Shown: positions 1 to 64,000 of the stretch, piece after piece
Numbering within the stretch: position 1 is the first letter of the stretch
Layout of the letters: every line of letters starts with the position of its first letter
Assembly (NCBI GenBank): GCA_945871085.1
Contig: CAMBVX010000001.1
Location: forward strand, 7,347-71,346
Source: Opitutus sp. GAS368
Lineage (GTDB): Bacteria > Verrucomicrobiota > Verrucomicrobiia > Opitutales > Opitutaceae
Length of the DNA stretch: 64,000 nucleotides
Direction of reading: 5' to 3'
Made by a program: the position numbers and the translations under genes
The notes under the pieces: model-generated
The model's input: the letters and a program-made list of their open reading frames with translations, nothing else
The model's database searches: none
What the model was told of the DNA's origin: nothing

Positions 1-810
1 GCCGAAAAAGCCGTCACTCCTGAAATCCTCCGCAACCTCGAGGCCCACTACGGTCTCGATAAACCGCTTTACCGGCAATACTTCGACTACATGGGGAGCC
101 TTTTGCGCGGCGACCTCGGTCCGTCGTTCAAATACCCCAATCGCACCGTCAACGAAATCATCGGCGACAAGCTGCCCACCTCCTTGGAGCTCGGATTCAT
201 TTCCCTCGCCGTGGCCTTGGTGCTCGGAATCACGCTCGGCACCCTCGCCGCCGTAAAGCGCAACACGTGGCTCGACTATATGTGCTCGTCCTCGGCGATG
301 ATCGGCATCTGCGTGCCCACGTTCGTCCTCGGCCCGCTCTTCGTGCTCACCTTCGCGATCCATTTCCAATGGCTCAACGCCTCCGGTTGGTATGGCCCCT
401 CCGACCGCATCTTGCCCTGCCTCACCCTCGGCTGCGTTTACGCCGCCTACATCGCCCGGCTCACCCGCGGCGGCATGTTGGAGGTCCTCAATCAAGACTA
501 CATCCGCACCGCCCGCGCGAAAGGCGCCGGCGAGCTTCGGGTCGTCTTCAAGCACGCGATGCGCGGCGGCTTGCTCCCCGTCATCTCCTTCCTCGGGCCG
601 GGCATCGCGGGCATCCTCACCGGCTCATTCGTGATCGAGACCATTTTCCAAATCCCCGGCCTCGGCCGCGAATTCGTCAACAGCGCCTTCAACCGCGACT
701 ACACCTTGGTCCTCGGCACCGTCATCCTCTACGCGACGCTCATCGTCGTCCTGAATCTCGTCGTCGACATCGTCCAGATCTGGCTCAATCCGAAACTGAA
801 ATTCGAATGA
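1..810 (+). CDS. ABC peptide/nickel-type transporter permease (OppB/DppB family), 5' end cut by window
   Basis: Frame 1 is open from nt 1 (AEKAVTPEILRNLEAHYGLDKPLYRQYF...) into listed ORF 91..810. Polytopic permease with the loop YIRTARAKGAGELRVVFKHAMRGGLLP typical of OppB/DppB. A cognate OppC-like gene follows. Confidence 0.85.
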   Translation, partial: AEKAVTPEILRNLEAHYGLDKPLYRQYFDYMGSLLRGDLGPSFKYPNRTVNEIIGDKLPTSLELGFISLAVALVLGITLGTLAAVKRNTWLDYMCSSSAMIGICVPTFVLGPLFVLTFAIHFQWLNASGWYGPSDRILPCLTLGCVYAAYIARLTRGGMLEVLNQDYIRTARAKGAGELRVVFKHAMRGGLLPVISFLGPGIAGILTGSFVIETIFQIPGLGREFVNSAFNRDYTLVLGTVILYATLIVVLNLVVDIVQIWLNPKLKFE

Positions 811-904
811 GCCCCGCGCCCTCTTTCCCACGTCGGGGCGGCGCTCGCCGAAGCCCGCTCCGCACCGCCCACACTCACTCCGCCGCGGTCGCGTTCGAAT
901 TCTT

Positions 905-955
905 CGCTTACCCGGTTCCCCTTTCGTGTGTTTCGTGTCTTTCGTGGTGAAAATT
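905..955 (+). repeat. Short direct-repeat motif (TTTCGTG x3, about 9-nt phase) in the oppB-oppC spacer; member of a dispersed YTCCGTG/TTTCGTG family
   Basis: Sequence ccTTTCGTGtgTTTCGTGtcTTTCGTGgtgaaaa. Related strings occur at 8110-8125, 8400-8415 and 50505-50530. Confidence 0.5.
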
Positions 956-958
956 CCG

Positions 959-1870
959 ATGGTCTCCCTTTCCCCTTCCCCCGACCGCATCCCGCCCGCC
1001 GTTGTCACGCCCGAGCAAATCGAAACCGGTCATTCCCTCTGGCACGACGCGTGGTCGCGCCTCCGCAAAAACAAACTCGCCGTCTTCGGCGGCGTCACGC
1101 TCATCGTGCTCGGCCTCCTTTGCGGCATCGGGCCGTTCTTCACCCAGTCCTACCAGACCCAAAACCTCGACCTCGGCGCCACTCCGCCGAGCGCCGCGCA
1201 TTGGCTCGGCACCGACACCCTCGGCCGCGACCTCTTTTCGCGCATTCTGTTCGGCGGCCGCATCTCGATCTTGGTCGGCCTCGTCGCCACGTTTGTCGCC
1301 CTCGCGATCGGCGTCACCTACGGCGCCGTCTCCGGTTTCTTCGGCGGCAAGCTCGACGCCTTCATGATGCGGATAGTCGATATCATGTATGCCCTGCCGT
1401 TCACGATCTTCGTGATTCTGCTCATGGTGTTTTTTGGGCGAAACATCTTTTTGCTCTTCTTCGCCATCGGCGCGGTCGAATGGCTCACGATGGCGCGCAT
1501 CGTTCGCGGCCAGATCATGACGATCAAGAAAATGGAATACATCGAGGCCGCCCGTGCCCTCGGCCTCGGCAAGCGCCGGATCATCTTCCGCCACATGATC
1601 CCCAATATCCTCGGCCCGATCATCGTCTACACCACGCTCACGATTCCCGCCGTCATGTTGCTGGAGGCGTTCCTCAGTTTCCTCGGCCTCGGCGTGCAAC
1701 CGCCCATGAGTTCCTGGGGTGTGCTCATCAAGGACGGCGCGGAAAAGATGGAAGAATTTTGGTGGCTCCTCGTGTTCCCCGGCGGCGTGTTTTCGCTCAC
1801 GCTGTTCTCCCTAAACTTCCTTGGCGACGGCCTCCGCGACGCTCTCGACGTGCGCTCGTCGAAGGACTAA
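959..1870 (+). CDS. ABC peptide/nickel-type transporter permease (OppC/DppC family)
   Basis: ORF 926..1870. The ATG at 959 (MVSLSPSPDR...) is preferred over the GTG at 926, which lies inside the repeat. Motifs HWLGTDTLGRDLFSRILFGGRISI and EAARALGLGKRRIIFRHMIPN are typical of OppC/DppC. Confidence 0.85.
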   Translation: MVSLSPSPDRIPPAVVTPEQIETGHSLWHDAWSRLRKNKLAVFGGVTLIVLGLLCGIGPFFTQSYQTQNLDLGATPPSAAHWLGTDTLGRDLFSRILFGGRISILVGLVATFVALAIGVTYGAVSGFFGGKLDAFMMRIVDIMYALPFTIFVILLMVFFGRNIFLLFFAIGAVEWLTMARIVRGQIMTIKKMEYIEAARALGLGKRRIIFRHMIPNILGPIIVYTTLTIPAVMLLEAFLSFLGLGVQPPMSSWGVLIKDGAEKMEEFWWLLVFPGGVFSLTLFSLNFLGDGLRDALDVRSSKD

Positions 1871-1935
1871 CGTCATCGACCCAGCGAATGTTCCGCGCAT
1901 TGACACTCCCACATCGCGGATAATCCTTTTCATAA

Positions 1936-2175
1936 ATGCCAGTCGCCGCTTCCAAGCCGTCCACCGCCCTACGCGGCCGGGCCAAGCGCGCCAGTCGCGC
2001 AGTCTCCGCGTCAAAGCTCATTTCCGCCCGCAAGGCGGCTGTGGTCTACCCCGTGCCGACTCCCGGTTCTCTGTATGACCGCGCCCGACACCTGATCGGC
2101 ACGATCAGCGGACCGGGCGATCTTTCAACCAATCCCCGCCACATGGATGGCTATGGAGCATTCCGTCGTCCTTGA
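1936..2175 (+). CDS. Putative antitoxin partner of the downstream PIN toxin (start uncertain)
   Basis: 79-aa ORF overlapping the PIN gene by 29 nt. The C-terminal GPGDLSTNPRHMDGYG resembles tails I recall on small VapB-like partners of PIN proteins. The N-terminal half is low complexity. Confidence 0.4.
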   Translation: MPVAASKPSTALRGRAKRASRAVSASKLISARKAAVVYPVPTPGSLYDRARHLIGTISGPGDLSTNPRHMDGYGAFRRP

Positions 2176-2578
2176 CGCGAGCCCGCTCGTTGCGCTGATC
2201 GACCGAGACGATGCCCATCACTATTGGGCCGTCGAAGAATTCTCGCGCATCGATGGAAGTCTCATCACCTGCGAGACCGTGATCGCCGAGGCTTACTACT
2301 TGGTTCGCCGGAACCCAGCCGGGATCTCAACCCTTCTGTCTTATCTCGACGAAGGTATTGTCCGCCTCGATTTCGACCTCGGCCTCAATCTCGCCTCGGT
2401 CACCGCTCTGATGCGCAAATACCGCGACGTCCCCATGTCCCTCGCCGACGCCTGCCTGGTGCGCATGAGCGAACTTCACGACCGCGCCCGGGTCTTTACC
2501 CTCGACTCTGATTTCAAACGCTACCGTCGCCACGGCCGCCAAGCCATCCCTCTCATCATTCCTGGACCGACCCGATGA
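2147..2578 (+). CDS. PIN-domain ribonuclease toxin (VapC-like)
   Basis: N-terminal VVLDASPLVALIDRDD (first acidic PIN residue), later SLADACLVRMSE and FTLDSDF (distal acidic residues). 143 aa. Confidence 0.8.
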   Translation: MAMEHSVVLDASPLVALIDRDDAHHYWAVEEFSRIDGSLITCETVIAEAYYLVRRNPAGISTLLSYLDEGIVRLDFDLGLNLASVTALMRKYRDVPMSLADACLVRMSELHDRARVFTLDSDFKRYRRHGRQAIPLIIPGPTR

Positions 2579-4317
2579 TCCGCCGTTTCCGCCCCTACTT
2601 CAGCTACCTGCGCGCCCACCGCGGCCTGCTCATCGTTGCGATTCTCTGCGGCATCATCGCTGGCGTGGCCTCCGGCGCCGGTCTGCCCTACATGGTGAAG
2701 AAGGTCTTCCCCGTTATCTTTGCCAAGGACGCTGTCCCGCTCACCGCGTGGGAACTCGCTCTCATCACGCTTTGGATTCCCGCCGTCTTTCTCGTGCGCG
2801 GCGTCGCCACCTACCTCAACACTTACTTCATCCAGCTCGTCGGCACGCGCGTGCTCGAAGCCATCCGCCTCGATTTCTTCCGCAAACTCCAGATTCTCCC
2901 GCTCTCATTTTTCCAGAAAAACTCCACCGGCGATCTCATCTCGCGCGGACTCTCCGACGCCAACCAGCTTCAGGTCACCCTCACCACCGTCGCCAACGAG
3001 ATCATCAAGAGCCCCGCGAGCCTCCTCGGCAGCATCGGCTTCGTCGCTTACACCGCCTACACCGAACAGGGCGTCGCCCTTGTCCTCGTTACCCTCGCCG
3101 TCGTGCCGCTCTCGGTTCTACCCATCCGCTACATCGGCAAAAAGCTGATCAAGCGCGCCGGCCAAATCCAAGCCGAGCTCGGCGGCGTCACCGATATTTT
3201 CTCCGAAAATCTTAGCGCCACCAAAGAGGTCCGCGCCTTCGGTCTTGAAGCCCGCGAGACGACCCGCTTCTCCCGCGCCTCCCAGACGCTCATCCGCGCG
3301 CAGATGAAGTTCATGAAGTATGAGAAGGCCCTCACCCCGCTCATCGAGATCATCTCCTCGGCCGGCATCGCCTTCACCCTGCTTTACGCCTACAAAGTCC
3401 AACTCGCCCAAGACACCTTCATCACGCTCATCACCGCGCTCTACGCGAGCTACGAGCCGATCAAAAAACTGGGCAGTCTCAACAACGAGCTGAAGCGGGG
3501 CATCGGCGCTCTCGACCGACTCGAAGCCGTCCTGCAGGCCCCCGTCGCGATCGTGGACGCCCCCGCCGCCCTCCCGCTGCCTCACGCCACCGGCGAACTG
3601 GTTTTTGAAAACGTCGGCTTCGCCTACGCCGCCTCCGAGCCCGTCCTGCGTGAGGTCTCCGTCCGCCTACCCGCCGGCACCGTCTGCGCCCTCGTCGGCC
3701 CCAGCGGCGCCGGCAAGTCCACTTTCGCCAACCTCGTCCCGCGTTTCTTCGATCCGGTCGCCGGCCGAGTCACGCTCGACGGTCACGATCTGCGCCACCT
3801 CCGCCTCGCCGATCTGCGCCGCGCCATCGCCGTCGTCGCCCAAGACCCCGTCCTCTTCAACGACACCATCTTCAACAATCTCCTCATCGCCCGCCCCGAA
3901 GCCACCGTCGCCGAGGTCGAGACCGCCGCTCGCGCCGCCTTCGCCCACGAATTCATTAACGGTTTCCCCGACGGCTACGCCACGGTCGTCGGCGAGCGCG
4001 GCGCCCGGCTATCCGGCGGACAAAAGCAACGCCTCGCCCTCGCCCGCGCCTTCCTACGCAACGCGCCCGTGCTCATCCTCGACGAAGCGACCAGCGCCCT
4101 CGACAGCGAGAGCGAAGCCGCCATCCAGCTCGCGCTCAAGAAACTGGTCGTCGGCAAAACCGTGCTGATCATCGCCCACCGTTTTTCCACGATCCGCGAC
4201 GCGACCAAAATCCTCGTCTTCGATCAGGGCCAAATCGTCGCCGACGGCACCCACGCCGAACTCCACGCCGGCAACGCCCTCTACCGCTCCCTTTACGACC
4301 GCCAGCAGGGCGCGTAG
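2575..4317 (+). CDS. ABC exporter, fused TMD-NBD (MsbA/lipid A-type flippase family)
   Basis: Six-TM N-terminal domain, Walker A GPSGAGKST, signature LSGGQKQRLALARA, Walker B VLILDEATSALD. Start overlaps the PIN stop (ATGA). Confidence 0.9.
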   Translation: MIRRFRPYFSYLRAHRGLLIVAILCGIIAGVASGAGLPYMVKKVFPVIFAKDAVPLTAWELALITLWIPAVFLVRGVATYLNTYFIQLVGTRVLEAIRLDFFRKLQILPLSFFQKNSTGDLISRGLSDANQLQVTLTTVANEIIKSPASLLGSIGFVAYTAYTEQGVALVLVTLAVVPLSVLPIRYIGKKLIKRAGQIQAELGGVTDIFSENLSATKEVRAFGLEARETTRFSRASQTLIRAQMKFMKYEKALTPLIEIISSAGIAFTLLYAYKVQLAQDTFITLITALYASYEPIKKLGSLNNELKRGIGALDRLEAVLQAPVAIVDAPAALPLPHATGELVFENVGFAYAASEPVLREVSVRLPAGTVCALVGPSGAGKSTFANLVPRFFDPVAGRVTLDGHDLRHLRLADLRRAIAVVAQDPVLFNDTIFNNLLIARPEATVAEVETAARAAFAHEFINGFPDGYATVVGERGARLSGGQKQRLALARAFLRNAPVLILDEATSALDSESEAAIQLALKKLVVGKTVLIIAHRFSTIRDATKILVFDQGQIVADGTHAELHAGNALYRSLYDRQQGA

Positions 4318-4339
4318 CCCGCCAGTTCGCTGTCGCTCG

Positions 4340-4468
4340 TTTGATTTGTGGGAGCGAGCTTGCTCTCGACTTCACCCTTCGCCTCCGGCTGTGGGAGCGG
4401 CTTTACGCCGCGACCCACACCCGCGCCGCGACCCACACCCGCGCCGCGACCCCACACCCGCGCCGCGC
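4340..4468 (+). repeat. REP-like TGTGGGAGCG motifs followed by an 18-19-nt tandem repeat x3
   Basis: tgtgggagcgagcttgctctcgac ... ctgtgggagcggctttacgccgcg, then (ccgcgacccacacccgcg) x3 at about 4407-4465, abutting the stop of the convergent methyltransferase gene. Confidence 0.7.
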
Positions 4469-4470
4469 CC

Positions 4471-5139
4471 TCACCGCCGCACCCGCACGATATAGTGCAA
4501 ATAGAGCGTGTTTTTCAGATAGCCAAATGTGAGCGCGTTCAAAATCCGCACGTTCCAGCCCGCGTCCACTTTCTTAAAAACCCGCTCAATCGTGAGCCCG
4601 TTACTCGCAAATAACTCCGCGATCGTCTCGAGCGTAAAAAACCGTAGGTGGGTTTTATCCAACAGGCCTTCCTGCGCGTAGGTCCATTGCCCGCGCAGCA
4701 TCTTCCGGATGTTTCGGTGAAACCCCACGTTGGGAATACTCGCCACGATGCAGCCGTCGGGCTTCAGCAGTTTTTTCAACTTCGCCACCACCGCCCACGG
4801 ATCGGCCGTGTGCTCCAGCACGTCCGCGCAGATGATGCAGTCCACCGAGCCCTCGGGAAACGGTAACGCCACCTGCTCGATGTTGCCGACCACCACCTCG
4901 TCGAGCCAGCGGCTCGCTTCCTCGCCCGCCGCCGGAAAAAGCTCTGCGCCGTAAACCGTCGTCACTCCCGGCTGCTCCTTGAGCCAACGCCCCAACGTCC
5001 CCTTCCCGCAGCCCACATCCAGCACCACCACGCACCCTTCCGGGATCGCTTCGATCACCTCGCTGCGTAGGTGCGCGTAGTAATCGGTGCGCTTTCCGTT
5101 TTCTGAGGCAGGGAGCCAGCTCGGCGGGTGATATTGCAT
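4471..5139 (-). CDS. Class I SAM-dependent methyltransferase
   Basis: Motif I VVLDVGCGKGTLG, post-I YGAEL, motif II/III DCIICADVLEH and LKPDGCIV. Confidence 0.85.
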   Translation of the reverse strand: MQYHPPSWLPASENGKRTDYYAHLRSEVIEAIPEGCVVVLDVGCGKGTLGRWLKEQPGVTTVYGAELFPAAGEEASRWLDEVVVGNIEQVALPFPEGSVDCIICADVLEHTADPWAVVAKLKKLLKPDGCIVASIPNVGFHRNIRKMLRGQWTYAQEGLLDKTHLRFFTLETIAELFASNGLTIERVFKKVDAGWNVRILNALTFGYLKNTLYLHYIVRVRR

Positions 5140-5197
5140 TGCGGATTTTTTTAAGACTTATCGCTTCGTGCGCACTCGCGCCAACTCGAAAACCCGC

Positions 5198-6259
5198 ATG
5201 ACGGCCGCACCGCATCTCCTCGTCATCCGCCGACGCTACCTCGGCGATATCGTCTTGCTCGGTTCTTTCCTACGCAACCTCCGCCTCCACTGGCCCGACG
5301 CGCGCCTCACCGTCCTGACCGAGCCCGCCTACTCCACGGTGCTCGCGCTCAACCCCGATGTCTCCGCCGCCCTCACCCTGCCGCGCCGCGCCACCGACTG
5401 GCCCGCGTTTCTAGGCCTTCTGCGCCGCGCCCGTTTCACCCACGTCTTCGATCTCGATAACACCCAGAAAACCGCGCTGCTCACCCGGCTCACCGGCGCG
5501 CCCAACCGCCATACGTTCCACCTTGAGAACGTTCGCCGTCACTTCCCGCGACTTTACACCCACACCACCTTCGTCGACTCCGTCGCCTACAGCGCCCAAC
5601 CCATCACCGAGACCTATCTCGCGATGCTCACCACCGCCGGCATTCCGGTCGCGAGCCGTGAAGTCCGCCTCGTCCCCCGCCCCACCGACCTCGCTGCCAT
5701 CTCCGCTCTCCTTGGCCCACAGCCGAAATTCGATCATCCAAAATCGAAAATCCAAAAAATTCTTCTCCATCCCGGCTCCCGCAGTCCTTATCGCGTCTGG
5801 CCCGCCGAAAATTTTGCCGCCGTCTGCGACCGTCTTCAAGACGACCTAAACGTCCAGATATTCCTCGTGGGCGGTCCCGCCGAGCGCCCGCTGCTCGACG
5901 CCATCCGCGCGGCCGCCAAGACCCACCTCGTCGTCCTCGACCGCCCGTTGCCCATCGGACAATTCGCCGCCCTCGCCTCGCAGTTCGATCTCTTTCTCTG
6001 CCACGATAGCGGCCCGATGCACGTCGCCGCCGCCGTCGGTACCCCGGTCGTCGCCCTAGTCGGCGCACAAAACACCACGGTATGGGGCCCGGTCGGCCCA
6101 CACCACTCCGTGCTCCAAGCCGCCCAACCCTGTGCCGCCGCCTGCGTGGCGCCCGCCTCCTGCACCCCCGGCGACTCCTACAAAAACCTCTGCGTGCGCC
6201 GGCTCACCGTTGCCGAGGTTTTCTCCGCCGTGCGCACCGCGCTCGCCGGCCAACGATGA
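5198..6259 (+). CDS. Glycosyltransferase family 9 (LPS heptosyltransferase-like)
   Basis: LLVIRRRYLGDIVLLGSFLRNLR N-terminus and C-terminal LFLCHDSGPMHVAAAVGTPVVAL are GT9 hallmarks. The ATG at 5198 is chosen inside ORF 5168..6259. Confidence 0.85.
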   Translation: MTAAPHLLVIRRRYLGDIVLLGSFLRNLRLHWPDARLTVLTEPAYSTVLALNPDVSAALTLPRRATDWPAFLGLLRRARFTHVFDLDNTQKTALLTRLTGAPNRHTFHLENVRRHFPRLYTHTTFVDSVAYSAQPITETYLAMLTTAGIPVASREVRLVPRPTDLAAISALLGPQPKFDHPKSKIQKILLHPGSRSPYRVWPAENFAAVCDRLQDDLNVQIFLVGGPAERPLLDAIRAAAKTHLVVLDRPLPIGQFAALASQFDLFLCHDSGPMHVAAAVGTPVVALVGAQNTTVWGPVGPHHSVLQAAQPCAAACVAPASCTPGDSYKNLCVRRLTVAEVFSAVRTALAGQR

Positions 6260-7143
6260 TTCCCCCGCCACTCATCACCTTCGGCGTGCCGGCTTACAAT
6301 CGGCCCGCGCTCCTCGCCGAAACCCTCGCCAGCCTCGCCGCGCAAACCGCCGCCGTTCCCTACGAAGTCATCGTCTGCGACGACGGCACGCTCCCCGAAA
6401 CCGCCGCCACCGTCGCCCGTTTTCCATCCGATAAATTTTTCTACCACCGCAACACGCCCACGCTCGGTCCCGTATCCAATTGGAACGAAGCCCTCCGCCG
6501 GGCGCGCGGCACCTGGGTCATGGTGCTCCACGAAGACGATACGCTCTACCCGTGGTATCTCGCCGCCGTCCTCCCACACCTCGGGGAAAATCTCGCCGCC
6601 ATCTGCACGCGCACCGTCTCCGGCGCGACCATGCCTGCTCTGCCCGTGCCGACCTCGCCCGCCACTGCCGCGGCCTTCGCCTACCCGCCGCGCTATTTTC
6701 TCAAAAGCGCCATGACCCCCTTCCCCGGGGTGTTGATCCGCCGCGAGCTCGCCGAAAAACTCGGCGGCTTCAGCGAACAAGCCGGCCCACTCGCCGACTA
6801 CGAGTTCTGGTATCGCCTCGCCTGCGCCGGCCGCATCGAGGTCGTTCGCGAGGTCGCCGCGTTCTACCGCGTCGCCGACGGCCAATGGACCGAACGCGCC
6901 TGGCCGACTATGATTCGACAGACGCATCTCCTCCGCCTGCGCATCGCCGGCGAACAGTTCCCAAAAAGCCCGCGCCTTGGCCGCTGGCTCGCCCGCTTCT
7001 TCACCTTCCGCAACGCCCTCAGCTACGACGCCCGTTTCCCCCAGAAACCCGCCTCCCTCGCCCGCGCGCTCCGCCTCGGCTCGATCCCGTTTGCGCGCTT
7101 GCCCAGCGGTTGGGTTTGGGCCGCCCTCAAGCGACTCTCCTGA
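6256..7143 (+). CDS. Glycosyltransferase family 2
   Basis: True start MIPPPLITFGVPAYNRP at 6256 (ATGA overlap with the GT9 stop). VIVCDDGT and HEDD motifs. Confidence 0.85.
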   Translation: MIPPPLITFGVPAYNRPALLAETLASLAAQTAAVPYEVIVCDDGTLPETAATVARFPSDKFFYHRNTPTLGPVSNWNEALRRARGTWVMVLHEDDTLYPWYLAAVLPHLGENLAAICTRTVSGATMPALPVPTSPATAAAFAYPPRYFLKSAMTPFPGVLIRRELAEKLGGFSEQAGPLADYEFWYRLACAGRIEVVREVAAFYRVADGQWTERAWPTMIRQTHLLRLRIAGEQFPKSPRLGRWLARFFTFRNALSYDARFPQKPASLARALRLGSIPFARLPSGWVWAALKRLS

Positions 7144-7148
7144 ACGCC

Positions 7149-8069
7149 ATGCGCCTCACCGTCGCCGTCTGCACCTACCACCGCGCCGAATTTCTGCGCC
7201 AAACGCTCGCCAGCCTTGCCCGGCAGACTTTCCCGCGCGACCAGTTCGAAGTCCTCGTCATCGACAACAACTCTCCCGACCACACCGCCGCAGTCGTCGC
7301 CGAGTTTGCCTCCACCCCGCTCGCCCCGCGCCACATTCTCGAGCAACAACAGGGCCTCGACTACGCCCGCAACCGCGCCATCGCCGAGGCCCGCGGCGAC
7401 GTCATCCTCTTCGCCGACGACGACATCCTCGCGCGGCCCGATTGGCTCGCCCAAATCTTCGCGCCGTTCGCATCCGATGCCTGCGACCGCATCGGCGCGG
7501 TGGGCGGCGAAGTGATTCCCGTCTTCCCCGACGGCCTCCCGCCTTGGGTCGCCGAGTGGCACGCGCCGCTCGCCTTCCGCGCCGATGCCGGCCCGCTCCC
7601 GTCGCGCCATAGCCCGATGGGTGCCAACCTCGCCATCCCCCGCGCCGTCTTCGCCCGCGTCGGCGTGTTTCACACCACGCTCGACCGTGCGGCCGGGAAC
7701 TATTTCTCCGGCGGCGACAGCGAGATGATCCGCCGCATCCGCGCGGCAGGTCTGGAAATCTGGTTCGCTCCCGCCGCCGCCGTGCGCCACCAGATGCCCG
7801 CGAGTCGCACCACGTTTCGTTACGCGGCGCGCCACGCTTTCGACTCGGCCCGCTCGCGCACCATCGACCGCGCCGGCCAACCGGGCGGTCGCGCCTACCT
7901 CGCCACCCGCTGGCTCGCCAACGTTCTCAAAACTCTCGGCTACGCCGTCGTCGCGCTCCTGGCCATCTGCGTCCTTCGCACCGGCGACGCCAAAAAATCC
8001 CTCGTCCGCGCCTGGCGCTCCTGCGGCTATCTCTATCAAATTCCCCGGAGCCTCCTCGGAAAAATCTGA
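7149..8069 (+). CDS. Glycosyltransferase family 2
   Basis: True start MRLTVAVCTYHRAEFL at 7149 within ORF 6480..8069. VLVIDNNSPD and LFADDD motifs. Confidence 0.85.
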   Translation: MRLTVAVCTYHRAEFLRQTLASLARQTFPRDQFEVLVIDNNSPDHTAAVVAEFASTPLAPRHILEQQQGLDYARNRAIAEARGDVILFADDDILARPDWLAQIFAPFASDACDRIGAVGGEVIPVFPDGLPPWVAEWHAPLAFRADAGPLPSRHSPMGANLAIPRAVFARVGVFHTTLDRAAGNYFSGGDSEMIRRIRAAGLEIWFAPAAAVRHQMPASRTTFRYAARHAFDSARSRTIDRAGQPGGRAYLATRWLANVLKTLGYAVVALLAICVLRTGDAKKSLVRAWRSCGYLYQIPRSLLGKI

Positions 8070-8088
8070 ACGAAGCCCTCATTTTCTT

Positions 8089-8170
8089 CCTCCGCTTTTT
8101 CCGCCTAGTCCGTGTGTTCCGTGGGCAAACCTCCGGAATGCCTCACGCCAAGTCCACCAAGCTCCCGATC
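8089..8170 (+). repeat. Copy A of an about 85-nt dispersed intergenic repeat
   Basis: cctccgct..tccgtgtgttccgtggg..ccggaatgcctcacgccaagtcca..ctcccgatc aligns at roughly 70% with 8383-8467. Confidence 0.6.
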
Positions 8171-8382
8171 CCCCCAAAGATCGACCCCCCCTCCGCTTCG
8201 GATGGCTTTCAATCTTTCTGACCCAATCTTTCCGACAAACTACCCGGCCCATTCACGTCCACCGGAGCCCGATCTTTAGTCAGAAAAATGGGGTCATAAA
8301 GATAAAGCCTCTACCCTTTCAGCCACCTAGCCTCCGCTATTCGCGTCCCTTGGCGCCATTCGCGGTTGCACTCGTTTCTCAG

Positions 8383-8467
8383 CCTCCGCTCTCCGTTTCC
8401 TCCGTGTTTTCCATGGGCCCACGCCGGAGTTCCTCACGCCAAGGCCAAGGTCGCAAAGTCCTCGATC
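8383..8467 (+). repeat. Copy B of the about 85-nt dispersed intergenic repeat
   Basis: cctccgctctccgtttcctccgtgttttccatggg..ccggagttcctcacgccaaggccaagg..tcctcgatc. Same orientation as copy A, 294 nt away. Confidence 0.6.
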
Positions 8468-8543
8468 ATCTTCTGCTCCACATCTGCGCTCTCTGCGCCC
8501 TCCGCGTGAGGCCCTCCCCAGTTCGTTCAATTTCTGCCCACCC

Positions 8544-9218
8544 TCAAACCTCCCCCGGCCTCACCACCAGCGCCCTCGCCTCCTCCGCCCGCTTCCGGTT
8601 TTTCTCCACTCCGAGCGCATCCAGCCCCAGCGCATTCGCCGCCGCCAGCACCGTGCCCACGCCGCAAAACGGATCGACCACCACGTTCGCCCCCACAACC
8701 TCCCGCGCAAAGCGCACCGCGTGGCCGGCCGCGCGCACGCCCATCGCTCGCACCCACTTCTGCTCGCCCGCGTCGGCGATCACATCGGGAATCGGCAACC
8801 CATCCGGACACTTCAACGCCCGCGAAACCGCAATGAAGTGGGTGAATCCCGGCCGCCCGGTCGTGAGCATTCCCGCCGGCCGCCGCAGCACGATCTTGTG
8901 AAACAAGACGCGCGCGCCCGCGTCCTCTGCGGCCCGGATCACCATCGCACCTTTGTCGATCCACTCCCCGTCCCGTTTGATATCGCTTTGAAAAAAAAGC
9001 GCTGCGCTCTCATCCGGCACCGCATTTACCACCAGCCGCACCGCACCGAGAAACCACGCCCGCCACACCTCAAGCGTCACGCCCACCTCGGAAACATCCG
9101 GCAGCGAAGTCACCGCGCACGCCCCGTCGATCCGCCCGCGTTCCCGCAGCCACGGAATCGCATCCGCGCAGATCACCTCTCGCTTCGGCTCACCGTTCAT
9201 CACTCCACGGAGCGCCAA
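8544..9218 (-). CDS. SAM-dependent methyltransferase, beta-class N4/N6 DNA-methylase-like (orphan)
   Basis: C-terminal SAM-binding DPFCGVGTVLAAANALGLDALGVEKN. N-terminal TSLPDVSE sits where (D/S)PP(Y/F) is expected. This motif IV then motif I order is typical of beta-class MTases. No nuclease gene is adjacent. Confidence 0.55.
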   Translation of the reverse strand: MALRGVMNGEPKREVICADAIPWLRERGRIDGACAVTSLPDVSEVGVTLEVWRAWFLGAVRLVVNAVPDESAALFFQSDIKRDGEWIDKGAMVIRAAEDAGARVLFHKIVLRRPAGMLTTGRPGFTHFIAVSRALKCPDGLPIPDVIADAGEQKWVRAMGVRAAGHAVRFAREVVGANVVVDPFCGVGTVLAAANALGLDALGVEKNRKRAEEARALVVRPGEV

Positions 9219-9441
9219 CCTAGCGCCGGAGTAAAGCCCTCCGCCGCCTCAAGGTCGTGCGCGCCGGCGAGCGGCCGAGGCGGGCTCTATCGACATTCCC
9301 TGCCGTCGCTTCGCCCCGCACTCTTGTCCTGGAAGGTTGAGCCGTGCAAGTTGTGGGCAAAGCGTTCCTGGCCCGCCGCCTTTTCGCGCTACTTCCGCTC
9401 CCACGTCCCGGTTAATAAATTTCGGGCAATCCCGTTTAATC

Positions 9442-10440
9442 ATGCATGAACGGTTGCCATTCCATCGAAACCTCCGGACCATCACTGCTCTCATGGCACT
9501 TACCTCGGGCTCATCCGCACCGGTCGAAGAGAAGTTCTCTCTTCCCCTTTTTCTTTTCACCGTCGCGGTCTCGCTGGCGGGCCTCATCGCCCTCGTTTGG
9601 CTGCTCGCGCCGGCCTCCGTCTGGCAGGCCCAGCTCGCGATGCCCGTCGTGCCCTTCATCGTTGCCTTCCTCGTGGTGCATCTCGGCACCTGCTTCTTCG
9701 AGTATTTCTTCCACCGCTACGTCTTGCACCGCCCAGTGGTCCCGGCCCTGAGCCGGTTCTACAAGCAACACACTTTGCACCACTCGCTCACGCGCATCGG
9801 CAAACGGTTCACCGCCGCCGGTCGCGAGGTCCCTTACGTTGAGAATATCTACCCAGTCACCACCCCCGAGCAGGGCGAGGCGTCGTTCTTCCCTTGGTAT
9901 ACCCTCGTCGCCTTTGCCGCCGGCTTCGCTCCGTTCCTGATTTTGATGCAGTGGCTGATGCCCACATGGCCGTGGCTCTTCGCCGGCTTCGCCGCCCTCG
10001 CCTTCGCCCTGGCGCTCTACGAGATCTTCCACGCCTTCGAACATTGGGCCTTCGAGCGCTGGGCCCCGCTCATCGAGCACAAATACTTCGGCGGCCTTTG
10101 GCGCCACATCTACAGCTTCCACCTCCGCCATCACGCCTCCATTGACTCCAACGAGGCCATTTCCGGGTTCTTTACCTTGCCCGTGTTCGACTGGGTTTTC
10201 GGCACCTTCCAAATCCCGAAAACCCTCTTCACCCACGGCTCCGAGTGGCACGCCTCCGAGTTCACCACGCCCCGGCCCTACGCTTTCATCCGCTGGTGCG
10301 ACACCCGCGCTAATGCCCTCGTGAAGAACCGCCGCGCGCTCGCCCGTCAGCAACCCACCGCCACCGGTCCCGACGCGCCCGTCACCCAAGATGACGCCGA
10401 GTCCGCCGCCGGCAGCTCCAGCCGTTCCAACGTCAACTGA
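9442..10440 (+). CDS. Fatty acid hydroxylase/sterol desaturase superfamily membrane protein
   Basis: Histidine boxes HRYVLH, HTLHH and HLRHH with several TM segments. ATG at 9442 (MHERLPFH) inside ORF 9337..10440. Confidence 0.75.
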   Translation: MHERLPFHRNLRTITALMALTSGSSAPVEEKFSLPLFLFTVAVSLAGLIALVWLLAPASVWQAQLAMPVVPFIVAFLVVHLGTCFFEYFFHRYVLHRPVVPALSRFYKQHTLHHSLTRIGKRFTAAGREVPYVENIYPVTTPEQGEASFFPWYTLVAFAAGFAPFLILMQWLMPTWPWLFAGFAALAFALALYEIFHAFEHWAFERWAPLIEHKYFGGLWRHIYSFHLRHHASIDSNEAISGFFTLPVFDWVFGTFQIPKTLFTHGSEWHASEFTTPRPYAFIRWCDTRANALVKNRRALARQQPTATGPDAPVTQDDAESAAGSSSRSNVN

Positions 10441-10463
10441 CCCCCGGCCGGCTCAACCAAATC

Positions 10464-10494
10464 GCCCGATGCCTCAAGGCTTCGGGCTTTTTTG
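10464..10494 (+). terminator. Rho-independent terminator candidate
   Basis: GCCCGAtGCCTcaAGGCtTCGGGC hairpin followed by TTTTTTG, 24 nt after the stop at 10440. Confidence 0.6.
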
Positions 10495-10594
10495 TGCCTA
10501 AGTATCGTGTGCCCGCCCGCCAACGCCACACCGCCGAACTTAAAAACAAGCTACCCCAAGCCGCCCGACGCAACGCCCGACCTCCCACCACCCG

Positions 10595-11200
10595 CTACTT
10601 TTTCTGCAGCACCGGCGCCTGCGATTTCAGTTTCTTGATCTTCGGCGCGATCACGAACGAGCAGTAGCCCGCGTGCGGGTTTTTCGCGAAATAATCCTGA
10701 TGGTAATCCTCCGCTGGCCAGAATTTCACGAGCGGCACGATTTCCGTCATGATCGGATCGCGAAACTCTTGGCTCGCCGGGACCCGCGACTTCATCGCCG
10801 CGGTTTTTTGCGCTTCATCGGCATAGAGAATGATCGAGCGATACTGCGGACCGTGATCGTTCCCCTGCCCGCCCACCTGCGTGGGATTGTGCACCTGCCA
10901 AAAGTAGTCGAGCAGCGCCTCGAGCGAGACCACGGCGGGATCGTAGTCGATCCGGATGACCTCGGCGTGTCCCGTGCGATGGCTCGTGATGTCTTTGTAG
11001 GTAGGATTCGGTTCCTTGCCGCCGGAATAGCCGCTGACGACGGCTTTGACGCCGGGGACGATTTCATAAGCGGCTTCGGTGCACCAGAAGCATCCGCCCC
11101 CGAGGACGAGCGAGGCGAGTTTGGATTCAGCGGCGGAAGACATAGAGGAAACCGCGGCAAGCAGCGCGGGGACGAGGGTTAACCAAGCGAGAGGTTTCAT
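10595..11200 (-). CDS. msrA: Peptide-methionine (S)-S-oxide reductase, with signal peptide
   Basis: Catalytic GGGCFWCTEA motif and conserved GHAEVIRIDYDP and YHQDYF blocks. Confidence 0.92.
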   Translation of the reverse strand: MKPLAWLTLVPALLAAVSSMSSAAESKLASLVLGGGCFWCTEAAYEIVPGVKAVVSGYSGGKEPNPTYKDITSHRTGHAEVIRIDYDPAVVSLEALLDYFWQVHNPTQVGGQGNDHGPQYRSIILYADEAQKTAAMKSRVPASQEFRDPIMTEIVPLVKFWPAEDYHQDYFAKNPHAGYCSFVIAPKIKKLKSQAPVLQKK

Positions 11201-11318
11201 GGGCGTAAGAGGCCACCGTGCCCAAAATCACTCCCGCCGCAAGTCACCCCGCGCGGACGCCGCCTGCCCGCTGCCGGCCCTCGCTCCCGTAATGGACCAC
11301 GGAGAGACGCCCTGCCGT

Positions 11319-13007
11319 TTACCGCGAGAGCTTCCGGTACTTTATGCGGTGCGGTTGGTCGGCCTCCTTGCCTTTCCGCTTCTTGAAATCTTCAAGGTAG
11401 CTCGAGTAGTTGCCGGCGAACCAATGCACCGTGCTGTCGCCTTCAAACGCCATGATGTGCGTCGCCACGCGGTCGAGGAACCAACGGTCGTGCGAAATGA
11501 TCACCGCGCAGCCGGCAAACGTTTCCAACGCTTCTTCCAGCGCGCGGATCGAGTTCACGTCGAGATCGTTGGTCGGCTCGTCGAGCAGCAGCAGATTGGC
11601 CCCGCTCTTCAGCACGCGCGCGAGCAACACGCGGTTGCGTTCGCCGCCGGAGAGCACGCCCACTTTCTTCTGCTGGTCGGCGCCCGTGAAACCGAATTGC
11701 GCGCAATACGCCCGGCTGTTCACCGAGCGCGGCCCGAGCGCGAGGATTTCTTGCCCGTCGCTGATCACTTCCCAGATCGTCTTGTCGCCCTCCAGCGAAT
11801 CGCGCGACTGTTCCACATAGGCCGACTTCACCGTCTCGCCGACCTTGAACGTCCCCGCGTCGGCTTTTTCCAGATTGGTGATGAGCTTAAAGAGCGTGGT
11901 CTTGCCGGCGCCGTTGGGCCCGATGATCCCGACGATGCCGCCGGGCGGCAGCGCGAAGTTGAGTTTATCGAAGAGCAATTTCTCGCCAAACGCCTTCGCC
12001 ACATTCTGCGCCTCGACCACGACCGTGCCGAGCCGCGGGCCGGCCGGAATGATGATCTCGAAAATCTTTTCCTGTTCGACGACATCGGCCTTGAGCATGG
12101 CCTCGTAGGCGTTGATGCGCGCCTGGCCTTTCGACTGGCGGGCCTTGGCCCCTTGGCGAATCCACGCCAGTTCTCGCGCCATGGCTTTCTGGCGCTTGCT
12201 CTCGGTGCGCTCGGCGACGGAGGCGACCGCCTGCTTCTGCTCGAGCCACGAGGAATAATTTCCTTTCCACGGCAGACCGTGGCCGTGATCGAGTTCGAGA
12301 ATCCAACCGGCCACATTGTCCAAAAAGTAGCGGTCGTGCGTGACGGCGATGACCGTGCCTTCGTAGCGGCCGAGGTGCTGCTCGAGCCAATTAACGCTAT
12401 CGGCATCGAGATGATTCGTCGGCTCGTCGAGCAGGAGAATCGACGGCTTCTGCAACAACAGTCGCGCGAGCGCCACGCGGCGCCGTTCACCACCGGAAAG
12501 ATGATCGACGATAGCGTCGCCGGGCGGACAACGCAGTGCATCCATCGCCATGTCCACCTGCGGCGCGACATCCCACGCGCCGAGCGCGTCGATCTTTTCC
12601 TGCAACTTCGCCTGCTTGTCAGCGACGGCATCCTTCGCCGCATCGTCGGCCGCTTCGGCGAGCTCGTCCCAACTCGCATCGTAGGCCGCCGTGAGATCCG
12701 TGAGATGCTTCACGCCCTCTTCGACGCAGGCCCGGACCGTGGCCCCGGGGGTGAGGGCCGGCTCCTGCTGCAGAAAGCCCACCGTATAACCCGGCTCAAA
12801 ATGCACGCGACCGTCGATCTCGGTATCGATCCCCGCGAGGATGCGCATGAGCGAGGACTTGCCGGAGCCGTTCAGACCGAGGACTCCGATCTTCGCGCCA
12901 TAGTAAAACGAGAGGGAGATGTCGCGGAGGATTTCCTTGCGCTCGATTTTCTTCGAGACGCCGAGCATCGAGAAAATGATCTTCGGGGCTTCTTCGGTTT
13001 TGGCCAT
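11319..13007 (-). CDS. ettA: Energy-dependent translational throttle ABC-F ATPase
   Basis: Two NBDs (GLNGSGKSS / GPNGAGKTT; LSGGERRRVALAR / LSGGERNRVLLAR). About 560 aa with a typical EttA N-terminus (IIFSMLGVSKKIERKEILRDISLSFYYGAKIGVLG). Confidence 0.92.
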   Translation of the reverse strand: MAKTEEAPKIIFSMLGVSKKIERKEILRDISLSFYYGAKIGVLGLNGSGKSSLMRILAGIDTEIDGRVHFEPGYTVGFLQQEPALTPGATVRACVEEGVKHLTDLTAAYDASWDELAEAADDAAKDAVADKQAKLQEKIDALGAWDVAPQVDMAMDALRCPPGDAIVDHLSGGERRRVALARLLLQKPSILLLDEPTNHLDADSVNWLEQHLGRYEGTVIAVTHDRYFLDNVAGWILELDHGHGLPWKGNYSSWLEQKQAVASVAERTESKRQKAMARELAWIRQGAKARQSKGQARINAYEAMLKADVVEQEKIFEIIIPAGPRLGTVVVEAQNVAKAFGEKLLFDKLNFALPPGGIVGIIGPNGAGKTTLFKLITNLEKADAGTFKVGETVKSAYVEQSRDSLEGDKTIWEVISDGQEILALGPRSVNSRAYCAQFGFTGADQQKKVGVLSGGERNRVLLARVLKSGANLLLLDEPTNDLDVNSIRALEEALETFAGCAVIISHDRWFLDRVATHIMAFEGDSTVHWFAGNYSSYLEDFKKRKGKEADQPHRIKYRKLSR

Positions 13008-13019
13008 GCGCCGAATCGA

Positions 13020-13283
13020 CTAGGGTTTCGTCGCCAGTTCAAGCCGCGCGAGCAGGTCGAGCGCATCAAGGCGATTTACCCCGCAGATGTTCGCCATTGG
13101 CCGGAGGCTAGCGCAGACCGCCGGGCGGTCGGCCCGGCCGAAAATCGCGCAGCGAAAATCCGCGAGCAGTTGCACACACCTCACGCCGGCCGGCTTGCCG
13201 TGGGGCATCCCCGGGATCGACGAAGAAATCGAGGGCGCGATGCAACACGCGCCGCAACCAGCGCGACAGTCCATGGCCGACAA
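13020..13283 (-). CDS. UPF0153/YkgJ-family Cys-cluster protein (YeiW-like)
   Basis: CRAGCGACCIAPSISSSIPGMPHGKPAGVRCVQL...C..F...RPAVC matches the small YkgJ/YeiW cysteine-cluster family as I recall it. Confidence 0.75.
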   Translation of the reverse strand: MSAMDCRAGCGACCIAPSISSSIPGMPHGKPAGVRCVQLLADFRCAIFGRADRPAVCASLRPMANICGVNRLDALDLLARLELATKP

Positions 13284-13309
13284 GCGGGGCCATGGCCCGC
13301 CGGCACAAG

Positions 13310-13786
13310 CTATTTCAAGCCCGCGATCAGCACCTTGAGCTGCGCCGCATGGTCCGCCGTGTCCACTTTCTCCGCCACCGCGAGCACTGTGCCGTCGCTC
13401 CCGAGCACAAACGCCGCCCGCGCCGGCCCAAAGTATTTTTTGCCGTACATGGACTTTTCCACGACCGCATCCGCCGCCTGCGCAAAAAGATCACCCGGGT
13501 CGCTCGCCAGCGTGTAGGCGATTTTCTTCTTCGCGGCGTATTTCAAATGCGAGCCGGGCGTGTCGCGGCTGACGGCGACGAGCGTGTAACCGGCCTCGGC
13601 AAACTCGGCGGCGTGGGCCGCGAGAGAGTCGTTCTGTTTATCGCAGGAACCCGTGTTGTTTTTCATATAAACCGACACAATCGTGCGGCGGGTGAGCAGG
13701 TCCTTGAACGCGACCTCCTGAGCGACGCCGCCGGCGACGATCGTGAGCTTAAAGTTGGTTTTTAGCTTCTTTCCGGGAGAAATCAT
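13310..13786 (-). CDS. Peroxiredoxin-like (Bcp/AhpC-TSA fold) protein
   Basis: Thioredoxin-fold size (158 aa). NNTGSCDKQ sits at the position of the peroxidatic TPGC motif, and VAVSRD and ASDPG blocks are present. Confidence 0.7.
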   Translation of the reverse strand: MISPGKKLKTNFKLTIVAGGVAQEVAFKDLLTRRTIVSVYMKNNTGSCDKQNDSLAAHAAEFAEAGYTLVAVSRDTPGSHLKYAAKKKIAYTLASDPGDLFAQAADAVVEKSMYGKKYFGPARAAFVLGSDGTVLAVAEKVDTADHAAQLKVLIAGLK

Positions 13787-13902
13787 GTTGCAGCCACTGA
13801 GCGAGCGTCGGCGTCGACGTCAAATTGCCCGACACGTTAGCCCAAAAATACCTCCGGTTGAGGCTTTGACGCGCCGATAAATACCCTGCAACTTCACCCT
13901 GA

Positions 13903-14364
13903 ATGAAATCCGTTAAGGTACCCGCTTTGGAGCTGTTCCTCCATGAAATGATTCCCCTCGCCAAGGCGATGGGCGTCGGCGTGGAAGTCAGCGATGAACG
14001 CGCCCTCACCCTCACGGCTCCGAAAGAGCAGAACAAAAATTCGCTCAACACCGCATTTGGCGGCAGTCTCGTTTCACTCGCCACCCTAGCCGGTTACGGC
14101 GTTGTCTGGGAGTTGATGAAAAACGAAAAAGGCGCCGAAAAACCCGAATGGAGCATCGTCGTCAAAGAGAGCCGAGCGGCCTACCGCCGGCCCGTGATCG
14201 GCGACCTGCGTGCGATCTGCGAGCGCCCGGCCCAAGCTGCCATCGCCGAATTCAAAGAAGCTCTCGCCCGCTACGGCAAAGCTAAGCTCAAGCTCCGCGC
14301 CCGCGTCATCGAGAAGGGTCAGACCGCAGTCGATGTCACCGCGGCGTTTGTCGTCACGCGCTGA
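13903..14364 (+). CDS. YiiD C-terminal-type hot-dog thioesterase domain protein
   Basis: LHEMIPLAKAMGVGV ... APKEQNKNSLNTAFGGSLVSLATLAGYG is the characteristic YiiD_C/putative thioesterase core. Confidence 0.7.
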   Translation: MKSVKVPALELFLHEMIPLAKAMGVGVEVSDERALTLTAPKEQNKNSLNTAFGGSLVSLATLAGYGVVWELMKNEKGAEKPEWSIVVKESRAAYRRPVIGDLRAICERPAQAAIAEFKEALARYGKAKLKLRARVIEKGQTAVDVTAAFVVTR

Positions 14365-14430
14365 ATTTCGTTGGCCTGACTCCGCTCCGTCGTCCGACCG
14401 CGCCCGAACCGGCGTAGTTTTTTTGTGGGC

Positions 14431-14802
14431 TTAGATATGCTTAGAATCCGCCTCGTCTTTCTTCACGTAGCCGCTGTCCTGCCGCTGGTGGTTCACGGCG
14501 TTTTTCTTCAGGTAGGCTTGATAGACATCGTCCGGGGTCATGCCGAGCGTCTGCGCGAGCGACACAAGAAAGTGAAACAGGTCGACGACTTCGACCTTGG
14601 CGTTCTGCTCGTCAAACTTTTGGTATTTCGCCCACCATTTCCACGGCACGGAGTCGATCAGCTCGGCGGTTTCCTGCTGCATGGCGCGGGTGTAGTTGAG
14701 AATCCATTTCGCCTTTTCCTCGTCGGTCGGAGGCGGGAGGCTGACGCCGATCCGCTGGTTTAACGCGTCTTGCATCCGGAAGATTTCCTCGAGTTTGTCC
14801 AT
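14431..14802 (-). CDS. Dimeric (all-alpha) dUTPase/NTP-pyrophosphatase family protein
   Basis: MDKLEEIFRMQDALN...YTRAMQQETAELIDSVPWKWWAKY...VEVVDLFHFLVS matches the dUTPase_2 pattern. The start at the internal Met (14802) or at 14838 is unresolved. Confidence 0.7.
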   Translation of the reverse strand: MDKLEEIFRMQDALNQRIGVSLPPPTDEEKAKWILNYTRAMQQETAELIDSVPWKWWAKYQKFDEQNAKVEVVDLFHFLVSLAQTLGMTPDDVYQAYLKKNAVNHQRQDSGYVKKDEADSKHI

Positions 14803-15167
14803 GGGTGCGACGGTGGGAAACCGCTCCGGCGCTGGCAAGCCCGCCTTGGGGCGGGCCGGGTCAAAGTCGTGTGAGTCCCCGGTAATCTTTCTCTTTTCTC
14901 TTTCTCTTAATCATTCTCTCCCGTCGGCAAAATCGGACGAAAGAGAAAGATAAAGAAGACCGAGAACGATCGACCGAACGACTGCGATCCTGCCCTGTCC
15001 CGCCTTGGGCCACGCCGGAATTTGCAGTTGCTCCCCGGGCGGCCCGCCGCGACGCTGCGTCCTTCATGCACGCGTCGAGCGCGGTCCCCGCGCTCCGTGT
15101 GTGCCCAACCAAATCGGTTGCTCTCCTGCCTACGCGGGATGAGCGCCTCAGCACAAAACAACAGCAC

Positions 15168-16409
15168 ATGTCAGATCACGATCAGTCCGGCGCTTCGGCC
15201 CCGGCTCCAGCTCCCGCCCCGGCGGCGAGCGGTGCCGCCCCCGCCGCGACCCAGCCGTTCGGCACGTTCGGCACCACCCGAGGCTCCGGCCTCAACCGTG
15301 GCAAACGTGTCACTCCGCCTGCGGCTCCCGCCGCCGGTTCCGCCGCTTCCAGCGGCTTCAAACCCAGCGCCCTCGAAGTCATCACCTCGAAGAGCGAATA
15401 CGTAAACCCGTTTACCGGTGAGACCACCGTGAGCGCGCCCGTCGTCAACGAGCCTGCCCCCCAGGCCGCCCCCGTCATCACCCCGCCGGCTCCGGCCCCC
15501 GTGGCCGCAGTCGTCCCTGCCTCCGTTGCGACCGCAGTCGTCGCCGCCCCCGTGGCGGTCAAGGAAACCGCTCAGACCGCCGACCTGTTCCCCTTCAGCG
15601 ATCACAAGCGCAACGAAGACGCGCCGAAGCCGGCGTTGAACATTCTCCCGCCCCAAGGCGGCGAGAAACGCGCCGCCGTGAATTGGGAGGCGTCGCCCGC
15701 ACCTGCCGGCGACGCTGCCGCTCAAGCACCGCGCCGCGAAGATCGTCCGACGTTCCGCACGGAAAAAGGTCGCCGCAGCGACAGCGAAAACCGTGACGCC
15801 CGTCCGGCCGACGCTCGTCCGGCCGACACCCAAGAGCCCAAGCCCTTCGACCGTGGCGCCCCCCGTGAGCCGCGTCCGCAAGACCGCAAATTCGAACCAC
15901 GTACCAACCAACCCTACCAAGACCGCGGTGGGCGCTCCGACCGGGGCCAACGCTCGGATCGCTCCGACCGTCCTGCCCGCCACGAAGAACCCGCTCCGGT
16001 GAAAAAGTCCGGTGGTTTCTTCGGTTGGCTCAAAGGTCTCTTCGGCGGCAAGAAAGCTCCCGAGGCTCCCGCTGCCGGCGGTGGCCGCGAGGGCGAACCG
16101 CGCCGCGACGGCGACTCCGGTGGCGAGGGACGCAACCGCGGTGGCCGCGGTCGGGGACGTGATCGGGGTGGTAACCGTGCACCGCGCGACCCCAACTTCC
16201 AGCACCCCGATCCCCGCGATGAAGTCGGCCCGTCCGAAGGCGGCGGCGACAACTCGCGGGGTGAGGATCGCGGCGAAGGCCGGCAGGACGGCGGCGGACG
16301 CCGCGGACGCCGTGGTGGTCGCGGACGTTCCCGTGACGGCGGCGGGGGCGGCGGTCGCGATGATCGCGGCCCGCGCCCCGAAGGCCAACAGGGCGGCGGC
16401 GCGATCTGA
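15168..16409 (+). CDS. Intrinsically disordered Pro/Ala-rich protein with C-terminal RGG/RGR repeats (function unknown)
   Basis: ATG at 15168 (MSDHDQSG). 413 aa of low complexity ending in GGRGRGRDRGG...GGRRGRRGGRGRSRDGGGGGGRDDRG. A strong intrinsic terminator lies 47 nt downstream on the same strand. An antisense shadow ORF also exists, so the strand choice rests on the terminator. Confidence 0.55.
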   Translation: MSDHDQSGASAPAPAPAPAASGAAPAATQPFGTFGTTRGSGLNRGKRVTPPAAPAAGSAASSGFKPSALEVITSKSEYVNPFTGETTVSAPVVNEPAPQAAPVITPPAPAPVAAVVPASVATAVVAAPVAVKETAQTADLFPFSDHKRNEDAPKPALNILPPQGGEKRAAVNWEASPAPAGDAAAQAPRREDRPTFRTEKGRRSDSENRDARPADARPADTQEPKPFDRGAPREPRPQDRKFEPRTNQPYQDRGGRSDRGQRSDRSDRPARHEEPAPVKKSGGFFGWLKGLFGGKKAPEAPAAGGGREGEPRRDGDSGGEGRNRGGRGRGRDRGGNRAPRDPNFQHPDPRDEVGPSEGGGDNSRGEDRGEGRQDGGGRRGRRGGRGRSRDGGGGGGRDDRGPRPEGQQGGGAI

Positions 16410-16455
16410 TTCGCGTTAAGCCTTGCCCCCTGCGCCGCACCGCGCGCATTTCAAA

Positions 16456-16490
16456 GGCGTCCGTGATTCACGGACGCCTTTTTTATTTTT
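16456..16490 (+). terminator. Rho-independent terminator
   Basis: Perfect 10-bp stem GGCGTCCGTG-att-CACGGACGCC followed by TTTTTTATTTTT. Confidence 0.85.
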
Positions 16491-16559
16491 AGCCTTCGTT
16501 CCGACCGTCAGCTTTGAACGCTCAGCCCTCAACTCTCAGCTCTTAACTTTTTCCGATCG

Positions 16560-17849
16560 ATGTCCGACCTCATCGTCAACGGCGGCAAGCCCCTCTCCGG
16601 CACCATCACGCCCTCCGGCAACAAGAACTCCGTGTTGCCCATCTTCTGCGCCACGCTGCTCACCGATGAGCCCGTCACGCTGAAAAACGTCCCGGACATC
16701 ACTGACCTCGACAAGCTCGTCACGTTCTTCCGCGCCCAAGGTTCGCAGATCGAGTGGAACCGCGAGAAAGGCGTGATGCGCGTGGATCATTCCACGTTTC
16801 GCAACGCCCTCGCCAACGACGAGCTCCCGCAGGATATGCGCTCCACGGTGCTGCTTTACCCGGCACTGTTGCAGCGGCTGCGCAAGATCACGATCCACGC
16901 CAACACCAAGGGTTGCACGCTCGGCGTCCGCGAGATCGATCCGCATCTGGACATCCTCCGCGCCCTCGGCGCCTCGGTCCACCAAGGCGACCCACTCGTC
17001 ATCGCCCTGCCCGTCGGCTTTCGCGGCGCGCGCCACTGGCTCGACTATATGTCGGTCACGGTCACGGAAAATTTTGCCATGGCCGCCGCCCTCGCGAAAG
17101 GCAGTTCCACCCTCATCAACGCCGCCAGCGAGCCGCACGTGCAGGACCTCTGCGCCGCACTCGTCGCGATGGGCGCGAAAATCACGGGCCTCGGCACCTC
17201 CCGCCTCGAAGTCACCGGCGTAAAAAAACTCCACGGCGCGACGATCACGATCGGCAGCGACTACCACGAGATCGTCACCTTCCTCGCGCTCGGTGCCATC
17301 ACCGGTGGCGAAGTGCGCGTGACCAAATCCCTGCCGCATCACTTTGATCTCATCACCCGTGCCTTCGCCAAACTCGGCGTCGTCGTCGAACATGAGGGCG
17401 ACACCGCCATCGTGCGCCGCAGCCAGAAACTTGTGATCGAGGCGCCGTTCACCGCCAATTTACTCCCGAAGATCGAAGCCGCACCGTGGCCGTATTTTTC
17501 CGTCGACCTGCTCCCGTTGATGATCGCGCTGAGCACGCGGGCCGAGGGCACGATCCATTTCTGGAACAAGGTTTATGAAAACGGTTTTTCATGGATTCCC
17601 GAACTCGCGAAATTCGGCGCCCACGCGATGGTGAGCGACCCGCATCGCATCGTCGTGTTCGGCAACCGTCCGCTGCGCCCCGCGGTCGTCGATTCGCCCT
17701 ACGTGATCCGCGCCGCCGTGGCATTGGCCATGGTGGCTGCGTCGATCCCGGGCCGCTCCGTCGTGCGCAACGCCGAAATCATCAAACGCGCCCACCCCCG
17801 TTTCGTCGAAAATCTCCGCAGCCTCGGCGCGGAGTTGGAGTGGAAATAG
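16560..17849 (+). CDS. murA: UDP-N-acetylglucosamine 1-carboxyvinyltransferase
   Basis: LSGTITPSGNKNSVLPIFCATLL N-terminus, active-site loop NTKGCTLGVREIDPH, 429 aa. Confidence 0.92.
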   Translation: MSDLIVNGGKPLSGTITPSGNKNSVLPIFCATLLTDEPVTLKNVPDITDLDKLVTFFRAQGSQIEWNREKGVMRVDHSTFRNALANDELPQDMRSTVLLYPALLQRLRKITIHANTKGCTLGVREIDPHLDILRALGASVHQGDPLVIALPVGFRGARHWLDYMSVTVTENFAMAAALAKGSSTLINAASEPHVQDLCAALVAMGAKITGLGTSRLEVTGVKKLHGATITIGSDYHEIVTFLALGAITGGEVRVTKSLPHHFDLITRAFAKLGVVVEHEGDTAIVRRSQKLVIEAPFTANLLPKIEAAPWPYFSVDLLPLMIALSTRAEGTIHFWNKVYENGFSWIPELAKFGAHAMVSDPHRIVVFGNRPLRPAVVDSPYVIRAAVALAMVAASIPGRSVVRNAEIIKRAHPRFVENLRSLGAELEWK

Positions 17850-17881
17850 TCTCCAGGTTGGCGCTCTCGCGACGATGGATC

Positions 17882-18133
17882 ATGCCTAACCCGCGCAAAA
17901 TTCTTTTCAAAGTTCTCGGCGGTCAGTCCGACGCCAACATTCCCTTCAACGATTTGGTGCGCTTGCTTCTCCGGTTGGGATTTGACCTTAGAATTCGCGG
18001 CAGCCATCACATCTTTTCCAAGCCGCACCTCGATGAAATCATCAATCTCCAGCCGCTCGGCTCAAAAGCGAAGCCCTATCAGGTCCGGCAAGTCCGGGAA
18101 CTCATCAGCCAATATGGCTTCACGGATTTTTAA
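17882..18133 (+). CDS. hicA: HicA-family mRNA interferase toxin
   Basis: LVRLLLRLGFDLRIRGSHHIFSKP core (GSHH motif), 83 aa. ATG at 17882 inside ORF 17591..18133. Confidence 0.8.
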   Translation: MPNPRKILFKVLGGQSDANIPFNDLVRLLLRLGFDLRIRGSHHIFSKPHLDEIINLQPLGSKAKPYQVRQVRELISQYGFTDF

Positions 18134-18344
18134 GGCCCCGAAGTATCCGATTTCGATTTTCTGGAGCGATTCCGACAAGGCGTTTATTGCGCTCGTGCCG
18201 GATCTGCCCGGCTGCATGGCCGACGGCCCGAGCTATCAAACCGCGCTGGCCGCAGCGGAAGTCGTCATTCGCGACTGGATCGAGACCGCGCGCGATCTTG
18301 GCCGAACCATTCCCCGTCCGACCCGACGGCTGGCGCTAAGCTGA
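18114..18344 (+). CDS. hicB: HicB-family antitoxin
   Basis: YPISIFWSDSDKAFIALVPDLPGCMADGPSYQTALAAAEVVIRDWIE is the HicB N-terminal fold signature. Overlaps hicA by 20 nt. Confidence 0.8.
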   Translation: MASRIFKAPKYPISIFWSDSDKAFIALVPDLPGCMADGPSYQTALAAAEVVIRDWIETARDLGRTIPRPTRRLALS

Positions 18345-18352
18345 TATTTATT

Positions 18353-19384
<1,032 letters not shown>

Positions 19385-19454
19385 GCGACCCGAACCAATG
19401 GGCCACGCTGACCGCTTGCCTTGACGCCGTAGTGAGTATCACCACGGTAACACC

Positions 19455-19691
19455 ATGCCCACGCTCACGCTCAAGGTCTCCCCGGAGTTCAAGACTCGCC
19501 TGACTCGCACCGCGCGCAAGCGCCAGGTATCGGTCTCCGAACTTGTCCGCACCTCCGTCGAAAAAGACATGCCCGCCACCGGGAAGGGTTTTCTGCTCGG
19601 CCGGCTCGCCAAATATTCGCTGGGGCCCTCGACCTACGATCCCGCCAAACCGGCCTTCGACGAAGACGCGTGGGAAATGCTCAAGAAGTGA
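19455..19691 (+). CDS. Ribbon-helix-helix antitoxin (VapB-like)
   Basis: MPTLTLKVSPEFKTRLTRTARKRQVSVSELVRTSV is an RHH beta-strand plus helix pattern. Its stop overlaps the start of the PIN gene (GTGA). Confidence 0.65.
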   Translation: MPTLTLKVSPEFKTRLTRTARKRQVSVSELVRTSVEKDMPATGKGFLLGRLAKYSLGPSTYDPAKPAFDEDAWEMLKK

Positions 19692-20083
19692 AATACCTGC
19701 TCGACTCCCACGTCCTCGATTGGGCTCAACGGGATACCCTCCGTCTCTCCCCGAAGGTCCTCGCCATTTTGCAGGACGCGAAACCCGGCGAACTGACGGT
19801 TTCAGACGTAACCCTCTCCGAACTGGCCCGCCACCTGGCGTTTGGAAAGATCACGACCACGCTCGCACCCGACCAATGGTTGCGCGCCGCGCTGGCGGAC
19901 ATCGAGGTGCTGCCCGTCACTGCGGAGATCGCATTGCGCGCCGCGTTTCTTGATTGGACGCATCGCGATCCGTGTGATCGCCACATCGTCGCCACCGCCG
20001 CCGAGCACAAACTCCCGCTTCTCACCATCGACGAGAAAATCCACGCCCTCGTCGGCGTCCGCGGATTAAAAACAATTTGGTAG
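19688..20083 (+). CDS. PIN-domain toxin (VapC-like)
   Basis: VKYLLDSHVLDW (first Asp), later HRDPCDRHIVATA and LLTIDEKI. The GTG at 19688 gives the 4-nt overlap with the antitoxin stop. The ORF track starts at the alternative GTG at 19670. Confidence 0.8.
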   Translation: MKYLLDSHVLDWAQRDTLRLSPKVLAILQDAKPGELTVSDVTLSELARHLAFGKITTTLAPDQWLRAALADIEVLPVTAEIALRAAFLDWTHRDPCDRHIVATAAEHKLPLLTIDEKIHALVGVRGLKTIW

Positions 20084-20253
20084 CAGTCCGCTCTCCCGAC
20101 GGAAGTTTGCCGCCACTCCACGAGCACCCCGACTCCAGCGGGCCGTTGCCACCACGTGCCTCGCCCGCCGGCACCCCACACTGGAAATAGCCAACAATCC
20201 CACCGTCCTCCTCGCCGGCCGAGTTGAAGCATTATTTCTCTGCCGATTTTCCT

Positions 20254-20322
20254 GACAAAATCCGGCCGTTTTTCAGAGGGATTGTCACTTAATAAGTGAC
20301 AAGTGGTTTCGGGCGTTTTTTT
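20254..20322 (+). repeat. About 69-nt repeat carrying the perfect palindrome TGTCACTTA-A-TAAGTGACA (copy 1)
   Basis: gacaaaatccggccgtttttcagagggattgtcacttaataagtgacaagtggtttcgggcgttttt. Its reverse complement recurs at 55758-55824 with about 90% identity. Confidence 0.8.
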
Positions 20323-20380
20323 GAGTGGGAAACAACGTTGCTCATACCCACTTGAAGGAGGTTCCCGGCTGCTGCCGGCG

Positions 20381-20495
20381 GGTTGGCGATTTGACCAGCG
20401 GTAGCCACAGGCCCCCGTGCCTGTGGGGCTGGGCAACCCGTCCACTAGACCGGCAGGTAGGGACGCCTGCCGCTAGACCAACTTGACGTAAGACC
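20381..20495 (+). repeat. R1 element: about 110-nt two-hairpin intergenic repeat (copy a)
   Basis: ttggcgatttg..GGTAGCCACAGGCccccgtGCCTGTGGgg...CGGCAGGtagggacgCCTGCCGctag..cttgacg. Collinear with the copies at 28560, 34576, 39366, 39541 and 47509. Confidence 0.85.
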
Positions 20496-20524
20496 AACGT
20501 CCTTTGAACGCTGGACTTTTCGGT

Positions 20525-20574
20525 AGCCGCGAGCGCCAGCGAGTGGACGGATCACCACTCGCTGGCGCTCGCGG
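20525..20574. repeat. Perfect 21-bp inverted repeat (hairpin), 8-nt loop
   Basis: GCCGCGAGCGCCAGCGAGTGG-acggatca-CCACTCGCTGGCGCTCGCGGC, preceded by GGTA as in the R1 hairpins. Confidence 0.8.
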
Positions 20575-20720
20575 CCACCCGGTAAATCAAAGTCTGAATC
20601 ATTTGGGCGATTGGTATAAGCAAGGTCCTCCATGGGTCGCGGGGAAATCGGAGCACGTCTGTCGCCGGGTTTACCCACTGAAGACAGTGAGAGTGCGACG
20701 ATGAAACTAACCCGCCCGGA

Positions 20721-23700
20721 TCACGGCACTTCGTAGACTTCCACGAGGGCGACGCCCGTTGCGCCCGTCGCGACGGTGACCTGCGCGGTGTAGTTGCCGG
20801 CGGCAAGTGTCGCGAGGAGTGCGGCGTCTCGGGAATCTGGTGACAGGACAAACGCGCCAGTCTGCGCAAAGGCGGCCGACAGCGCGACCGTGCCGCCCCA
20901 ATTGTCGTTCGTCGCGAGACTCTTGCCCGCGACGTCAAAGAGTTCGATCTTCGGATCGGTCATGGCACCGGTGACGCCAAACGGAGCGGCCCCAATGGTC
21001 GGCCCGATGGCGCGGAGCAACACCCGCTGGCTGGCCCCGCCACCCAGCACGAAGCCCAGCGTCAGACTGGAACCGACGTGTTTGAGCACGGACAAATTGA
21101 TCAAACGCGGCGCCGTTAGGCCGGGGGTATTTCCGAGGGAGGAAGCGTCGTAGACTTCGCCGATCACGAGGCCCGTCGCGCCAGCGGCAGCGGCGCCGGC
21201 GGAGATCTTCACGGAATTGTCGCGCGAAGTGATACTGGCAGTCACTGCGGCGTCGCGAGACGTCGCACCTGCATACGGAAACGCCCCGACGGCGGTCATC
21301 GCGTTCGCCAGCAGCAGCGCGCCACCCCAGTCGTCATTCTCCCCGGTCTTGGTCGCGCTCGCAAAGAGCTCGAGCTGCGGATCGGCGAGCGTGCCGGCAA
21401 CGCCCAAGGCACCGAGCGACGGACCGGCGGCGCGGATGACGAGCGGCATGGCGTTGGCCGCGCTCGCCCCGCTCACGACGTAGCCGAGGAAGAACGAGTC
21501 GCCCGGCGTCGCGAGGGAGGTCAGGACCGAAAGATTGATCAACCGTGCGGAGACGACCGCAGGGGCGGTGACCGTCACGATCGAGCCCACACTTTCGATC
21601 GCCCCGGCGGAATTTGAAACGGTGCAAAGATAAGTGCCGGTGTCAGCCAGTGTCGCGTTGGGCAACGTGAACACCGCGGACGTGGCGCCGGCGAGCATCG
21701 TCGCGCCACCGGTGGAAACGCGGCGCCATTGGTAAGTCAGACCAGCGCCGGTGGCACCGACACTGAGCGTGAGCGGTTGACCCGCGACGAGGCTCAGGCC
21801 CGCCACCGGCTGCGTCGTAATCGTCGGCGGGAGGACCCCAACGGTGGTCGTCAGCGTGACGGTGGCGCTGGAGACCGTGCCCACGAGATTGGTTACCCGC
21901 ACGATATAGGTCGCGGCGTCAGAAAGCTGCACGCTGGGAAAAGAGAGCGTCGCGCTCGTGGCGCCGGCGAGAGCGACATTATTTTTCAACCACTGGTAGC
22001 TGGGCGCAGGCTGGCCGGTCGCGACCACGGCGATCGTCACGTTTTGCCCGACGGTCACCGTTTGGTTGGTCGGTTGCGTGAAGATCACGGGCGCAACGCT
22101 GGCGACGGTCACGGCAAAGGAGAAATCTGCCGCGGGCGCTGGGTTGAATGTGCCATTGCCCGTTTGGGAAGCCCGCACGACCACCGTTCCCGCCACGCCG
22201 GTGAGCGTGAGCACGCTGTCGCTGAGCGACGCGGGCCCGGAGACGACGGCGAAGGCGACGGGCAGGCCGGAGGTGGCAGTGGCGGCCAGCGTGAACGGTC
22301 TGGCTGATGCGACCTGCGCGGTGATCGGCGAAGTGACCGTGATCACTTGCGCGAGCTTGCCCGCCGTGACCGTCGTCTCGGCGGTTGCGGCGAGGAAGTT
22401 GCTATTCCCATTCTGATTGGCGCGCAGCGTGACGGGCGAGGTATCGGCGATGATGACCGTGTTGCCGGCGACGGTGGCGTTGCCACTCACGACGGAGAAT
22501 CCGATGGGGAGCGCCGAAGTGGCCGATGCCGTGAGCGTAAACGCGACCCCCGGAGCGATGGCCGAGGGCAAGGCCCCGAAGCTCACGGTCTGCGGTGCTT
22601 TCGCGACGGTGAATTGACCGGACGCGGAGCCCTCGGCTTCAGAGGTGTTGACGATGGCGGTGACGACATAGCTGCCCGCCGCAGTCGGCGCGGTCGCGTT
22701 GCCGGCGTAGGCCAGACTGACCGGAAATCCCGTTGGCGTCGAGGTCGCGGAGGCGGATTTGGCAGTGCCGTCGTAAATCACGGCGAGCCCACCGAGCGTG
22801 ATGCTCACGGCAATACGCGTGACGGTGAGCGTGGCGGCCGTGCTGGTGGTGCTGCCGACGGCGTTCGTGACGATGCAATCGTAGCTGCCGGCGGCGGCAG
22901 TCGTGACGCGGCTGAGTGTGAGTGCGGCGGTGGTGGCCGAGGCCTGGCCGGTGAGGGCCGCGCCGTTCTTGCGCCACTGGTAGGTGACGGGGGCGGTCGC
23001 GGTGGCGACGGTGAACGTCACGTTGCTGTCGGAGACGACCGTTTGCGGCGCGGGTTGAGTGGTGAGTGCGGGCGGAGCGTTGACGGTGAGGGTCGCGCCG
23101 TTGCTGGTCGCGGTGCTGGTCGCATTGGTCAGCAGGGCCGAATAGACGCCAGCGGCGGAAGCGGCGACACTCGGTAGCGTCAGGGTGGCCAGCGTCGCAC
23201 CGGCGATCGCCGCGCCGTCTTTTCGCCACTGCACCGTGGGCGTCGGCGAGCCGGTGAAGACGACGGTGAAGGTCGCGGTCGCGCCGACATTGACGGATTG
23301 ATTCACCGGCTGAGTTGTGAGGGCGGGCGCGGTGCCGCCGCCAGTGATGACGTAGCGAACGTTTTGCGGCCCAAATGATGGGCCCGTGGCTCCGGCAAAT
23401 TCCCACGCGGTGATGCTGACGTCAAAGGTGCCAGCCGCACTCGGCGTGCCGGAAATGAGGCCACTCGAATTATTAATGATGCCGCCGACCGCTCCCGCCG
23501 CCGTCACGCCGGGCGGCAATGCGCCACCAATCGTGAACGAGCCCGCCGCCGAGGGCGCACCACTCGTCGAGAAGCCCACCGACTGCACGGGGGAACCCAC
23601 GGTGCCGGCGACGTTCGTGGTATTGATCACAATCTGCGTCGCACCTGCCAGCGAGTGCAGGGCACCGAGCGAAGCCGTGGCGGCGACCGTGGCGCGGAGG

Positions 23701-23846
23701 ATCGCGCCGATCGGCGAGGCGAGGATGATTTCCCCGGCGGTCGCCGCGACGCGGAGCACGGGGGTGCGCTGCAGCAGGGCGATGAGCAGGACACCCGGGA
23801 GATTGAGCCAGGGCAGGCGACGCGCGAACGCAGCGGGGAAATTCAT
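20721..23846 (-). CDS. Secreted/surface protein with multiple Ig-like (I-set type) repeats and two C-terminal about 130-aa modules
   Basis: 1041 aa with a hydrophobic N-terminal leader. Repeated ...TVQWRKDGAAIAGAT.., ..TYQWRKNGAAL.., ..SYQWLKNNVAL.., ..TYQWRRVS.. strands with AGVY/AGSY/ATY..C motifs. The C-terminus carries twin RLINLSV...RA(A/I)GP(S/T)...DP(Q/K)(L/I)ELF...NDxWGG modules. Confidence 0.8.
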   Translation of the reverse strand: MNFPAAFARRLPWLNLPGVLLIALLQRTPVLRVAATAGEIILASPIGAILRATVAATASLGALHSLAGATQIVINTTNVAGTVGSPVQSVGFSTSGAPSAAGSFTIGGALPPGVTAAGAVGGIINNSSGLISGTPSAAGTFDVSITAWEFAGATGPSFGPQNVRYVITGGGTAPALTTQPVNQSVNVGATATFTVVFTGSPTPTVQWRKDGAAIAGATLATLTLPSVAASAAGVYSALLTNATSTATSNGATLTVNAPPALTTQPAPQTVVSDSNVTFTVATATAPVTYQWRKNGAALTGQASATTAALTLSRVTTAAAGSYDCIVTNAVGSTTSTAATLTVTRIAVSITLGGLAVIYDGTAKSASATSTPTGFPVSLAYAGNATAPTAAGSYVVTAIVNTSEAEGSASGQFTVAKAPQTVSFGALPSAIAPGVAFTLTASATSALPIGFSVVSGNATVAGNTVIIADTSPVTLRANQNGNSNFLAATAETTVTAGKLAQVITVTSPITAQVASARPFTLAATATSGLPVAFAVVSGPASLSDSVLTLTGVAGTVVVRASQTGNGTFNPAPAADFSFAVTVASVAPVIFTQPTNQTVTVGQNVTIAVVATGQPAPSYQWLKNNVALAGATSATLSFPSVQLSDAATYIVRVTNLVGTVSSATVTLTTTVGVLPPTITTQPVAGLSLVAGQPLTLSVGATGAGLTYQWRRVSTGGATMLAGATSAVFTLPNATLADTGTYLCTVSNSAGAIESVGSIVTVTAPAVVSARLINLSVLTSLATPGDSFFLGYVVSGASAANAMPLVIRAAGPSLGALGVAGTLADPQLELFASATKTGENDDWGGALLLANAMTAVGAFPYAGATSRDAAVTASITSRDNSVKISAGAAAAGATGLVIGEVYDASSLGNTPGLTAPRLINLSVLKHVGSSLTLGFVLGGGASQRVLLRAIGPTIGAAPFGVTGAMTDPKIELFDVAGKSLATNDNWGGTVALSAAFAQTGAFVLSPDSRDAALLATLAAGNYTAQVTVATGATGVALVEVYEVP

Positions 23847-23964
23847 GAGGGCGCGACGAGAGGAAAAAATGGACGCCAGCGAGTGCCGAAGACCTCTGGT
23901 AGATCGCCGGCGACGACAGAACGGAAGTCAGGAACAGTAACCGCAGTGTTACTCTGAAGCTGCA

Positions 23965-25242
23965 TCAAAACCGCGCGGTGAGCTGCGCGGCGAGCGTCTG
24001 GGTCCGCTCGGCGGCGAGGGCGGCAGCGGAGGCCTCGTGGTGCAGCGAGTATTCGAGCTTCAGCTGCACGTGCGGCGTCAGGCGGTAACCCGGCGCGACG
24101 TCGATCCGCCAGAGATTGCGGCCCCAGTGGATCGGCGGGCGCGGGCCATCGAGGAGCGTGCCGAATGTCTGGCGATTGAAGCGCACCGCCCCGAAGAATT
24201 GCGGAGTAAACTTGTATTTGGCTTCGACGTAGCCGGAGACCGTATCCGCGTCGCCCAGCAAAGGCATTTCGAAACGACTTTGAAAGACCTCGGCCCAGAG
24301 CTGCCAGTGATGCCAGGCAAAACCTGCGTCGGCGGCGAACGTGCGCTGCCGATAGTCGCCGCGACCCCGCCCCGCAGTGAGCGTGGGTTGGGCCGACGGA
24401 CGCAGGTAGGTGGCGTTGGCCGCGGAAACCCCAAACGTCCACATGGGGTTGGGCGAATAGGCGAGGCGCGCAGCCACGGCGGGATAGGTCCACCATTTCC
24501 CGGCTTTGGTCCACGATGCCGGTCGCGAGGCGATGCCGGCGTTCTTCAGTTCGGCCGAATAGCGAAACTGGCCGAGAGCACCGGACACGGCGGCCCCGGT
24601 GGCGTAAGCCGGCCCCCACACGAGCGGGAGGCGAAACTTTTTTTCGTTGGCGGTATTAAAAACCGAGAGTCCCGGACGGACGTGATTCCAAAGGAGAAAC
24701 TGGTTGAGCGAACGCGGCGTCTCGGTGTCCCAGACGCCGGTGGCGTGCTCGTAGGGCACCGGCGCAGAGATGAACGGATTTTCCCACGATCCGTGGCGGG
24801 GCACCCAATTGCCGACGATCGTGGCGAATTTCCCGAGCTGGAAACTGCCCCGTCGGTCCGCCCAGGGCGTGATCCGGAGCGCGTATTCGTCAAACCGAAA
24901 GCGGGCGGCACTCTGGCCGGGATCGAAGCCCTGGTCGGCGCGGGCTTGAGAAAAAAGATACACGCGCTCGCCTAGCTGGGTATCGAGAAAAAGGGTGAGC
25001 CGCGGGTTGAAGAGATCTTCGCGCGTGGTGTCGATGAAGGCGGGCGCGGGGGTGGGGAGATGGTAGGCTTCGAGATCGACGGTGCCACTGAGCCGCGCGC
25101 GGACGTGACCGTGGAGCGAACTGGCGCTCAGGGCCTGACCGAGACGGTCAAAATATTCCTCCGACGCGGCCACGACTGTCCCGCCCACGATGGCGAGTGC
25201 GGTGAGAGTGAAAGCGAGGCGGATAGGGCGGTGAGGGATCAC
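23965..25242 (-). CDS. Outer-membrane beta-barrel protein (family unassigned)
   Basis: Signal-like N-terminus (IRLAFTLTALAIVGGTVVAAS), alternating amphipathic strands, and a C-terminal ...LAAQLTARF ending in Phe as in OMPs. Start overlaps the upstream kinase stop (GTGA). Confidence 0.65.
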   Translation of the reverse strand: MIPHRPIRLAFTLTALAIVGGTVVAASEEYFDRLGQALSASSLHGHVRARLSGTVDLEAYHLPTPAPAFIDTTREDLFNPRLTLFLDTQLGERVYLFSQARADQGFDPGQSAARFRFDEYALRITPWADRRGSFQLGKFATIVGNWVPRHGSWENPFISAPVPYEHATGVWDTETPRSLNQFLLWNHVRPGLSVFNTANEKKFRLPLVWGPAYATGAAVSGALGQFRYSAELKNAGIASRPASWTKAGKWWTYPAVAARLAYSPNPMWTFGVSAANATYLRPSAQPTLTAGRGRGDYRQRTFAADAGFAWHHWQLWAEVFQSRFEMPLLGDADTVSGYVEAKYKFTPQFFGAVRFNRQTFGTLLDGPRPPIHWGRNLWRIDVAPGYRLTPHVQLKLEYSLHHEASAAALAAERTQTLAAQLTARF

Positions 25243-26999
25243 GGGGGGGCGAGGCGGAAGCGGACCTCGAATTCAGTCCACGATTCATCGGAACGCGCAA
25301 GGCGAAGATCGCCCCCGTGCAGGCGCGCGAGCTCGCGGGCGAGGTTCAGCCCGAGGCCGTAACCGGGGACATTTTCACCGACCCCGCCCCGGTGGAAGCG
25401 CTCGAAGATGTGCGCCTGTGCAGCGGGTGGAATCGCGTGCCCGGTGTTGGCCACGGAGAGGATCACGGTATCGGCCGCCGTCTGCGCGGCCACGCGCACC
25501 AGACCGGACGGGCGATTATATTTTCGGGCGTTCTCGAGCAGGTTTTGCAGGATGATCGAGGTGTAGCGTTTCTCGCCGGCAATGTGGAGCGCGGCCGGGA
25601 AATCCGTCTCGACCTCGAGATCAAGGGCGTCCGGGACCGCGCCGAGATCGTCGAGCGACGCTTCGATGAGTGCGGAGAGATTCACGGGGCCGAAGTCGAG
25701 TTTGAGGTGACCGGTGTCCATGCGCGAGAGGAGGAGCAGATCCTCGATCACGCTGGAGAGGCGATAGGTTTGATGGATGAGGGCAGCGAGTTGCTGGCAT
25801 TCCTCGGGTGAAAGAGGGTCGCGGGCGAGGAGCTCCTCGAGGCCGGCCCGGAGGACCGTGACGGGGGTCTTGAGCTGGTGCGAAGCATCGGCGGAGAAAC
25901 GGGCGGAGCGCTGGAGCTCGTCGGCGGTCTGTTCGAGTGCGGCCTCGGCCCGGGCGCGTTGCGTGCGATGCTCCTCGGAATCGACGGCGAGTTTTTCGAC
26001 CGGCGCGGAGAGTCGCACGGCCACAAAATGACTGGCAATCAGGCCGGCGAGAAGGACGAAGGCACCGGCCCCGAGCGCCTGCCAGCGCAGGGCACGCTGG
26101 CGCCCGAGCAAATCGGTCAGAGGATAGACGCACACTTCGTAGGCGGCGGGGTAGAGCGACGCGGGGTTGAGGAGTTTGGCAAACAGCAGATGAGGGACGC
26201 CCTCGATCACGATCCGGACCGGGGCCGCGACGGCGCGCATGACCTCGCTGGCGAGCGCCGTCGAGCGTGACGCACCGAGGGGCAACGAACGTTCCGTGTC
26301 GGCGAGCCAAAGGGCCCGTTTCAGACCCGAGGCGGCGGGCGTGGGGTGGTCGTCACTGAGCGGTTTGAAACCGAGCACGAGAAAGGCGATCACCTCACCG
26401 GTCTTCGTGGACGCAATCGGCGTCGTAATGATCTCGTCGATCGACGACGTATCCGCCCGCAGGAGATAACCGAGCTGCGGCTGATCGGTCGGGCGGGCGA
26501 GCCCGAGGCGCGCCACATCGGCCGGTGTCAGGGGGCCCACCGTCGCGGGATTTTTTGGCGGGATGACGGCACCGGTGCGATCAAGGAAACGGTAGAAACG
26601 CGCGCGCAAGGCCGGGGCACCGGGGTCCGGCGCGGGGTCGCCGGCGGGTTGCAAAATGTCGCGGAGTTCGTCGCGGGCGCTGGGGTAAAGCTCGTCCAGG
26701 GCATCGTCCTCGAGGGCGGCTTGGATCCGGGATTTCCGGACGAGGGCGCGGCAGCGTTCGGCGAGGGCGACGTGACGGAGCGCTTGCGTGCGGTCGAGGG
26801 CGCCGAGTTCGGATTGAAACTCGCGCTCCAGGTCGCGCTCGACCCCGGCGGTGAGATTGCGTTCGGCGAACGAGAGCCCCAGGAGGGTCAGCGCAGAGAC
26901 GACGAGCATCATCGCCACGAGCAGTTTCGTGCGGAAGCCCGTGGGGCGTGGCGCGGCGGGCCCCGGCGGAGCGACGGCGATGGCGCGCGGCGCGGTCAC
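25239..26999 (-). CDS. Sensor histidine kinase (periplasmic domain, HAMP-like linker, HisKA, HATPase_c)
   Basis: H-box FSADASHQLKTPVTVL, N-box LLENARKYN, G-boxes SVANTGHAIPP and GYGLGLNLAREL. Two TM segments flank an about 270-aa periplasmic region. Confidence 0.9.
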   Translation of the reverse strand: MTAPRAIAVAPPGPAAPRPTGFRTKLLVAMMLVVSALTLLGLSFAERNLTAGVERDLEREFQSELGALDRTQALRHVALAERCRALVRKSRIQAALEDDALDELYPSARDELRDILQPAGDPAPDPGAPALRARFYRFLDRTGAVIPPKNPATVGPLTPADVARLGLARPTDQPQLGYLLRADTSSIDEIITTPIASTKTGEVIAFLVLGFKPLSDDHPTPAASGLKRALWLADTERSLPLGASRSTALASEVMRAVAAPVRIVIEGVPHLLFAKLLNPASLYPAAYEVCVYPLTDLLGRQRALRWQALGAGAFVLLAGLIASHFVAVRLSAPVEKLAVDSEEHRTQRARAEAALEQTADELQRSARFSADASHQLKTPVTVLRAGLEELLARDPLSPEECQQLAALIHQTYRLSSVIEDLLLLSRMDTGHLKLDFGPVNLSALIEASLDDLGAVPDALDLEVETDFPAALHIAGEKRYTSIILQNLLENARKYNRPSGLVRVAAQTAADTVILSVANTGHAIPPAAQAHIFERFHRGGVGENVPGYGLGLNLARELARLHGGDLRLARSDESWTEFEVRFRLAPP

Positions 27000-27649
27000 G
27001 GGCTGGCAGGGAAATCTACGCGCATGTTACCCGCGGCGGTCAGTTCGACCGCCTGCTCGCGCGTGGTCTTGCTATCGAGCCAAGCTTTGAGCGTGTAGCG
27101 ACCGGGCGGGAGCCCGGTGAGACGAAAATTTCCGGCGACGTCGGTCATGACAAAATGCGGGGTAGCGAGCACGAGCACGATGCCGCGCATGTGCTCGTGA
27201 ATGTCGCAACGCAGCGTGACGAGGCCGGGGACATCGAAGACTTGCGAGGGAATCGGGCGCTCGTCCGGACGGTAGCGGCCGAGGTCGAAACGTTTCGGCG
27301 GCGAGTAGGAGAAAATATTGTGATACTGATCGTCAAGATTGGGAAACTCGACCTTCGTGCCGACCCGCAGCGGGAGCAGCGCCGGCACAAAGGCGAGTTC
27401 CTTTTGGATCAGTTGCGCGACGGGCGGCGTGGGCGATTTTGGGAAATCACCCTCGAGATAAACGACGGCGAGCGGGGGATTGGTGGCGACGATGCCGCCT
27501 TTGGAAACGATTTCGTAGCGTTGATTGACGACGGGGGCGGTCGTGGTTTTGGGCAGACTGACGCGGCCCTCGATGGTGGTTTGCGCCCTGAGGACGGTAG
27601 GCAAAACGGCGAGCAGGAGCGCGAGAAGTGGGACACGGCAGTGCGTCAT
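26996..27649 (-). CDS. Exported cupredoxin-like protein with C-terminal carboxypeptidase-regulatory-like domain
   Basis: Start MTHCRVPLLALLLAVLPTVLRAQT (signal) at 27649. Putative type-1 Cu ligands YHNIF ... CDIHEHM. The tail VTDVAGNFRLTGLPPGRYTLKAW is CarboxypepD_reg-like. The ORF-track N-terminal extension to 27934 overlaps the regulator gene and is rejected. Confidence 0.7.
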   Translation of the reverse strand: MTHCRVPLLALLLAVLPTVLRAQTTIEGRVSLPKTTTAPVVNQRYEIVSKGGIVATNPPLAVVYLEGDFPKSPTPPVAQLIQKELAFVPALLPLRVGTKVEFPNLDDQYHNIFSYSPPKRFDLGRYRPDERPIPSQVFDVPGLVTLRCDIHEHMRGIVLVLATPHFVMTDVAGNFRLTGLPPGRYTLKAWLDSKTTREQAVELTAAGNMRVDFPASP

Positions 27650-27662
27650 GAACAGGGGTGGG

Positions 27663-28340
27663 TTAAGCCGGGGCGCGAATTGTGTAGCCCACGGCGCGAA
27701 GGGTGTGGATGAGGGGCGCGTCGAAACCGGTGTCCACTTTCTTGCGGAGTCGGGTGATAAAAATCTCGACCGTGCGGGTGTCGTATTCGTGGTCGCGTTG
27801 CCAGACACGTTCGCAGAGCTCAGTGCGGGAAAACGCGCGACCGGGCTCCGCCATGAGCACCTGCAACACGTCAAACTCGCGGGGCGAGAGCGCGATGGTT
27901 TTGCCCGCGCGGGTGACGCGGCGATGCCGCACATCCACGTGAAGATCGGCGACGCTGAGGATATTTGCGTCGACCGGCGTGACGGTGCGGCGGCCGAGGG
28001 CTTCGACGCGGGCGATGAGTTCGTCCATGGCGAAAGGTTTGGTGAGGTAATCGTCGGCCCCCGCCTGGAGGCCCTTCACGCGGTGCTCGACCTCGCCCTT
28101 GGCGGTCAAAATCAGGATGCGAGCGGTGGACCCCGCCCGGCGGAGTCCGGCGAGCACGCCCAGGCCGTCGAGCGTCGGCAGATTGAGATCGAGCACGACG
28201 AGGTCATGTGGTTGCTCGAGCGCGGCGCGGAGGCCGAGGGCGCCGTCGTGGAGCGCGGCCGCCGTGTGGCCACGGCGCACGAGGGCGCGCGTAATGTGGC
28301 CGGCGAGTTGGGTTTCGTCTTCGACTACAAGAATGCGCAC
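27663..28340 (-). CDS. OmpR/PhoB-family response regulator
   Basis: MRILVVEDE...DLVVLDLNLPTLDG receiver plus a winged-helix C-terminus (LSPREFDVLQVLM...IHTLRAVGYTI). Confidence 0.92.
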   Translation of the reverse strand: MRILVVEDETQLAGHITRALVRRGHTAAALHDGALGLRAALEQPHDLVVLDLNLPTLDGLGVLAGLRRAGSTARILILTAKGEVEHRVKGLQAGADDYLTKPFAMDELIARVEALGRRTVTPVDANILSVADLHVDVRHRRVTRAGKTIALSPREFDVLQVLMAEPGRAFSRTELCERVWQRDHEYDTRTVEIFITRLRKKVDTGFDAPLIHTLRAVGYTIRAPA

Positions 28341-28559
28341 AGAGGTAAGCGGGGAGAGTTGGACGGACGGCGGATCGCCCGGAGCTTCGCCGGGTGGGGA
28401 GAGGGGTCAAGTGCAGGGGAGGCGTCGGGTGGAGGCGACGGGTAGACCATGACCCCATGCGCCTCGTTCCACCACAGCAGGCGACGGGCAGGGGCGAAAG
28501 CCCCAAGGTGAGAGCGAAAATCTTCGGCGAGGATGTTGGGTTTCTCTGTTTCCGGTGAG

Positions 28560-28670
28560 TTGGCGATTTGGTCTGCGGTAGCCACAGGCCTGCGTGCCTG
28601 TGGGGCTCGGCGAGACACCCGCCAGACCGGCAGGCAGGGACGCCTGCCGCTACACGGAACTGACGAACAC
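28560..28670 (+). repeat. R1 element (copy b)
   Basis: ttggcgatttggtctgcGGTAGCCACAGGCctgcgtGCCTGTGGggctcggcgagacacccgccagaccGGCAGGCagggacGCCTGCCgctacacggaactgacgaacac. Confidence 0.85.
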
Positions 28671-28720
28671 ACTGTCCTCCAGTGATTGCCGGGGGAGCCG
28701 AAGAATGGCTGTCGCCGGAC

Positions 28721-28867
28721 TTACCCACGGAAACAGCGTGGAACCCTGAAAATAGCCCACCGTGGCACGGGCGACAACTCGATCACGCGAGCGGTGCACG
28801 GCAGCGCCGCCACCACGTCGTGGGACGCGTAGCTGAGGAAGACGGCTTGGCTGGCGGATGCGGACAT
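28721..28867 (-). pseudogene. Possible remnant of a TIR-domain gene (N-terminal beta-A strand only)
   Basis: A 48-codon ORF not in the track: MSASASQAVFLSYASHDVVAALPC... VFLSYASxD is the typical first strand of bacterial TIR domains. Similarity is lost after about 20 aa, and the ORF lies in a 915-nt stretch with no convincing gene. Confidence 0.25.
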
Positions 28868-29255
28868 GGCGGAGCGGCGGAGGTCGGGATAGAAACATCG
28901 TCGCAGTGGAAAATCGCCCCCACCGGTGGCGAGTGCATCGTTCCCGGCGGGGCGGGGGGCGGCGGGCTTGCGGTTTTCGCCGGCGGTCTAAAAAGTTTCG
29001 CACCGAGTGCGTCGCTTTCACCAAATAATGCGGAGTCGCCGCCGACGATGGGAGTTAGGATGCGTCCATGGATTGCGGCGAAATGGCCAACCCGAGCTCG
29101 CTGGAAAATTGGTTTCTGGCGGAGGGATTTTTTTCTGATCGTCTTCGCCGTCGCAACCCGACTCAACACTGTCGTCCTGCCCAAACCTCGCGGGGCGAGG
29201 CGCCTGTTACCCTTGAGGGCGCCGCCTCCTCCTCAACTCAAAACCCGTTAATTCC

Positions 29256-30665
29256 ATGAATGCTCTCTCTTCTCCGGTGTGGTCGCGTCGCGATTTTATC
29301 AAACAGTCGGGTCAGGTCGCTGCGGTGTCGGCGCTGGCCGGCGTCGCGCTGCCGCTCGTGCATGCGGCGGGCAGCGATCTCATCCGCGTCGCCCTCGTGG
29401 GCTGTGGCGGACGCGGCACCGGGGCGGCGGGTCAGGCGATCTCCACGACGAGCGGGCCGATCAAACTCGTGGCCATGGCGGACGTGTTTCCGGCGAAATT
29501 GAAAAGCTCGCTCGAGCGCCTCACCAAACAGTATCCGCAGCTGGCGACGCAGATTGAGGTGCCGGCGGAGCGGCAGTTCATCGGGTTCGACGGGTACAAG
29601 GCGGCGATGGACTGCTTGAAACCGGGCGACGTCGTCATCCTCGCGACCCCGCCGGCGTTTCGTTGGGTGATGTTTCAGCACGCGATCGCGAAGGGGCTGC
29701 ACGTGTTTATGGAGAAACCGCTGTCCGTGGACGGGCCCACGACGCGCCGGATGATTGCCCTCGGGGAGCAGGCGAAGGCAAAGAGTCTCAAGGTGGGCGT
29801 GGGGCTCATGGTCCGCCACTGCGAGGGCCGCAAGGAACTGTATCAGCGCATTCGTCACGGCGAGATCGGCGACATCGTTTCGATGCGGGCCTATCGGATG
29901 GGTTCCGGTGGCGGCACCGCACCGCCCAAACCGGACGGAATTTCCGAACTGATGTATCAGATCTCCAAGTTCCATGCGTTTCTGTGGCTGAGCGGCGGAG
30001 TGTTCTCCGATTACTACATCCACCAAATCGACGAGTGTTCGTGGATGAAGGACGCCTGGCCGGTGGAGGCGATGGCGATCGGTGGACGCCACTATCGCGG
30101 CGATTCGCTCGATCAGAACTTCGACACCTACTCGGTCCAATACACCTATCCCGACGGGGCCAAGCTCTACTATGAAGGGCGCAACATGCCCGGCGTGCAC
30201 AACGAATTTGCCAGCTACGCGCACGGCACGAAGGGTTCGGCGGTTATCACCACGCGATCCCATTCTCCGGGGCAGGTGCGAATCTACGATGGACAGAAGG
30301 TCCCGCGCCTATTGACGGCGAAGGATAAGATCGATCTCGCGGATAAAAATTTGCGCTGGGCGTTTCCGCAGCCGGAGAAAAACCCGCAGCAGCTCGAATG
30401 GGACAACCTCGTCGCGGCGATCCGCCAAGACCAACCCTACAACGAGGTGAAGCGTGGCGCGGAGGCGAGTATGGTCGCGTCGATGGGCCGCATGGCCGCG
30501 CACACGGGGCAGATCATCACGTTTGATCAGATGCTGAACTGTGAACACGAGTTTGCACCGGGCGTGGACCAGCTGACGATGGACGGTCCGTCACCCTTGC
30601 AGTTGGGCCCCGACGGAAAATATCCGGTGCCGCGGCCGGGGATTGAGACGAAGCGGGAGTATTGA
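29256..30665 (+). CDS. TAT-exported Gfo/Idh/MocA-family oxidoreductase
   Basis: Twin-arginine leader SRRDFIKQSGQVAAVSALAG, Rossmann motif VALVGCGGRG, 469 aa. Confidence 0.85.
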   Translation: MNALSSPVWSRRDFIKQSGQVAAVSALAGVALPLVHAAGSDLIRVALVGCGGRGTGAAGQAISTTSGPIKLVAMADVFPAKLKSSLERLTKQYPQLATQIEVPAERQFIGFDGYKAAMDCLKPGDVVILATPPAFRWVMFQHAIAKGLHVFMEKPLSVDGPTTRRMIALGEQAKAKSLKVGVGLMVRHCEGRKELYQRIRHGEIGDIVSMRAYRMGSGGGTAPPKPDGISELMYQISKFHAFLWLSGGVFSDYYIHQIDECSWMKDAWPVEAMAIGGRHYRGDSLDQNFDTYSVQYTYPDGAKLYYEGRNMPGVHNEFASYAHGTKGSAVITTRSHSPGQVRIYDGQKVPRLLTAKDKIDLADKNLRWAFPQPEKNPQQLEWDNLVAAIRQDQPYNEVKRGAEASMVASMGRMAAHTGQIITFDQMLNCEHEFAPGVDQLTMDGPSPLQLGPDGKYPVPRPGIETKREY

Positions 30666-30876
30666 GGGGCGAGGGGAAGCGTCGAGTGCCCGCGCAGCTT
30701 CGCTGAGGGCCGTCACGTTGGTGGAAAATGAGGAGGGCGGGTCGGAGACCGCGCCCTCCTGCGATCAGGTCCGGCGGATGTCGGCGCGGGAGCGCAGGAA
30801 CTGGGGGGACGCGGTGGCGGGGGTCAGAAACGAGCCAGGACCGTTTGCCCCAGCGCCGGTCTTTTGGCGGAGCCGG

Positions 30877-30913
30877 CTGGCGGGCGATTCACCGCGTGAA
30901 AATCGCCCGCCAG
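30877..30913. terminator. 13-bp perfect hairpin between convergent genes (bidirectional terminator candidate, no U-tract)
   Basis: CTGGCGGGCGATT-caccgcgtgaa-AATCGCCCGCCAG, between the stop at 30665 (+) and the stop at 30967 (-). Confidence 0.5.
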
Positions 30914-30966
30914 CACCGGGCTCCTGCCTCCAAGCCGGTGCAGACCAGCTGGAAAGCGAACTGGCA

Positions 30967-33900
30967 TTAGAACGAGAAGGCGTTGGTCAACGTCCACTGG
31001 CGCTCGGGCGGGATGCGGAAGGTGCCCCAGGTGCCATCGGCGTTGGCGGCGATCGGGATGACCTGATCCTTGGCGTTGAGATTGCGGACGTTGAGACCCA
31101 CGTTCCACGTCACCGGTTTGCCAAAGGCCCGCAACTTCCGTGTGTAGCCCGCGCTCAGATCGATGACGGTGCTGCCGGGGCCCCAATAAGGGCGCGTGAT
31201 GTCAGCGAGGGGCCCGGTGGCCGTGGTGATAAAGGGATAGCCGATTCCGATCTTGTCCTGCCAGCGGAGCGCGCCGGCGAGGTTCACCCCGCGGAGGAAG
31301 CCCTCGCGGAAATCGTAACGCGTCACGACATTGGCGCGCCACTTGCGGATTTCCGGAGCGGCGGAGCCGGACAGGGCGGCGGCGGTGCGGATCGAGGGGA
31401 GCGTCTCGCCCACGTATTGAGAATAGAAGTTCAGGATTTCGTTCGAAGCCGGGTTGCGCGAGCCGGGGAGCAAGGCGCCATTATACAGCGTATCGAGATT
31501 CTGCTTCCACGCGGCGGCAAAGGCGAGTTCCTCGACGGCCACGTTGGCTTTGACGGCCTCGTTTTTGGCGACGCTGAGCGAGACGCGCCAGTTGCGCGTG
31601 GGATTGATGATCGCCTCGAACTCCGTGCCCGTAGACTCGGTGTCGCTCGTGGAGGAGAGATTCGTGATGTTTTCCGGCACCCATTGCAGCGTGGCGCCGC
31701 TGCCGGTGAAGCGGGGATGGAAATTTTTCTCGGCCCCAATGTTGCGCTTGAGGCGGGCGGGGATCGTCTCGTAGAGCGCGAGGGCGACGTCACCGAAGGT
31801 CCGGAAGGTCGGGTGGAGGTAGTTGAAGTCCGCCGGATTCAGGCCGGCGTCCCGGGCGGCGAGCACGCGGCCGATCATCGCGCTGATGTAGGAGTAGGGA
31901 TTGCCCACGCCGCCAATGGAATCGGATTTGATGCGCGTCTTGAACCGGTTGATGCGCAGATCGATTTTCCCGTGGAAGGTGGTGAATGAAACCCCAAACT
32001 CCTCTGTGTCGGCCGAGGGCGAACCGACCTCCTCATTCCAGCTGTTGCGCCGCTGACCGACGGGATTGAAGTTGCCCGAGGCGTTCCAAAATGCGCGCAT
32101 TTCCGTTGCTCCGGGCAGCTTGACCGGCAGCCGACCGACGACGCTCTTGGTCCAGCTGCGTTTGCCCTGCGCGACGGCGGGTTGGAAGACGATCTTGGAT
32201 TCGTCCAGGTTGCCGTCGGCGAGCCGAGTGGGCGCGAGAGAAGTGAACGCCTCATCGCTATCTTCGCGCCAGCCGACGACGGTGACGATGTGGTCCTTGA
32301 GCCAATGGCTCTGGAGCGCGAAGGCGGTGGAGCTCAGATCCTCCCTTTGGTCAACGGCCCGATTGAGGATGCGCAGCGGCTTGGAGGTGCCGGTGACGAA
32401 TGACCGGCGGACGGGGTCGTAAACTTGTAGTGTATAGCTCTGACCGTATTGCGGCCGGCCGCTCGTGATCGGCGAGAGGCGGACCGCTTCGACGCTGGGG
32501 GTGTTGAGCAGTGACGGGCCAATATAGAACCAGCCGTTGACTTGCGTGCCGAACGTTCCGGGCAACGCCCCGGCGAGACTGGACTGGGGATTAATCTGCC
32601 CGGCCGGATCCCAGGTGCTGGCATAGGTGCGGTTGAAGCGCTCGATCTTCGTATTAAACAGGAGGGCCGAGAGCGTGTGCCGTCCGAGCTGCCGCATGAT
32701 TTTCGAATCGCTGCGGGCGAAGTCGTGCTTAAAAAATGCGGTCAGTTGGGCGGACTCGCGTTGGGTGCGATTCATCTGATCGCGGAAAACATCCGCGGTG
32801 CTGATGAACGGCCGGCCGAAATTCGGGTTCGGGATGCCGAGCGGGAATTCGGTCGAGCGCACACTGAGGACCGAGTTGACGTCGACCAGAATGCCTTCGT
32901 CGTTGCCGGAACCGGGAATCGGAAAGTCCCGGCGGCGAGTGAAGGTCTGGTCGTTATACGCGATTTCCAGGCCGGCCTTGCCCTGCATGAACAACTGTTC
33001 GTAGCGGAAGTCCGCCGCCTTGAAGCGTTGTTCGCGATAGTCGAGGGCCCCGGTGAGCAGGTGATCGTAGAAGTTGAAGATTTGCGGGTCACCGAGGTGC
33101 GTCCGGACGTAGCCGGCACGGAGGCGATTCGCATCGCCGGTGGAGCGTAGAGCCCCACCGGGGCTGCCCGCCAAGGTGGCCGGGATCGAGCCCTGAAAGC
33201 CCTGGATGCCAGCGAGGCTGGGGGTCGGAATGCCCACGCCGGCGTTCGCGGAGTTCGCGTTCGCATAGACGAGCGCAAATTGGTTGTAGAGGGGGAAGCC
33301 TTGGATGATGCCCGTCCCGGCGCCCGTGACCGTGGCACCGGCGGCGTTTTGCACCAGCTGGCGGGCGCCGTCATATTTCCACTTCGGATTGATCGCATTG
33401 AACCAGTTGCCGACGGTGAAGGTCGGCGTGATCGGATCGGGCGGCACGCCCTCGATTCTGCCCGACTCGTAGTTTGCGCGAAACGTGCCGCGACCGAGGA
33501 ACGAGCCTCGCTGCGGATCGAGGACGCGGTAGTTGAGTGCGGTGTAGAGGCGCTGATCCTTCGCGTAGGCGGGATTCTGGCGGAAAAACGTTTGGTCGTT
33601 CAGTAAATCGAGGCGGACCGCGAGCCGCTGCGGAATGATGACCTTGTTCAAATGCATCTCTTCGCGGTGGGAGTCGTAGGAGCTGAAGCGGGAGACGACG
33701 CGGTAGTTGTCCTTAAACGTCGCTTTGCGCAGGGCGGCGTCGATCACTCCGCCCGCGCTCCCGACGCCCGCGAGAATGGCGTTGGGGCCGCGACTGATCG
33801 TGACCGTCTCGAAACTGTAGCCATCACTCGGGATATCCGACGCGAAAAAATCACGCGTGCGGGTCGCCTGCGCCAAGGCGCGCACGCGGTTGACGCTCGA

Positions 33901-34386
33901 TGGATCGTCCCGCACCTCGGCCGAGTTCTCCCCGACGATGCCGGCAAAATTTCCGTTCTGGCCGCCGCCCTCCGTGGACGCGGTGTAGGTCAAAATGTCT
34001 TCGATTTTGGAGACGTTGATATCAGCGAGAAACTCGGCGGTGTAAACGGACACCGCCGCGCCGACATCCTTCAAGTTCGTGTTGAGTCGCGTGCCCGCGA
34101 GCGTGCTGGCCGCCTGATAACCGGTGTCCTGCGTCGATTCGACGACGAACGGGCTCAGTTCAACCGGGGCGTCCTTTTTCGGATCAGGCGCGGGCGTGGC
34201 AGTCTGCGCCAAGCCTTCCGCGGCCAAAAACAATCCGAGCGCGGCCGACAGGTGACGAATCGGGCGCAAGCGGCGCGTTTCAACCGGAGGGCGAAACGCC
34301 ACCGCAGCAGGCGGGGTAGAGACAGATCGCGCAGCGACGAATGAGAGTGCGCAGGGGGCGGACGAGCCAAGGAGCGACGACGGCAT
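30967..34386 (-). CDS. TonB-dependent receptor-like outer-membrane protein (plug + large barrel)
   Basis: Start at MPSSLLGSS (34386). Plug-like VELSPFVVESTQDTGYQAASTLAGTRLNTNLKDVGAAVSVYTAEFL, a barrel of about 1000 aa, and a C-terminal ...WTLTNAFSF. The track ORF extension to 34761 runs through an R1 repeat and the sulfatase stop and is rejected. Confidence 0.8.
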   Translation of the reverse strand: MPSSLLGSSAPCALSFVAARSVSTPPAAVAFRPPVETRRLRPIRHLSAALGLFLAAEGLAQTATPAPDPKKDAPVELSPFVVESTQDTGYQAASTLAGTRLNTNLKDVGAAVSVYTAEFLADINVSKIEDILTYTASTEGGGQNGNFAGIVGENSAEVRDDPSSVNRVRALAQATRTRDFFASDIPSDGYSFETVTISRGPNAILAGVGSAGGVIDAALRKATFKDNYRVVSRFSSYDSHREEMHLNKVIIPQRLAVRLDLLNDQTFFRQNPAYAKDQRLYTALNYRVLDPQRGSFLGRGTFRANYESGRIEGVPPDPITPTFTVGNWFNAINPKWKYDGARQLVQNAAGATVTGAGTGIIQGFPLYNQFALVYANANSANAGVGIPTPSLAGIQGFQGSIPATLAGSPGGALRSTGDANRLRAGYVRTHLGDPQIFNFYDHLLTGALDYREQRFKAADFRYEQLFMQGKAGLEIAYNDQTFTRRRDFPIPGSGNDEGILVDVNSVLSVRSTEFPLGIPNPNFGRPFISTADVFRDQMNRTQRESAQLTAFFKHDFARSDSKIMRQLGRHTLSALLFNTKIERFNRTYASTWDPAGQINPQSSLAGALPGTFGTQVNGWFYIGPSLLNTPSVEAVRLSPITSGRPQYGQSYTLQVYDPVRRSFVTGTSKPLRILNRAVDQREDLSSTAFALQSHWLKDHIVTVVGWREDSDEAFTSLAPTRLADGNLDESKIVFQPAVAQGKRSWTKSVVGRLPVKLPGATEMRAFWNASGNFNPVGQRRNSWNEEVGSPSADTEEFGVSFTTFHGKIDLRINRFKTRIKSDSIGGVGNPYSYISAMIGRVLAARDAGLNPADFNYLHPTFRTFGDVALALYETIPARLKRNIGAEKNFHPRFTGSGATLQWVPENITNLSSTSDTESTGTEFEAIINPTRNWRVSLSVAKNEAVKANVAVEELAFAAAWKQNLDTLYNGALLPGSRNPASNEILNFYSQYVGETLPSIRTAAALSGSAAPEIRKWRANVVTRYDFREGFLRGVNLAGALRWQDKIGIGYPFITTATGPLADITRPYWGPGSTVIDLSAGYTRKLRAFGKPVTWNVGLNVRNLNAKDQVIPIAANADGTWGTFRIPPERQWTLTNAFSF

Positions 34387-34575
34387 GGGGAGCGGGGTTA
34401 GGAACAGGATTGGGAACTGGATGTGAACTAACCTCCGAGCATACCAAGGCAGACCCGATGGCGCCACTCCCCTATTCGGGTGAATTCGCCGACAAACGTG
34501 CCGTGATTTTTGAACGTGGCGAAGAGCCTGGGGTGGGCGCAACTGGAAATCGGGGTTCCCCGCTGTTTCCGACGG

Positions 34576-34686
34576 ATTGGCGATTTGGCTGCGGAGCCAC
34601 CGGCCTCCGTGCCTGTGGGGATTGGCGCCACGCCCGCCCGACCGGCAGGCAGGGACGCCTGCCGCTACACTGACCTGACGAACGCC
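34576..34686 (+). repeat. R1 element (copy c)
   Basis: ttggcgatttggctgcGGAGCCACCGGCctccgtGCCTGTGGggattggcgccacgcccgcccgaccGGCAGGCagggacGCCTGCCgctacactgacctgacgaacgcc. Confidence 0.85.
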
Positions 34687-34757
34687 CTGGTCGCCAAAAA
34701 TTACCGAGGAACCGGAATTTTTTCCGGCGAACGCGGCGGTCGCGGCGAGGCGGTGGC

Positions 34758-36257
34758 TCAAAGCGAGGGCGGGCGGGTGGACTTCGCGGACTGGGCTTTT
34801 TCCAGGTGCTCGGCCAAACGTTGGGCGAATTCCGGTTGCTGGTGGATGAGGTTCTTCGTTTCGCCCATGTCGGTGGAAAGATCATACAGGGCGGGCTTGG
34901 CGGGTTGATGCGGTTTTTTGGCCGCAGAGCTCCAGCCGTCCGCCACGGCCAAATCGGGGAGGTATTTCCACGGACCCTGGCGGAGGGCGAGATCGCCATT
35001 GCCGCTCATCACGATGAGGGAGTCGCGCTTCGTCGGCTGCGGCTGGCCGAGCAAAGTGGGCAGCAGATTGAAGCTGTCCGGTGCGGCTCTGTCCGGGAGC
35101 TTTTCGCCGGCCACGGCGGCGGCAGTGGCCGCCAGATCAACGAGGCAGACGAGATCATGCGAGGTGGTGTCGGGGGCGATGTGTCCCGGCCACCGGGCGA
35201 GGAACGGCACGCGGTGCCCGCCTTCCCAAAGCTGGGATTTTTTGCCGCGCCAGGGACCGTTGGGCAGATGGCCAGCCTCGTGGGTGGGGTGGGCCCCGTT
35301 GTCACTGGAAAAAATGATGAGCGTGTCCTGCGCGAGCCCGAGGCGTTCGAGGGTCTTCATGACTTCACCGACCGACCAATCGAGCTCGCTGAGCATATCG
35401 GCGCGGTTGCCCAGGCCAGTGGTCCCGACAAAACGCGGATGGGGAATGGTCGGCGCGTGCACATCGTGCGGCGCGAAGTAGAGGAAGAACGGCTGCGCCT
35501 TGTTTCGCTCAAGGAAGCCCACGACCTCGCGCGTGAAGGTGTCGGCAATCGTCTCGTCGTTCCAGAGCGCGGCCTTGCCCCCAGACATGAAGCCGATGCG
35601 TTCGCGACCGGCCGCCCATCTCACCAGGCCACCCGCGGCGGCGACCTTGGGATCGAAGGTGTAGCCGATCGGGTCGGCGGGATCGAGGCCCACCACACGA
35701 TGGCCGCGCACGTAAACCGTCGGAACGCGATCGTTCGTCGCCGGTAATCCGAAGAACTCATCGAAGCCGATCTCCAGCGGTCCGGGCGCGAGATCTTGAT
35801 TGTAGTCGGGTCGGGTGGTGCCGAAGCCGAGGTGCCATTTCCCGATCACTCCGGTGCGATAGCCGGCCTTTTTCATGATCCCGGGCAGAGTGGTGGAGCC
35901 GACGGGGATCAGCAACGGGGCGTCGGCATTGGCGACGCCCTTGTTCAGGCCGGGCGTATTCTTGCGCCAGGAATACTCGCCCGTGAGCAGCGAATAACGC
36001 GTCGGCGTGCAGACGGAGGCGGAGGCATGGGCGTCGGTGAAGCGCATCCCTTCCTTCGCCAGGCGGTCGAGGTTGGGCGTCTTGGTCTTGGTCGCACCGT
36101 AGCATCCGAGATCCCCCCAGCCCACGTCGTCGCTCACGATGATCAGCACGTTCGGCGGTCGGACGAGGGTGGCGGCGGGCGTGGGGCCGATCAACGCGGT
36201 CAGCATGGTGACCAGCAGGGGCCAGCGGGCGCGGCGGAGATATTTCAGGAGAAGCAT
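34758..36257 (-). CDS. Arylsulfatase-family (formylglycine-dependent) sulfatase, exported
   Basis: Start MLLLKYLRRARWPLLVTML at 36257. PNVLIIVSDDVGWGDLG and the FGly motif SVCTPTRYSLLTG. Confidence 0.88.
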   Translation of the reverse strand: MLLLKYLRRARWPLLVTMLTALIGPTPAATLVRPPNVLIIVSDDVGWGDLGCYGATKTKTPNLDRLAKEGMRFTDAHASASVCTPTRYSLLTGEYSWRKNTPGLNKGVANADAPLLIPVGSTTLPGIMKKAGYRTGVIGKWHLGFGTTRPDYNQDLAPGPLEIGFDEFFGLPATNDRVPTVYVRGHRVVGLDPADPIGYTFDPKVAAAGGLVRWAAGRERIGFMSGGKAALWNDETIADTFTREVVGFLERNKAQPFFLYFAPHDVHAPTIPHPRFVGTTGLGNRADMLSELDWSVGEVMKTLERLGLAQDTLIIFSSDNGAHPTHEAGHLPNGPWRGKKSQLWEGGHRVPFLARWPGHIAPDTTSHDLVCLVDLAATAAAVAGEKLPDRAAPDSFNLLPTLLGQPQPTKRDSLIVMSGNGDLALRQGPWKYLPDLAVADGWSSAAKKPHQPAKPALYDLSTDMGETKNLIHQQPEFAQRLAEHLEKAQSAKSTRPPSL

Positions 36258-36438
36258 TTTCGGGCCCGCCGCAGCAGTGAGAAACCACGGGCGGCGATTG
36301 TCGGTGTTGCGAATTTGGCGGACGTGCCCAAGGGCGACGCCGACCGAGGGAGTGGGGGAGGGAATTAAAGCTGAACTACGCGGCCAGTCTACCAACGCAG
36401 ACGTGCTGCCGCCACCCCCCATCCGGGTGATTTTACAC

Positions 36439-37077
36439 TTACTCCAAATGCACGATGCCGTGGCGCACGGCGCTGATCGCGGCGTCGGTGCGGTCGCGCA
36501 CCTTGAGTTTCGCGAACAGGGTCTTCAGGTGCGACTTGACGGTCTCGTCGGAAATATAGAGCTGCGCGCCGATCTCCTTGTTGCTGCGCCCGCGCACCAG
36601 CAGCTCCAGCACCTCCCTCTCCCGCGTGGTGAGATCCTGCCGCTGGGCTCGCACGGCGAGACACTCCGCGATTCGCGGCGGGAGCGCCGTGCTACCGCGA
36701 TGCACCGCGCGAATCGCTCCCGCAATTTCCTCGGTCGACATGTCTTTCAGTAAATAGGACTTCGCGCCGGACTGCATCGCGCGAAACACATCCTCGTCCG
36801 CCTCATAGGTCGTCAGCACAATCACGCGGATCTCCGGATCGCGCGCGCGCAGGCCGATGATGGTTTCCACGCCACCGATGCCGGGCAGGCGCAAGTCCAT
36901 CAGGATGACCGCGGCGAGGTCCGGTTGGTCAGCCGCGAGCACTTCCTCGCCGGAGGAGAACTGGGCGGACACGGTCATGTCGGGCTGGCTCTCGATTAAC
37001 GCCGCCAGCCCCATGCGAAAGGTGGGGTGGTCTTCGACGATCAACACCTGGATGAGAGCGGGCGTGGGCTTTTTCAT
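36439..37077 (-). CDS. NarL/FixJ-family response regulator (REC + LuxR HTH)
   Basis: VLIVEDHPTFRMGL...VILMDLRLPGIGG receiver. HTH LTTREREVLELLVRGRSNKEIGAQLYISDETVKSHLKTLFAKL. Confidence 0.92.
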   Translation of the reverse strand: MKKPTPALIQVLIVEDHPTFRMGLAALIESQPDMTVSAQFSSGEEVLAADQPDLAAVILMDLRLPGIGGVETIIGLRARDPEIRVIVLTTYEADEDVFRAMQSGAKSYLLKDMSTEEIAGAIRAVHRGSTALPPRIAECLAVRAQRQDLTTREREVLELLVRGRSNKEIGAQLYISDETVKSHLKTLFAKLKVRDRTDAAISAVRHGIVHLE

Positions 37078-37103
37078 GGGGTCGAGCGGGTGGCGGCACC
37101 AGG

Positions 37104-39269
37104 CTACGCCGGCAAAAACTTGGCCGCAACTTCCACGCTCGTGCCGCCGTTTTCGCCGCGCCGAATCCGCAGTTCGCCACCCATCTGCTCGACCCGCTCC
37201 TGCATGCCCTGCAGGCCGAAATGACCCACGGCACGCTCGGCGGCCGGATCGAAGCCCCGCCCGTCATCGCGGACGACGAGGAGGATGCGGGCGGCCTCGA
37301 AGCTGATTTCCAAATCGATCACGTGCGCCTGCGCATGCTTCAGCGCGTTGGCCACCGCCTCCTGTCCGATGCGCAGGAGATGATGCTCGATCAGGGGCGC
37401 CAGGCGGCGCGGTTTGCCGGAGACGTGCGTGCGAATCGTGCAGCCCAGACCGGCGCTCATCTGCTCGGCCACCGCCCGCAACGCCCCCAGTAAATCGTTT
37501 TTCTCCAGAACGTGCGAACGCATGTCCCAGATTGATTCCCGCACCTCGGCCAGACAACTGCGCACGATCCCGTGGGCCGTCACCAGGTGCGCCATGATCT
37601 CCTCGACGGCCCCGTGCTTGGCGGAATTCTTTGCCAACTCCATTTGCATCGAGACCGCGTTGAGCTCCTGCGCGATCGTATCATGGATTTCGCGCGCCAA
37701 CCGGTTGCGCTCCGCCAGCATCGCGGCGAACTCCACCTCGGCCAGCGTGCGCGCCTCTTCCCGTTGCGCGATTTTCCGGCGGGCTAAAACCGACACGACG
37801 ACCAGTGCGACCAAGATCACGGCGGTCAGCGTCACCGCGATTGCCAACGCCCGTCGGGTCGTCAGCCAGGGCGCGGCGCGGAGCACGGTGAGATCCTGCG
37901 GGCTGCGCAGGAATAGTTGCATCCGATCCGCCACCCACAGCCCGGAAGGCGGCAAAAAATTCGCCTGCCCGGGCTGGCAGATTCCGGTCGCCCGCACCCG
38001 GCTCCCCGGCTCCCACCGTGCGCCCGGCGGTTCACCGGCCCCACGCGGCAGCAGCGCGTCGACCCGGGTGCCGTTCCAGTCCAGGGCCAACAGCCACCCC
38101 TCCGCCGTGGGCCGCACCTCGTCGAGCGTCGCCTCAATTTGCACGAGGTTGGAATCCTGCCCGGCAATCTTTTCCGGCGTGTCCAGCACCAGCGGCACCG
38201 GCGGCGCACCGGGCGCGACCTGACGGAAAATCGCGTCGTTCAAGTGGGGCGCATAACCACCATGATCGGCGAAGCCCACGACCTCCACCACGTCGCCCGG
38301 CAAAATCGCGCCCGCCTGGTCCGTCGCCACGCGCAAGCCACGTTCCCCTGCTTGGAGCCACAAGGTCCGGCCCGGCTGCTGCGCCGTGACGACGCCGCGC
38401 ACGCGAATCCGGTGACCCGTAAAGCCGGTGGGCGTGAAGCGCAGGATTTCATCAATGGGCTGGAACGGCAGGGCAAACGGATCGGGGGGCGGCGGCGTGG
38501 CGATGGTGATCATGCCCGCCTGCGCGACCTGGACATTTGCCCGCACGAATTGCCGGTTGGCATTGTGCACGTTGAACACGACGCCGCGCAACGTGACCTT
38601 CGCGTCGATCAATTGCTCGGGGGCCACGCGATCGCGGAGCTGCACGACCAGCCGGTCGCTGCCTTGCGCGAGGGTGATGGTCCAGCTTTCCGCTCCGGAG
38701 CCGGGCGGTGCCACGCGGTTGGCCGGAGCCACCTCCCCCGGGCGCGGAACGGCGAAGGGATCCCACGGCGTCGGCCGGCACGAGCGCACGATGCCTTCGA
38801 GCTCAACCCAAGCGGCATCAAAACCACCGGCACCCAGGTCGGCGATGGTCGTCGGCCGGGGCCGTGGTAACGGGCCGGTGCCGATCCAGGTGAGGCGCGT
38901 CGCGCGCACCATCGGCGCGAAACCGCCCGCATCCGTCACCCCGGTTACCTCCAGCCGATCGCCGGGGCGCCGGCTGTTTCCGATCACGTGATTCAATTCA
39001 ACGTAGATACTGTCGGTCTCATCACGCAGCACGAGGGCATCCCGGTGACGGGTGACGAGCAAAAGCGTTCCGCTCAACTGCACGGGACGCTGCTGCGCCG
39101 CTGCGGCGGGCGAAAGCAGACGGACCGCGGCGGCCGTTTTTAGCGGCGGCGGCGGCGCACTTTCCGATCGCGCCGAAATCGCTGCCAGCGCGACCAGCAA
39201 CCAGAGCCCGAGGGGTAAAGCCTGCCACCGCGCAATCACGGACCGGAATGTTTTCAGCTTTCTCCGCAT
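37104..39269 (-). CDS. Sensor histidine kinase, HisKA_3 (NarX/LiaS-like) with about 440-aa periplasmic domain
   Basis: N-terminal signal/TM, a second TM (ALAIAVTLTAVILVALVVVSVL), H-box REIHDTIAQELNAV and an HATPase_c region (LLRIGQEAVANALKHA...DDGRGF...GLQGMQERV). Confidence 0.9.
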   Translation of the reverse strand: MRRKLKTFRSVIARWQALPLGLWLLVALAAISARSESAPPPPLKTAAAVRLLSPAAAAQQRPVQLSGTLLLVTRHRDALVLRDETDSIYVELNHVIGNSRRPGDRLEVTGVTDAGGFAPMVRATRLTWIGTGPLPRPRPTTIADLGAGGFDAAWVELEGIVRSCRPTPWDPFAVPRPGEVAPANRVAPPGSGAESWTITLAQGSDRLVVQLRDRVAPEQLIDAKVTLRGVVFNVHNANRQFVRANVQVAQAGMITIATPPPPDPFALPFQPIDEILRFTPTGFTGHRIRVRGVVTAQQPGRTLWLQAGERGLRVATDQAGAILPGDVVEVVGFADHGGYAPHLNDAIFRQVAPGAPPVPLVLDTPEKIAGQDSNLVQIEATLDEVRPTAEGWLLALDWNGTRVDALLPRGAGEPPGARWEPGSRVRATGICQPGQANFLPPSGLWVADRMQLFLRSPQDLTVLRAAPWLTTRRALAIAVTLTAVILVALVVVSVLARRKIAQREEARTLAEVEFAAMLAERNRLAREIHDTIAQELNAVSMQMELAKNSAKHGAVEEIMAHLVTAHGIVRSCLAEVRESIWDMRSHVLEKNDLLGALRAVAEQMSAGLGCTIRTHVSGKPRRLAPLIEHHLLRIGQEAVANALKHAQAHVIDLEISFEAARILLVVRDDGRGFDPAAERAVGHFGLQGMQERVEQMGGELRIRRGENGGTSVEVAAKFLPA

Positions 39270-39365
39270 GGCGACCTAAAAATAGGTGCGACGCCGGCGC
39301 GTGGCCCAAGAGCGGAGGTCCGAACCGTCAGCGTGCCGCACAGCTGAGATGCACGAAGCGGGCGG

Positions 39366-39625
39366 GTTGGTTTCGGGGGAGCCACCGGCCTCCGTGCCTG
39401 AGGGGTGGGGCGCCACGCCCGCCCGAACGGCCGGCAGGGACGCCTGCCGCTACGCGGAGGCAGAACGAGAACGAGAACGAGAACGATTAGGAGAACGAGA
39501 ACGAGAACGAGAACGAGAAAGAGAACGAGAACGAGAACGATCGGGGGAGCCACCGGCCTCCGTGCCTGAGGGGTGGGGCGGATTTGCGGAACGGCCGGCA
39601 GGGCCGCCTGCCGCTACGCGGTCGG
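39366..39625 (+). repeat. Composite spacer element: R1 copy + hexamer microsatellite + R1 copy
   Basis: 39366-39462 is R1 (GGAGCCACCGGCctccgtGCCTGAGG ... CGGCAGGgacgCCTGCCGctacgcggaggca). 39463-39545 is the (GAACGA)n tract. 39541-39625 is a second R1 copy whose CCGCTAC end supplies the TAG stop of the gene at 39614. Confidence 0.85.
39463..39545 (+). repeat. GAGAAC/GAACGA hexamer microsatellite (about 13 units)
   Basis: gaacgagaacgagaacgagaacgattaggagaacgagaacgagaacgagaacgagaaagagaacgagaacgagaacgatcgg. Confidence 0.9.
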
Positions 39626-40687
39626 CAGATCAAATATCACCCGCAGGCCGCGACCGCCGGCCCCTTCCGCCAGACTGAGGCCGCCGCCGCCGCTCTCCGC
39701 CGCAGAACGCGCGATGGCCAGCCCGAGGCCCAAGCCTTGTTGTTCGCGGTGCACGCGCCCGAATTGCACGAACGCACCGAACCCCGCGCGCTCCTCTGCT
39801 GTCATGCCCGGGCCTTGATCGGAAATTTCGATCATGTAGCGCGCGCCGCGGTGGGCGCCGGTGACGACCACGGGCTGGCCGGGCGTGGAGAAACGAAAGG
39901 CGTTGCCGACGACTTCCGCGATGGCGCTCACGAGGTATGCCTCGGCCAGGAGCACGACGCCGGGGTCGCAGCGCACTGTAAGATCGGCGGTCCGCTTCGC
40001 GGCTTCGGCGGCCCGGTTGGCTCCGGTCATGATGGCCGTCATGTCGCAGCGCAACGGCCGGGCGAGTGGTGGGGCCGCTTTCGCCTGCTCCAATTCGAAA
40101 TAGAGCACGAGCTTGCGGGAGAGGGTGTGCTGGCGTTCGGCCCCGCCGCGGATGAGCGCGAGCAGTTGCTTGAGTTCGCCGGGCTGGATCGTGTCGGCTT
40201 CGGATTCAATCAGCTCGAGACCGCCGAGCACGCCGTTGAGCGGCGTCATGAGTTCGTGGGACCAATTTGCGCTCACTTCCGAACGACGTTCCACGAGGAG
40301 TTGTTCGACGCGTTCCCGGAGCGGTTTCTGCCGTTGCACGCGCGCGGCGATGGCATCGAGGATGTCGCGTTGGGTAAATGGCTTCGTGATGTAGTCGTCG
40401 GCGCCGAGCGCCATGCCGCGGCGTTGGTCGCTGCGGTCGGCCCGGGCGGTGAGGAAGATGAAGGGCACCTCGCGGCCCTCCGGTAGCTGGCGGACGGCGG
40501 TGAGCACTTGGTAGCCGTCGAACCCGGGCAGACCGATGTCGCACAGGATGAGATCGGGGCCCTCCGCCGCCCGCGCGGCCCCGGTGGGGCCGTCGGCTGC
40601 GGCGATCACGGTGTGGCCGTTGAGCTCCAGCATGTCCTGCAACGTTTCCCGGATGGCGAGTTCGTCTTCGATGATGAGGATTTTCAT
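39614..40687 (-). CDS. Response-regulator receiver fused to histidine kinase (REC-HisKA-HATPase_c)
   Basis: Start MKILIIEDELAIRETL at 40687 (ATGA overlap with the upstream gene). Receiver Asp in LILCDIGLPGFDG, H-box NWSHELMTPLNGV, and a C-terminal HATPase region (ISDQGPGM...QGLGLGLAIAR). Confidence 0.88.
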   Translation of the reverse strand: MKILIIEDELAIRETLQDMLELNGHTVIAAADGPTGAARAAEGPDLILCDIGLPGFDGYQVLTAVRQLPEGREVPFIFLTARADRSDQRRGMALGADDYITKPFTQRDILDAIAARVQRQKPLRERVEQLLVERRSEVSANWSHELMTPLNGVLGGLELIESEADTIQPGELKQLLALIRGGAERQHTLSRKLVLYFELEQAKAAPPLARPLRCDMTAIMTGANRAAEAAKRTADLTVRCDPGVVLLAEAYLVSAIAEVVGNAFRFSTPGQPVVVTGAHRGARYMIEISDQGPGMTAEERAGFGAFVQFGRVHREQQGLGLGLAIARSAAESGGGGLSLAEGAGGRGLRVIFDLPTA

Positions 40688-41796
40688 GGTGAAAAAAGTG
40701 CCGGCGGTCCGACGGGTGGGATTTTTGTCGGAGCAGGGGCGTGAGCGGGCAGTTCGAACCAGAAACGGGCGCCGTGCCCGGATGCGCTTTCGACGCCGAC
40801 CTGGCCGTGGAGTTTTTCGACGATGCGGCGCACGATCGAGAGACCGAGGCCGTGGCCTTTGACGCGCACTGCGGAGATGCGGGTGAAGGGCACGAACATC
40901 ATCGCTTGCGCGGCGGCATCGAGTCCGAGCCCGGCATCCTGCACCCAGAAACGGGTCGAGCGCCCGTCGACGCCGGGTTCTCCGCCGACCGTGATGAGCG
41001 GGTTGGCCCCGCCATATTTCGCGGCGTTGCTGATGAAATTGACCCAGACCTCGATGATCCACGGCGCGTAGCCGAACGCGTCGGGCCAGACCGCAGGTAG
41101 ACGCACGTGTGCGCCGCTCTGTTTGAGGAGGTGCTCCAGCCGATCAATCGCTTCGGCGACGATCGCCGTCATATCGAGGCGCTGCGGGACGACGGCCTGG
41201 CGGCGGACGCCGGAGAGGATGAGCAGTTCCTCGATGATATCATTGAGGCGCCGCGCGGAGTGGGCGGCCTCGTGGAGGTGATGCCGCATCGTCGCTTCGT
41301 CGGCTTGGCCGAGCATCATCGTCGCGAGGTCGAGTCGTCCGCTGAGGGTGCAGAGGGGATTCTTGAGATCGTGGGCGACGGTGTGGGCAAACGCGTCGAG
41401 TTCATCCAGCAGTTCCTTTTTTTCCAAGCGGGCGGCGATGGAGTGCATCACCTCGGCCTCGGTGAAGGGTTTGGTGATGAAGTCCGTGGCGCCGAGCTCC
41501 ATGCCGTGGCGGGTCGTGGCACGGTCCACCTTCGCCGAAATCACGATCACCGGGATCGCCCGCAACGCATCGTCGCCGCGAAACGTTTCCAAGAGCTCGA
41601 AGCCAGTCATGCCCGGCATATTGATGTCGGTGATGATGAGGGCGGGCAGGGCGCTGCGGGCGAGGGCGAGACCCGCGAGGCCATCGCTGGCGACGAGCAC
41701 GTGAAAGCCGTTGAGCGCGATCATCTCGGCGAGCGTTTGGCGGAGGGCTTCGTCGTCCTCGATGATCAAAATGGTGGCGGGGTGGAGGGGCGTCAT
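40684..41796 (-). CDS. Response-regulator receiver fused to histidine kinase (REC-HisKA-HATPase_c), paralog of the downstream gene
   Basis: ILIIEDDEALRQTL...LIITDINMPGMTG receiver, H-box FAHTVAHDLKNPL, NFISNAAKYG, and VQDAGLGL...GHGLGLSIVRR. Confidence 0.88.
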   Translation of the reverse strand: MTPLHPATILIIEDDEALRQTLAEMIALNGFHVLVASDGLAGLALARSALPALIITDINMPGMTGFELLETFRGDDALRAIPVIVISAKVDRATTRHGMELGATDFITKPFTEAEVMHSIAARLEKKELLDELDAFAHTVAHDLKNPLCTLSGRLDLATMMLGQADEATMRHHLHEAAHSARRLNDIIEELLILSGVRRQAVVPQRLDMTAIVAEAIDRLEHLLKQSGAHVRLPAVWPDAFGYAPWIIEVWVNFISNAAKYGGANPLITVGGEPGVDGRSTRFWVQDAGLGLDAAAQAMMFVPFTRISAVRVKGHGLGLSIVRRIVEKLHGQVGVESASGHGARFWFELPAHAPAPTKIPPVGPPALFSP

Positions 41797-44700
41797 GGCG
41801 GGAGAGTCGGGCTGGGGAGGCGCGGGAAAGTCAGGGTGAAACGGCTGCCGCCTCCGACCGCTGGCGCGACCTCCACCGTGCCGCCGAGCAGGCCGATCAT
41901 GCGTTGCACAATGTTGAGCCCGAGGCCGGTGCCCTTGATCGTGCCGACATTGGACCCGCGCTCGAAGGGTTCGAAGATCCGCGCGCGATCCGACTCCGGA
42001 ATGCCGATACCGTGATCCTCGACGGACAGCTGCGCCCGTGCCGTTTCGACCACCAACCGCACGGCGACGAGTGTGCCGGCGGGCGAGTAGCGCACCGCAT
42101 TGCTGAGGAGATTGGAAAGGATGTGATGGAGCAGATTGGGGTCGGAGGGGAAGGCCAGGGCATCGCCGGTGGCGGAGAATTCAAACCGGTGCTGGTCGCG
42201 GTCGCCCAGCCGGATTTCCTCGATCGCCTGGTGCACGAATGACTGCAAATCGAGCGGCGCGAGCTGGACCTCGACGCGGTTGGCGTCGACCCGGTTGAGC
42301 AGGAGGATTTCGTCCAGCATCTGGGTCATGCGCTGGAGCGAGGTGGCGATGCGGGCCAGCAATTCCTGGCGTTTCTCCGCGGTGAGGCGGTCGAGATGGT
42401 TGGCGAGGATTTCCACCGAGCCCAGCGCCGCCGCCATCGGCGTGCGAAATTCGTGCGAGGTCACGGAGATGAAACGCGTCTTCATTTCGGAAACCTGGCG
42501 CTCCTTTTCCATCATCGCGCGCATGGCCGCCTCGTGGCGTTTCTGCGCGGTGATGTCGTCTTTCAGGGCGACGTAGTGGGTCGCCCGGCCTTGCGCATCG
42601 ACCACGGGGGCGATGACGGCCGTCTCGAGATAGGTCTCCCCGTTTTTCTTCCGGTTGCGCAGCTCGCCGCTCCATACTTGGCCCCGCCCGAGGGTGGCCC
42701 ACATGTCTTGGAAAATCTGGGCTGGGGTCTCGCCGGAATTGAGGATGCGGGGGTTCTGGCCGAGTGCTTCCGCCGAGGTGTAGCCGGTTACGAGGCTAAA
42801 CCGGGGATTCACATATTCGATCGCGCCGGTGAGGTCGGTGATGACGACGGAGAGCGGCGCCTGCTCGATGATGGTCGACAACTTGTGCAGTTGCTCGCCT
42901 GCCGCCTTCTCATCCTCGACCACGCTCAACAACACCTGCCGCGCCTGCTCCAGCTCGACCAACGACTGGCGGGTTTTCTCGTCGGCGCGCACCCGCTCGG
43001 TCATGTCGCGGATATTGCATTGGATGACCTTGTGACCGTCCACCAGGTAGACGTTGCTGACAAACTCCACCTCGATCCGCCGCCCAGCCTTAGTTTCCAG
43101 CGCCATGTCTTCGTAGCGGATGTATTCCTTCGCCTGCAACTCAGCGAAGTTGTCCTGGTTGGCGACGAGGTTCTTGAAAAATCCCAGCTCCCAAACCTTC
43201 TTGCCGAGAAACACCTCGTGCGAGTAACCCAGCATCTCGACGAGAAACGGATTCACGTCCACGATCATCCCCGTCTCGGCATCGAGAATCAATATGCCGT
43301 CCTTGGCCGACTCGAAGAGCCGGCGATAGCGGATCTCCGAAGTGATCATCGCCCGCTCCGCCTGCACGCGTTCGGCCCGGGTGCGCAGCGCGGTGATGCC
43401 ATAGCCCAGATCGCCGACCAGCTCGCCCAGCAGCGCGACTTCCTCCTTGTTGAAGGCGTCCGACTCGGCGGCATACACACTCAACACCCCGAACGCGCGC
43501 TCGCCGCTGAGCAGCGGAAAGGCGACCGAGGAGTTGTAGTCGCGCTGGGTGGCTTCCGCCCGCCAAGGGCCAAAGGAGGGATCGGTCGGGATGTCGCGGG
43601 CGATCACCGGCTGGCCGGTGCGGATGGCCGTGCCGGTGGGGCCGCGTCCGCGCTCCGTGTCAGCCCAGATGACGCCCAGCGTATCGAGATAGCCGGCCTC
43701 GCTGCCGGCTTGGGCGACGGGGCGCACCGACTTCGCGTCATTCTGCTCCGCGAAACCGACCCACGCCATGCGGTAGCCCCCGTGCTCAACCACGATGCGG
43801 CAGACGGCTTGCAGCAGCTCCGTCTCGGAGTTGGCGCGCACCAGCGCTTGATTGCACTCGCTGGCGATGCGCAGCGCGCGGTCGGTCCGGCGCAACGAGG
43901 CTTCGGCCTGTTTGCGCTCGGTGATGTCCTTGTGCGTGCCGATCACCCGGAGGGGCTGGCCCGCGGCATCCCGCTCGATTACCAGACCGCGATCGAGCAT
44001 CCATTTCCAACTGCCGTCCTTGCAGCTCATGCGGTGCTCGTTGGCGTAGTGTGCGGTCGTGCCGGCGAGGTGCGCCTGCACGTCGGCCATCACGCGCGGC
44101 AGATCCTCGGGGTGCACGCGCTTGCTCCACTCCTCGAGACCGCTGCCGATTTCGTTTTCCGCAAAACCCAGCATCGCTTTCCAGCGCTTGGAAAAAACCA
44201 CCTCGCTGGCGGGCACGTTCCAATCCCAGACACCGTCGCCGGTGCCCTCGACGGCAAATTGCCAGCGCGCTTCGCTCTGGCGCAACGCCGCCTCCGCTTG
44301 CTGGCGCTCCGTAATATCGGTCGCCATGGCAAAAATCATCTGGTCTGCGGTTGAAACACTCGCTGACCAGGCAAGGAGTCTGAACTCACCATTTTTTTGG
44401 CGGTATCGGTTTTCGAAATAAAAAGTGTCTATCCCGTGAGCGAGCTTGCCCATCTCGGCGCGGGTTGCGGCTTGGTCATCCGGATGGATCAGATCAAGAA
44501 AATTGACCCCCGTAAGTTGCCCTGTGCCATACCCCAGCAAATCCTCGAAACTCTTGTTCGCGCGTTGGATCACGCCGTCAGGCTTGGCGATCAGATTCAG
44601 AGCGATGGGCTGCGCAAAGAATTTGTTGAAGATTTCCTCCGTCCGCTTGCGCTCGGTGATGTCCTGATGCGTGCCGATCACCCGGAGGGGCTGGCCTGCG

Positions 44701-46004
44701 GCATCCCGCGCGATCACCAGACCGCGATCGAGCATCCATTTCCAACTGCCGTCCTTGCAGCTCACGCGGTGCTCGTTGGCGTAGTGCGCGGTCGTGCCGG
44801 CGAGGTGCGCCTGCACGTCGGCCATCACGCGCGGCAGATCCTCGGGGTGCACGCGCTTGCTCCACTCCTCGAGACCGGTGCCGATTTCGTTTTCCGCAAA
44901 ACCCAGCATCGCTTTCCAGCGGCTGGAAAAAACCACCTCGCGGGCGGGCACGTTCCAGTCCCAGACGCCGTCGCCGAAACCTTCGATGGCAAATTGCCAG
45001 CGCGCTTCGCTCTGGCGCAACTTCGCCTCCGCTTGCTTACGTTCCCGGATTTCTCGCGCCAGCTTCCAATTCCACGCGACCGACCCGAGGAGGACGGTGG
45101 CCAAGAGGGCGACGATTTGCCAGAGCCGGGTGTAGTCGAATCCGGGTTCGTAGTGGAGGGGCAGCCACCGGCGATAAATCGCCTCGCGCTCCGTGGGGGA
45201 AACCGAATCCACCGCCTTGTCGAGGATACCGGCCAGTGTCGCCCAATCTTTGCGCACCGCCATGCATTGCGCGTTGGTGTACGGCGTGCTGCCGGCGATC
45301 TTGAGGTCCGTCATTTTCTGCTCCGCCAAGTAATAGCCCACCACGAGCATGTTCTCGACGCAGGCCAAGACTTCGCCGCGTTGGAGCAGGGCGAGCGCTT
45401 CGGCGGTCGTCTGGACCCGGACCAGTTGGACTTCGGGAAAGTCGCGGGCGATCCAGACTGCGGCCACATAGCCCTCGACCACGGCCACCTTCTTGCCCGC
45501 GAGTTCACGCAGATCGGCGATGTAGGTGACATCCGCCCGGGTGACGACGACGATGGGCATGGTCATGTAAGGCTTGGTGAAGGCCCAGAATTTCTCCCGC
45601 TCCGCGGTCACGGCCACCGTGGTGGTCAGGTCGATCTCCCAGCGTTGCAGCCGCGCATACGCTTCCTGCCAGCTCAAGTTTCGCACCCGCTCAAACTTCA
45701 CCCCCAGCCGCTCTTCAACGAGGCGCAGATACTCTGCGGTCATGCCGGACTGCGCCCCGCGTGCGTCCGTGAATTCGATCGGTGGCCAACCGGGATCCTG
45801 CGCCACGCGGATGACGGGATGCTCGCGCAGCCACGCCTGTTCATGGGGGGAGAGGGTATCAAGGAAGGCCTGCGGCGTGGACGTTTCCGCCGGCCGCTGC
45901 TCCTGGGCGTGGCCCGACATTGCGGCCCCCAGCAAAATGACGGTCGCGAGCAAGCCCAACCAATCTTTGAGCCGGATGGCGCCGGTTTTTGGTCCGCTGT
46001 TCAC
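41793..46004 (-). CDS. Giant multi-sensor histidine kinase: periplasmic solute-binding domain (SBP_bac_3-like), TM, PAS x about 5, GAF, HisKA, HATPase_c
   Basis: GTG start at 46004 gives a signal-like N-terminus (IRLKDWLGLLATVILLGAAMSGHAQ) and a GTGA overlap with the upstream stop. SBP block IRVAQDPGWPPIEFTD...GYVAAVW. Repeated PAS cores. GAF-like RMAWVGFAE...FGVLSVYA. H-box FISVTSHEFRTPM. HATPase LLSNAVRYS...DHGIGIP...GTGLGLNIV. Confidence 0.85.
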   Translation of the reverse strand: MNSGPKTGAIRLKDWLGLLATVILLGAAMSGHAQEQRPAETSTPQAFLDTLSPHEQAWLREHPVIRVAQDPGWPPIEFTDARGAQSGMTAEYLRLVEERLGVKFERVRNLSWQEAYARLQRWEIDLTTTVAVTAEREKFWAFTKPYMTMPIVVVTRADVTYIADLRELAGKKVAVVEGYVAAVWIARDFPEVQLVRVQTTAEALALLQRGEVLACVENMLVVGYYLAEQKMTDLKIAGSTPYTNAQCMAVRKDWATLAGILDKAVDSVSPTEREAIYRRWLPLHYEPGFDYTRLWQIVALLATVLLGSVAWNWKLAREIRERKQAEAKLRQSEARWQFAIEGFGDGVWDWNVPAREVVFSSRWKAMLGFAENEIGTGLEEWSKRVHPEDLPRVMADVQAHLAGTTAHYANEHRVSCKDGSWKWMLDRGLVIARDAAGQPLRVIGTHQDITERKRTEEIFNKFFAQPIALNLIAKPDGVIQRANKSFEDLLGYGTGQLTGVNFLDLIHPDDQAATRAEMGKLAHGIDTFYFENRYRQKNGEFRLLAWSASVSTADQMIFAMATDITERQQAEAALRQSEARWQFAVEGTGDGVWDWNVPASEVVFSKRWKAMLGFAENEIGSGLEEWSKRVHPEDLPRVMADVQAHLAGTTAHYANEHRMSCKDGSWKWMLDRGLVIERDAAGQPLRVIGTHKDITERKQAEASLRRTDRALRIASECNQALVRANSETELLQAVCRIVVEHGGYRMAWVGFAEQNDAKSVRPVAQAGSEAGYLDTLGVIWADTERGRGPTGTAIRTGQPVIARDIPTDPSFGPWRAEATQRDYNSSVAFPLLSGERAFGVLSVYAAESDAFNKEEVALLGELVGDLGYGITALRTRAERVQAERAMITSEIRYRRLFESAKDGILILDAETGMIVDVNPFLVEMLGYSHEVFLGKKVWELGFFKNLVANQDNFAELQAKEYIRYEDMALETKAGRRIEVEFVSNVYLVDGHKVIQCNIRDMTERVRADEKTRQSLVELEQARQVLLSVVEDEKAAGEQLHKLSTIIEQAPLSVVITDLTGAIEYVNPRFSLVTGYTSAEALGQNPRILNSGETPAQIFQDMWATLGRGQVWSGELRNRKKNGETYLETAVIAPVVDAQGRATHYVALKDDITAQKRHEAAMRAMMEKERQVSEMKTRFISVTSHEFRTPMAAALGSVEILANHLDRLTAEKRQELLARIATSLQRMTQMLDEILLLNRVDANRVEVQLAPLDLQSFVHQAIEEIRLGDRDQHRFEFSATGDALAFPSDPNLLHHILSNLLSNAVRYSPAGTLVAVRLVVETARAQLSVEDHGIGIPESDRARIFEPFERGSNVGTIKGTGLGLNIVQRMIGLLGGTVEVAPAVGGGSRFTLTFPRLPSPTLPP

Positions 46005-47230
46005 TTTGCACCCTCCACCACGCTCGGATACTTGGGCGGCTCGCCGTGACTGGCCCGCAGGGCGTTGATCTCCCGCTTGAGTCCGAGCACGCGGCCCTCG
46101 CGGCCGAGCGTCGCTCCCTGCCAGCGGCGCAACTCCTCCATTTTCGCCGCGAGATTCGCCGCCGCCGCCTTTTGCTCGGTAACGTCGCGGATGATCGCGG
46201 TGAAAAATTTCTGCCCGCCGATCTGCCATTCGGAGAGGGAGAGGTTGAGCGGGAATTCACTGCCATCCTTCCGCCGTCCCTCCACGTCCACCGTGGTGCC
46301 GATGATGTGGTGCGGCCCGCCCGCCAGCACTCGCGCCAGGCCCGCCTCATGACGCTCGTGGTGCCGGGTCGGCAGCAGCAGCGTGAGCGGCTGGCCGAGA
46401 ATTTCACTTTCCTGATAGCCGAAAATATTTTCGGCCCCGGGATTCCAGCCGATGACGTGGCCCGCGCAATCCGCGCTGATGATGGCGTCGGCGATCGAGT
46501 TGACCATCGCGCCATAGCGCGCCTCGCGTTCGCGCACCGCCGTCTGCGCCCGCTTCTGGTCTTCCAATGTGCTGAGCAGGGCCCGGCGGGCGCGCTCGGC
46601 CAGCGCTGCGTCCTGCCGGTGCACCTGGTCCGCTTGGGCCTGCGCGGTGAGGTCGGTCAAAACCAGCAGTAGCTGGCCTTCGCCGCGCCCACCCGGGACG
46701 GCGTTGATCATCAATTGCGCGGGGAAGGTGGTGCCGTCTTCCCGCGCCAGGGTGAGTTCGCCGTGGATCGGGGGAGCGCCCGTCGGACTCCCCGTGGCGG
46801 CCGCGCGCACTTGTTGGCGCAGCCGGTAAAACCGGTCCTGGTCTGCCGAGATGATGAAGCGATGGAACGGGCGCTGGATCAGCGTGGCTCGCGTGATCCC
46901 GAGCAGGCTGGCGCAGTGGAGGTTCGCCTCTTGAATCAGCCCCGCTTCGCTGACGGTGCAATAGCCCACGGGGGCGAGGTCGTAGAGGTCGTAATACCGC
47001 GCGCGGGATTGCTCCAGGTCGTGCTGCGCGCGGCGCAGCTCATCATTCTGCATTTCCAGCTCGATCTGGTGGACTTGGAGCTCGTGCAGCAGCGCGCGCG
47101 TGGCGTCGGGCGAGAGCGCCGCCAGACCGGCGGGTGCGGCGAGCGTTTTTGCGTGTAAGGCCGCTTCCGCCTGCGTGCGCAGGTCGGTCGCGGCACCGGC
47201 GGCGGGAGCACGATCAGCGAATTTTTTCAT
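46001..47230 (-). CDS. PAS-only sensor protein (coiled-coil N-terminus + 2-3 PAS, no output domain)
   Basis: Start MKKFADRAP at 47230. LLHELQVHQIELEMQNDELRRAQ...YYDLYDLAPVGYCTV. The C-terminal coiled coil EELRRWQGATLGREGRVLGLKREINAL ends without a kinase or other output domain. Confidence 0.8.
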   Translation of the reverse strand: MKKFADRAPAAGAATDLRTQAEAALHAKTLAAPAGLAALSPDATRALLHELQVHQIELEMQNDELRRAQHDLEQSRARYYDLYDLAPVGYCTVSEAGLIQEANLHCASLLGITRATLIQRPFHRFIISADQDRFYRLRQQVRAAATGSPTGAPPIHGELTLAREDGTTFPAQLMINAVPGGRGEGQLLLVLTDLTAQAQADQVHRQDAALAERARRALLSTLEDQKRAQTAVREREARYGAMVNSIADAIISADCAGHVIGWNPGAENIFGYQESEILGQPLTLLLPTRHHERHEAGLARVLAGGPHHIIGTTVDVEGRRKDGSEFPLNLSLSEWQIGGQKFFTAIIRDVTEQKAAAANLAAKMEELRRWQGATLGREGRVLGLKREINALRASHGEPPKYPSVVEGAK

Positions 47231-47249
47231 GTGCGGCGGAGTTCGGAAG

Positions 47250-47612
47250 ATTTTCGGAACGGCAGGCAGGACGCGGGCCACTGCGCGGAGGCAGCAAGAG
47301 AAAGCTTAAGAGAAAGAGGAAAAAGAACGAGAACGATCGGGAGAACGAGAACGAGAACGATCGGGAGAACGAGAACGATCGGGCGAACGAGAACGATTAG
47401 GAGAACGAGAACGATCGGGCGAACGAGAACGATTAGGAGAACGAGCACGATCGGGAGAACGAGAACGATTAGGAGAACGAGAACGATTAGGAGAACGAGA
47501 ACGATCGGGCGTAGCCACAGGCCTCCGTGCCTGTGGGGTTTGGGGGCGGGTGCGCGCGGATTTTCGGCACGGCAGGCAGGGACGCGGGCCGCTGCGCGGA
47601 GCGGCCGGTTTT
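47250..47612 (+). repeat. Composite spacer element: partial R1 (hairpin B) + 18-nt tandem array + R1 copy
   Basis: cggaacGGCAGGCaggacgcgggccactgcgcggaggcagc, then the array at 47296-47508, then GCGTAGCCACAGGCctccgtGCCTGTGGggtttgggg...cacGGCAGGCagggacgcgggccgctgcgcggag. Confidence 0.85.
47296..47508 (+). repeat. Tandem array of about 10 x 18-nt units GAGAACGAGAACGAT(CGG/TAG)
   Basis: Units alternate GAGAACGAGAACGATCGG, GCGAACGAGAACGATTAG and GAGAACGAGCACGATCGG. A degenerate AAGAGAAAG lead-in precedes them. Confidence 0.92.
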
Positions 47613-47623
47613 TTCCGGCACGG

Positions 47624-49282
47624 CTACGCCGGGAGCGGAATCTTCGCTGCGGCGGGCGTGAACGTCACGGCGAAGATCGCGGCGGGTGCCGGGCCGATCA
47701 CGAGCGTGGCGTTGAGTTGCGTGGTCAAGTCGCCCACGAGTTGCAGGCCGAGGGAGTCGCCGCGCCGCGCCGCGAAATCCGGCGGCAGGCCGACCCCGTC
47801 GTCGCTCACGCGCAGGCAAATCTGCGTGCTGCCGGCGACGGGCTGTAAGGCGATCCGCACTTCGCCGCCGCGCCCGGCGGGGAAGCCGTGTTTGAGGCAG
47901 TTCGAAATCAATTCGTTCACCAACAGACCGCAGGGTGCGGCCTGATCCATCGTGACGGTGATGGGCGCGAGTTCCAGCGTGAGCCGGACGAGGGCGGGCG
48001 CGGCGTTGAGCATACGGAAGGACTGCGTGGCAATTTGCCCCAAGTAGCTGCCGAGGTCGACGGCGGCGAAGGTGCCGGAGCGGTAAAGCATATCGTGCAG
48101 CTGCGCCATCGCGCGGATGCGCCCCTGCATGTCGGTGAGCACCGTCTTCGTGGCGGGCACGTCGCTCCGCCCGCTCTCGAGGCGCAGGAGGCTGGTGATC
48201 ACCTGCAGGTTGTTCTTCACCCGGTGGTGGACTTCGTTCAACAGCGCGGTCTTTTCGTGGAGGGAGGCTTGCAGGGCGACCTGCGCCCGTTTGCGGACGC
48301 TGATGTTCTTATGCGCCATGACGGCCCCCGCGCGCGACCCCGCCAGACGGGTGATGGTGAGGAGGAACCACCGATCCTCCGTCGGCGAGTGGCCGGGATA
48401 CTCCAGCTCAAACTGCTCCTGTTGCCCGGCCAAGACCGCGCTTAGCCCCGCTGCCACCGCGCTCGCCTCAGCTCCGTCGCGAAACGTCGCCGCCGCCCCG
48501 TGCACCTCCAGGTAGTTCGCGCCCACGGAATAGTTTCCGCGATCGGAGGCCCCGTGGTCTGCGGCGAATTGTTTCCACGCGCGGTTGACGAAGATGATGA
48601 CCGCCCGCTCGTCCAGCACGGCGATATGGTCGGACATCGAGTCCAAGATCTGGCCGTGTTCGATTTCACGCTGGCGAAGGACGGCCTCCACCTGCTTGCG
48701 GGTGGAGATGTCCGTCAGCACCAGGCTCAGCACCGTCTCGCCGTTGGTGCCGGTGTCGGCGCGCACCACAAGATTGACCCAGAGGGGCGGACCGTCGCCG
48801 CGCACCAAACGCAGGTCAGCCGAGTGCACGTTTGGCGCCGGTGCCGCGTCGGCCGGCCGAGCCTCGAGCGCCTGTTTCTTCAGGAAGTAATAGGGGTCCT
48901 GGTCGTCCTTGAGGATAAATTGGGCGAACGACTGGTGGACCAGCGCGCCTCGCGCCACGCCGAGCAACGTGCTGAGGGTGAGGTTGGACTGCAGGATTTT
49001 TCCGGCGGCGCTGACGGTGCAGTAGCCGACCGGGGCGAGGTCGTAGAGGTCGAAATAACGCGCGCGGGAAAGCTCCAGTTCGCCCTGCGCGCGGCGCAGT
49101 TCCTCTTTCTGCATCTCCAGCTCGATTTGGTGGACTTGGAGCTCGTGCAGAATGATCTGGGCCGCCTCGGGGGCGACGGGGTCCGGGCTGGCCGGCGACG
49201 CGGCGGCCTGGGCGCGGTGAGCGGCTTCGGCCTCGGCGCGGAGTGCGGCGGGGGTGCGGGATAAATCGTCGGGCGGTATCAT
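47624..49282 (-). CDS. PAS-PAS histidine kinase of the HisKA_2/HWE-type
   Basis: N-terminus ILHELQVHQIELEMQKEELRRAQ, two PAS domains, H-box EVHHRVKNNLQVITSLLRLE, and an ATPase region LVNELISNCLKHGF...DDGVGLP...SLGLQLV. Confidence 0.88.
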   Translation of the reverse strand: MIPPDDLSRTPAALRAEAEAAHRAQAAASPASPDPVAPEAAQIILHELQVHQIELEMQKEELRRAQGELELSRARYFDLYDLAPVGYCTVSAAGKILQSNLTLSTLLGVARGALVHQSFAQFILKDDQDPYYFLKKQALEARPADAAPAPNVHSADLRLVRGDGPPLWVNLVVRADTGTNGETVLSLVLTDISTRKQVEAVLRQREIEHGQILDSMSDHIAVLDERAVIIFVNRAWKQFAADHGASDRGNYSVGANYLEVHGAAATFRDGAEASAVAAGLSAVLAGQQEQFELEYPGHSPTEDRWFLLTITRLAGSRAGAVMAHKNISVRKRAQVALQASLHEKTALLNEVHHRVKNNLQVITSLLRLESGRSDVPATKTVLTDMQGRIRAMAQLHDMLYRSGTFAAVDLGSYLGQIATQSFRMLNAAPALVRLTLELAPITVTMDQAAPCGLLVNELISNCLKHGFPAGRGGEVRIALQPVAGSTQICLRVSDDGVGLPPDFAARRGDSLGLQLVGDLTTQLNATLVIGPAPAAIFAVTFTPAAAKIPLPA

Positions 49283-50274
49283 GATGGGGCTCCTTCGCGC
49301 GCAGGTCGGCGGGCACTGAGATCTTGGAGGAAAACGACGAGTTGCCCGCCCTCGACCGGGCGAAATTGGAAACTGACTTCGACCTCAAAGGTGGTCCGGT
49401 CCTTGCGGCGATGGCGGCAGGTAAAAACTCGGCCGTCACCGGCCAATACTTGTTGAAGGTGGGCGGCGGTGGCGGCGGCCGTCGAGGGGTCTTCGAGCTC
49501 GGAGATGTGCATCGTGAGCAGTTCATGCACGTCGTAGCCGCTCATGCGGCAATAGGTCTCGTTGACTTCCAGCAGCTGGCCGCGGGCATCGGCCAGCCAG
49601 AAGCCGGCCATGGCCGTTTGGAGGATGGCCCAGTGCTGCTCTTCGCGCTCCCGCAACGCCTCCTCCAGCTGCGTGCGCTCCGTAATGTCGCTCAGCACCA
49701 GGCGGAGCGTGGGGGCGCCGCCTGCTTCCGGCGCGACCGCCGCCGTCAGGTGCATGAGCCGGGGCGGGCCATCGGGCGGGAGGATCAACCACTCGCCCGA
49801 GAGCGATTTAACGGCCGACCCGGCGGCGGCCGCCTCGGACGTGAGGTGGTGCCGGAGCTGGAGGTAAAATTTGTCGGTGTCGGCCGGGGCGAGGAAACGG
49901 GCGAACGGTTGCCGGAGCAACGCGCGGTGGGGCAGCCCGAGGAGCGCGGCGAGGGTGAGGTTGGTCTCGATCAGCCGGCCCGCCGCGTCGAGGGTGCAGT
50001 AGCCGACGGGTGCGAGGTGATAGAGATCTGAATACCGCGCGCGGGAGGCGTCGAGTTTCGCCTGAGCGTGGCGCAGTTCCTCGTTCTGCATTTCCAGCTC
50101 GATCTGGTGCAAGCGCAGCTCGTGCAGCAGCAGTGGGATTTCGGCGGGCGTCGCCGCCGCGGAAGGGGCGGCGAGGTCGCGGGCGTTGTTGTGCAAGAAC
50201 GCGGACTCCGCCCGCGCGCGGAGGGCGGCGGACGGATCGGCGGCGGCGGCGGAAAGATCAGGCGACGGTTTCAT
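49279..50274 (-). CDS. PAS-only sensor protein (coiled-coil N-terminus + 2 PAS)
   Basis: LLHELRLHQIELEMQNEELRHAQ...YSDLYHLAPVGYCTL. A second PAS follows (WAILQTAMAGFWLAD...), with no output domain. The stop overlaps the downstream kinase start by 4 nt. Confidence 0.8.
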   Translation of the reverse strand: MKPSPDLSAAAADPSAALRARAESAFLHNNARDLAAPSAAATPAEIPLLLHELRLHQIELEMQNEELRHAQAKLDASRARYSDLYHLAPVGYCTLDAAGRLIETNLTLAALLGLPHRALLRQPFARFLAPADTDKFYLQLRHHLTSEAAAAGSAVKSLSGEWLILPPDGPPRLMHLTAAVAPEAGGAPTLRLVLSDITERTQLEEALREREEQHWAILQTAMAGFWLADARGQLLEVNETYCRMSGYDVHELLTMHISELEDPSTAAATAAHLQQVLAGDGRVFTCRHRRKDRTTFEVEVSFQFRPVEGGQLVVFLQDLSARRPAREGAPS

Positions 50275-50295
50275 GGGCGGGCGGGCGCAGGAAAA

Positions 50296-50640
50296 GTTTT
50301 TCAGATCGGCAGGCCGGGACGCCGGCCGCTACGCGGAGGCAGAACGAGAACGAGAACGATTAGGAGAAAGTGAAAGTGAAAGGGAAAGAGAAAGTGAAAG
50401 TGGAGGAGGAGAACGAGAACGATGGGTGGAGCCACAAACCCCCATCGGTTTGCACCGCAGAGACCCCATCTTCAGAGCGCAGAGCAAGGCAGGGGTTTTC
50501 TCTGCGTCGCCGAATTCCGCGTCTCTGCGGTGCAAAAAATCTGCGGCTTGAAAATGCCCACAGCACAACAACCCACCCAGATAACGGCCTATCGTGACGC
50601 GCTACAGCCGGGACGCCGGCCGTTACGCTGAGGGATTTGG
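50296..50640 (+). repeat. Composite spacer element: partial R1 + hexamer tract + degenerate hairpins + R1-like tail
   Basis: cGGCAGGCCGGgacgCCGGCCGCTACGCGGAGGCA, then the tract at 50342-50424, then ggagccacaaacccccatcggtttg, then tctctgcgtcgccgaattccgcgtctctgcggtgcaaaaaa, then cagCCGGgacgCCGGccgttacgctgagg. Confidence 0.75.
50342..50424 (+). repeat. Mixed hexamer microsatellite (GAGAAC and GTGAAA/GAAAGT units)
   Basis: gaacgagaacgagaacgattaggagaaagtgaaagtgaaagggaaagagaaagtgaaagtggaggaggagaacgagaacgatgg. Confidence 0.88.
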
Positions 50641-50649
50641 CCGGGGTGG

Positions 50650-53600
50650 TCATGGGGCGCCGGCCTCTGCCGTCCGTTCCGTCGTGGCGATCGCATACGG
50701 CCGGCCCCTTTCGTTGATCAGGACGGTCGCGATCATCGAAATTTCCACGATCTGGCCGGATTTGGTGAGGCGCTGCGTGCGATAGGGCTCCAGCACTTTC
50801 GCGTGGCTGAGCTCTCGCATTTTCTCACTCTCCTGGTACCGCTGCGCGGGCGGGATGCGGTCGCTCGCGTTCATCGTCAGCGCCTCGGCTTCGCTCCAGC
50901 CATACATCCGCACGGCGCCTGGATTCCACGCGAGGATGCGGCCGTTCAGATCCTTGACCGTGATGGCATCGTGCGCATCGCGCACCACCACCGCCAGCCG
51001 CAGCAGGTCGTTGGCTTCGCGCAAGGCGGCGCGCGTTTGCGCGATCTCGGTCACGTCCACGAATGAGATCACGGCGCCCTCGATCACGTTTTCCAGCGTG
51101 CGGTAGGGCTGGATCTTCATCACGTAGCTTTCGCCCGCGAGGGTCTGCACAGGGATCTCCTTGGTCACGAGCGTGTCGAGCACCACTTTCAAATCGTTGA
51201 TGAGGCCGGTGTAACTCACGAGATTCGAGACGATGTGCGCGACCGGCCGCCCGACGTCGGTCGGGATCAGGTTGATGATGACGCTGGCCGCGGGGGTGAA
51301 ACGCAGAATGCGCAGCTGATGGTCCACGAACACCGTGCCGATGCCGGTGCCGGCGAGCAGGTTGTTCATGTCGTTGTTCATCCGCGAGAGATCGACCACC
51401 TTGGTCTGCAACTCGGTATTGATGGTGGCCAGTTCCTCGTTGAGCGACTGCAACTCCTCCTTGGAGGTTTCCAGTTCCTCGTTGGTGGATTGCAGCTCTT
51501 CGTTGATGGACTGCATTTCCTCGTTCGACGACTTGAGCTCCTCGGAGGAGCTCTCCAGTTCGGCGCTGGTGCTTTGCAGATATTCCTCCGTGGCGCGGAG
51601 TTCGGCCTTGAGCGCGGCGATGCGCTCGGCGGCGTCTGGCGAAAGGGTGCCGTGCGCCACGGGCGCGAGGTCGTCGCTCATGGCGACGACCGACGGTGGC
51701 GCCGGGGCCGCGAGCGGCGCTTCCTCGAGGATGACCAGAAAGAGTGGCGCCTCCGGGGACGCGCCCGGGCCGGAGGTCACCGGCCGGATGGTGAGGTTGA
51801 CTGTGGTGAAGTGGCCGTTGGTTTTTACGCGCAGGCCCGGGTGGACGCCGGTGTCGCCGGTGCCCACCGCCCTGTACAGGCCGGAGGTCAGCTCGCGGCG
51901 CAGGCCCTCGCGAGCCATCTTAAGGATGTTGTTGAGGCCGGCCTCGCCGGGGCTGGGCTCGAGAAACAGGCCGGTGCGACCGTGCAGATAGAGGATATCA
52001 CCGTGGGCGTTGACCAGCGCGCCGGCGGCGATGATCTGCGCGAGCAGCGCGTGCTCGGTGGTTTCGCGCAGCGAACTGCGTGCGCCTTTGGCCGCCGCTA
52101 TTTTTTCCTGCGCCGATGGCAGCGCCGCACCCGTCGCCGTGATGGGTGGCCGGAAGAGCCGGAGGGCCGCGCGTTGCTGGCCCTGCAAGTCAGCTTTGCG
52201 CTGATACAGATTGGCCTTGCGGTCGATGGCGCTGAACAGGCCGTTAAACTCGCCCACGCCTTCGGACGTGCCGAGGAACAGGGTGCCCTCCGCTTTCAGC
52301 GCATGGTGAAAGAGCGGGATGAGTTTCTTCTGCAGGTCCGTGCCCAGGTAGATCAGCAGATTCCGGCAACTGATCAGATCGAGTTTGGAGAAGGGCGGGT
52401 CTTTGATGACGTCCTGCTTGGAAAATACCAGCAGGTCGCGGATGCCTTTGTGGATGCGGTAGGCGCTGCCGTCGGCTTCGGCGGTGAAAAAACGCGCCAG
52501 GCGCTCCGGCGAGAGGTCGGCGGCGATGCTCGCCGGGAAGAGCCCGGTCCGGGCGGTGGCGATGGCCTGGCTGTCGATGTCGGTGGCGAACACCTGCACC
52601 GGGAAGCTGGCCTTGAGGGCCTCCATGCGCTCGACCAGCAGAATGGCGATCGAGTAGGCCTCCTCGCCGGTGGAGCAACCCGTGCTCCAGACACGGATCA
52701 CCGCGCCGGGGGATTTGTGCGCAAAGAGAGTCGGGATGACCTGATCCTCCAGCACCTGAAAGGCCTCGGGATCGCGGAAGAAATTGGTGACGCCAATGAG
52801 CAGGTCCCGAAACAGCGCCTCCACCTCGGCGGAAGTCTGCTGCAGATATTTGACGTAGTTGTCGATCCCCTCGATCTGGTGCACCGCGATGCGCCGGTCG
52901 ACGCGGCGGTGGATGGTGCTGGGTTTGTAGAGGGAAAAGTCGTGGCCGGTCTGGGCGCGCAGCAGCTGGAAAATTTTCTTCATCGCGCCCTCGACGTGGG
53001 GCGCGGAGAGGGTGGTGGCTTTGGGGAGTTTCCTCAAGGCGTGGGTGGCGTAGGCGATCAGCTGCGCGGGCATCTCGGCCGGCGGCAGCTCGTAGTCCAC
53101 GAGGCCGGTGCCGATGGCGCTGCGCGGCATGCCGTCGAACTCGGTCGATTCCGCGTTCTGCGCCATGACCATGCCGCCCTCGGCCTTGATGGCGCGCACG
53201 CCCTGGGTGCCGTCGCTGCCGGTGCCCGAGAGGACGATGCCGATGGCACGCTCGTGCTGATCCGCAGCGAGGGAGCGGAAGAAAAAATCGATCGGCAGGC
53301 GGTGGCCGCGCGGCTCGCCGGGTTCGAGCAACTGCAGCGTGCCATTGACGAACGCCATGTCGCGGCCGGGCGGAATGATGTAGGCGCAGTTGGGCTGCAC
53401 GACCATGCCGTCCTCGACCTCAAAGACCTGCATGCGCGTGCAGCGGCGAATGAGTTCGGAGAGGATGCTCTTGTAGTCCGGGGCCAAATGTTGCACGAGC
53501 ACGAAGGCCATGTCCGTATCGACGGCGGCGGGCATGCCGGCGAAAAACGCCTCGAAGGCGGCGAGGCCGCCGGCGGATGCACCGAGGCCGACAATCGGAA

Positions 53601-53745
53601 AACCGAGGGCGGCAGGTGCGGGGGCTGCCGGGGAATCGGCGGCGGGCGAAGCCGCGGGCGCCGGAGCGGGGGCCGGAGCGGGTGGCCGCGCGGGCGGGGT
53701 GGCGGAGGAAGTAGCAAGGTCCGGATTGTCTTTAGAGCTTTTCAT
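50650..53745 (-). CDS. CheB methylesterase - CheR methyltransferase fusion with coiled coil and C-terminal PAS domains (no kinase domain)
   Basis: Start MKSSKDNPD at 53745. CheB block IVGLGASAGGLAAFEAFF...VLSGTGSDGTQG. CheR block IRVWSTGCSTGEEAYSIAILL...DLISCRNLLIYL. Heptad tract ELKSSNEEMQSINEELQSTNEELETSKEELQSLNEEL. Two PAS-like domains, then the stop. Confidence 0.88.
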   Translation of the reverse strand: MKSSKDNPDLATSSATPPARPPAPAPAPAPAASPAADSPAAPAPAALGFPIVGLGASAGGLAAFEAFFAGMPAAVDTDMAFVLVQHLAPDYKSILSELIRRCTRMQVFEVEDGMVVQPNCAYIIPPGRDMAFVNGTLQLLEPGEPRGHRLPIDFFFRSLAADQHERAIGIVLSGTGSDGTQGVRAIKAEGGMVMAQNAESTEFDGMPRSAIGTGLVDYELPPAEMPAQLIAYATHALRKLPKATTLSAPHVEGAMKKIFQLLRAQTGHDFSLYKPSTIHRRVDRRIAVHQIEGIDNYVKYLQQTSAEVEALFRDLLIGVTNFFRDPEAFQVLEDQVIPTLFAHKSPGAVIRVWSTGCSTGEEAYSIAILLVERMEALKASFPVQVFATDIDSQAIATARTGLFPASIAADLSPERLARFFTAEADGSAYRIHKGIRDLLVFSKQDVIKDPPFSKLDLISCRNLLIYLGTDLQKKLIPLFHHALKAEGTLFLGTSEGVGEFNGLFSAIDRKANLYQRKADLQGQQRAALRLFRPPITATGAALPSAQEKIAAAKGARSSLRETTEHALLAQIIAAGALVNAHGDILYLHGRTGLFLEPSPGEAGLNNILKMAREGLRRELTSGLYRAVGTGDTGVHPGLRVKTNGHFTTVNLTIRPVTSGPGASPEAPLFLVILEEAPLAAPAPPSVVAMSDDLAPVAHGTLSPDAAERIAALKAELRATEEYLQSTSAELESSSEELKSSNEEMQSINEELQSTNEELETSKEELQSLNEELATINTELQTKVVDLSRMNNDMNNLLAGTGIGTVFVDHQLRILRFTPAASVIINLIPTDVGRPVAHIVSNLVSYTGLINDLKVVLDTLVTKEIPVQTLAGESYVMKIQPYRTLENVIEGAVISFVDVTEIAQTRAALREANDLLRLAVVVRDAHDAITVKDLNGRILAWNPGAVRMYGWSEAEALTMNASDRIPPAQRYQESEKMRELSHAKVLEPYRTQRLTKSGQIVEISMIATVLINERGRPYAIATTERTAEAGAP

Positions 53746-53956
53746 AATGACGCCTTCATTTTCGTCGCAGGACTGACGGTGGAGAGAAGCACGGCCGGGG
53801 TGGTGGGGCCACATAATTCACGCTGCGGGGTGGGGTGTCGGCATGATTCACCCCGCTGGGCGCGGCGAGCGCGCCGCTGGCCCCGAAGAGCCGAGCGGGG
53901 GAGTGCGCGCGGCGTGTGGTGCGGCCGAGGAAACGACGCCATAAATCCAGCCGACC

Positions 53957-53970
53957 TTGATGCGGATCAA
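53957..53970. promoter_or_regulatory. FNR/CRP-family (FNR/Dnr/NnrR-type) box, perfect consensus TTGAT-GCGG-ATCAA
   Basis: Centre at 53963.5. A -10-like TACTCT at 53993-53998 lies 29.5 nt from the centre (class II geometry). The porin ATG is at 54027. Confidence 0.7.
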
Positions 53971-54026
53971 GCTCCGCTGGTCGGTCGGATGTTACTCTAC
54001 CGCTGATTAAAAAAGCACTCGTCACC

Positions 54027-55232
54027 ATGCACGCACCACCTCGTCACCTCGTTGCTCTCTTCGCCGTCTTCACGGGCTCGCTGCTCGCCGCCGATTCGTT
54101 CGGCGACGCCTTGGAGCAAGGCACGGTCTCGCTCAACGCCCGCCTCCGCTCCGAAGGTGTGCAACAGACCAGTCTCCGCGCCGCCGATGCGATCACGCTG
54201 CGCACGCGGCTCGGTTTCACCACCGCGCCTTGGCAAGGTCTGAAGGCCATGGTCGAGGCGGAGAACATCCTCGCGGGCAACGGCGACCGCTACAGTCAGG
54301 CCGGCCTGAATCCCGCCGCCACCGGCCGCGCCGTCGTCGCCGATCCCGAGACCAGCGAAATCAACCAAGTGTTGCTCGCCTACACGTCCGGCAAAACCAC
54401 CGCGACGCTCGGCCGCCAACGCCTCGTCTTGGACAACGCGCGCTTCATCGGCGACGTCGGCTGGCGGCAAAACATGCAGACCTTCGATGCCTTCGTCGTG
54501 CAGGACAAAACCCTCGACAAGACGACACTCACTTACGGCTACCTCGACCAGATCAACCGCGTCTTCGGCGACGATCACCCGCAGGGCAAATGGCCGTCCG
54601 ACTCCCACGTGCTCAATGCCAGCTACACCGGCTTCGCCGCCGGCACGTTCACCGGCTACGCCTACCTGCTCGATTTTGCGAAAACCGCCGCCGCGAATTC
54701 CTGCGCGACCTACGGCGCCAGTTTCGCCGGCACGCAGCCGCTCAGTGCCGACGTAAAATTCGCCTACCGCGCCGAGCTCGCCACGCAGTCCGACTACGGC
54801 TCCAGCGCGCTGAATTATGCGACGACCTACGCCGCCGTTTCCGCCGGTCTCGTGGTGCAACCCGGCACGCTCACGCTCGGCTATGAACAACTCGGCTCCG
54901 ACAATAAAGTTGGTTTCAAAACTCCCCTCGCCACGCTCCACGCTTTTAACGGCTGGGCCGATCTCTTCCTCGCCACGCCCGCCGCCGGCTTGCAAGAAAC
55001 CTCGGTGCGCGCGACCGCCAACCTCCCCGAGAATATCGCGCTCACCGCCTCGTATAGCCGTTTCGAGACCGACGTCGGCCGCGCGAAACTCGGAAAAGAA
55101 TTCGATGTGCAGCTCTCCCGAAAATTTGGCAAATCCGTTACCGGCCTCCTCAAATTCGCCAACTTCCGCCGCGACAGTCTGACGTTGCCCAACGTCCAGA
55201 AAATCTGGATGCAGGTCGAGTTCGTTTACTAG
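54027..55232 (+). CDS. Outer-membrane porin (alginate-export-like barrel family)
   Basis: Signal peptide HLVALFAVFTGSLLAADS. RFIGDVGWRQNMQTFDAF block as I recall it from Alginate_exp-type porins. C-terminal ...IWMQVEFVY (aromatic terminus). Confidence 0.7.
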   Translation: MHAPPRHLVALFAVFTGSLLAADSFGDALEQGTVSLNARLRSEGVQQTSLRAADAITLRTRLGFTTAPWQGLKAMVEAENILAGNGDRYSQAGLNPAATGRAVVADPETSEINQVLLAYTSGKTTATLGRQRLVLDNARFIGDVGWRQNMQTFDAFVVQDKTLDKTTLTYGYLDQINRVFGDDHPQGKWPSDSHVLNASYTGFAAGTFTGYAYLLDFAKTAAANSCATYGASFAGTQPLSADVKFAYRAELATQSDYGSSALNYATTYAAVSAGLVVQPGTLTLGYEQLGSDNKVGFKTPLATLHAFNGWADLFLATPAAGLQETSVRATANLPENIALTASYSRFETDVGRAKLGKEFDVQLSRKFGKSVTGLLKFANFRRDSLTLPNVQKIWMQVEFVY

Positions 55233-55245
55233 CCCGGTCTTGATG

Positions 55246-55665
55246 TTTTGTCATCGCGAGAGCTGAACCAAGGCGCGGCGCCTTGGGTGCCCGGGGCAAT
55301 GAACTTTGTTTGTCATGGCGAGCTCGGAGCAAGCGAGCTTGCGGGGTGGTGGCAGTGAACCGGACAAGGTTTGTCATTGCGAAGGAGGCTTGCCGACTGT
55401 GGCAATCCATCTGGAAACGCACCGTGGATTGCCGCAGTCGCTGAGGCTCCTTCGCAATGACAAACAGCGGCTGTTTCCTAGAAGAAGCGCAGCGACGTGG
55501 CCATCCATCTGGAATTTCAGCTGGATTGCCGCGCCCGCCAAGCCGGGCTCGCAATGACAAACTGTATGTGTTCATTCGCAGGAGCAGCCCTCCGCGCGGC
55601 GACGAAGCAATCCAGCTGGATCGCCACGCCGCGCGCCTTGCGCCACGCGAGGACGATCATTTCGA
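55246..55665 (+). repeat. Cluster of GTCATTGCGA...TCGCAATGAC-type long hairpin repeats (R2 units a-b-c-d-e)
   Basis: For example 55369-55462: TTGTCATTGCGAAGGAGgcttgccgactgtGGCAATCCAtctggaaacgcaccgTGGATTGCCgcagtcgctgaggCTCCTTCGCAATGACAA. Units a, d and e recur in the same order at 57688-57927. Confidence 0.88.
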
Positions 55666-55757
55666 ACCCACGCCCTGCCACTCGGCGCGGCGCGCTAGTG
55701 CTCGTTGCCCCGCGTCGTTCATGATGCTCACCTCGTCGTGCAATGTTAGGTCCCTCG

Positions 55758-55824
55758 CAAAAACGCCGAAAACCACTTGTCACTTATTAAGTGACATCCC
55801 CTCTGAAAATGGCCGGATTTTGTC
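55758..55824 (-). repeat. About 69-nt palindrome-bearing repeat (copy 2, inverted relative to 20254-20322)
   Basis: caaaaacgccgaaaaccacttgtcacttattaagtgacatcccctctgaaaatggccggattttgtc. Palindrome TGTCACTTA-T-TAAGTGACA at 55778-55796. Confidence 0.8.
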
Positions 55825-55902
55825 CGGCGACTTAACAGGGTAATACTCGATCACTGAGCCGGTCGACTGACCGCCGCCCCCGGTGAATTTCCCTCCCGAA
55901 CG

Positions 55903-55916
55903 TTGACGCACGTCAA
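55903..55916. promoter_or_regulatory. FNR/Dnr/NnrR-type box TTGAC-GCAC-GTCAA with matching -10
   Basis: Centre at 55909.5. TATAAA at 55939-55944 starts 29.5 nt from the centre (class II, -41.5 geometry). The shared downstream string CTTGCGCTAYAA also occurs after the 58063 box. The NirK-like ATG is at 55985. Confidence 0.75.
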
Positions 55917-55984
55917 AGCGCCGTGGGTCACCTTGCGCTATAAATCGGCACAGTTCCGTCGCCAATTTTCCAACGTTTATTCCT

Positions 55985-57607
55985 ATGCATGCTACCTCCC
56001 TTAAACTCGGTTCACCTCGTCTGGTCGCCGGCTTCGGTCTTGCCGCGGCCCTGTTCATCGTCCCCGTCACTTTGGCCTGCGAAGCCTGTAACAGTGTCAT
56101 GGCAAAGCGCCTGCTCGGCGGCAACAGCCCCTCGGTGCACGCGGCCGAACTCACCGCCTTGGTGAAAAATTCCGGCTGGAACGGTGCCGCCAATCTCCTG
56201 GCCTTTGCGGGCGGCGCCCCGTTTCAGAGTTCCGCCGGTGGCGGTGGTGGCGCCGCCGCTCCCGCGGCGACTCCGCCCGTTGCACCCCCGCACCCGTTTC
56301 AGGCCGTCATCGATCGGGATAAAAAACTACCCATGTGGGAGACCAGCTACGTCGTCCCCGGCACCAAGCCCGACAAGAAATTTCGCCTCGAGATGAACGA
56401 AGGCGATGTCTTCATCGGCAACGGCGTCGTCTACAGCGGATTCACCGTCAACGGCACGATTCCCGGCCCGACGCTCATCGCCGAGGAGGGCGACGTGATT
56501 GAGCTGACGGCCGTCAACAACGGCGGCGTGCCGCATGGCATGTCCATCCACGCCGCCTACACGCAGACCTCGAAATACCTCGGCAAGATCGCCCCCGGGG
56601 CGACGGCGTCCATGCTCTTTCGCGTCAACCACCCCGGCGTCTACATGTATCACTGCGCCCCGGGCGGACACGCGATCCCGATGCACACGCTGCTGGGCCA
56701 GTATGGCATGTTCGTCGTCAAGCCCAAGACGGTGAAGTTCAAGGCCGAGCAGATCATCGGCCACAAACCCGACGTCGAACTCTACATCGTGCAGCATGAA
56801 CTTTACGCCAGCGGCAAGGAAGCCGTCGAAGGCCACGCGGCCTACGTCCTGTTCAACGGCAAACTATTCCGCTACGTCGAGAGCCCGATCAAAGTGCGCC
56901 CGGGTGATTTTGTGCGGATCAACTTCCTCAACGTCGGCCCGAACCTCATCTCCACGTTCCATCTCGTCGGCATCATTTGGGATTACGCCTACTGGCAGGG
57001 CACGCCGACGCCGGAGAACACCTTCACCGGCGGCCAGAGCGTCACCGCCGGCCCGACGGACTCCTGGGTCGTCGATTTCCGCGTGCCACCGGACGAGGGC
57101 AACTACCTGATCGTGACGCATGCCTTCGGCTCGACGACGCGCGGTGCGATCGGCGTGCTCGCCGCTGCGAAGGACGCCGTGCGCACGCCCACAGTGTTGG
57201 CCGACGGTCCGGCCTACTCCGAGGCCGCGATGAAGGAACACACGGCCAAAGCCGCGCGCGTCATCTCGCCGTTCAAGGCGACCAAGGATGAACTCGAGAA
57301 TCCCTCCACGCTCCCGGCCGGGCAGAAGAAACTCCGCATTCAAATCATCGGAAATTCCTACTGGCCGAAAGTGGCCTCGGTGCCCCCCGGCACCACGGTC
57401 GAGTGGGTGAACGAAGATATTTTCACCTTCGCGAGCGGTGAGTTTGCGGGCGTCCACGACGCCGTGACCAGCGAAGCCCCGGAACATTTCGCCTCCAAGA
57501 TGCTCGGCCACGCCGAAAAATGGAGCACGGTTCTGACGAAGAAGGGCGACTACAAATTCTACTGCACACCGCATCCGTATATGGAAGGCATCATCCGCGT
57601 CGAGTGA
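55985..57607 (+). CDS. Copper-containing nitrite reductase (NirK)-like two-domain multicopper protein with C-terminal cupredoxin fusion
   Basis: PHGMSIHAA (T1/T2 His pair spacing as H95/H100), YMYHCAPGGHAIPMH (His-Cys T2/T1 pair), and a second-domain STFHLVGIIWDY (H306-like). The last about 100 aa form a separate blue-copper domain, GTTVEWVNED...GVHDAV...YKFYCTPHPYMEGIIRVE (Cys-x2-His-x2-Met). The N-terminus has a membrane/signal segment and a Gly/Ala/Pro linker. Confidence 0.75.
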   Translation: MHATSLKLGSPRLVAGFGLAAALFIVPVTLACEACNSVMAKRLLGGNSPSVHAAELTALVKNSGWNGAANLLAFAGGAPFQSSAGGGGGAAAPAATPPVAPPHPFQAVIDRDKKLPMWETSYVVPGTKPDKKFRLEMNEGDVFIGNGVVYSGFTVNGTIPGPTLIAEEGDVIELTAVNNGGVPHGMSIHAAYTQTSKYLGKIAPGATASMLFRVNHPGVYMYHCAPGGHAIPMHTLLGQYGMFVVKPKTVKFKAEQIIGHKPDVELYIVQHELYASGKEAVEGHAAYVLFNGKLFRYVESPIKVRPGDFVRINFLNVGPNLISTFHLVGIIWDYAYWQGTPTPENTFTGGQSVTAGPTDSWVVDFRVPPDEGNYLIVTHAFGSTTRGAIGVLAAAKDAVRTPTVLADGPAYSEAAMKEHTAKAARVISPFKATKDELENPSTLPAGQKKLRIQIIGNSYWPKVASVPPGTTVEWVNEDIFTFASGEFAGVHDAVTSEAPEHFASKMLGHAEKWSTVLTKKGDYKFYCTPHPYMEGIIRVE

Positions 57608-57687
57608 CGCTCCGCGCCGCCTGCACGGGCGACCCCTCGGGCGGGTCGGTCGGACCTTCAGCATTAACCTGCCGCCGTGGCCTCTGG

Positions 57688-57927
57688 TTGGTCATGGCGA
57701 GAGCTCGGGCCAACGCCGGGCCGTTGGGTGAAAGGGGCGATGAACGTTGTTGGTCATGGCGAGGAACGCAGCGACGTGGCCATCCATCTGGAAATTCAGC
57801 TGGATTGCCGCGCCCCCAAAGCCGGGCTCGCAATGACAAACCCTATGAGTGCATTGGCAGGGAGGCTCTGCCGACCGCGGCAAGCCAGCTGGATTGCTTC
57901 GGCGCTGCGCTTCTCGCCATGACAACC
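57688..57927 (+). repeat. Second R2 hairpin-repeat cluster (units a'-d'-e'), direct repeat of parts of 55246-55665
   Basis: ttggtcatggcgagagctcgggccaacgccgggccgttgggtg..gatgaacgttgt parallels 55246-55308. gcgaggaacgcagcgacgtggccatccatctggaaattcagctggattgccgcgcccccaaagccgggctcgcaatgacaaac is about 95% identical to 55480-55562. Confidence 0.88.
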
Positions 57928-58062
57928 AACGATGCTTCGCTGGCGTAAGTTGACGCTTACGGGCTGGCCGACTCGCTCCCTCTTGCGCCCGGACCACGAG
58001 TCCGGGCGCCGTTGTGTCCGGACGTCGGCGCGGGAACGAAGGCGGGTTTCCGCACGCAAACC

Positions 58063-58076
58063 TTGACCTCGGTCAA
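58063..58076. promoter_or_regulatory. FNR/Dnr/NnrR-type box TTGAC-CTCG-GTCAA (within 18-nt palindrome CCTTGACCTCGGTCAAGG)
   Basis: Centre at 58069.5. The -10-like TACAAC at 58099-58104 sits inside CTTTGCGCTACAA, the same string as at the NirK promoter. The predicted TSS is at about 58111, which coincides with the first ATG of the next gene. Confidence 0.7.
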
Positions 58077-58110
58077 GGCGGCGCGCGCGCCTTTGCGCTA
58101 CAACTGCGCC

Positions 58111-59565
58111 ATGCCACCCCCCACGGCCACCTTCCCCGCCAGCGCCCGATTCGCCCCGCGCCTCGCGGGTGCGGCGCAGTCGGATGCGTCCGTCTCCGCC
58201 TCGGCCCTCCAACCGGCCCGCGGCTGGTTTCTTTTCGCCATTGGCAGCCTCGTGCTCGCCGGCCTGCTTTCACTCCTGCTCGTCGTCGGCCGGCTGCCGT
58301 TTCTCGGCTGGCTGTTCACCGATCCGCTCTTTTTCAAACGCGCCCTCGTGGTCCACGTCGATCTCGCGATCGTCGTCTGGTTTCAAGCCGGCACGCTCGC
58401 GTTTCTCGCTCTGGCCGTCGGCCCGCGTCTCCACCGCGGTGTGACGGCGGCCGCGCTCGCGCTCGCGGCGGCGGGCATCGTCGGCTTGCTCGTCGGCGCG
58501 GTGATGCCGGGTGCGCAACCCGTCCTCTCCAACTACGTCCCGGTGATCGACCACCCGATTTTTTTCGGCGGACTCATCGCCTGGTTTGCCGGCTCCGGTT
58601 TATTCTTCGCCCTCGCGCTCGCCACACCCTCGCGCACCGACGCGAAGGCGCTCTCCGCCGATGTCGTGATCGCCCTGCGCGCCTCGGCCGTCGCGAATCT
58701 CCTGGCGGTGGTCACCTTCCTGGGAGCGTGGCAAACGACGCCGGATTCCGTGCCGGGCGTATTTTATGAGCTCCTGTTCTGGGGCGGCGGTCATGTCCTG
58801 CAAACGGCCAACGTCGCCGCGATGCTCGCCCTGTGGTTGCACCTGTTGCACCGCTGGACGGGTAGGGTGGTGCTGACCCCGGCCATCGCAACCGCCCTGC
58901 TCGCCGCGCTCGTCGCGCCGCAGGTCGTCATGCCGCCGCTGGCCTTCGGGGGCACGACCGCCACGAGCTATTTCTCCATGGCCACTCACCTCATGCGTTG
59001 GACGATTTTCCCCGTGGTGCTGGTCGTGCTCGGCGCCGCGACCCTCCACGTGTGGCGGGCGCGGAGGACGGTGAATTGGCGCGACTATCGTTTCCTCGGT
59101 CTCGCCGGCAGCGCGTCGCTGACGCTCCTCGGATTTATTCTCGGGGCGCTGATCCGCAGTTCGAGCACGCTCGTGCCGGGCCACTACCACTGTGCCATCG
59201 GCGCGGTGACGATCGCGTTGATGGCGGCGGCCTATGATTTCTGCGCCGCTGTCGCGCCGCACGGTGCCGCGGCCGAAACACCGCGTCGCGCGCGTCTGCA
59301 GCTCCTGCTCTTCGGTGGTGGCCAGGCGGTCTTCGGCCTCGGATTCGCGCTGGCCGGCACCTACGGGCTCGGGCGCAAACAATACGGTGCCGAGCAGCAC
59401 GTACGTTCGCTCGGCGAATACTTCGGCCTCAGCGTCATGGGCCTCGGCGGCTTCGTGGCCGTGGCCGGCGGGATATTTTTCCTCGCGGTGATGCTGCGCC
59501 GGATCGGCGCGTGGCATCGTGATTTTTCTCCCGTCACCTCATCCCTCCATGAACAACGAACCTGA
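58111..59565 (+). CDS. Haem-copper-oxidase subunit-I-like polytopic membrane protein lacking the helix-VII CuB His-His pair
   Basis: Aligns by eye with the subunit I at 60277: LLFWGGGHVLQTANVAAMLALWLHLLH vs LIWWGLGHQSQQVNVCAMVSVWYLISH; LVPGHYHCAIGAVTIALMAAAY vs RIPGHFHVTVVGGTTLAFMALAY; VVHVDLAIVVW vs TFHGINMLILW. Where the partner has SAHHLLVDP this protein has LVAPQVVMPP. The start at 58111 is uncertain. Confidence 0.7.
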   Translation: MPPPTATFPASARFAPRLAGAAQSDASVSASALQPARGWFLFAIGSLVLAGLLSLLLVVGRLPFLGWLFTDPLFFKRALVVHVDLAIVVWFQAGTLAFLALAVGPRLHRGVTAAALALAAAGIVGLLVGAVMPGAQPVLSNYVPVIDHPIFFGGLIAWFAGSGLFFALALATPSRTDAKALSADVVIALRASAVANLLAVVTFLGAWQTTPDSVPGVFYELLFWGGGHVLQTANVAAMLALWLHLLHRWTGRVVLTPAIATALLAALVAPQVVMPPLAFGGTTATSYFSMATHLMRWTIFPVVLVVLGAATLHVWRARRTVNWRDYRFLGLAGSASLTLLGFILGALIRSSSTLVPGHYHCAIGAVTIALMAAAYDFCAAVAPHGAAAETPRRARLQLLLFGGGQAVFGLGFALAGTYGLGRKQYGAEQHVRSLGEYFGLSVMGLGGFVAVAGGIFFLAVMLRRIGAWHRDFSPVTSSLHEQRT

Positions 59566-59698
59566 AAAACATCCGTGGCAGAAAGTGCTCGATAACCCGT
59601 GGCTGCTCCTCGTCCTCGGCGTCCTGATACCGATTTTGTCCTACACCGTGTGGGGCTGGGTCGAACTCGTCCTCACCAAACCCGCGTTGCTGCCCTGA
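59549..59698 (+). CDS. Small single-TM protein, candidate ba3-type subunit IIa analogue (not in supplied ORF track)
   Basis: ATG at 59549, TGA at 59696-59698. MNNEPEKHPWQKVLDNPWLLLVLGVLIPILSYTVWGWVELVLTKPALLP (49 aa, one hydrophobic helix). Lies immediately 5' of a one-TM CuA subunit II and overlaps the preceding gene by 17 nt. Confidence 0.5.
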   Translation: MNNEPEKHPWQKVLDNPWLLLVLGVLIPILSYTVWGWVELVLTKPALLP

Positions 59699-59713
59699 AC
59701 CCCCTCTTTTCCC

Positions 59714-60265
59714 ATGAGCTTAAGTCCTCTCACCAAACCGTGGTTTCACGCGCCGGCGGGCCACGAAAAAATCTGGCTCGGCTGCGCGGTCCTCTGGTGC
59801 TTCGTGATGTCGCTGATGATGCCGTACTGGCATTTTCGCGGTAAACAAAACAGCACCGGCGAAGCCTACACCGTTAAACCGGCCGACTTCCTCGCTCGCA
59901 CCGAAAAGTTCGTCGCGTCGAACAAGGTCGGCACCTATAAAAATACCAACCACAACGCGCTCATGCCCGAGTTGCCCCTCGTCGAGCCGCCGGCCGGCGG
60001 CGACGCCTACTTGATCGGCCGCATGTGGCACTGGTATCCGGCGCTGCGCCTGCGCATGGGCGAGACCTATCGCCTGCACCTCTCGGCGCTCGACTTGCAG
60101 CACGGCTTCTCGCTGCAACCGATCAATATGAATTTCCAGGTGCTGCCCGGCTACGATCACGTGCTCACCTTCACTCCGACTTCGAAGGGCGAGTTCACCA
60201 TCGTCTGCAATGAATTTTGCGGCGCCGGCCATCACGCCATGTCCGGAAAAATCTTTGTCGAATAA
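59714..60265 (+). CDS. Haem-copper oxidase subunit II (single TM + CuA cupredoxin domain)
   Basis: One TM (IWLGCAVLWCFVMSLMMPYW). CuA ligand pattern LQHGFS ... CNEFCGAGHHAMSGKIFV (H, C-x-E-x-C-x3-H-x2-M). Confidence 0.88.
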   Translation: MSLSPLTKPWFHAPAGHEKIWLGCAVLWCFVMSLMMPYWHFRGKQNSTGEAYTVKPADFLARTEKFVASNKVGTYKNTNHNALMPELPLVEPPAGGDAYLIGRMWHWYPALRLRMGETYRLHLSALDLQHGFSLQPINMNFQVLPGYDHVLTFTPTSKGEFTIVCNEFCGAGHHAMSGKIFVE

Positions 60266-60276
60266 CCGCCCCCGCC

Positions 60277-61980
60277 ATGTCCACTCCCTCTCATTCACTC
60301 TCCGCTCCGGGCACGCCCGGTCGCGTGTGCGGCACGACCGGCCTCGGTGTCTGCCTCGACGCCCAACGCTTCATCAAGCTCAATGCCGTCGCCGGCATTG
60401 TCTTCCTCCTCCTCGGTGGCATCGCCGCGCTCCTGCTCGCGCTCACGCGTTGGCAGACCGTGCACCTGCTCCCCGTCGACTGGTTTTATCGGATCCTGAC
60501 GTTCCACGGCATCAACATGCTGATCCTGTGGATACTCTTCTTCGAGATCGCCATCCTCTACTTCGCCTGCACGACGCCGCTCAATTCCCGGCTCTTCTCG
60601 CGCAAGATTGCCTGGGTCTCGTTCGGGATGATGCTCACCGGCGCCATCATGGTGGATTACATCATCATCGCCGGACAAGCCGACGTGATGATGACTTCCT
60701 ACCTGCCGCTGCTGGCGCATCCGCTCTTCTACCTCGGGATCATTCTCGTCGCCGTCGGCACATTGGTGGGCGTGTTTAATTTCTTCGCCACCCTCTACGT
60801 CGCGAAACGGGACCAGACCTACACCGGCTCCGTGCCGATCGTCACGTTCGGTGCCACCGCCGCCGCCATCATCGCCGTCGTCACTTTGTTGCACGGCGCC
60901 GTCGTGATGATCCCGACGTTTACTTATTCGATGGGTTGGACGCCGCAGCCCGACCCCGCGTGGTATCGCCTCATCTGGTGGGGCCTCGGTCACCAATCGC
61001 AGCAGGTCAACGTCTGCGCGATGGTCTCCGTCTGGTATCTGATTTCGCACATCGTCGTCGGTGCCCGCCCGATCAACGAGGCCGTCTGTCGCACCGCCTT
61101 TGTGCTGTACATTCTTTTTATCAATCTCGCCTCGGCCCATCATCTCCTCGTCGATCCCGCAGTCGGTGCCACGTGGAAGATCTGGAACACGTCCTACGCC
61201 ATGTATCTCGCGGTGCTCGCCTCGATGGTACACGGCTTCACCGTCCCCGCCGGCGTCGAAATTGCCATGCGTGAAAAGGGCTACACGAGCGGGATTTTCG
61301 GTTGGGTCACGGCGCTGCCGTGGAAGAACCCCGCGTTCTCCGGCACCGCGTTGTCGGTCGTCATCTTCGGGTTCCTCGGCGGCATCACCGGCGTCACGCT
61401 CGGCACGCAGCAGATCAATATCATCGCGCACAACACCCTGCGCATCCCCGGTCACTTCCACGTGACCGTCGTCGGCGGCACGACCCTGGCGTTCATGGCG
61501 CTCGCCTACTACGTGATCCCGCTGATCTTCCAACGCGACTTCATCTTCCGCGGGGTCGCCCGCCTGCAACCGTGGTTGTTCGGACTCGGGATCGTGATGC
61601 TTTCCTTCGGCATGTCGTTCGCCGGTTCGATGGGTGTTTCCCGCCGTAGTTGGGATATTGATGCGCAAGGTGTCTATGGTCCCGCGGCCCACCTCTGGCT
61701 CGGCGTGCTCGGCCTCGGTGGCGTCCTCGCCTTCGTCGGTCTGCTCGTCTTCGCGCTGCTCTGTGTCGGCACACTCTTCTTCGGGCCGAAAATTGAACAC
61801 CGCGCCATGGCCGACTGGGGCACACCGCCCGCCCTCGCCGGTTCGGAATCCGGCTCACTGGCCAATGACCACTACGCCACCAAGGGCACGATGGTCCTCG
61901 TCCTCGTTTTCCTCGCCTGCTTCGCGGTCTATTATTTCGCGAACTGGAAGGCTCTCGCCGACGTCTGGCCCGTGCGCTGA
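60277..61980 (+). CDS. B-family-like haem-copper oxidase subunit I lacking the His-Tyr cross-link tyrosine (NO-reductase-like variant)
   Basis: ATG at 60277 (MSTPSHSL). Ligand set present: helix II LTFHGINM, CuB WWGLGH, SAHHLLVDP, helix X IPGHFHVTV. It is collinear with Thermus ba3 as I recall it (FWWTGHPIVYFW / HHQFADP / GWIRALPWDNPAF vs GWVTALPWKNPAF / PGHFHLQV). The His+4 position is Gln (GHQSQQV), not Tyr. Confidence 0.85.
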   Translation: MSTPSHSLSAPGTPGRVCGTTGLGVCLDAQRFIKLNAVAGIVFLLLGGIAALLLALTRWQTVHLLPVDWFYRILTFHGINMLILWILFFEIAILYFACTTPLNSRLFSRKIAWVSFGMMLTGAIMVDYIIIAGQADVMMTSYLPLLAHPLFYLGIILVAVGTLVGVFNFFATLYVAKRDQTYTGSVPIVTFGATAAAIIAVVTLLHGAVVMIPTFTYSMGWTPQPDPAWYRLIWWGLGHQSQQVNVCAMVSVWYLISHIVVGARPINEAVCRTAFVLYILFINLASAHHLLVDPAVGATWKIWNTSYAMYLAVLASMVHGFTVPAGVEIAMREKGYTSGIFGWVTALPWKNPAFSGTALSVVIFGFLGGITGVTLGTQQINIIAHNTLRIPGHFHVTVVGGTTLAFMALAYYVIPLIFQRDFIFRGVARLQPWLFGLGIVMLSFGMSFAGSMGVSRRSWDIDAQGVYGPAAHLWLGVLGLGGVLAFVGLLVFALLCVGTLFFGPKIEHRAMADWGTPPALAGSESGSLANDHYATKGTMVLVLVFLACFAVYYFANWKALADVWPVR

Positions 61981-62001
61981 GTGCCGCCTGCCCCCTCCGC
62001 C

Positions 62002-63024
62002 ATGTCCGTCCCCGTCACCGTGGTTTTTTCGCCCGCGAGTTCCGCCGTTCCTACGCCCATTCCGGGCGGCTGGGGCGGCACGGCACCCGCGCGATTCCTC
62101 ACGGGGCCGGGGCTGCTGGTGTTTCTGCTGACCGCCCTCGCGGGCTATGAAGGATTTTTGCTGCTCACGATTTTCGGTCCAACCGAGGGCGGTTGGCTCG
62201 GAGACTTTGTGCGCGATTTTCAACTCTGGTGTTATCGGGGCGATCCGCGCACCGGCGGGATTTCGTGGCTCGCCGTCTCCGTAATGATGGGTGAGCCGAT
62301 TTTTGTCGTGGGCGTCGCCGCGCTGCTGTGGCGGAAAGTATTCCTTCGGCTGAGTTCGCCCGCGCTCTGGCTGACGCACGCGCGGGCCGCGGGCACCGCG
62401 CTGCTCCTGACGGTGATCGCGGCCGGCGGGCTCCTCTACTATGCGCGCACCGACGCCGTGAGCGCCCAGATCTTGCCGCCCTTCCCCGGGGAGCGCATCC
62501 GCGTCCACCTTGCGCTGCCCGACACCGCACTCATCGACCAGCAGGCCGCGCCGTTCCGTTTCGCCGACCTGCGCGGCCGCGTCGTCCTCGTCACCGGGGT
62601 CTATGCCGCCTGCACCACCGCGTGTCCGGAAATATTCATCGAGTTGAAAAAAATCCTCGGCGAACTTCCCGCCACCGAGCGCGCCGACCTCAGCGTCGTG
62701 GCGCTCTCGCTCAATCCGGAATATGAGACCACCGATCTGATGAACGCCCTCGCCGAGGGCCGCGGCCTCACGCATCCTGAATTCCGTTACGTCAACGCCC
62801 CCGCCCCCGCCGCCATGCACGATGCACTCACGCGGCTCCAGTTCTCCGCCACGCGCAATCCGCAGACCGGCGTGATCGACCACGCCAATCTTTTCCTGCT
62901 CGTCGATCGCTCGAACCACATCGCTTATCGCTTCACCCTCGATGCGCGCCACCGCGCGTGGTTGCGCACCGCCTTGCGGTCCCTCCTCAGCGAAACTCAT
63001 GCCGTCGCCCCACGAGCACCCTGA
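62002..63024 (+). CDS. SCO1/SenC copper chaperone domain fused to an about 170-aa polytopic N-terminal membrane domain
   Basis: C-terminal thioredoxin-fold FRFADLRGRVVLVTGVYAACTTACPEIF...VALSLNPEYET...VIDHANLFLLVD (CxxxC + His). The N-terminal half has about 4 TM helices. The start at ATG 62002 or GTG 61981 is unresolved. Confidence 0.8.
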   Translation: MSVPVTVVFSPASSAVPTPIPGGWGGTAPARFLTGPGLLVFLLTALAGYEGFLLLTIFGPTEGGWLGDFVRDFQLWCYRGDPRTGGISWLAVSVMMGEPIFVVGVAALLWRKVFLRLSSPALWLTHARAAGTALLLTVIAAGGLLYYARTDAVSAQILPPFPGERIRVHLALPDTALIDQQAAPFRFADLRGRVVLVTGVYAACTTACPEIFIELKKILGELPATERADLSVVALSLNPEYETTDLMNALAEGRGLTHPEFRYVNAPAPAAMHDALTRLQFSATRNPQTGVIDHANLFLLVDRSNHIAYRFTLDARHRAWLRTALRSLLSETHAVAPRAP

Positions 63025-64000
63025 CGTTGATTGCGAGTTGCTCGCCGACGCGCTGGGGCCGACGGCGAATCCTCCCGGTTCGCAGCCGCCGGTGCCGCCG
63101 GTGCGCGCCGCGCGTATCTTCGCCGCCGGCGACCGGCTCGCCACGCGGCTGGACACCTGGTTGGAGCGCTGGCTCCCGCGCGAACTGAATCCACTCGCGC
63201 ACCTCGGCGCGGCGGCCAACGCCATGCTCGTCCTCGCCACGCTCTCCGGCGTGCTGATGCTCATCTGGTATTCGGCGAGTGTGCAGTCGGCGTGGCATTC
63301 CCTCGCCGATCTGGCGCCGCGCTCCTTCGGCGGGCTCGTGCGCAGTGTCCATCGCTACTCGTCCGACCTCGTCATGCTGCTCGTGCTCGCTCATGCGCTG
63401 CGCACGCTCCTCGCGCGCAAGTTCGCCGATGCCCGCTGGCTCGCGTGGGTCAGCGGCATCGCGCTGCTGGGGCTCGTGTGGTTCATCGGCTGGAGCGGCT
63501 ACTGGCTCGTGTGGGACGTGCGCGCGCAACTCCTCGCCCTCGACAGCATTCGCGCGCTCGATGTATTGCCGATCTTTGGGGAACCGATGCTGCGCCTCTT
63601 CACCTCCGATGCCACGGTGCCGTCGCTCCTGTTTTTTGTCGTTTTTTTTCTCCACATGTCGCTCCCGCTCGGGATCGCGGGCGGGCTCGCCCTGCACCTC
63701 GCACGCCAGAGCCGCACGCAACTGCTGCCGAACTGGCGGCTCTCGGTCTGGCTGGCGGGCGCGGTCGTCGTGGCCGCGCTCGTATTCCCAGCGACCAACG
63801 CCGCCGTCGCGCAGATGGCGGTCAAACCCGCCCGGTTCACGATGGACTGGTGGTTTCTCTGGCCGCTCGCAATCACCGCGCGCCTCTCCGGTGGTGGCAT
63901 CTGGCTCACGACGGTGCTCGCCACCGCCGGCTTGATGACCGTTCCGTGGTGGCTCGCGCGCCGTCGGCCGCGCCCGACGTTTCAGGCGACCGTCAACGTC
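62999..64000 (+). CDS. Di-haem cytochrome b-like membrane protein (3' end beyond window; not in supplied ORF track)
   Basis: Frame 2 is open from ATG 62999 to the window end: MPSPHEHPD...LVRSVHRYSSDLVMLLVLAHALR...FFVVFFLHMSLPLGIAGGLALHLAR. Two His pairs, each spaced 14 residues on predicted helices B and D, as in cytochrome b/b6. Overlaps the SenC gene by 26 nt. Confidence 0.7.
   Translation, partial: MPSPHEHPDVDCELLADALGPTANPPGSQPPVPPVRAARIFAAGDRLATRLDTWLERWLPRELNPLAHLGAAANAMLVLATLSGVLMLIWYSASVQSAWHSLADLAPRSFGGLVRSVHRYSSDLVMLLVLAHALRTLLARKFADARWLAWVSGIALLGLVWFIGWSGYWLVWDVRAQLLALDSIRALDVLPIFGEPMLRLFTSDATVPSLLFFVVFFLHMSLPLGIAGGLALHLARQSRTQLLPNWRLSVWLAGAVVVAALVFPATNAAVAQMAVKPARFTMDWWFLWPLAITARLSGGGIWLTTVLATAGLMTVPWWLARRRPRPTFQATVNV

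Follow-up and report, generated by a model that had tools for sequence, protein, structure and literature searches.

The window analysed here, a 64,000-nucleotide stretch of DNA from Opitutus sp. GAS368, carries a gene cassette for an enzyme of the haem-copper oxidase (HCO) superfamily. The first gene of the cassette, which we call X, had been predicted from the DNA alone to encode a paralogue of the catalytic subunit I. The question raised by this locus is what an HCO scaffold that lacks its second metal site does beside a complete enzyme.

Homology and haem ligands of X

The reading frame of X runs from the ATG at 58111 to the stop codon TGA at 59565 (Table 1), and its MPPP start is common to the homologues. 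Gene callers start X at TTG-58012 (P0001, 517 aa); this start is probably wrong, because the longer reading frame would take in the conserved promoter described below.

Table 1. Features of the X locus in the window, and key residues of X
Feature	Position	Strand	Remarks
Outer-membrane porin-like protein	54027..55232	+	weak Pfam Alginate_exp match
Copper nitrite reductase (NirK-like), C-terminal cupredoxin domain	55985..57607	+	TIGR02376 3e-35, Pfam Copper-bind
FNR/Dnr/NnrR-type palindromic box TTGACCTCGGTCAA	58063..58076	.	centre 41.5 nt upstream of the A of ATG 58111
-10-like hexamer TACAAC (family pattern TAnAAn)	58099..58104	+	6 nt before the ATG
X, CuB-less predicted two-haem HCO subunit I paralogue	58111..59565	+	484 aa, 12 TM helices
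Small single-TM subunit, 49 aa, MNNEPEKHPWQKVLDNPWLLLVLGV...	59549..59698	+	17-nt overlap with the end of X
Subunit II (NorS-like), CuA motif C-N-E-F-C-G-A-G-H-H-A-M (CNEFCGAGHHAM)	59714..60265	+	Pfam COX2, TIGR02866
Complete subunit I (NorY-like)	60277..61980	+	COX1 210 bits; start corrected to ATG 60277
SCO1/SenC copper chaperone, N-terminal membrane region	61981..63024	+	Pfam PF02630; position conserved in the cassette
Cytochrome b (N-terminal di-haem domain)-Fer4-FlpD fusion, 5' part	62999..64000	+	frame-3 translation; runs off the window
Key residues of X: predicted low-spin haem	H82, H360		
Key residue of X: predicted high-spin haem	H358		
Key residues of X: predicted haem propionates	R422/K423		
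Key residues of X: predicted distal pocket	W224, H228, Q231		

The homology of X to the downstream subunit I is supported at the levels of sequence, profile and predicted fold. The profile-HMM check proposed with the original prediction returned a significant COX1 match: Pfam PF00115 scores 35.2 bits (E=8.8e-9; cut-off GA 34.8) and aligns over profile positions 5-425 of 436. BLASTP aligns X with the downstream subunit I over 406 residues (25% identity, E=6e-16), and the three blocks cited for this relationship are confirmed: LVVH82V in helix II, W224-G-G-G-H228 in helix VI and P-G-H358-Y-H360 in helix X. Scored against a profile of the X family, partner subunit I sequences reach 141-169 bits and the Thermus ba3 subunit I reaches 65 bits (E=5e-17); by this measure the partner subunit I family is the nearest HCO family to X. 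A phmmer search of PDB sequences with X alone found no match even at E<=10, and ba3 was reached only with the family profile. The AlphaFold model of X (pLDDT 78, pTM 0.81) contains 12 TM helices. Each of the 49 top-ranking PDB matches (E <= 0.001) is a subunit I from an HCO or NO reductase (NOR), the best being COX1 chains, and the maximum TM-score is ~0.69-0.71. By sequence, X and the Tyr-less, sNOR-type subunit I, whose gene lies 0.7 kb downstream, are paralogues.

The ba3 subunit I of Thermus thermophilus (PDB 1EHK, 3S8F) is among the best structural and profile matches of X and provides a residue-by-residue reference, although identity is 16-17%. The helix-II and helix-X histidines of the low-spin haem (H82 and H360 of X) align with ba3 H72 and H386; the proximal H358, together with R422/K423, aligns with H384 and R449/R450; and H228 aligns with H233. 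Ba3 H282/H283 and Y237, however, are absent from X, where the position of Y237 is occupied by Thr232.

We surveyed these positions in 129 diverse representatives of the X family, one per 50%-identity cluster. H82, H228, H358, H360 and R422 are invariant (129/129), and W224 (128/129), K423 (127/129) and Q231 (124/129) nearly so; helix VI has the pattern W-G-x-G-H-x-x-Q, with Asn at His+6 in many members. The helix-VII His-His pair is present in none of the 129: TM7 of X itself (residues 257-279) contains no His, and 11 representatives have a single His at position 271. Of the three His that bind CuB/FeB, X retains one, H228 on helix VI. The cross-link Tyr is likewise absent from all 129 representatives, and no Tyr is conserved in helix VI or VII. 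The predicted retention of the haem ligands and loss of two of three CuB ligands is thus borne out across the family. The accompanying reading of the loss as a replacement of His-His by Pro-Gln (LVAPQVV) stands in part: the pair is missing family-wide, but its equivalence to Pro-Gln depends on the alignment, since the pair falls opposite P270-Q271 by BLASTP or opposite P276-L277, ~6 residues later, by HMM alignment; moreover, Gln271 is conserved only within Opitutaceae, the position being mostly hydrophobic across the family. Judged by these alignments, X keeps all residues for a bis-His low-spin haem and a His-ligated high-spin haem, but is without the two His of the second metal and the Tyr cofactor. 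That X is a second copy of the same enzyme is ruled out by the family-wide loss of the His-His pair.

A large and selectively maintained family

The X family comprises at least 479 clusters (50% identity) at E<1e-30, and 904 at E<1e-10. Neither Pfam nor NCBIfam has a dedicated model for it, no NCBIfam model matches X, and PGAP labels some members as 'cbb3-type cytochrome c oxidase subunit I'. In the literature, of which our coverage was incomplete and which is therefore weak evidence of absence, we found no CuB-less subunit-I paralogue and no description of an sNOR operon with one. X defines a large, unnamed protein family.

The arrangement had been called unusual, and published work agrees. 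The classic HCO census dropped any sequence without one of the six His, so that a large conserved CuB-less branch went unrecorded there (PMC3084760), and gNOR was termed the first HCO family in which an active-site His has been exchanged (Murali et al. 2024, PMC11214002). gNOR is a precedent for an HCO that departs from the six-histidine rule, but it differs from the case described here: it swaps one His for Asp, a metal ligand, is thought to be still catalytic and has a subunit II without CuA ligands, whereas X loses two His to non-ligands (Pro, hydrophobic or Gln) and coexists with a complete subunit I. A gNOR-like substitution in X can be rejected, as no replacement ligand is present; its partners keep the His-His pair in subunit I and the CuA ligands in subunit II.

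A paralogue that has lost two catalytic ligands and evolves ~2-3 times faster than subunit I could be a decaying or non-functional duplicate. We give this reading next to no probability: X is intact and full length in ~140 loci across phyla, its dN/dS is 0.12-0.18 (subunit I, 0.04-0.08; SCO, 0.14), 55 of its positions are at least 85% conserved among relatives at 27-80% identity, and it has a conserved promoter of its own. Frameshifted or decaying copies in relatives, which would have spoken against the original prediction, are not what these loci contain; together with synteny and dN/dS, the intact loci effectively refute the idea of a pseudogene. The pattern of conservation indicates that X is a selectively maintained, functional paralogue.

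Across 15 aligned Opitutaceae loci, the sole conserved DNA upstream of X is TTGAyc-N4-rTCAA, followed by TAnAAn, 6 nt and the ATG; the T, A, A and A of TAnAAn are invariant (alignment A2). The order box, 22 nt, hexamer, 5-7 nt and ATG recurs in dozens of loci, and TTGA-N6-TCAA lies upstream of X in 59 of 83 metagenome loci, against an estimated chance expectation of ~0.004 per 280-nt region. The upstream region has the layout of a class II FNR/CRP promoter (TTGAT-N4-ATCAA near -41.5, a -10 element and no -35 element), the -41.5 position holding only if transcription starts at the A of ATG 58111. As the -10-like hexamer ends 6 nt before the ATG, the predicted transcription start falls on the ATG itself, which would give a leaderless mRNA without a Shine-Dalgarno sequence. 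The leaderless mRNA proposed earlier is therefore supported as a prediction by the conserved box and -10 spacing, not by a consensus scan: a sigma-70 consensus scan upstream of X found no promoter, and the elements are visible only in the cross-species alignment. In 9 loci the cassette has CRP-family genes nearby.

The cassette and its partner enzyme

The cassette is ordered X, 49-aa subunit, CuA subunit II, subunit I, SCO and cytochrome b-FeS protein. This order is identical in ~45 Opitutaceae genome loci and is kept wherever a metagenome locus includes downstream flank, even where X identity falls to 37%; the cassette is also found in Myxococcota and in the cultured Lacunisphaera limnophila (CP016094.1). 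The metagenome search was run with alignment A4, and the search of named-genome contigs used a narrow Opitutaceae alignment as query, which gives thin coverage outside Opitutaceae. The co-occurrence of X with a Tyr-less subunit I, which had been proposed as a check, was found in >120 loci, in all of which the complete subunit I beside X belongs to one specific family. The 49-aa subunit was called as a gene in L058, L062, L064, L147 and L153, and was found by tblastn in 137 loci, including Thermus and Defluviimonas plasmids; ba3-type clusters have a small subunit (cbaC in Bacillus) at the same place. The CuA motif of subunit II is kept in partner loci, and the cytochrome b-Fer4-FlpD protein, whose orthologue in an Opitutaceae locus (L012; Pfam matches) is 737 aa long, is a conserved member of the cassette. 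In many loci the X cassette has a NirK or NirS gene beside it; neighbours across loci include NirK, NirS, nosZ, NnrS, hemerythrin and Rrf2, and the porin-like gene recurs beside NirK or X in many loci.

The residues and gene content of the partner enzyme both point to sNOR (NorY/NorS, norSY-senC), a putative NO reductase of ammonia oxidisers, Bacillus, Deinococcus-Thermus and Rhodobacterales. Subunit I has all six His and no cross-link Tyr (motifs GHQSQQVN, ASAHH and PGHFH); the helix-VI motif GHQSQQVN is common to every partner subunit I, and its Asn at His+6 is invariant in 8 of 8 partner or related subunit I sequences. These are the residues by which sNOR is recognised, namely six His, no Tyr and an active-site Asn (Hemp & Gennis 2008, tabulated in PMC8756737); the published sNOR cluster is norSY-senC, and here too a CuA subunit II and an adjacent SCO/SenC gene are present. 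The closest solved structures to this subunit I are B-family oxidases, with E down to 7e-44. Its homologues reach 46-51% identity in Rhodobacterales, Thermus and Thermomicrobium, and weaker ones (all <60%) occur on Deinococcus plasmids; the Rhodobacterales and Deinococcus-Thermus homologues overlap the taxa listed for sNOR. By motifs, gene content and homologue taxa, the partner is probably an sNOR-type enzyme (Tyr-less, CuA-containing and B-family-derived); an eNOR, a type with an active-site Gln, is a less likely identity.

X resembles the sNOR subunit I in sharing W-G-x-G-H-x-x-Q and in being always encoded with subunit II, subunit I and SenC, but it differs in lacking the helix-VII His-His, and hence a CuB/FeB site, and in evolving faster. 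It is also an extra gene: X is not listed in the published clusters of ammonia-oxidising bacteria and Bacillus, and the same enzyme cluster occurs without X on Thermus, Thermomicrobium and Defluviimonas plasmids. No match to X was found in 72,556 plasmids. The X-less clusters indicate that X is dispensable for this enzyme family.

Candidate roles of X

As both haem sites are kept and two CuB/FeB His are lost, X is predicted to be a di-haem membrane cytochrome without copper and would not itself act as an oxidase or NOR. Our best guess, a tentative one that we rate slightly below an even chance, is that X serves the membrane complex as an accessory, haem-only redox subunit. X would be co-produced with the NOR at low oxygen or with NO present; the likeliest electron-exchange partners of its haems would be the di-haem cytochrome b-FeS protein and the NOR; and its open distal pocket (His228, Gln231) may also bind NO or O2. 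The FNR-type box and the nitrite-reductase neighbours are consistent with this role, as are gene arrangements that tie X to cytochrome b: the two are fused in some organisms, as in P0229 (Cytochrome_B::X), which is followed by a NirS gene, and in L064 the start codon of X abuts the stop of the cytochrome b-FeS gene. These arrangements, the haem O synthase fusion described below and the X-less clusters favour an accessory redox or cofactor-handling role over the earlier proposals of a sensor, an NO-binding or scavenging subunit or an alternative catalytic partner. Several points nevertheless weigh against a redox subunit. X is dispensable, and Defluviimonas has the cytochrome b-FeS protein without X; a pure electron relay has no obvious need for a five-coordinate haem whose distal His and Gln are invariant; and a further set of gene arrangements fits biogenesis at least as well.

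These arrangements link X to UbiA, a haem O synthase-like protein. X is fused to UbiA in P0228, whose gene in L147 is flanked by those for subunit I and SCO; in L149 the X and UbiA genes share 4 nt; X lies among SCO, CtaA and UbiA in L148; the gene order in L065 is DUF420-X-UbiA; and many of the 47 loci with a UbiA gene have it in divergent orientation immediately upstream of X. In the X-less Defluviimonas cluster, cyoE occupies the corresponding place. On this evidence the main rival to a redox subunit, which we consider somewhat unlikely, is a cofactor scaffold or insertion factor: X would take farnesylated haem (haem O or a derivative) from haem O synthase and pass it to, or mature it for, the real subunit I. 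The evolution of X at the rate of the assembly factor SCO and its optional presence also fit such a role. Catalytically dead paralogues are known to serve cofactor assembly, as NifEN does for NifDK and NirN and NirF do for the cytochrome cd1 NirS. Like X, these are duplicates of a catalytic subunit that keep the cofactor site, lose catalysis and adjoin the genes for the enzyme and its cofactor; the analogy is functional alone, with no sequence relationship to X. Against a scaffold, no HCO assembly factor is known to be a 12-TM subunit-I paralogue; adjacency to haem O synthase is non-specific, because oxidase operons commonly include its gene for the cofactor that the oxidase needs; a chaperone has no obvious need for an invariant low-spin bis-His site, propionate Arg/Lys and distal His/Gln; and the fusion of cytochrome b to X next to NirS speaks for a redox function.

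The distal pocket, with invariant His228 and Gln231 and no second metal, would also suit an NO/O2 sensor or an NO-binding buffer, in which the open high-spin haem binds gas and either gates electron flow or protects neighbours without turnover. The NO-metabolism context, the FNR-type or Rrf2-type regulatory setting and the NnrS and hemerythrin neighbours of some loci agree with such a function. We consider it quite improbable, however, as no output or signalling domain was found in X or in any X fusion, the low-spin haem that X keeps implies electron transfer, as does its fusion to cytochrome b, and dedicated regulators (CRP/FNR-family, Rrf2) are already encoded nearby. NnrS itself (PF05940), a haem- and copper-containing 12-TM protein, is like X a polytopic membrane haem protein of NO-responsive neighbourhoods and lies near X in L058 and L064; X has no Pfam NnrS match, and the two are separate families.

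A similarly low probability attaches to X being an autonomous or alternative copper-free catalytic subunit (NO reductase, NO dioxygenase or oxidase) that works with the same subunit II or with cytochrome b alone. Some distant members lie on contigs without visible HCO structural genes (L065, L148, L149), but these contigs span only 3-6 kb. The cytochrome b::X fusion beside NirS could be taken in the same sense, as could Thr292, a position with 90% conservation that aligns with ba3 Ser309 in the K-path analogue; yet the characterised HCOs and NORs all need a second metal on three His, of which X keeps one, and a complete partner of a single family stands beside X in >120 loci. Also unlikely, though less so than these two, is that X and the cytochrome b-FeS protein together form a haem-only machine, which would be the first copper-free working HCO member and would perform either NO/O2 chemistry at the metal-free distal pocket or oxygen-independent maturation or loading of farnesylated haem for an anaerobic NOR.

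The haem-copper superfamily has been taken to be defined by its six-histidine signature, and X is a natural experiment in which the HCO scaffold is kept without the second metal. Surveys that count COX1/PF00115 matches will wrongly tally X among the oxidases or NORs. Enzymes of the sNOR type have been proposed to contribute to N2O production, and their assemblies in many Verrucomicrobiota, Myxococcota and uncultured lineages may be larger than two subunits, with the paralogue, the 49-aa subunit and the cytochrome b-FeS protein as additional components. As the whole cassette is present in the cultured Lacunisphaera limnophila, the question of what X does is directly testable.

Ligands kept and lost in X

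We show that X, a paralogue of an sNOR-type subunit I of the haem-copper oxidoreductases (HCOs), is conserved, keeps the haem ligands, has lost the CuB ligands and occupies a fixed cassette, and that the neighbours and regulatory signals of this cassette are those of NO and low-oxygen metabolism. The original prediction that X is homologous to subunit I is borne out: Pfam COX1 matches X over nearly its full profile (35.2 bits against a curated cut-off of 34.8; E=8.8e-9), and BLASTP aligns X with the downstream subunit I at 25% identity across 406 residues (E=6e-16). An AlphaFold model of X from 13 homologues (pLDDT 78, pTM 0.81) has 12 transmembrane helices and among PDB entries most resembles subunit I chains, the TM-score reaching 0.69 for Thermus ba3 oxidase. 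The X-family profile matches ba3 subunit I at E=5e-17; this alignment pairs H82, H358 and H360 with the ba3 residues H72 (haem b), H384 (haem a3) and H386 (haem b), H228 with H233 (CuB), and R422/K423 with the propionate-binding pair R449/R450. The proposed replacement of the helix-VII His-His pair by Pro-Gln stands in part: the pair is lost, and lies opposite P270-Q271 by BLASTP, but in the HMM alignment it falls about six residues further on. The loss itself is independent of the alignment, because TM7 of X lacks histidine altogether.

A family profile search of 1.84 billion representative proteins, with matches counted as 50%-identity clusters, returned 1289 clusters at E<=1e-3; 904 of them pass 1e-10 and 479 pass 1e-30. 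The 150 best of the 1289 are mostly 420-520 residues long, with a few fragments and longer fusion proteins, and 129 full-length representatives from these (26-80% identity to X) were aligned. H82, G227-H228, H358, H360 and R422 are invariant (129/129), and W224 (128/129), Y359 and K423 (127/129 each) and Q231 (124/129) nearly so; the helix-VII His-His pair occurs in none of the 129. Pro270 is present in 104/129, and position 271, an invariant Gln within Opitutaceae, is a single His in 11/129. X forms one unbroken match in each of 57 loci from Opitutaceae genomes and 80 from metagenomes, with no frameshift or decay in relatives, and its dN/dS against six relatives is 0.12-0.18 (subunit I, 0.04-0.08; subunit II, 0.05-0.12; SCO, 0.14); a decaying relic is thereby excluded.

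The cassette and its sNOR-type enzyme

Gene map of X, its upstream elements and its neighbours in the window
Feature	Position	Strand	Remarks
Porin-like protein	54027-55232	+	
NirK-like copper nitrite reductase	55985-57607	+	C-terminal cupredoxin
Palindrome TTGAyc-N4-rTCAA	58063-58076		conserved, 15 loci
Hexamer TAnAAn	58099-58104	+	followed by 6 nt, then ATG; conserved, 15 loci
X	58111-59565	+	484 aa; ATG 58111 to TGA 59565
Small ORF	59549-59698	+	49 aa, single TM; not listed among called genes; MNNEPEKHPWQKVLDNPWLLLVLGVLIPILSYTVWGWVELVLTKPALLP
CuA subunit II	59714-60265	+	
Complete subunit I	60277-61980	+	
SCO/SenC	61981-63024	+	
Cytochrome b-type protein	near 62999	+	extends beyond window end (64000)

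The order X, small ORF, subunit II, subunit I, SCO and cytochrome b-Fer4-FlpD protein recurs in about 45 Opitutaceae loci, in every metagenome locus with a downstream flank (down to 37% X identity), and in Myxococcota MAGs and cultured Lacunisphaera limnophila. Close relatives place the source of the window itself in the Opitutaceae (Verrucomicrobiota), near Lacunisphaera. The last 17 nt of X also belong to the small ORF, which recurs in 137 loci, among them the X-less clusters of Thermus and Defluviimonas; this ORF is probably a small subunit of the oxidoreductase family, comparable to ba3 subunit IIa or Bacillus cbaC. The last protein (520-740 aa; orthologue at 12789-15002 of homologous locus L012) joins a bc-type di-haem cytochrome b N-terminal domain to a 4Fe-4S dicluster and an FlpD/MvhD-like domain, and its gene comes after SCO at almost every locus; Defluviimonas has it without X. 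AT skew is about -0.24 to -0.26 over window positions 58001-64000, which hold the cassette, whereas it is near 0 in the rest of the window, consistent with T-rich codons of consecutive plus-strand membrane-protein genes.

Recurrent neighbours are NirK or NirS, a porin, nosZ, NnrS, hemerythrin, and Rrf2- and CRP-family regulators; in L. limnophila, NrfHA also lies nearby. NirK has a C-terminal cupredoxin in the window and a cytochrome c domain in L. limnophila and the distant-clade locus L064. The position and orientation of the NirK and porin genes relative to the cassette are not constant among related loci, which suggests rearrangement. Imperfect palindromic repeat arrays (55276-55632 and 57717-57931; units of about 41-100 nt, 73-90% identical; REP- or MITE-like) lie on both sides of NirK. 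In L064 and L153, the genes after the nitrite reductase encode an FGE-sulfatase-domain protein and a second SCO.

All partner subunit I proteins, including those beside X proteins of only about 30% identity to the X of the window, carry helix VI GH[QSP]SQQ[VI]N and an intact His-His pair; helix X PGHFH is found in all except the L147 partner, where the motif search gave no match, and the partner subunit II proteins have a complete CuA motif. The partner is thus Tyr-less, Asn-containing, CuA-linked and adjoined by senC, in agreement with the published description of sNOR, and its identification as sNOR is well supported but short of proof. X shares the His-x-x-Gln of the partner helix-VI motif, and many members of its family also have Asn at His+6. 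The X profile scores 141-169 bits against the subunit I encoded beside X, compared with 128 bits (Defluviimonas) and 95 bits (Thermus) for X-less plasmid relatives and 65 bits for ba3; by sequence, X is a paralogue within the family of its neighbouring subunit I.

X is optional for this enzyme family, as plasmid clusters of three genera do without it: Defluviimonas (small ORF, II, I, cyoE, SCO, cytochrome b-FeS, hemerythrin), Thermus (small ORF, II, I, Rrf2) and Thermomicrobium. A tblastn search of the plasmid collection gave no match to X; hence the "heme o synthase" of about 600 aa downstream of the sNOR-type subunit I on the Thermomicrobium roseum megaplasmid (L152, 8817-10619) is not X. 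It is about double the usual length and may be a fusion, possibly CtaA-CtaB.

Promoter and start codon of X

The upstream DNA of 15 loci is unalignable save for two elements, a palindrome that fits the FNR/Dnr/NnrR box consensus and a TAnAAn hexamer. The centre of the palindrome and the A of the start codon are 41.5 nt apart, the geometry of class II activation, and the hexamer would span -12 to -7 if transcription starts at the ATG; the gap between hexamer and ATG is too short for a Shine-Dalgarno sequence. The leaderless start proposed originally gains support from the conservation of both elements. Gene callers start X at TTG 58012, giving a 517-aa product (P0001) with 33 extra codons (58012-58110); this start is unlikely because the promoter elements would fall inside the longer ORF, and the P0001 annotation is probably 33 codons too long.

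Of 83 metagenome loci, 59 have TTGA-N6-TCAA upstream of X. Box-less loci often have an Rrf2-family (NsrR-like) gene beside X (L060, L062, L131, L137, L139, L144-L146), which suggests lineage-specific exchange of FNR/Dnr-type for NsrR-type control. Some loci have an extra FNR-type box about 60 nt farther upstream. In L009, L012 and L037 this extra box lies in the intergenic region shared by X and a divergent haem O synthase-like (UbiA) gene, and may co-regulate cofactor synthesis with the cassette.

Possible roles of X and its place among the HCOs

We infer that X carries two haems, is free of copper and acts with the enzyme. The role we place first, tentatively, is that of an accessory redox subunit, for which the cytochrome b-FeS protein and the NOR would be the partners in electron exchange. 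We favour it because the low-spin and high-spin haem pair is complete, because the distant-clade protein P0229, with a NirS gene next downstream, joins Cytochrome_B to X in one chain (Cytochrome_B::X), and because in L064 the start codon of X abuts the stop of the preceding cytochrome b-FeS gene.

Somewhat less probably, X could, on the analogy of NifEN or NirN, serve as a scaffold for the farnesylated haem or assist its insertion. In distant-clade P0228, whose gene lies between those for subunit I and SCO, X is fused to a haem O synthase-like UbiA (X::UbiA), and X occurs in neighbourhoods of biogenesis genes: it overlaps UbiA in L149, has SCO, CtaA and UbiA around it in L148, and is flanked by DUF420 and UbiA in L065. 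UbiA is present in 47 loci, in many of them divergent and directly upstream of X. That X is dispensable and evolves at a rate like that of SCO also speaks for a scaffold. Neither a pure chaperone nor a pure relay would account for the invariance of His228 and Gln231 on the distal side of the high-spin haem. That X is instead a sensor or scavenger seems improbable, and we hold an autonomous haem-only catalyst to be equally doubtful.

Pfam and NCBIfam contain no model that separates the X family, whose members are named "hypothetical protein", "cytochrome c oxidase subunit I" or "cbb3-type cytochrome c oxidase subunit I". Published sNOR clusters comprise only norS, norY, senC and orf1/cbaD; a 2011 HCO census discarded sequences without any one of six histidines (PMC3084760), and a 2024 survey named gNOR the first family with a replaced active-site His (PMC11214002). 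A literature search of incomplete coverage found no paper describing X. We rate the X family as a large and new branch of the HCOs, set apart by loss of the metal site of the binuclear centre. As a cultured organism carries the cassette, X is open to experiment.

What the first reader, a model, noticed from the sequence alone, without database searches (positions are those of the whole stretch)
60277..61980. Subunit I keeps all six metal-ligand histidines but replaces the cross-linked Tyr with Gln (GHQSQQVNV)
- Thermus ba3 reference: the CuB His is followed by the cross-linked Tyr at +4 (GHPIVY).
- This protein: the stretch reads GHQSQQV, and the paralog at 58111 reads GHVLQTA. Both share Gln at +3 and Asn-Val at +6/+7, which suggests a family-specific polar active-site signature.
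- Interpretation: loss of the Tyr is the classic hallmark separating NO-reducing from O2-reducing members of the superfamily. The subunit II retains a full CuA site, which cNOR/qNOR lack.
Basis: partly seen in the sequence, partly recalled or inferred. Interest (0 to 1): 0.75.

Follow-up and report, generated by a model that had tools for sequence, protein, structure and literature searches.

The report
eNOR-type nitric oxide reductase operon

Summary
ORF 60277-61980 (567 aa) is a heme-copper oxidoreductase subunit I. It is closest to B-family ba3 oxidases. It keeps all six metal-ligand histidines (H77, H239, H288, H289, H393, H395). Gln243 sits exactly where Thermus ba3 has the cross-linked Tyr237.

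This Tyr-to-Gln change, with a CuA subunit II, defines the eNOR family (Hemp & Gennis 2008; Murali et al. 2024). The Rhodothermus marinus eNOR reduces NO and not O2.

- **Conservation:** G-H-x-[SA]-Q-Q-[VI]-N is invariant in 69 of 69 homologs from about 15 phyla.
- **Phylogeny:** the window protein nests in that clade (100/100 NJ bootstrap), with Rhodothermales MAG homologs at 63% identity and a Thermus plasmid eNOR of the published His/Lys variant at 47%.
- **Operon:** CuA subunit II, subunit I, SCO1, then cytochrome b, as in the described Ferrigenium eNOR operon. A three-domain NirK lies upstream.
- **Replacement Tyr:** none at the C-family position (I282). Three invariant tyrosines (Y278, Y307, Y310) could not be measured in 3D.

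The only less-charted item is the upstream paralog, a conserved HCO-fold protein that lacks the His-His pair.

The parts
60277..61980 (+). eNOR subunit I (567 aa): heme-copper oxidoreductase catalytic subunit
   Evidence: Pfam COX1 at 209.6 bits. Best solved relatives are B-family ba3 oxidases, E about 1e-42. AF2 model has pTM 0.87, and its best Foldseek match is ba3 with TM 0.77. It sits in the QQ clade with 100/100 NJ bootstrap.
60988..61014 (+). Active-site motif GHQSQQVNV. H239 (60991-60993) is the first CuB/FeB ligand. Q243 (61003-61005) replaces the cross-linked Tyr.
   Evidence: Alignment to ba3 GHPIVY. H239, Q242, Q243 and N245 are invariant in 69 of 69 homologs.
61138..61143 (+). H288-H289, the other two ligands of the non-heme metal (ba3 H282/H283)
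   Evidence: invariant.
60505..60507 (+). H77, axial ligand of the low-spin heme (ba3 H72)
   Evidence: invariant.
61453..61461 (+). H393-F-H395: ligand of the high-spin heme and second ligand of the low-spin heme (ba3 H384/H386)
   Evidence: invariant.
59714..60265 (+). eNOR subunit II (183 aa): one N-terminal membrane helix plus a cupredoxin domain with a full CuA site (H130, C165, E167, C169, H173, M176). E18 is the equivalent of the ba3 K-path entrance Glu15(II).
   Evidence: Pfam COX2 and TIGR02866 hits. All seven residues are invariant in 73 of 73 homologs.
61981..63024 (+). SCO1/SenC-like protein with an N-terminal membrane domain (CTTAC motif). Probable copper chaperone for CuA assembly.
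   Evidence: Pfam SCO1-SenC, E 2e-10. It holds the same position in most of the 80 related loci and in the Ferrigenium eNOR operon.
63032..64000 (+). Cytochrome b-type membrane protein, cut by the end of the window. Probable quinol-side electron input module.
   Evidence: Pfam Cytochrome_B, E 3e-20. The 83%-identical gene in L001 is 700 aa: cytochrome b plus two 4Fe-4S motifs. Cytochrome b/Fe-S fusions are listed in the Ferrigenium eNOR operon.
58111..59565 (+). Divergent HCO-fold paralog (484 aa), GHVLQTANV at 58789-58815. Heme ligands are kept and the His-His pair is lost. Function unknown.
   Evidence: Pfam COX1 at 34.8 bits, exactly at the cut-off. hhalign to the subunit I profile gives 99.2% probability. 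AF2 model has pTM 0.83 with 12 helices, and its Foldseek matches are HCO subunit I chains with TM 0.6-0.69. Only H82, H228, H358 and H360 are invariant among 39 family members. It lies next to subunit II in about 43 of the 80 related loci.
55985..57607 (+). Three-domain copper nitrite reductase (NirK with a C-terminal cupredoxin domain). Probable source of the NO substrate.
   Evidence: phmmer E 2.9e-128 to PDB 6hbe, a copper-containing nitrite reductase. It is 48% identical to the multicopper protein next to the Thermus plasmid eNOR.

Best explanation
Genes 59714-60265 and 60277-61980 encode subunits II and I of an eNOR-family nitric oxide reductase of an Opitutaceae (Verrucomicrobiota) bacterium.

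**Shown from sequence:**
- Subunit I has a B-family heme-copper fold.
- Both heme sites and the three-His non-heme metal site are intact.
- The Tyr that oxygen reductases need as fourth electron donor is replaced by Gln243, inside an invariant polar motif (Q242, Q243, N245).
- Subunit II has a complete CuA centre.

**Inferred mechanism:**
- Electron path: electrons from a periplasmic carrier enter at CuA. They pass to the low-spin heme (H77/H395) and then to the high-spin heme (H393) and the non-heme metal (H239, H288, H289).
- Chemistry: at the binuclear centre, 2 NO + 2 e- + 2 H+ give N2O + H2O. This two-electron reaction needs no tyrosyl radical.
- Role of Gln243: it occupies the same H+4 position as the Glu listed as the active-site residue of cNOR and qNOR. 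It probably ligates or hydrogen-bonds the metal or the bound intermediate.
- Proton path: protons probably come from the cytoplasm through a modified K-path: E18(II), T322, Y254, H319, S316, then the active site. That would make the step electrogenic.
- Substrate and accessory genes: NO is supplied by the NirK encoded 2.7 kb upstream. SCO1 would assemble CuA, and the cytochrome b/Fe-S protein probably links the enzyme to the quinone pool.
For: - **Closest solved relatives:** B-family oxidases, with all six His aligned and Y237 replaced by Q243.
- **Family-wide conservation:** the QQxN motif and the His ligands are invariant in 69 of 69 homologs from Verrucomicrobiota, Myxococcota, Rhodothermales, Balneolaceae, Gemmatimonadota, Planctomycetota, Nitrospirota and others. 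At least 586 stretches in the GTDB species-genome collection encode a relative.
- **Phylogeny:** the clade with Gln, including a haloarchaeal member, has 99/100 NJ bootstrap. The window protein nests in its bacterial part with 100/100.
- **Published definition:** Gln at this site is the diagnostic of eNOR (PMC8756737). eNOR is B-family derived and has CuA, and the R. marinus enzyme reduces NO but not O2 (PMC11214002).
- **Link to a named organism:** a Thermus thermophilus plasmid homolog (47% identity) has GHGAQQVN plus GHFK. This is the His/Lys low-spin heme variant that Murali et al. ascribe to some eNORs.
- **Subunit II:** the CuA ligands and E18 are invariant in 73 of 73 homologs.
- **K-path:** the ba3 residues are taken from PMC3141039. 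Four of seven are kept and one becomes His.
- **Operon order:** subunit II, subunit I, SCO1, cytochrome b/Fe-S, as in the Ferrigenium straubiae eNOR operon.
- **Nitrite reductase next door:** a NirK lies upstream here and next to the Thermus eNOR.
- **Nitrogen-oxide context in a close relative:** the 95%-identical locus L001 has a Crp/FNR regulator, NrfA and a nitrate/nitrite-sensing chemoreceptor nearby.
- **Physiology in the same phylum:** a cultivated Verrucomicrobiota isolate with NirK, eNorAB and NrfAH is described as having a truncated nitrite-to-N2O pathway (PMC13274419).
Against: - No activity data exist for this protein or for any close relative. The nearest biochemically tested enzyme, from R. 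marinus, could not be fetched for direct comparison. The link runs through Rhodothermales MAG homologs (63% identity) and through shared diagnostic residues.
- The identity of the non-heme metal (Fe or Cu) and of the hemes is unknown.
- No heme A or heme O synthase gene lies in the visible part of the cluster, although many eNOR operons have one.
- Three invariant tyrosines (Y278, Y307, Y310) lie on helices VII and VIII. Their distance to H239 could not be measured because model coordinates are not exposed.
- K-path residue Y244 of ba3 is Val here and T312 is His, so proton delivery is inferred, not demonstrated.
- The NJ tree is a simple distance tree.
Confidence: 0.85

Rival explanations
1. 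It is still an oxygen reductase. A tyrosine from another helix (Y278 on helix VII, or Y307/Y310 on helix VIII) takes over the redox role of the lost Tyr, as happened in the C family.
For: Y278, Y307 and Y310 are invariant in 69 of 69 homologs. Y307 and Y310 sit near the top of helix VIII, which runs alongside the binuclear centre in known oxidases (my knowledge of A- and B-family structures). The closest archaeal relatives (GHxxQY) keep the Tyr, so the ancestor was probably an oxidase.
Against: - The position used by the C family, six residues before the His-His pair, is I282 (Ile in 67 of 69, Leu in 2). The six-residue spacing is from my knowledge of cbb3 structures.
- Y278 is ten residues, about 15 Å, below H288. 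It aligns with ba3 F272, at the depth of the lost K-path Tyr244. This suggests a proton-path role, which is an inference.
- Murali et al. report that models and alignments of these families show no migrated tyrosine, and that the R. marinus eNOR does not reduce O2 with a range of donors.
Confidence: 0.04
2. It handles nitrogen oxides but not as a respiratory NO reductase. It might serve mainly to detoxify NO made by NirK or NrfA side reactions, or it might catalyse different chemistry such as NO dismutation or N2O reduction, as proposed for other tyrosine-less HCO families.
For: The close relative L001 has NrfA (ammonifying nitrite reductase) rather than NirK near the cluster. No nosZ or nar genes were seen among the window ORFs I scanned. 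Other Tyr-less HCO families have been proposed as NO dismutase or N2O reductase.
Against: Those proposed families are related to qNOR and cNOR, not to the B family. The only member of this family tested makes N2O from NO. The conserved K-path and the quinol-side cytochrome b module fit a respiratory, energy-conserving role.
Confidence: 0.08
3. It is a decaying or non-catalytic copy, and the Tyr-to-Gln change is a loss-of-function mutation.
For: None beyond the missing Tyr.
Against: The ORF is intact and the same length as its homologs. All metal ligands are kept. The Gln and its neighbours are invariant across about 15 phyla, and the operon partners are conserved.
Confidence: 0.02

Closest known systems
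eNOR family of heme-copper nitric oxide reductases (Hemp & Gennis 2008; Murali et al. 2024, R. marinus enzyme; Ferrigenium straubiae operon; Verruconatronum alginivorum eNorAB)
   Same: - Gln at the cross-link Tyr position, with three His for the non-heme metal and both heme ligand sets kept.
- B-family ancestry and a CuA subunit II.
- K-path-like conserved residues.
- SCO1 and cytochrome b/Fe-S accessory genes.
- A nitrite reductase nearby.
   Different: - No heme O or heme A synthase gene in the visible cluster.
- An extra HCO-fold paralog without the His-His pair sits upstream of subunit II. It is present in about half of the 80 related loci and absent from the Rhodothermales loci.
- Both low-spin heme ligands are His, not the His/Lys variant seen in Thermus.
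B-family oxygen reductases (Thermus thermophilus cytochrome ba3, PDB 1EHK/1XME; PDB 7DEG)
   Same: Best sequence and fold match (E about 1e-42, TM 0.77). The same six His and the same type of CuA subunit II. K-path residues E15(II), T315, Y248 and S309 are kept as E18(II), T322, Y254 and S316.
   Different: Tyr237 becomes Gln243, Tyr244 becomes Val250 and Thr312 becomes His319. An invariant QQxN motif, an NTSY motif on helix VIII and Glu90 on helix II are all absent from ba3.
cNOR and qNOR (NorBC, NorZ)
   Same: No cross-linked Tyr, and the same overall two-electron NO chemistry is expected. The residue at H+4 is a polar oxygen donor: Glu there, Gln here.
   Different: [quoted passage not shown] They have a cytochrome c subunit or a fused domain instead of CuA, carry Glu at H+4, and lack a conserved cytoplasmic proton channel.
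bNOR (qCuANOR of Bacillus azotoformans) and sNOR
   Same: B-family-derived NO reductases with CuA-type subunits and K-path-like channels.
   Different: [quoted passage not shown] They are separate clades in the published tree.

Membership tests
eNOR | Subunit I is a heme-copper oxidoreductase with both heme ligand sets and the three-His non-heme metal site | tested here: met
   Pfam COX1 at 209.6 bits. H77, H239, H288, H289, H393 and H395 align to ba3 H72, H233, H282, H283, H384 and H386 and are invariant in the family.
eNOR | Gln at the position of the cross-linked Tyr (H+4); the diagnostic used in PMC8756737 | tested here: met
   Q243 aligns to ba3 Y237. It is invariant in 69 of 69 homologs. 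The criterion is quoted.
eNOR | Falls in one clade with recognised eNOR sequences, derived from the B family | tested here: met
   The QQ clade has 99/100 NJ bootstrap and the window protein sits in its bacterial part with 100/100. The clade holds Rhodothermales MAG homologs at 63% identity. A Thermus plasmid protein with the published His/Lys eNOR variant shares the motif at 47% identity but was not placed in the tree. Caveats: the R. marinus sequence itself was not obtained, and the tree is distance-based only.
eNOR | CuA-containing subunit II | tested here: met
   H130, C165, E167, C169, H173 and M176 are present and invariant in 73 of 73 homologs.
eNOR | Conserved K-path-like proton channel resembling that of the B family | tested here: met
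   E18(II), T322, Y254 and S316 are kept. T312 becomes an invariant His319. Y244 becomes Val. The ba3 path is taken from PMC3141039. Function was not tested.
eNOR | Typical operon partners (SCO1, cytochrome b/Fe-S proteins, heme O/A synthase) | tested here: inconclusive
   SCO1 and cytochrome b are present in the published order. No heme O or heme A synthase lies within the window or within 10 kb in L001.
eNOR | Reduces NO to N2O and does not reduce O2 | not testable with these tools
   This needs enzymology. It is shown only for R. marinus eNOR.
eNOR | Modified heme a (heme As) in both heme sites | not testable with these tools
   Cofactor identity cannot be read from sequence (describes the R. 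marinus result).
B-family oxygen reductase | Cross-linked His-Tyr cofactor (Tyr at H+4 on helix VI) | tested here: not met
   Gln243 is at that position.
C-family-style oxygen reductase active site | Cross-link Tyr supplied from helix VII, six residues before the His-His pair | tested here: not met
   That position is I282 (Ile in 67 of 69, Leu in 2). The spacing rule rests on my knowledge of cbb3 structures (P. stutzeri Y251, H257/H258).
cNOR/qNOR | Glu at H+4, a cytochrome c subunit or fused N-terminal domain, and no CuA | tested here: not met
   Gln at H+4 and a CuA subunit II. The best relatives are B family, not C family.
sNOR/bNOR | Asn as the active-site residue in place of Tyr (PMC8756737 Table A4) | tested here: not met
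   Gln243, invariant.

The most novel reading that the evidence does not exclude
The upstream paralog (58111-59565) may belong to an undescribed branch of the heme-copper superfamily. It would be a 12-helix, two-heme protein that has lost the His-His pair, and with it the non-heme metal site. It is kept directly beside eNOR subunit II in Verrucomicrobiota, Myxococcota, Planctomycetota, Balneolaceae and others. It could be a functional partner of eNOR, for example a heme-only NO-binding, NO-buffering or sensing subunit, or a partner in a heterodimer that shares the CuA subunit.
Probability: 0.3. Interest if true: 0.55.

Novelty: new member of a known kind. Interest (0 to 1): 0.25.

Why it matters
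[quoted passage not shown] Genome-based budgets of N2O production therefore miss them. Recognising this cluster as NirK plus eNOR marks this Opitutaceae lineage as a likely N2O producer under low oxygen.

**Energy conservation.** The enzyme may conserve energy through a cytoplasmic proton path, unlike cNOR.

This adds one more lineage to a picture already drawn by Murali et al. 2024. It opens no new question.

**The open point.** The one unresolved item is the histidine-poor HCO paralog that travels with eNOR in many phyla.

Tried and rejected
- **R. marinus eNOR sequence.** I tried to fetch it for a direct comparison. The single genome-contig scan kept only the 80 best loci, which include Rhodothermales MAGs but not R. 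marinus. A protein search seeded with the Rhodothermales homolog listed no named Rhodothermus entry among its 120 best hits. The PNAS supplements are not held.
- **Three-dimensional test for a replacement Tyr.** The AF2 model was built, but coordinates are not exposed, so no distances could be measured. I fell back on sequence spacing and conservation.
- **Tree building.** The first script, using Biopython BLOSUM distances with bootstraps, timed out. The second failed on saturated distances. A capped Kimura-distance NJ tree worked.
- **Promoter and terminator scan of 55200-60300.** It gave nothing above shuffle expectation.
- **Literature on the paralog.** Searches found no description of the CuB-less paralog. 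This is not proof that none exists.
- **K-path residue searches.** Two text searches for ba3 K-path residue lists returned nothing, and PMC2752507 is not held. PMC3141039 supplied the path.
- **Rejected readings.** I rejected cbb3-type oxidase (the database label), cNOR/qNOR, sNOR/bNOR and pseudogene. Reasons are in the membership table.
Full report
**1. What is in the sequence**

Window positions 54-64 kb carry a row of plus-strand genes:

| Coordinates | Product |
|---|---|
| 54027-55232 | porin-like protein |
| 55985-57607 | copper nitrite reductase |
| 58111-59565 | very divergent heme-copper oxidoreductase (HCO) paralog |
| 59714-60265 | cupredoxin subunit II |
| 60277-61980 | HCO subunit I (the finding) |
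| 61981-63024 | SCO1/SenC-like protein |
| 63032 to window end | cytochrome b gene |

The rest of the window, as far as I scanned it, encodes sensor kinases, a sulfatase, a TonB-type receptor and a CheB/CheR fusion. It looks unrelated.

The ATG at 60277 gives a 567-aa product, the same length as database proteins that are 97% identical. It starts 12 nt after the subunit II stop codon.

**2. Check of the observation**

GHQSQQVNV is residues 238-246, nt 60988-61014. phmmer against all PDB chains finds B-family oxidases first: 7deg and Thermus thermophilus ba3, E about 1e-42.

The printed alignment sets WWGLGHQSQQ against FWWTGHPIVY. The correspondences are:
- H239 is ba3 H233, and Q243 is ba3 Y237, the cross-linked tyrosine.
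- H77 is H72.
- H288/H289 are H282/H283.
- H393/H395 are H384/H386.

Independent MAFFT alignments give the same register. Subunit II carries the whole CuA set: H130, C165, E167, C169, H173 and M176. The paralog reads GHVLQTANV, sharing Q at +3 and N-V at +6/+7. Every factual statement in the finding is therefore correct.

**3. It is a family signature, not a chance substitution**

One scan of one genome per GTDB species found at least 586 stretches that encode a relative. In 69 full-length sequences from that scan, 54-95% identical and from about 15 phyla, these residues are invariant:
- H77, E90
- H239, Q242, Q243, N245
- Y254, Y278
- H288, H289
- N304, T305, S306, Y307, Y310
- H319, H393, H395

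The exhaustive search of 50%-identity representatives shows the same G-H-x-x-Q-Q-[IV]-N in dozens of fragments. It also appears in a haloarchaeal protein (Natrarchaeobius, GHGTQQIN, 39% identity).

A neighbour-joining tree gave these results:
- The Gln-bearing clade, including the haloarchaeal sequence, is recovered in 99 of 100 bootstraps.
- The window protein nests in the bacterial part of that clade in 100 of 100.
- B-family oxidases with Tyr lie outside it.

**4. Identification with a known family**

- The Chloroflexi study PMC8756737 identifies eNOR subunit I by a conserved Gln at the site where oxygen reductases have the cross-linking Tyr. Its table, modified from Hemp & Gennis 2008, lists Y for oxidases, E for cNOR and qNOR, N for sNOR and Q for eNOR.
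- Murali et al. 2024 (PMC11214002) describe eNOR as a B-family-derived family with CuA subunits and a K-channel-like set of conserved residues.
- They purified the Rhodothermus marinus enzyme. It reduces NO (kcat 0.68 per s at 25 °C) and cannot reduce O2.
- They also state that models and alignments give no evidence of a migrated tyrosine.

I could not obtain the R. marinus sequence. Three links tie the window protein to the published family:
- **Rhodothermales MAG homologs** are 63% identical and have the same gene order.
- **A Thermus thermophilus plasmid gene** (47% identity) has GHGAQQVN and SAHHLL but GHFK instead of GHFH. This is the His/Lys ligation of the low-spin heme that Murali et al. 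report for some eNORs.
- **Gene order:** subunit II, subunit I, SCO1, cytochrome b/Fe-S repeats the eNOR operon listed for Ferrigenium straubiae, which is eNOR II, eNOR I, heme o synthase, Sco1 and cytochrome b/Fe-S proteins.

eNOR has also already been reported in a cultivated member of the same phylum. Verruconatronum alginivorum has NirK, eNorAB and NrfAH.

**5. Proton path and the tyrosine question**

The ba3 K-path is Glu15(II), Thr315, Tyr248, Thr312, Tyr244, Ser309, the heme a3 hydroxyl, then Tyr237 (PMC3141039). The equivalents here are:

| ba3 | Window protein | Conservation in the family |
|---|---|---|
| Glu15(II) | E18(II) | invariant, 73 of 73 |
| Thr315 | T322 | 68 of 69 |
| Tyr248 | Y254 | invariant |
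| Thr312 | H319 | invariant |
| Tyr244 | V250 | 67 of 69 |
| Ser309 | S316 | 68 of 69 |
| Tyr237 | Q243 | invariant |

The path is therefore largely kept, with one Tyr lost and one Thr turned into His.

This is Y278, and it is invariant. It lies ten residues before the His-His pair and aligns with ba3 F272. The C family supplies its cross-link Tyr six residues before the pair (my knowledge of cbb3 structures). That position here is I282.

By helix geometry Y278 sits about 15 Å below the metal, at the depth of the lost Tyr244. I therefore read it as a likely replacement in the proton path rather than a cross-link partner. This is an inference.

Y307 and Y310 on helix VIII are also invariant and sit higher up. 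Their distance to H239 could not be measured because the AF2 model (pLDDT 83.8, pTM 0.87) is not available as coordinates. The model's best structural matches are ba3 and 7deg (TM 0.77). No eNOR structure was among the PDB matches.

**6. Likely mechanism**

- Electrons enter at CuA. They pass through the low-spin heme to the high-spin heme and the three-His metal.
- Two NO are reduced to N2O.
- Gln243 stands where cNOR and qNOR have Glu as their active-site residue. With Q242 and N245 it makes a polar, redox-inert pocket.
- Protons probably come through the modified K-path, which would make the reaction electrogenic, as proposed for eNOR and reported for bNOR.
- The metal identity, the heme type, the electron donor and the proton path are all inferred.

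**7. Context**

The upstream gene is a three-domain NirK. It matches PDB 6hbe at E 2.9e-128 and shares HG[ML]SIH, with Ser where classical NirK has the catalytic Asp. A 48%-identical gene sits next to the Thermus plasmid eNOR, so the NirK-eNOR pairing recurs.

In the 95%-identical Opitutaceae locus L001 the nirK is absent from this place. There, a Crp/FNR regulator, NrfA and a NIT-domain chemoreceptor lie nearby.

**8. The paralog**

- It is homologous to subunit I (hhalign 99.2% probability). It is predicted to have the 12-helix HCO fold (pTM 0.83; TM 0.6-0.69 to ba3, aa3 and cbb3).
- Among 39 family members only H82, H228, H358 and H360 are invariant. These are the heme ligands and the first CuB histidine. 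The His-His pair is replaced by a conserved T-x-L-M-R-W motif.
- It lies next to subunit II in about 43 of the 80 related loci, spanning several phyla. It is absent from the Rhodothermales, Bacteroidota and Gemmatimonadota loci.
- It forms its own clade (100/100).
- I found no paper that describes it.

It is not a second NO reductase of the same type. Its role is unknown.

**9. Verdict**

Public annotation mislabels it as a cbb3-type oxidase. Novelty is low: it is a new member of a known kind. The paralog is the only lead worth a follow-up.

Noticed in passing
window 58111-59565 (+): HCO-fold paralog whose family keeps the heme ligands and the first CuB histidine but has lost the His-His pair (conserved T-x-L-M-R-W instead). 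It lies next to eNOR subunit II in about 43 of 80 related loci from several phyla. I found no description of it in the literature.
   Followed up: partly
window 55985-57607 (+): Three-domain NirK with a C-terminal cupredoxin domain, E 2.9e-128 to PDB 6hbe. It has Ser in HGMSIH where classical NirK has the catalytic Asp, plus an extra N-terminal stretch of about 120 aa that includes a Gly/Ala/Pro-rich segment. It is absent from this position in the 95%-identical locus L001.
   Followed up: partly
window 55246-55650 and 57687-57931: Clusters of REP-like hairpin repeats (core TCGCAATGACAAAC) bracket the nirK gene on both sides. There are 9 matches with up to 2 mismatches, all in these two patches, against 0.42 expected by chance. 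They may mark a rearrangement or an insertion of nirK.
   Followed up: partly
window 63032-64000 (+), and L001 12734-14836: Cytochrome b gene cut by the window end. In L001 the orthologue is a 700-aa fusion of cytochrome b with two 4Fe-4S motifs, like the cytochrome b/Fe-S proteins of the Ferrigenium eNOR operon. It is a possible dedicated quinol-to-eNOR electron module.
   Followed up: partly
window 54027-55232 (+): Porin-like outer-membrane protein with a weak Alginate_exp match, just below the Pfam cut-off. Orthologues at 61-78% identity lie near the eNOR cluster in six Opitutaceae-type loci (L001, L006, L007, L009, L011, L025).
   Followed up: no
proteins P0243 (Hodarchaeales), P0247 (Thermoproteota), P0246, P0263: The nearest relatives outside the eNOR clade (36-43% identity) read GHxxQY[IV]N. 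They keep the Tyr at +4 while already having the Gln at +3 and the Asn at +6. In the NJ tree they form a grade between the B family and eNOR, so they may be transitional oxygen reductases.
   Followed up: partly
L081 (Thermus thermophilus plasmid pHB5018d) 4858-9665: An eNOR-type subunit I with Lys in place of the second low-spin heme His (GHFK). It is preceded by an unannotated CuA subunit II ('hypothetical protein') and a three-domain NirK annotated only as 'multicopper oxidase domain-containing protein'.
   Followed up: partly
proteins P0289, P0304, P0316, P0380: Another HCO group, about 30% identical to the window protein. It has F-H-x-x-H-Y on helix VI and Y-H instead of H-H on helix VII. 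I could not assign it to a named family.
   Followed up: no
window 60544-60546 (E90 of subunit I): An invariant Glu on helix II, 13 residues after the heme ligand H77. ba3 has Ala at that position. Its role is unknown; it could belong to a second polar pathway.
   Followed up: no
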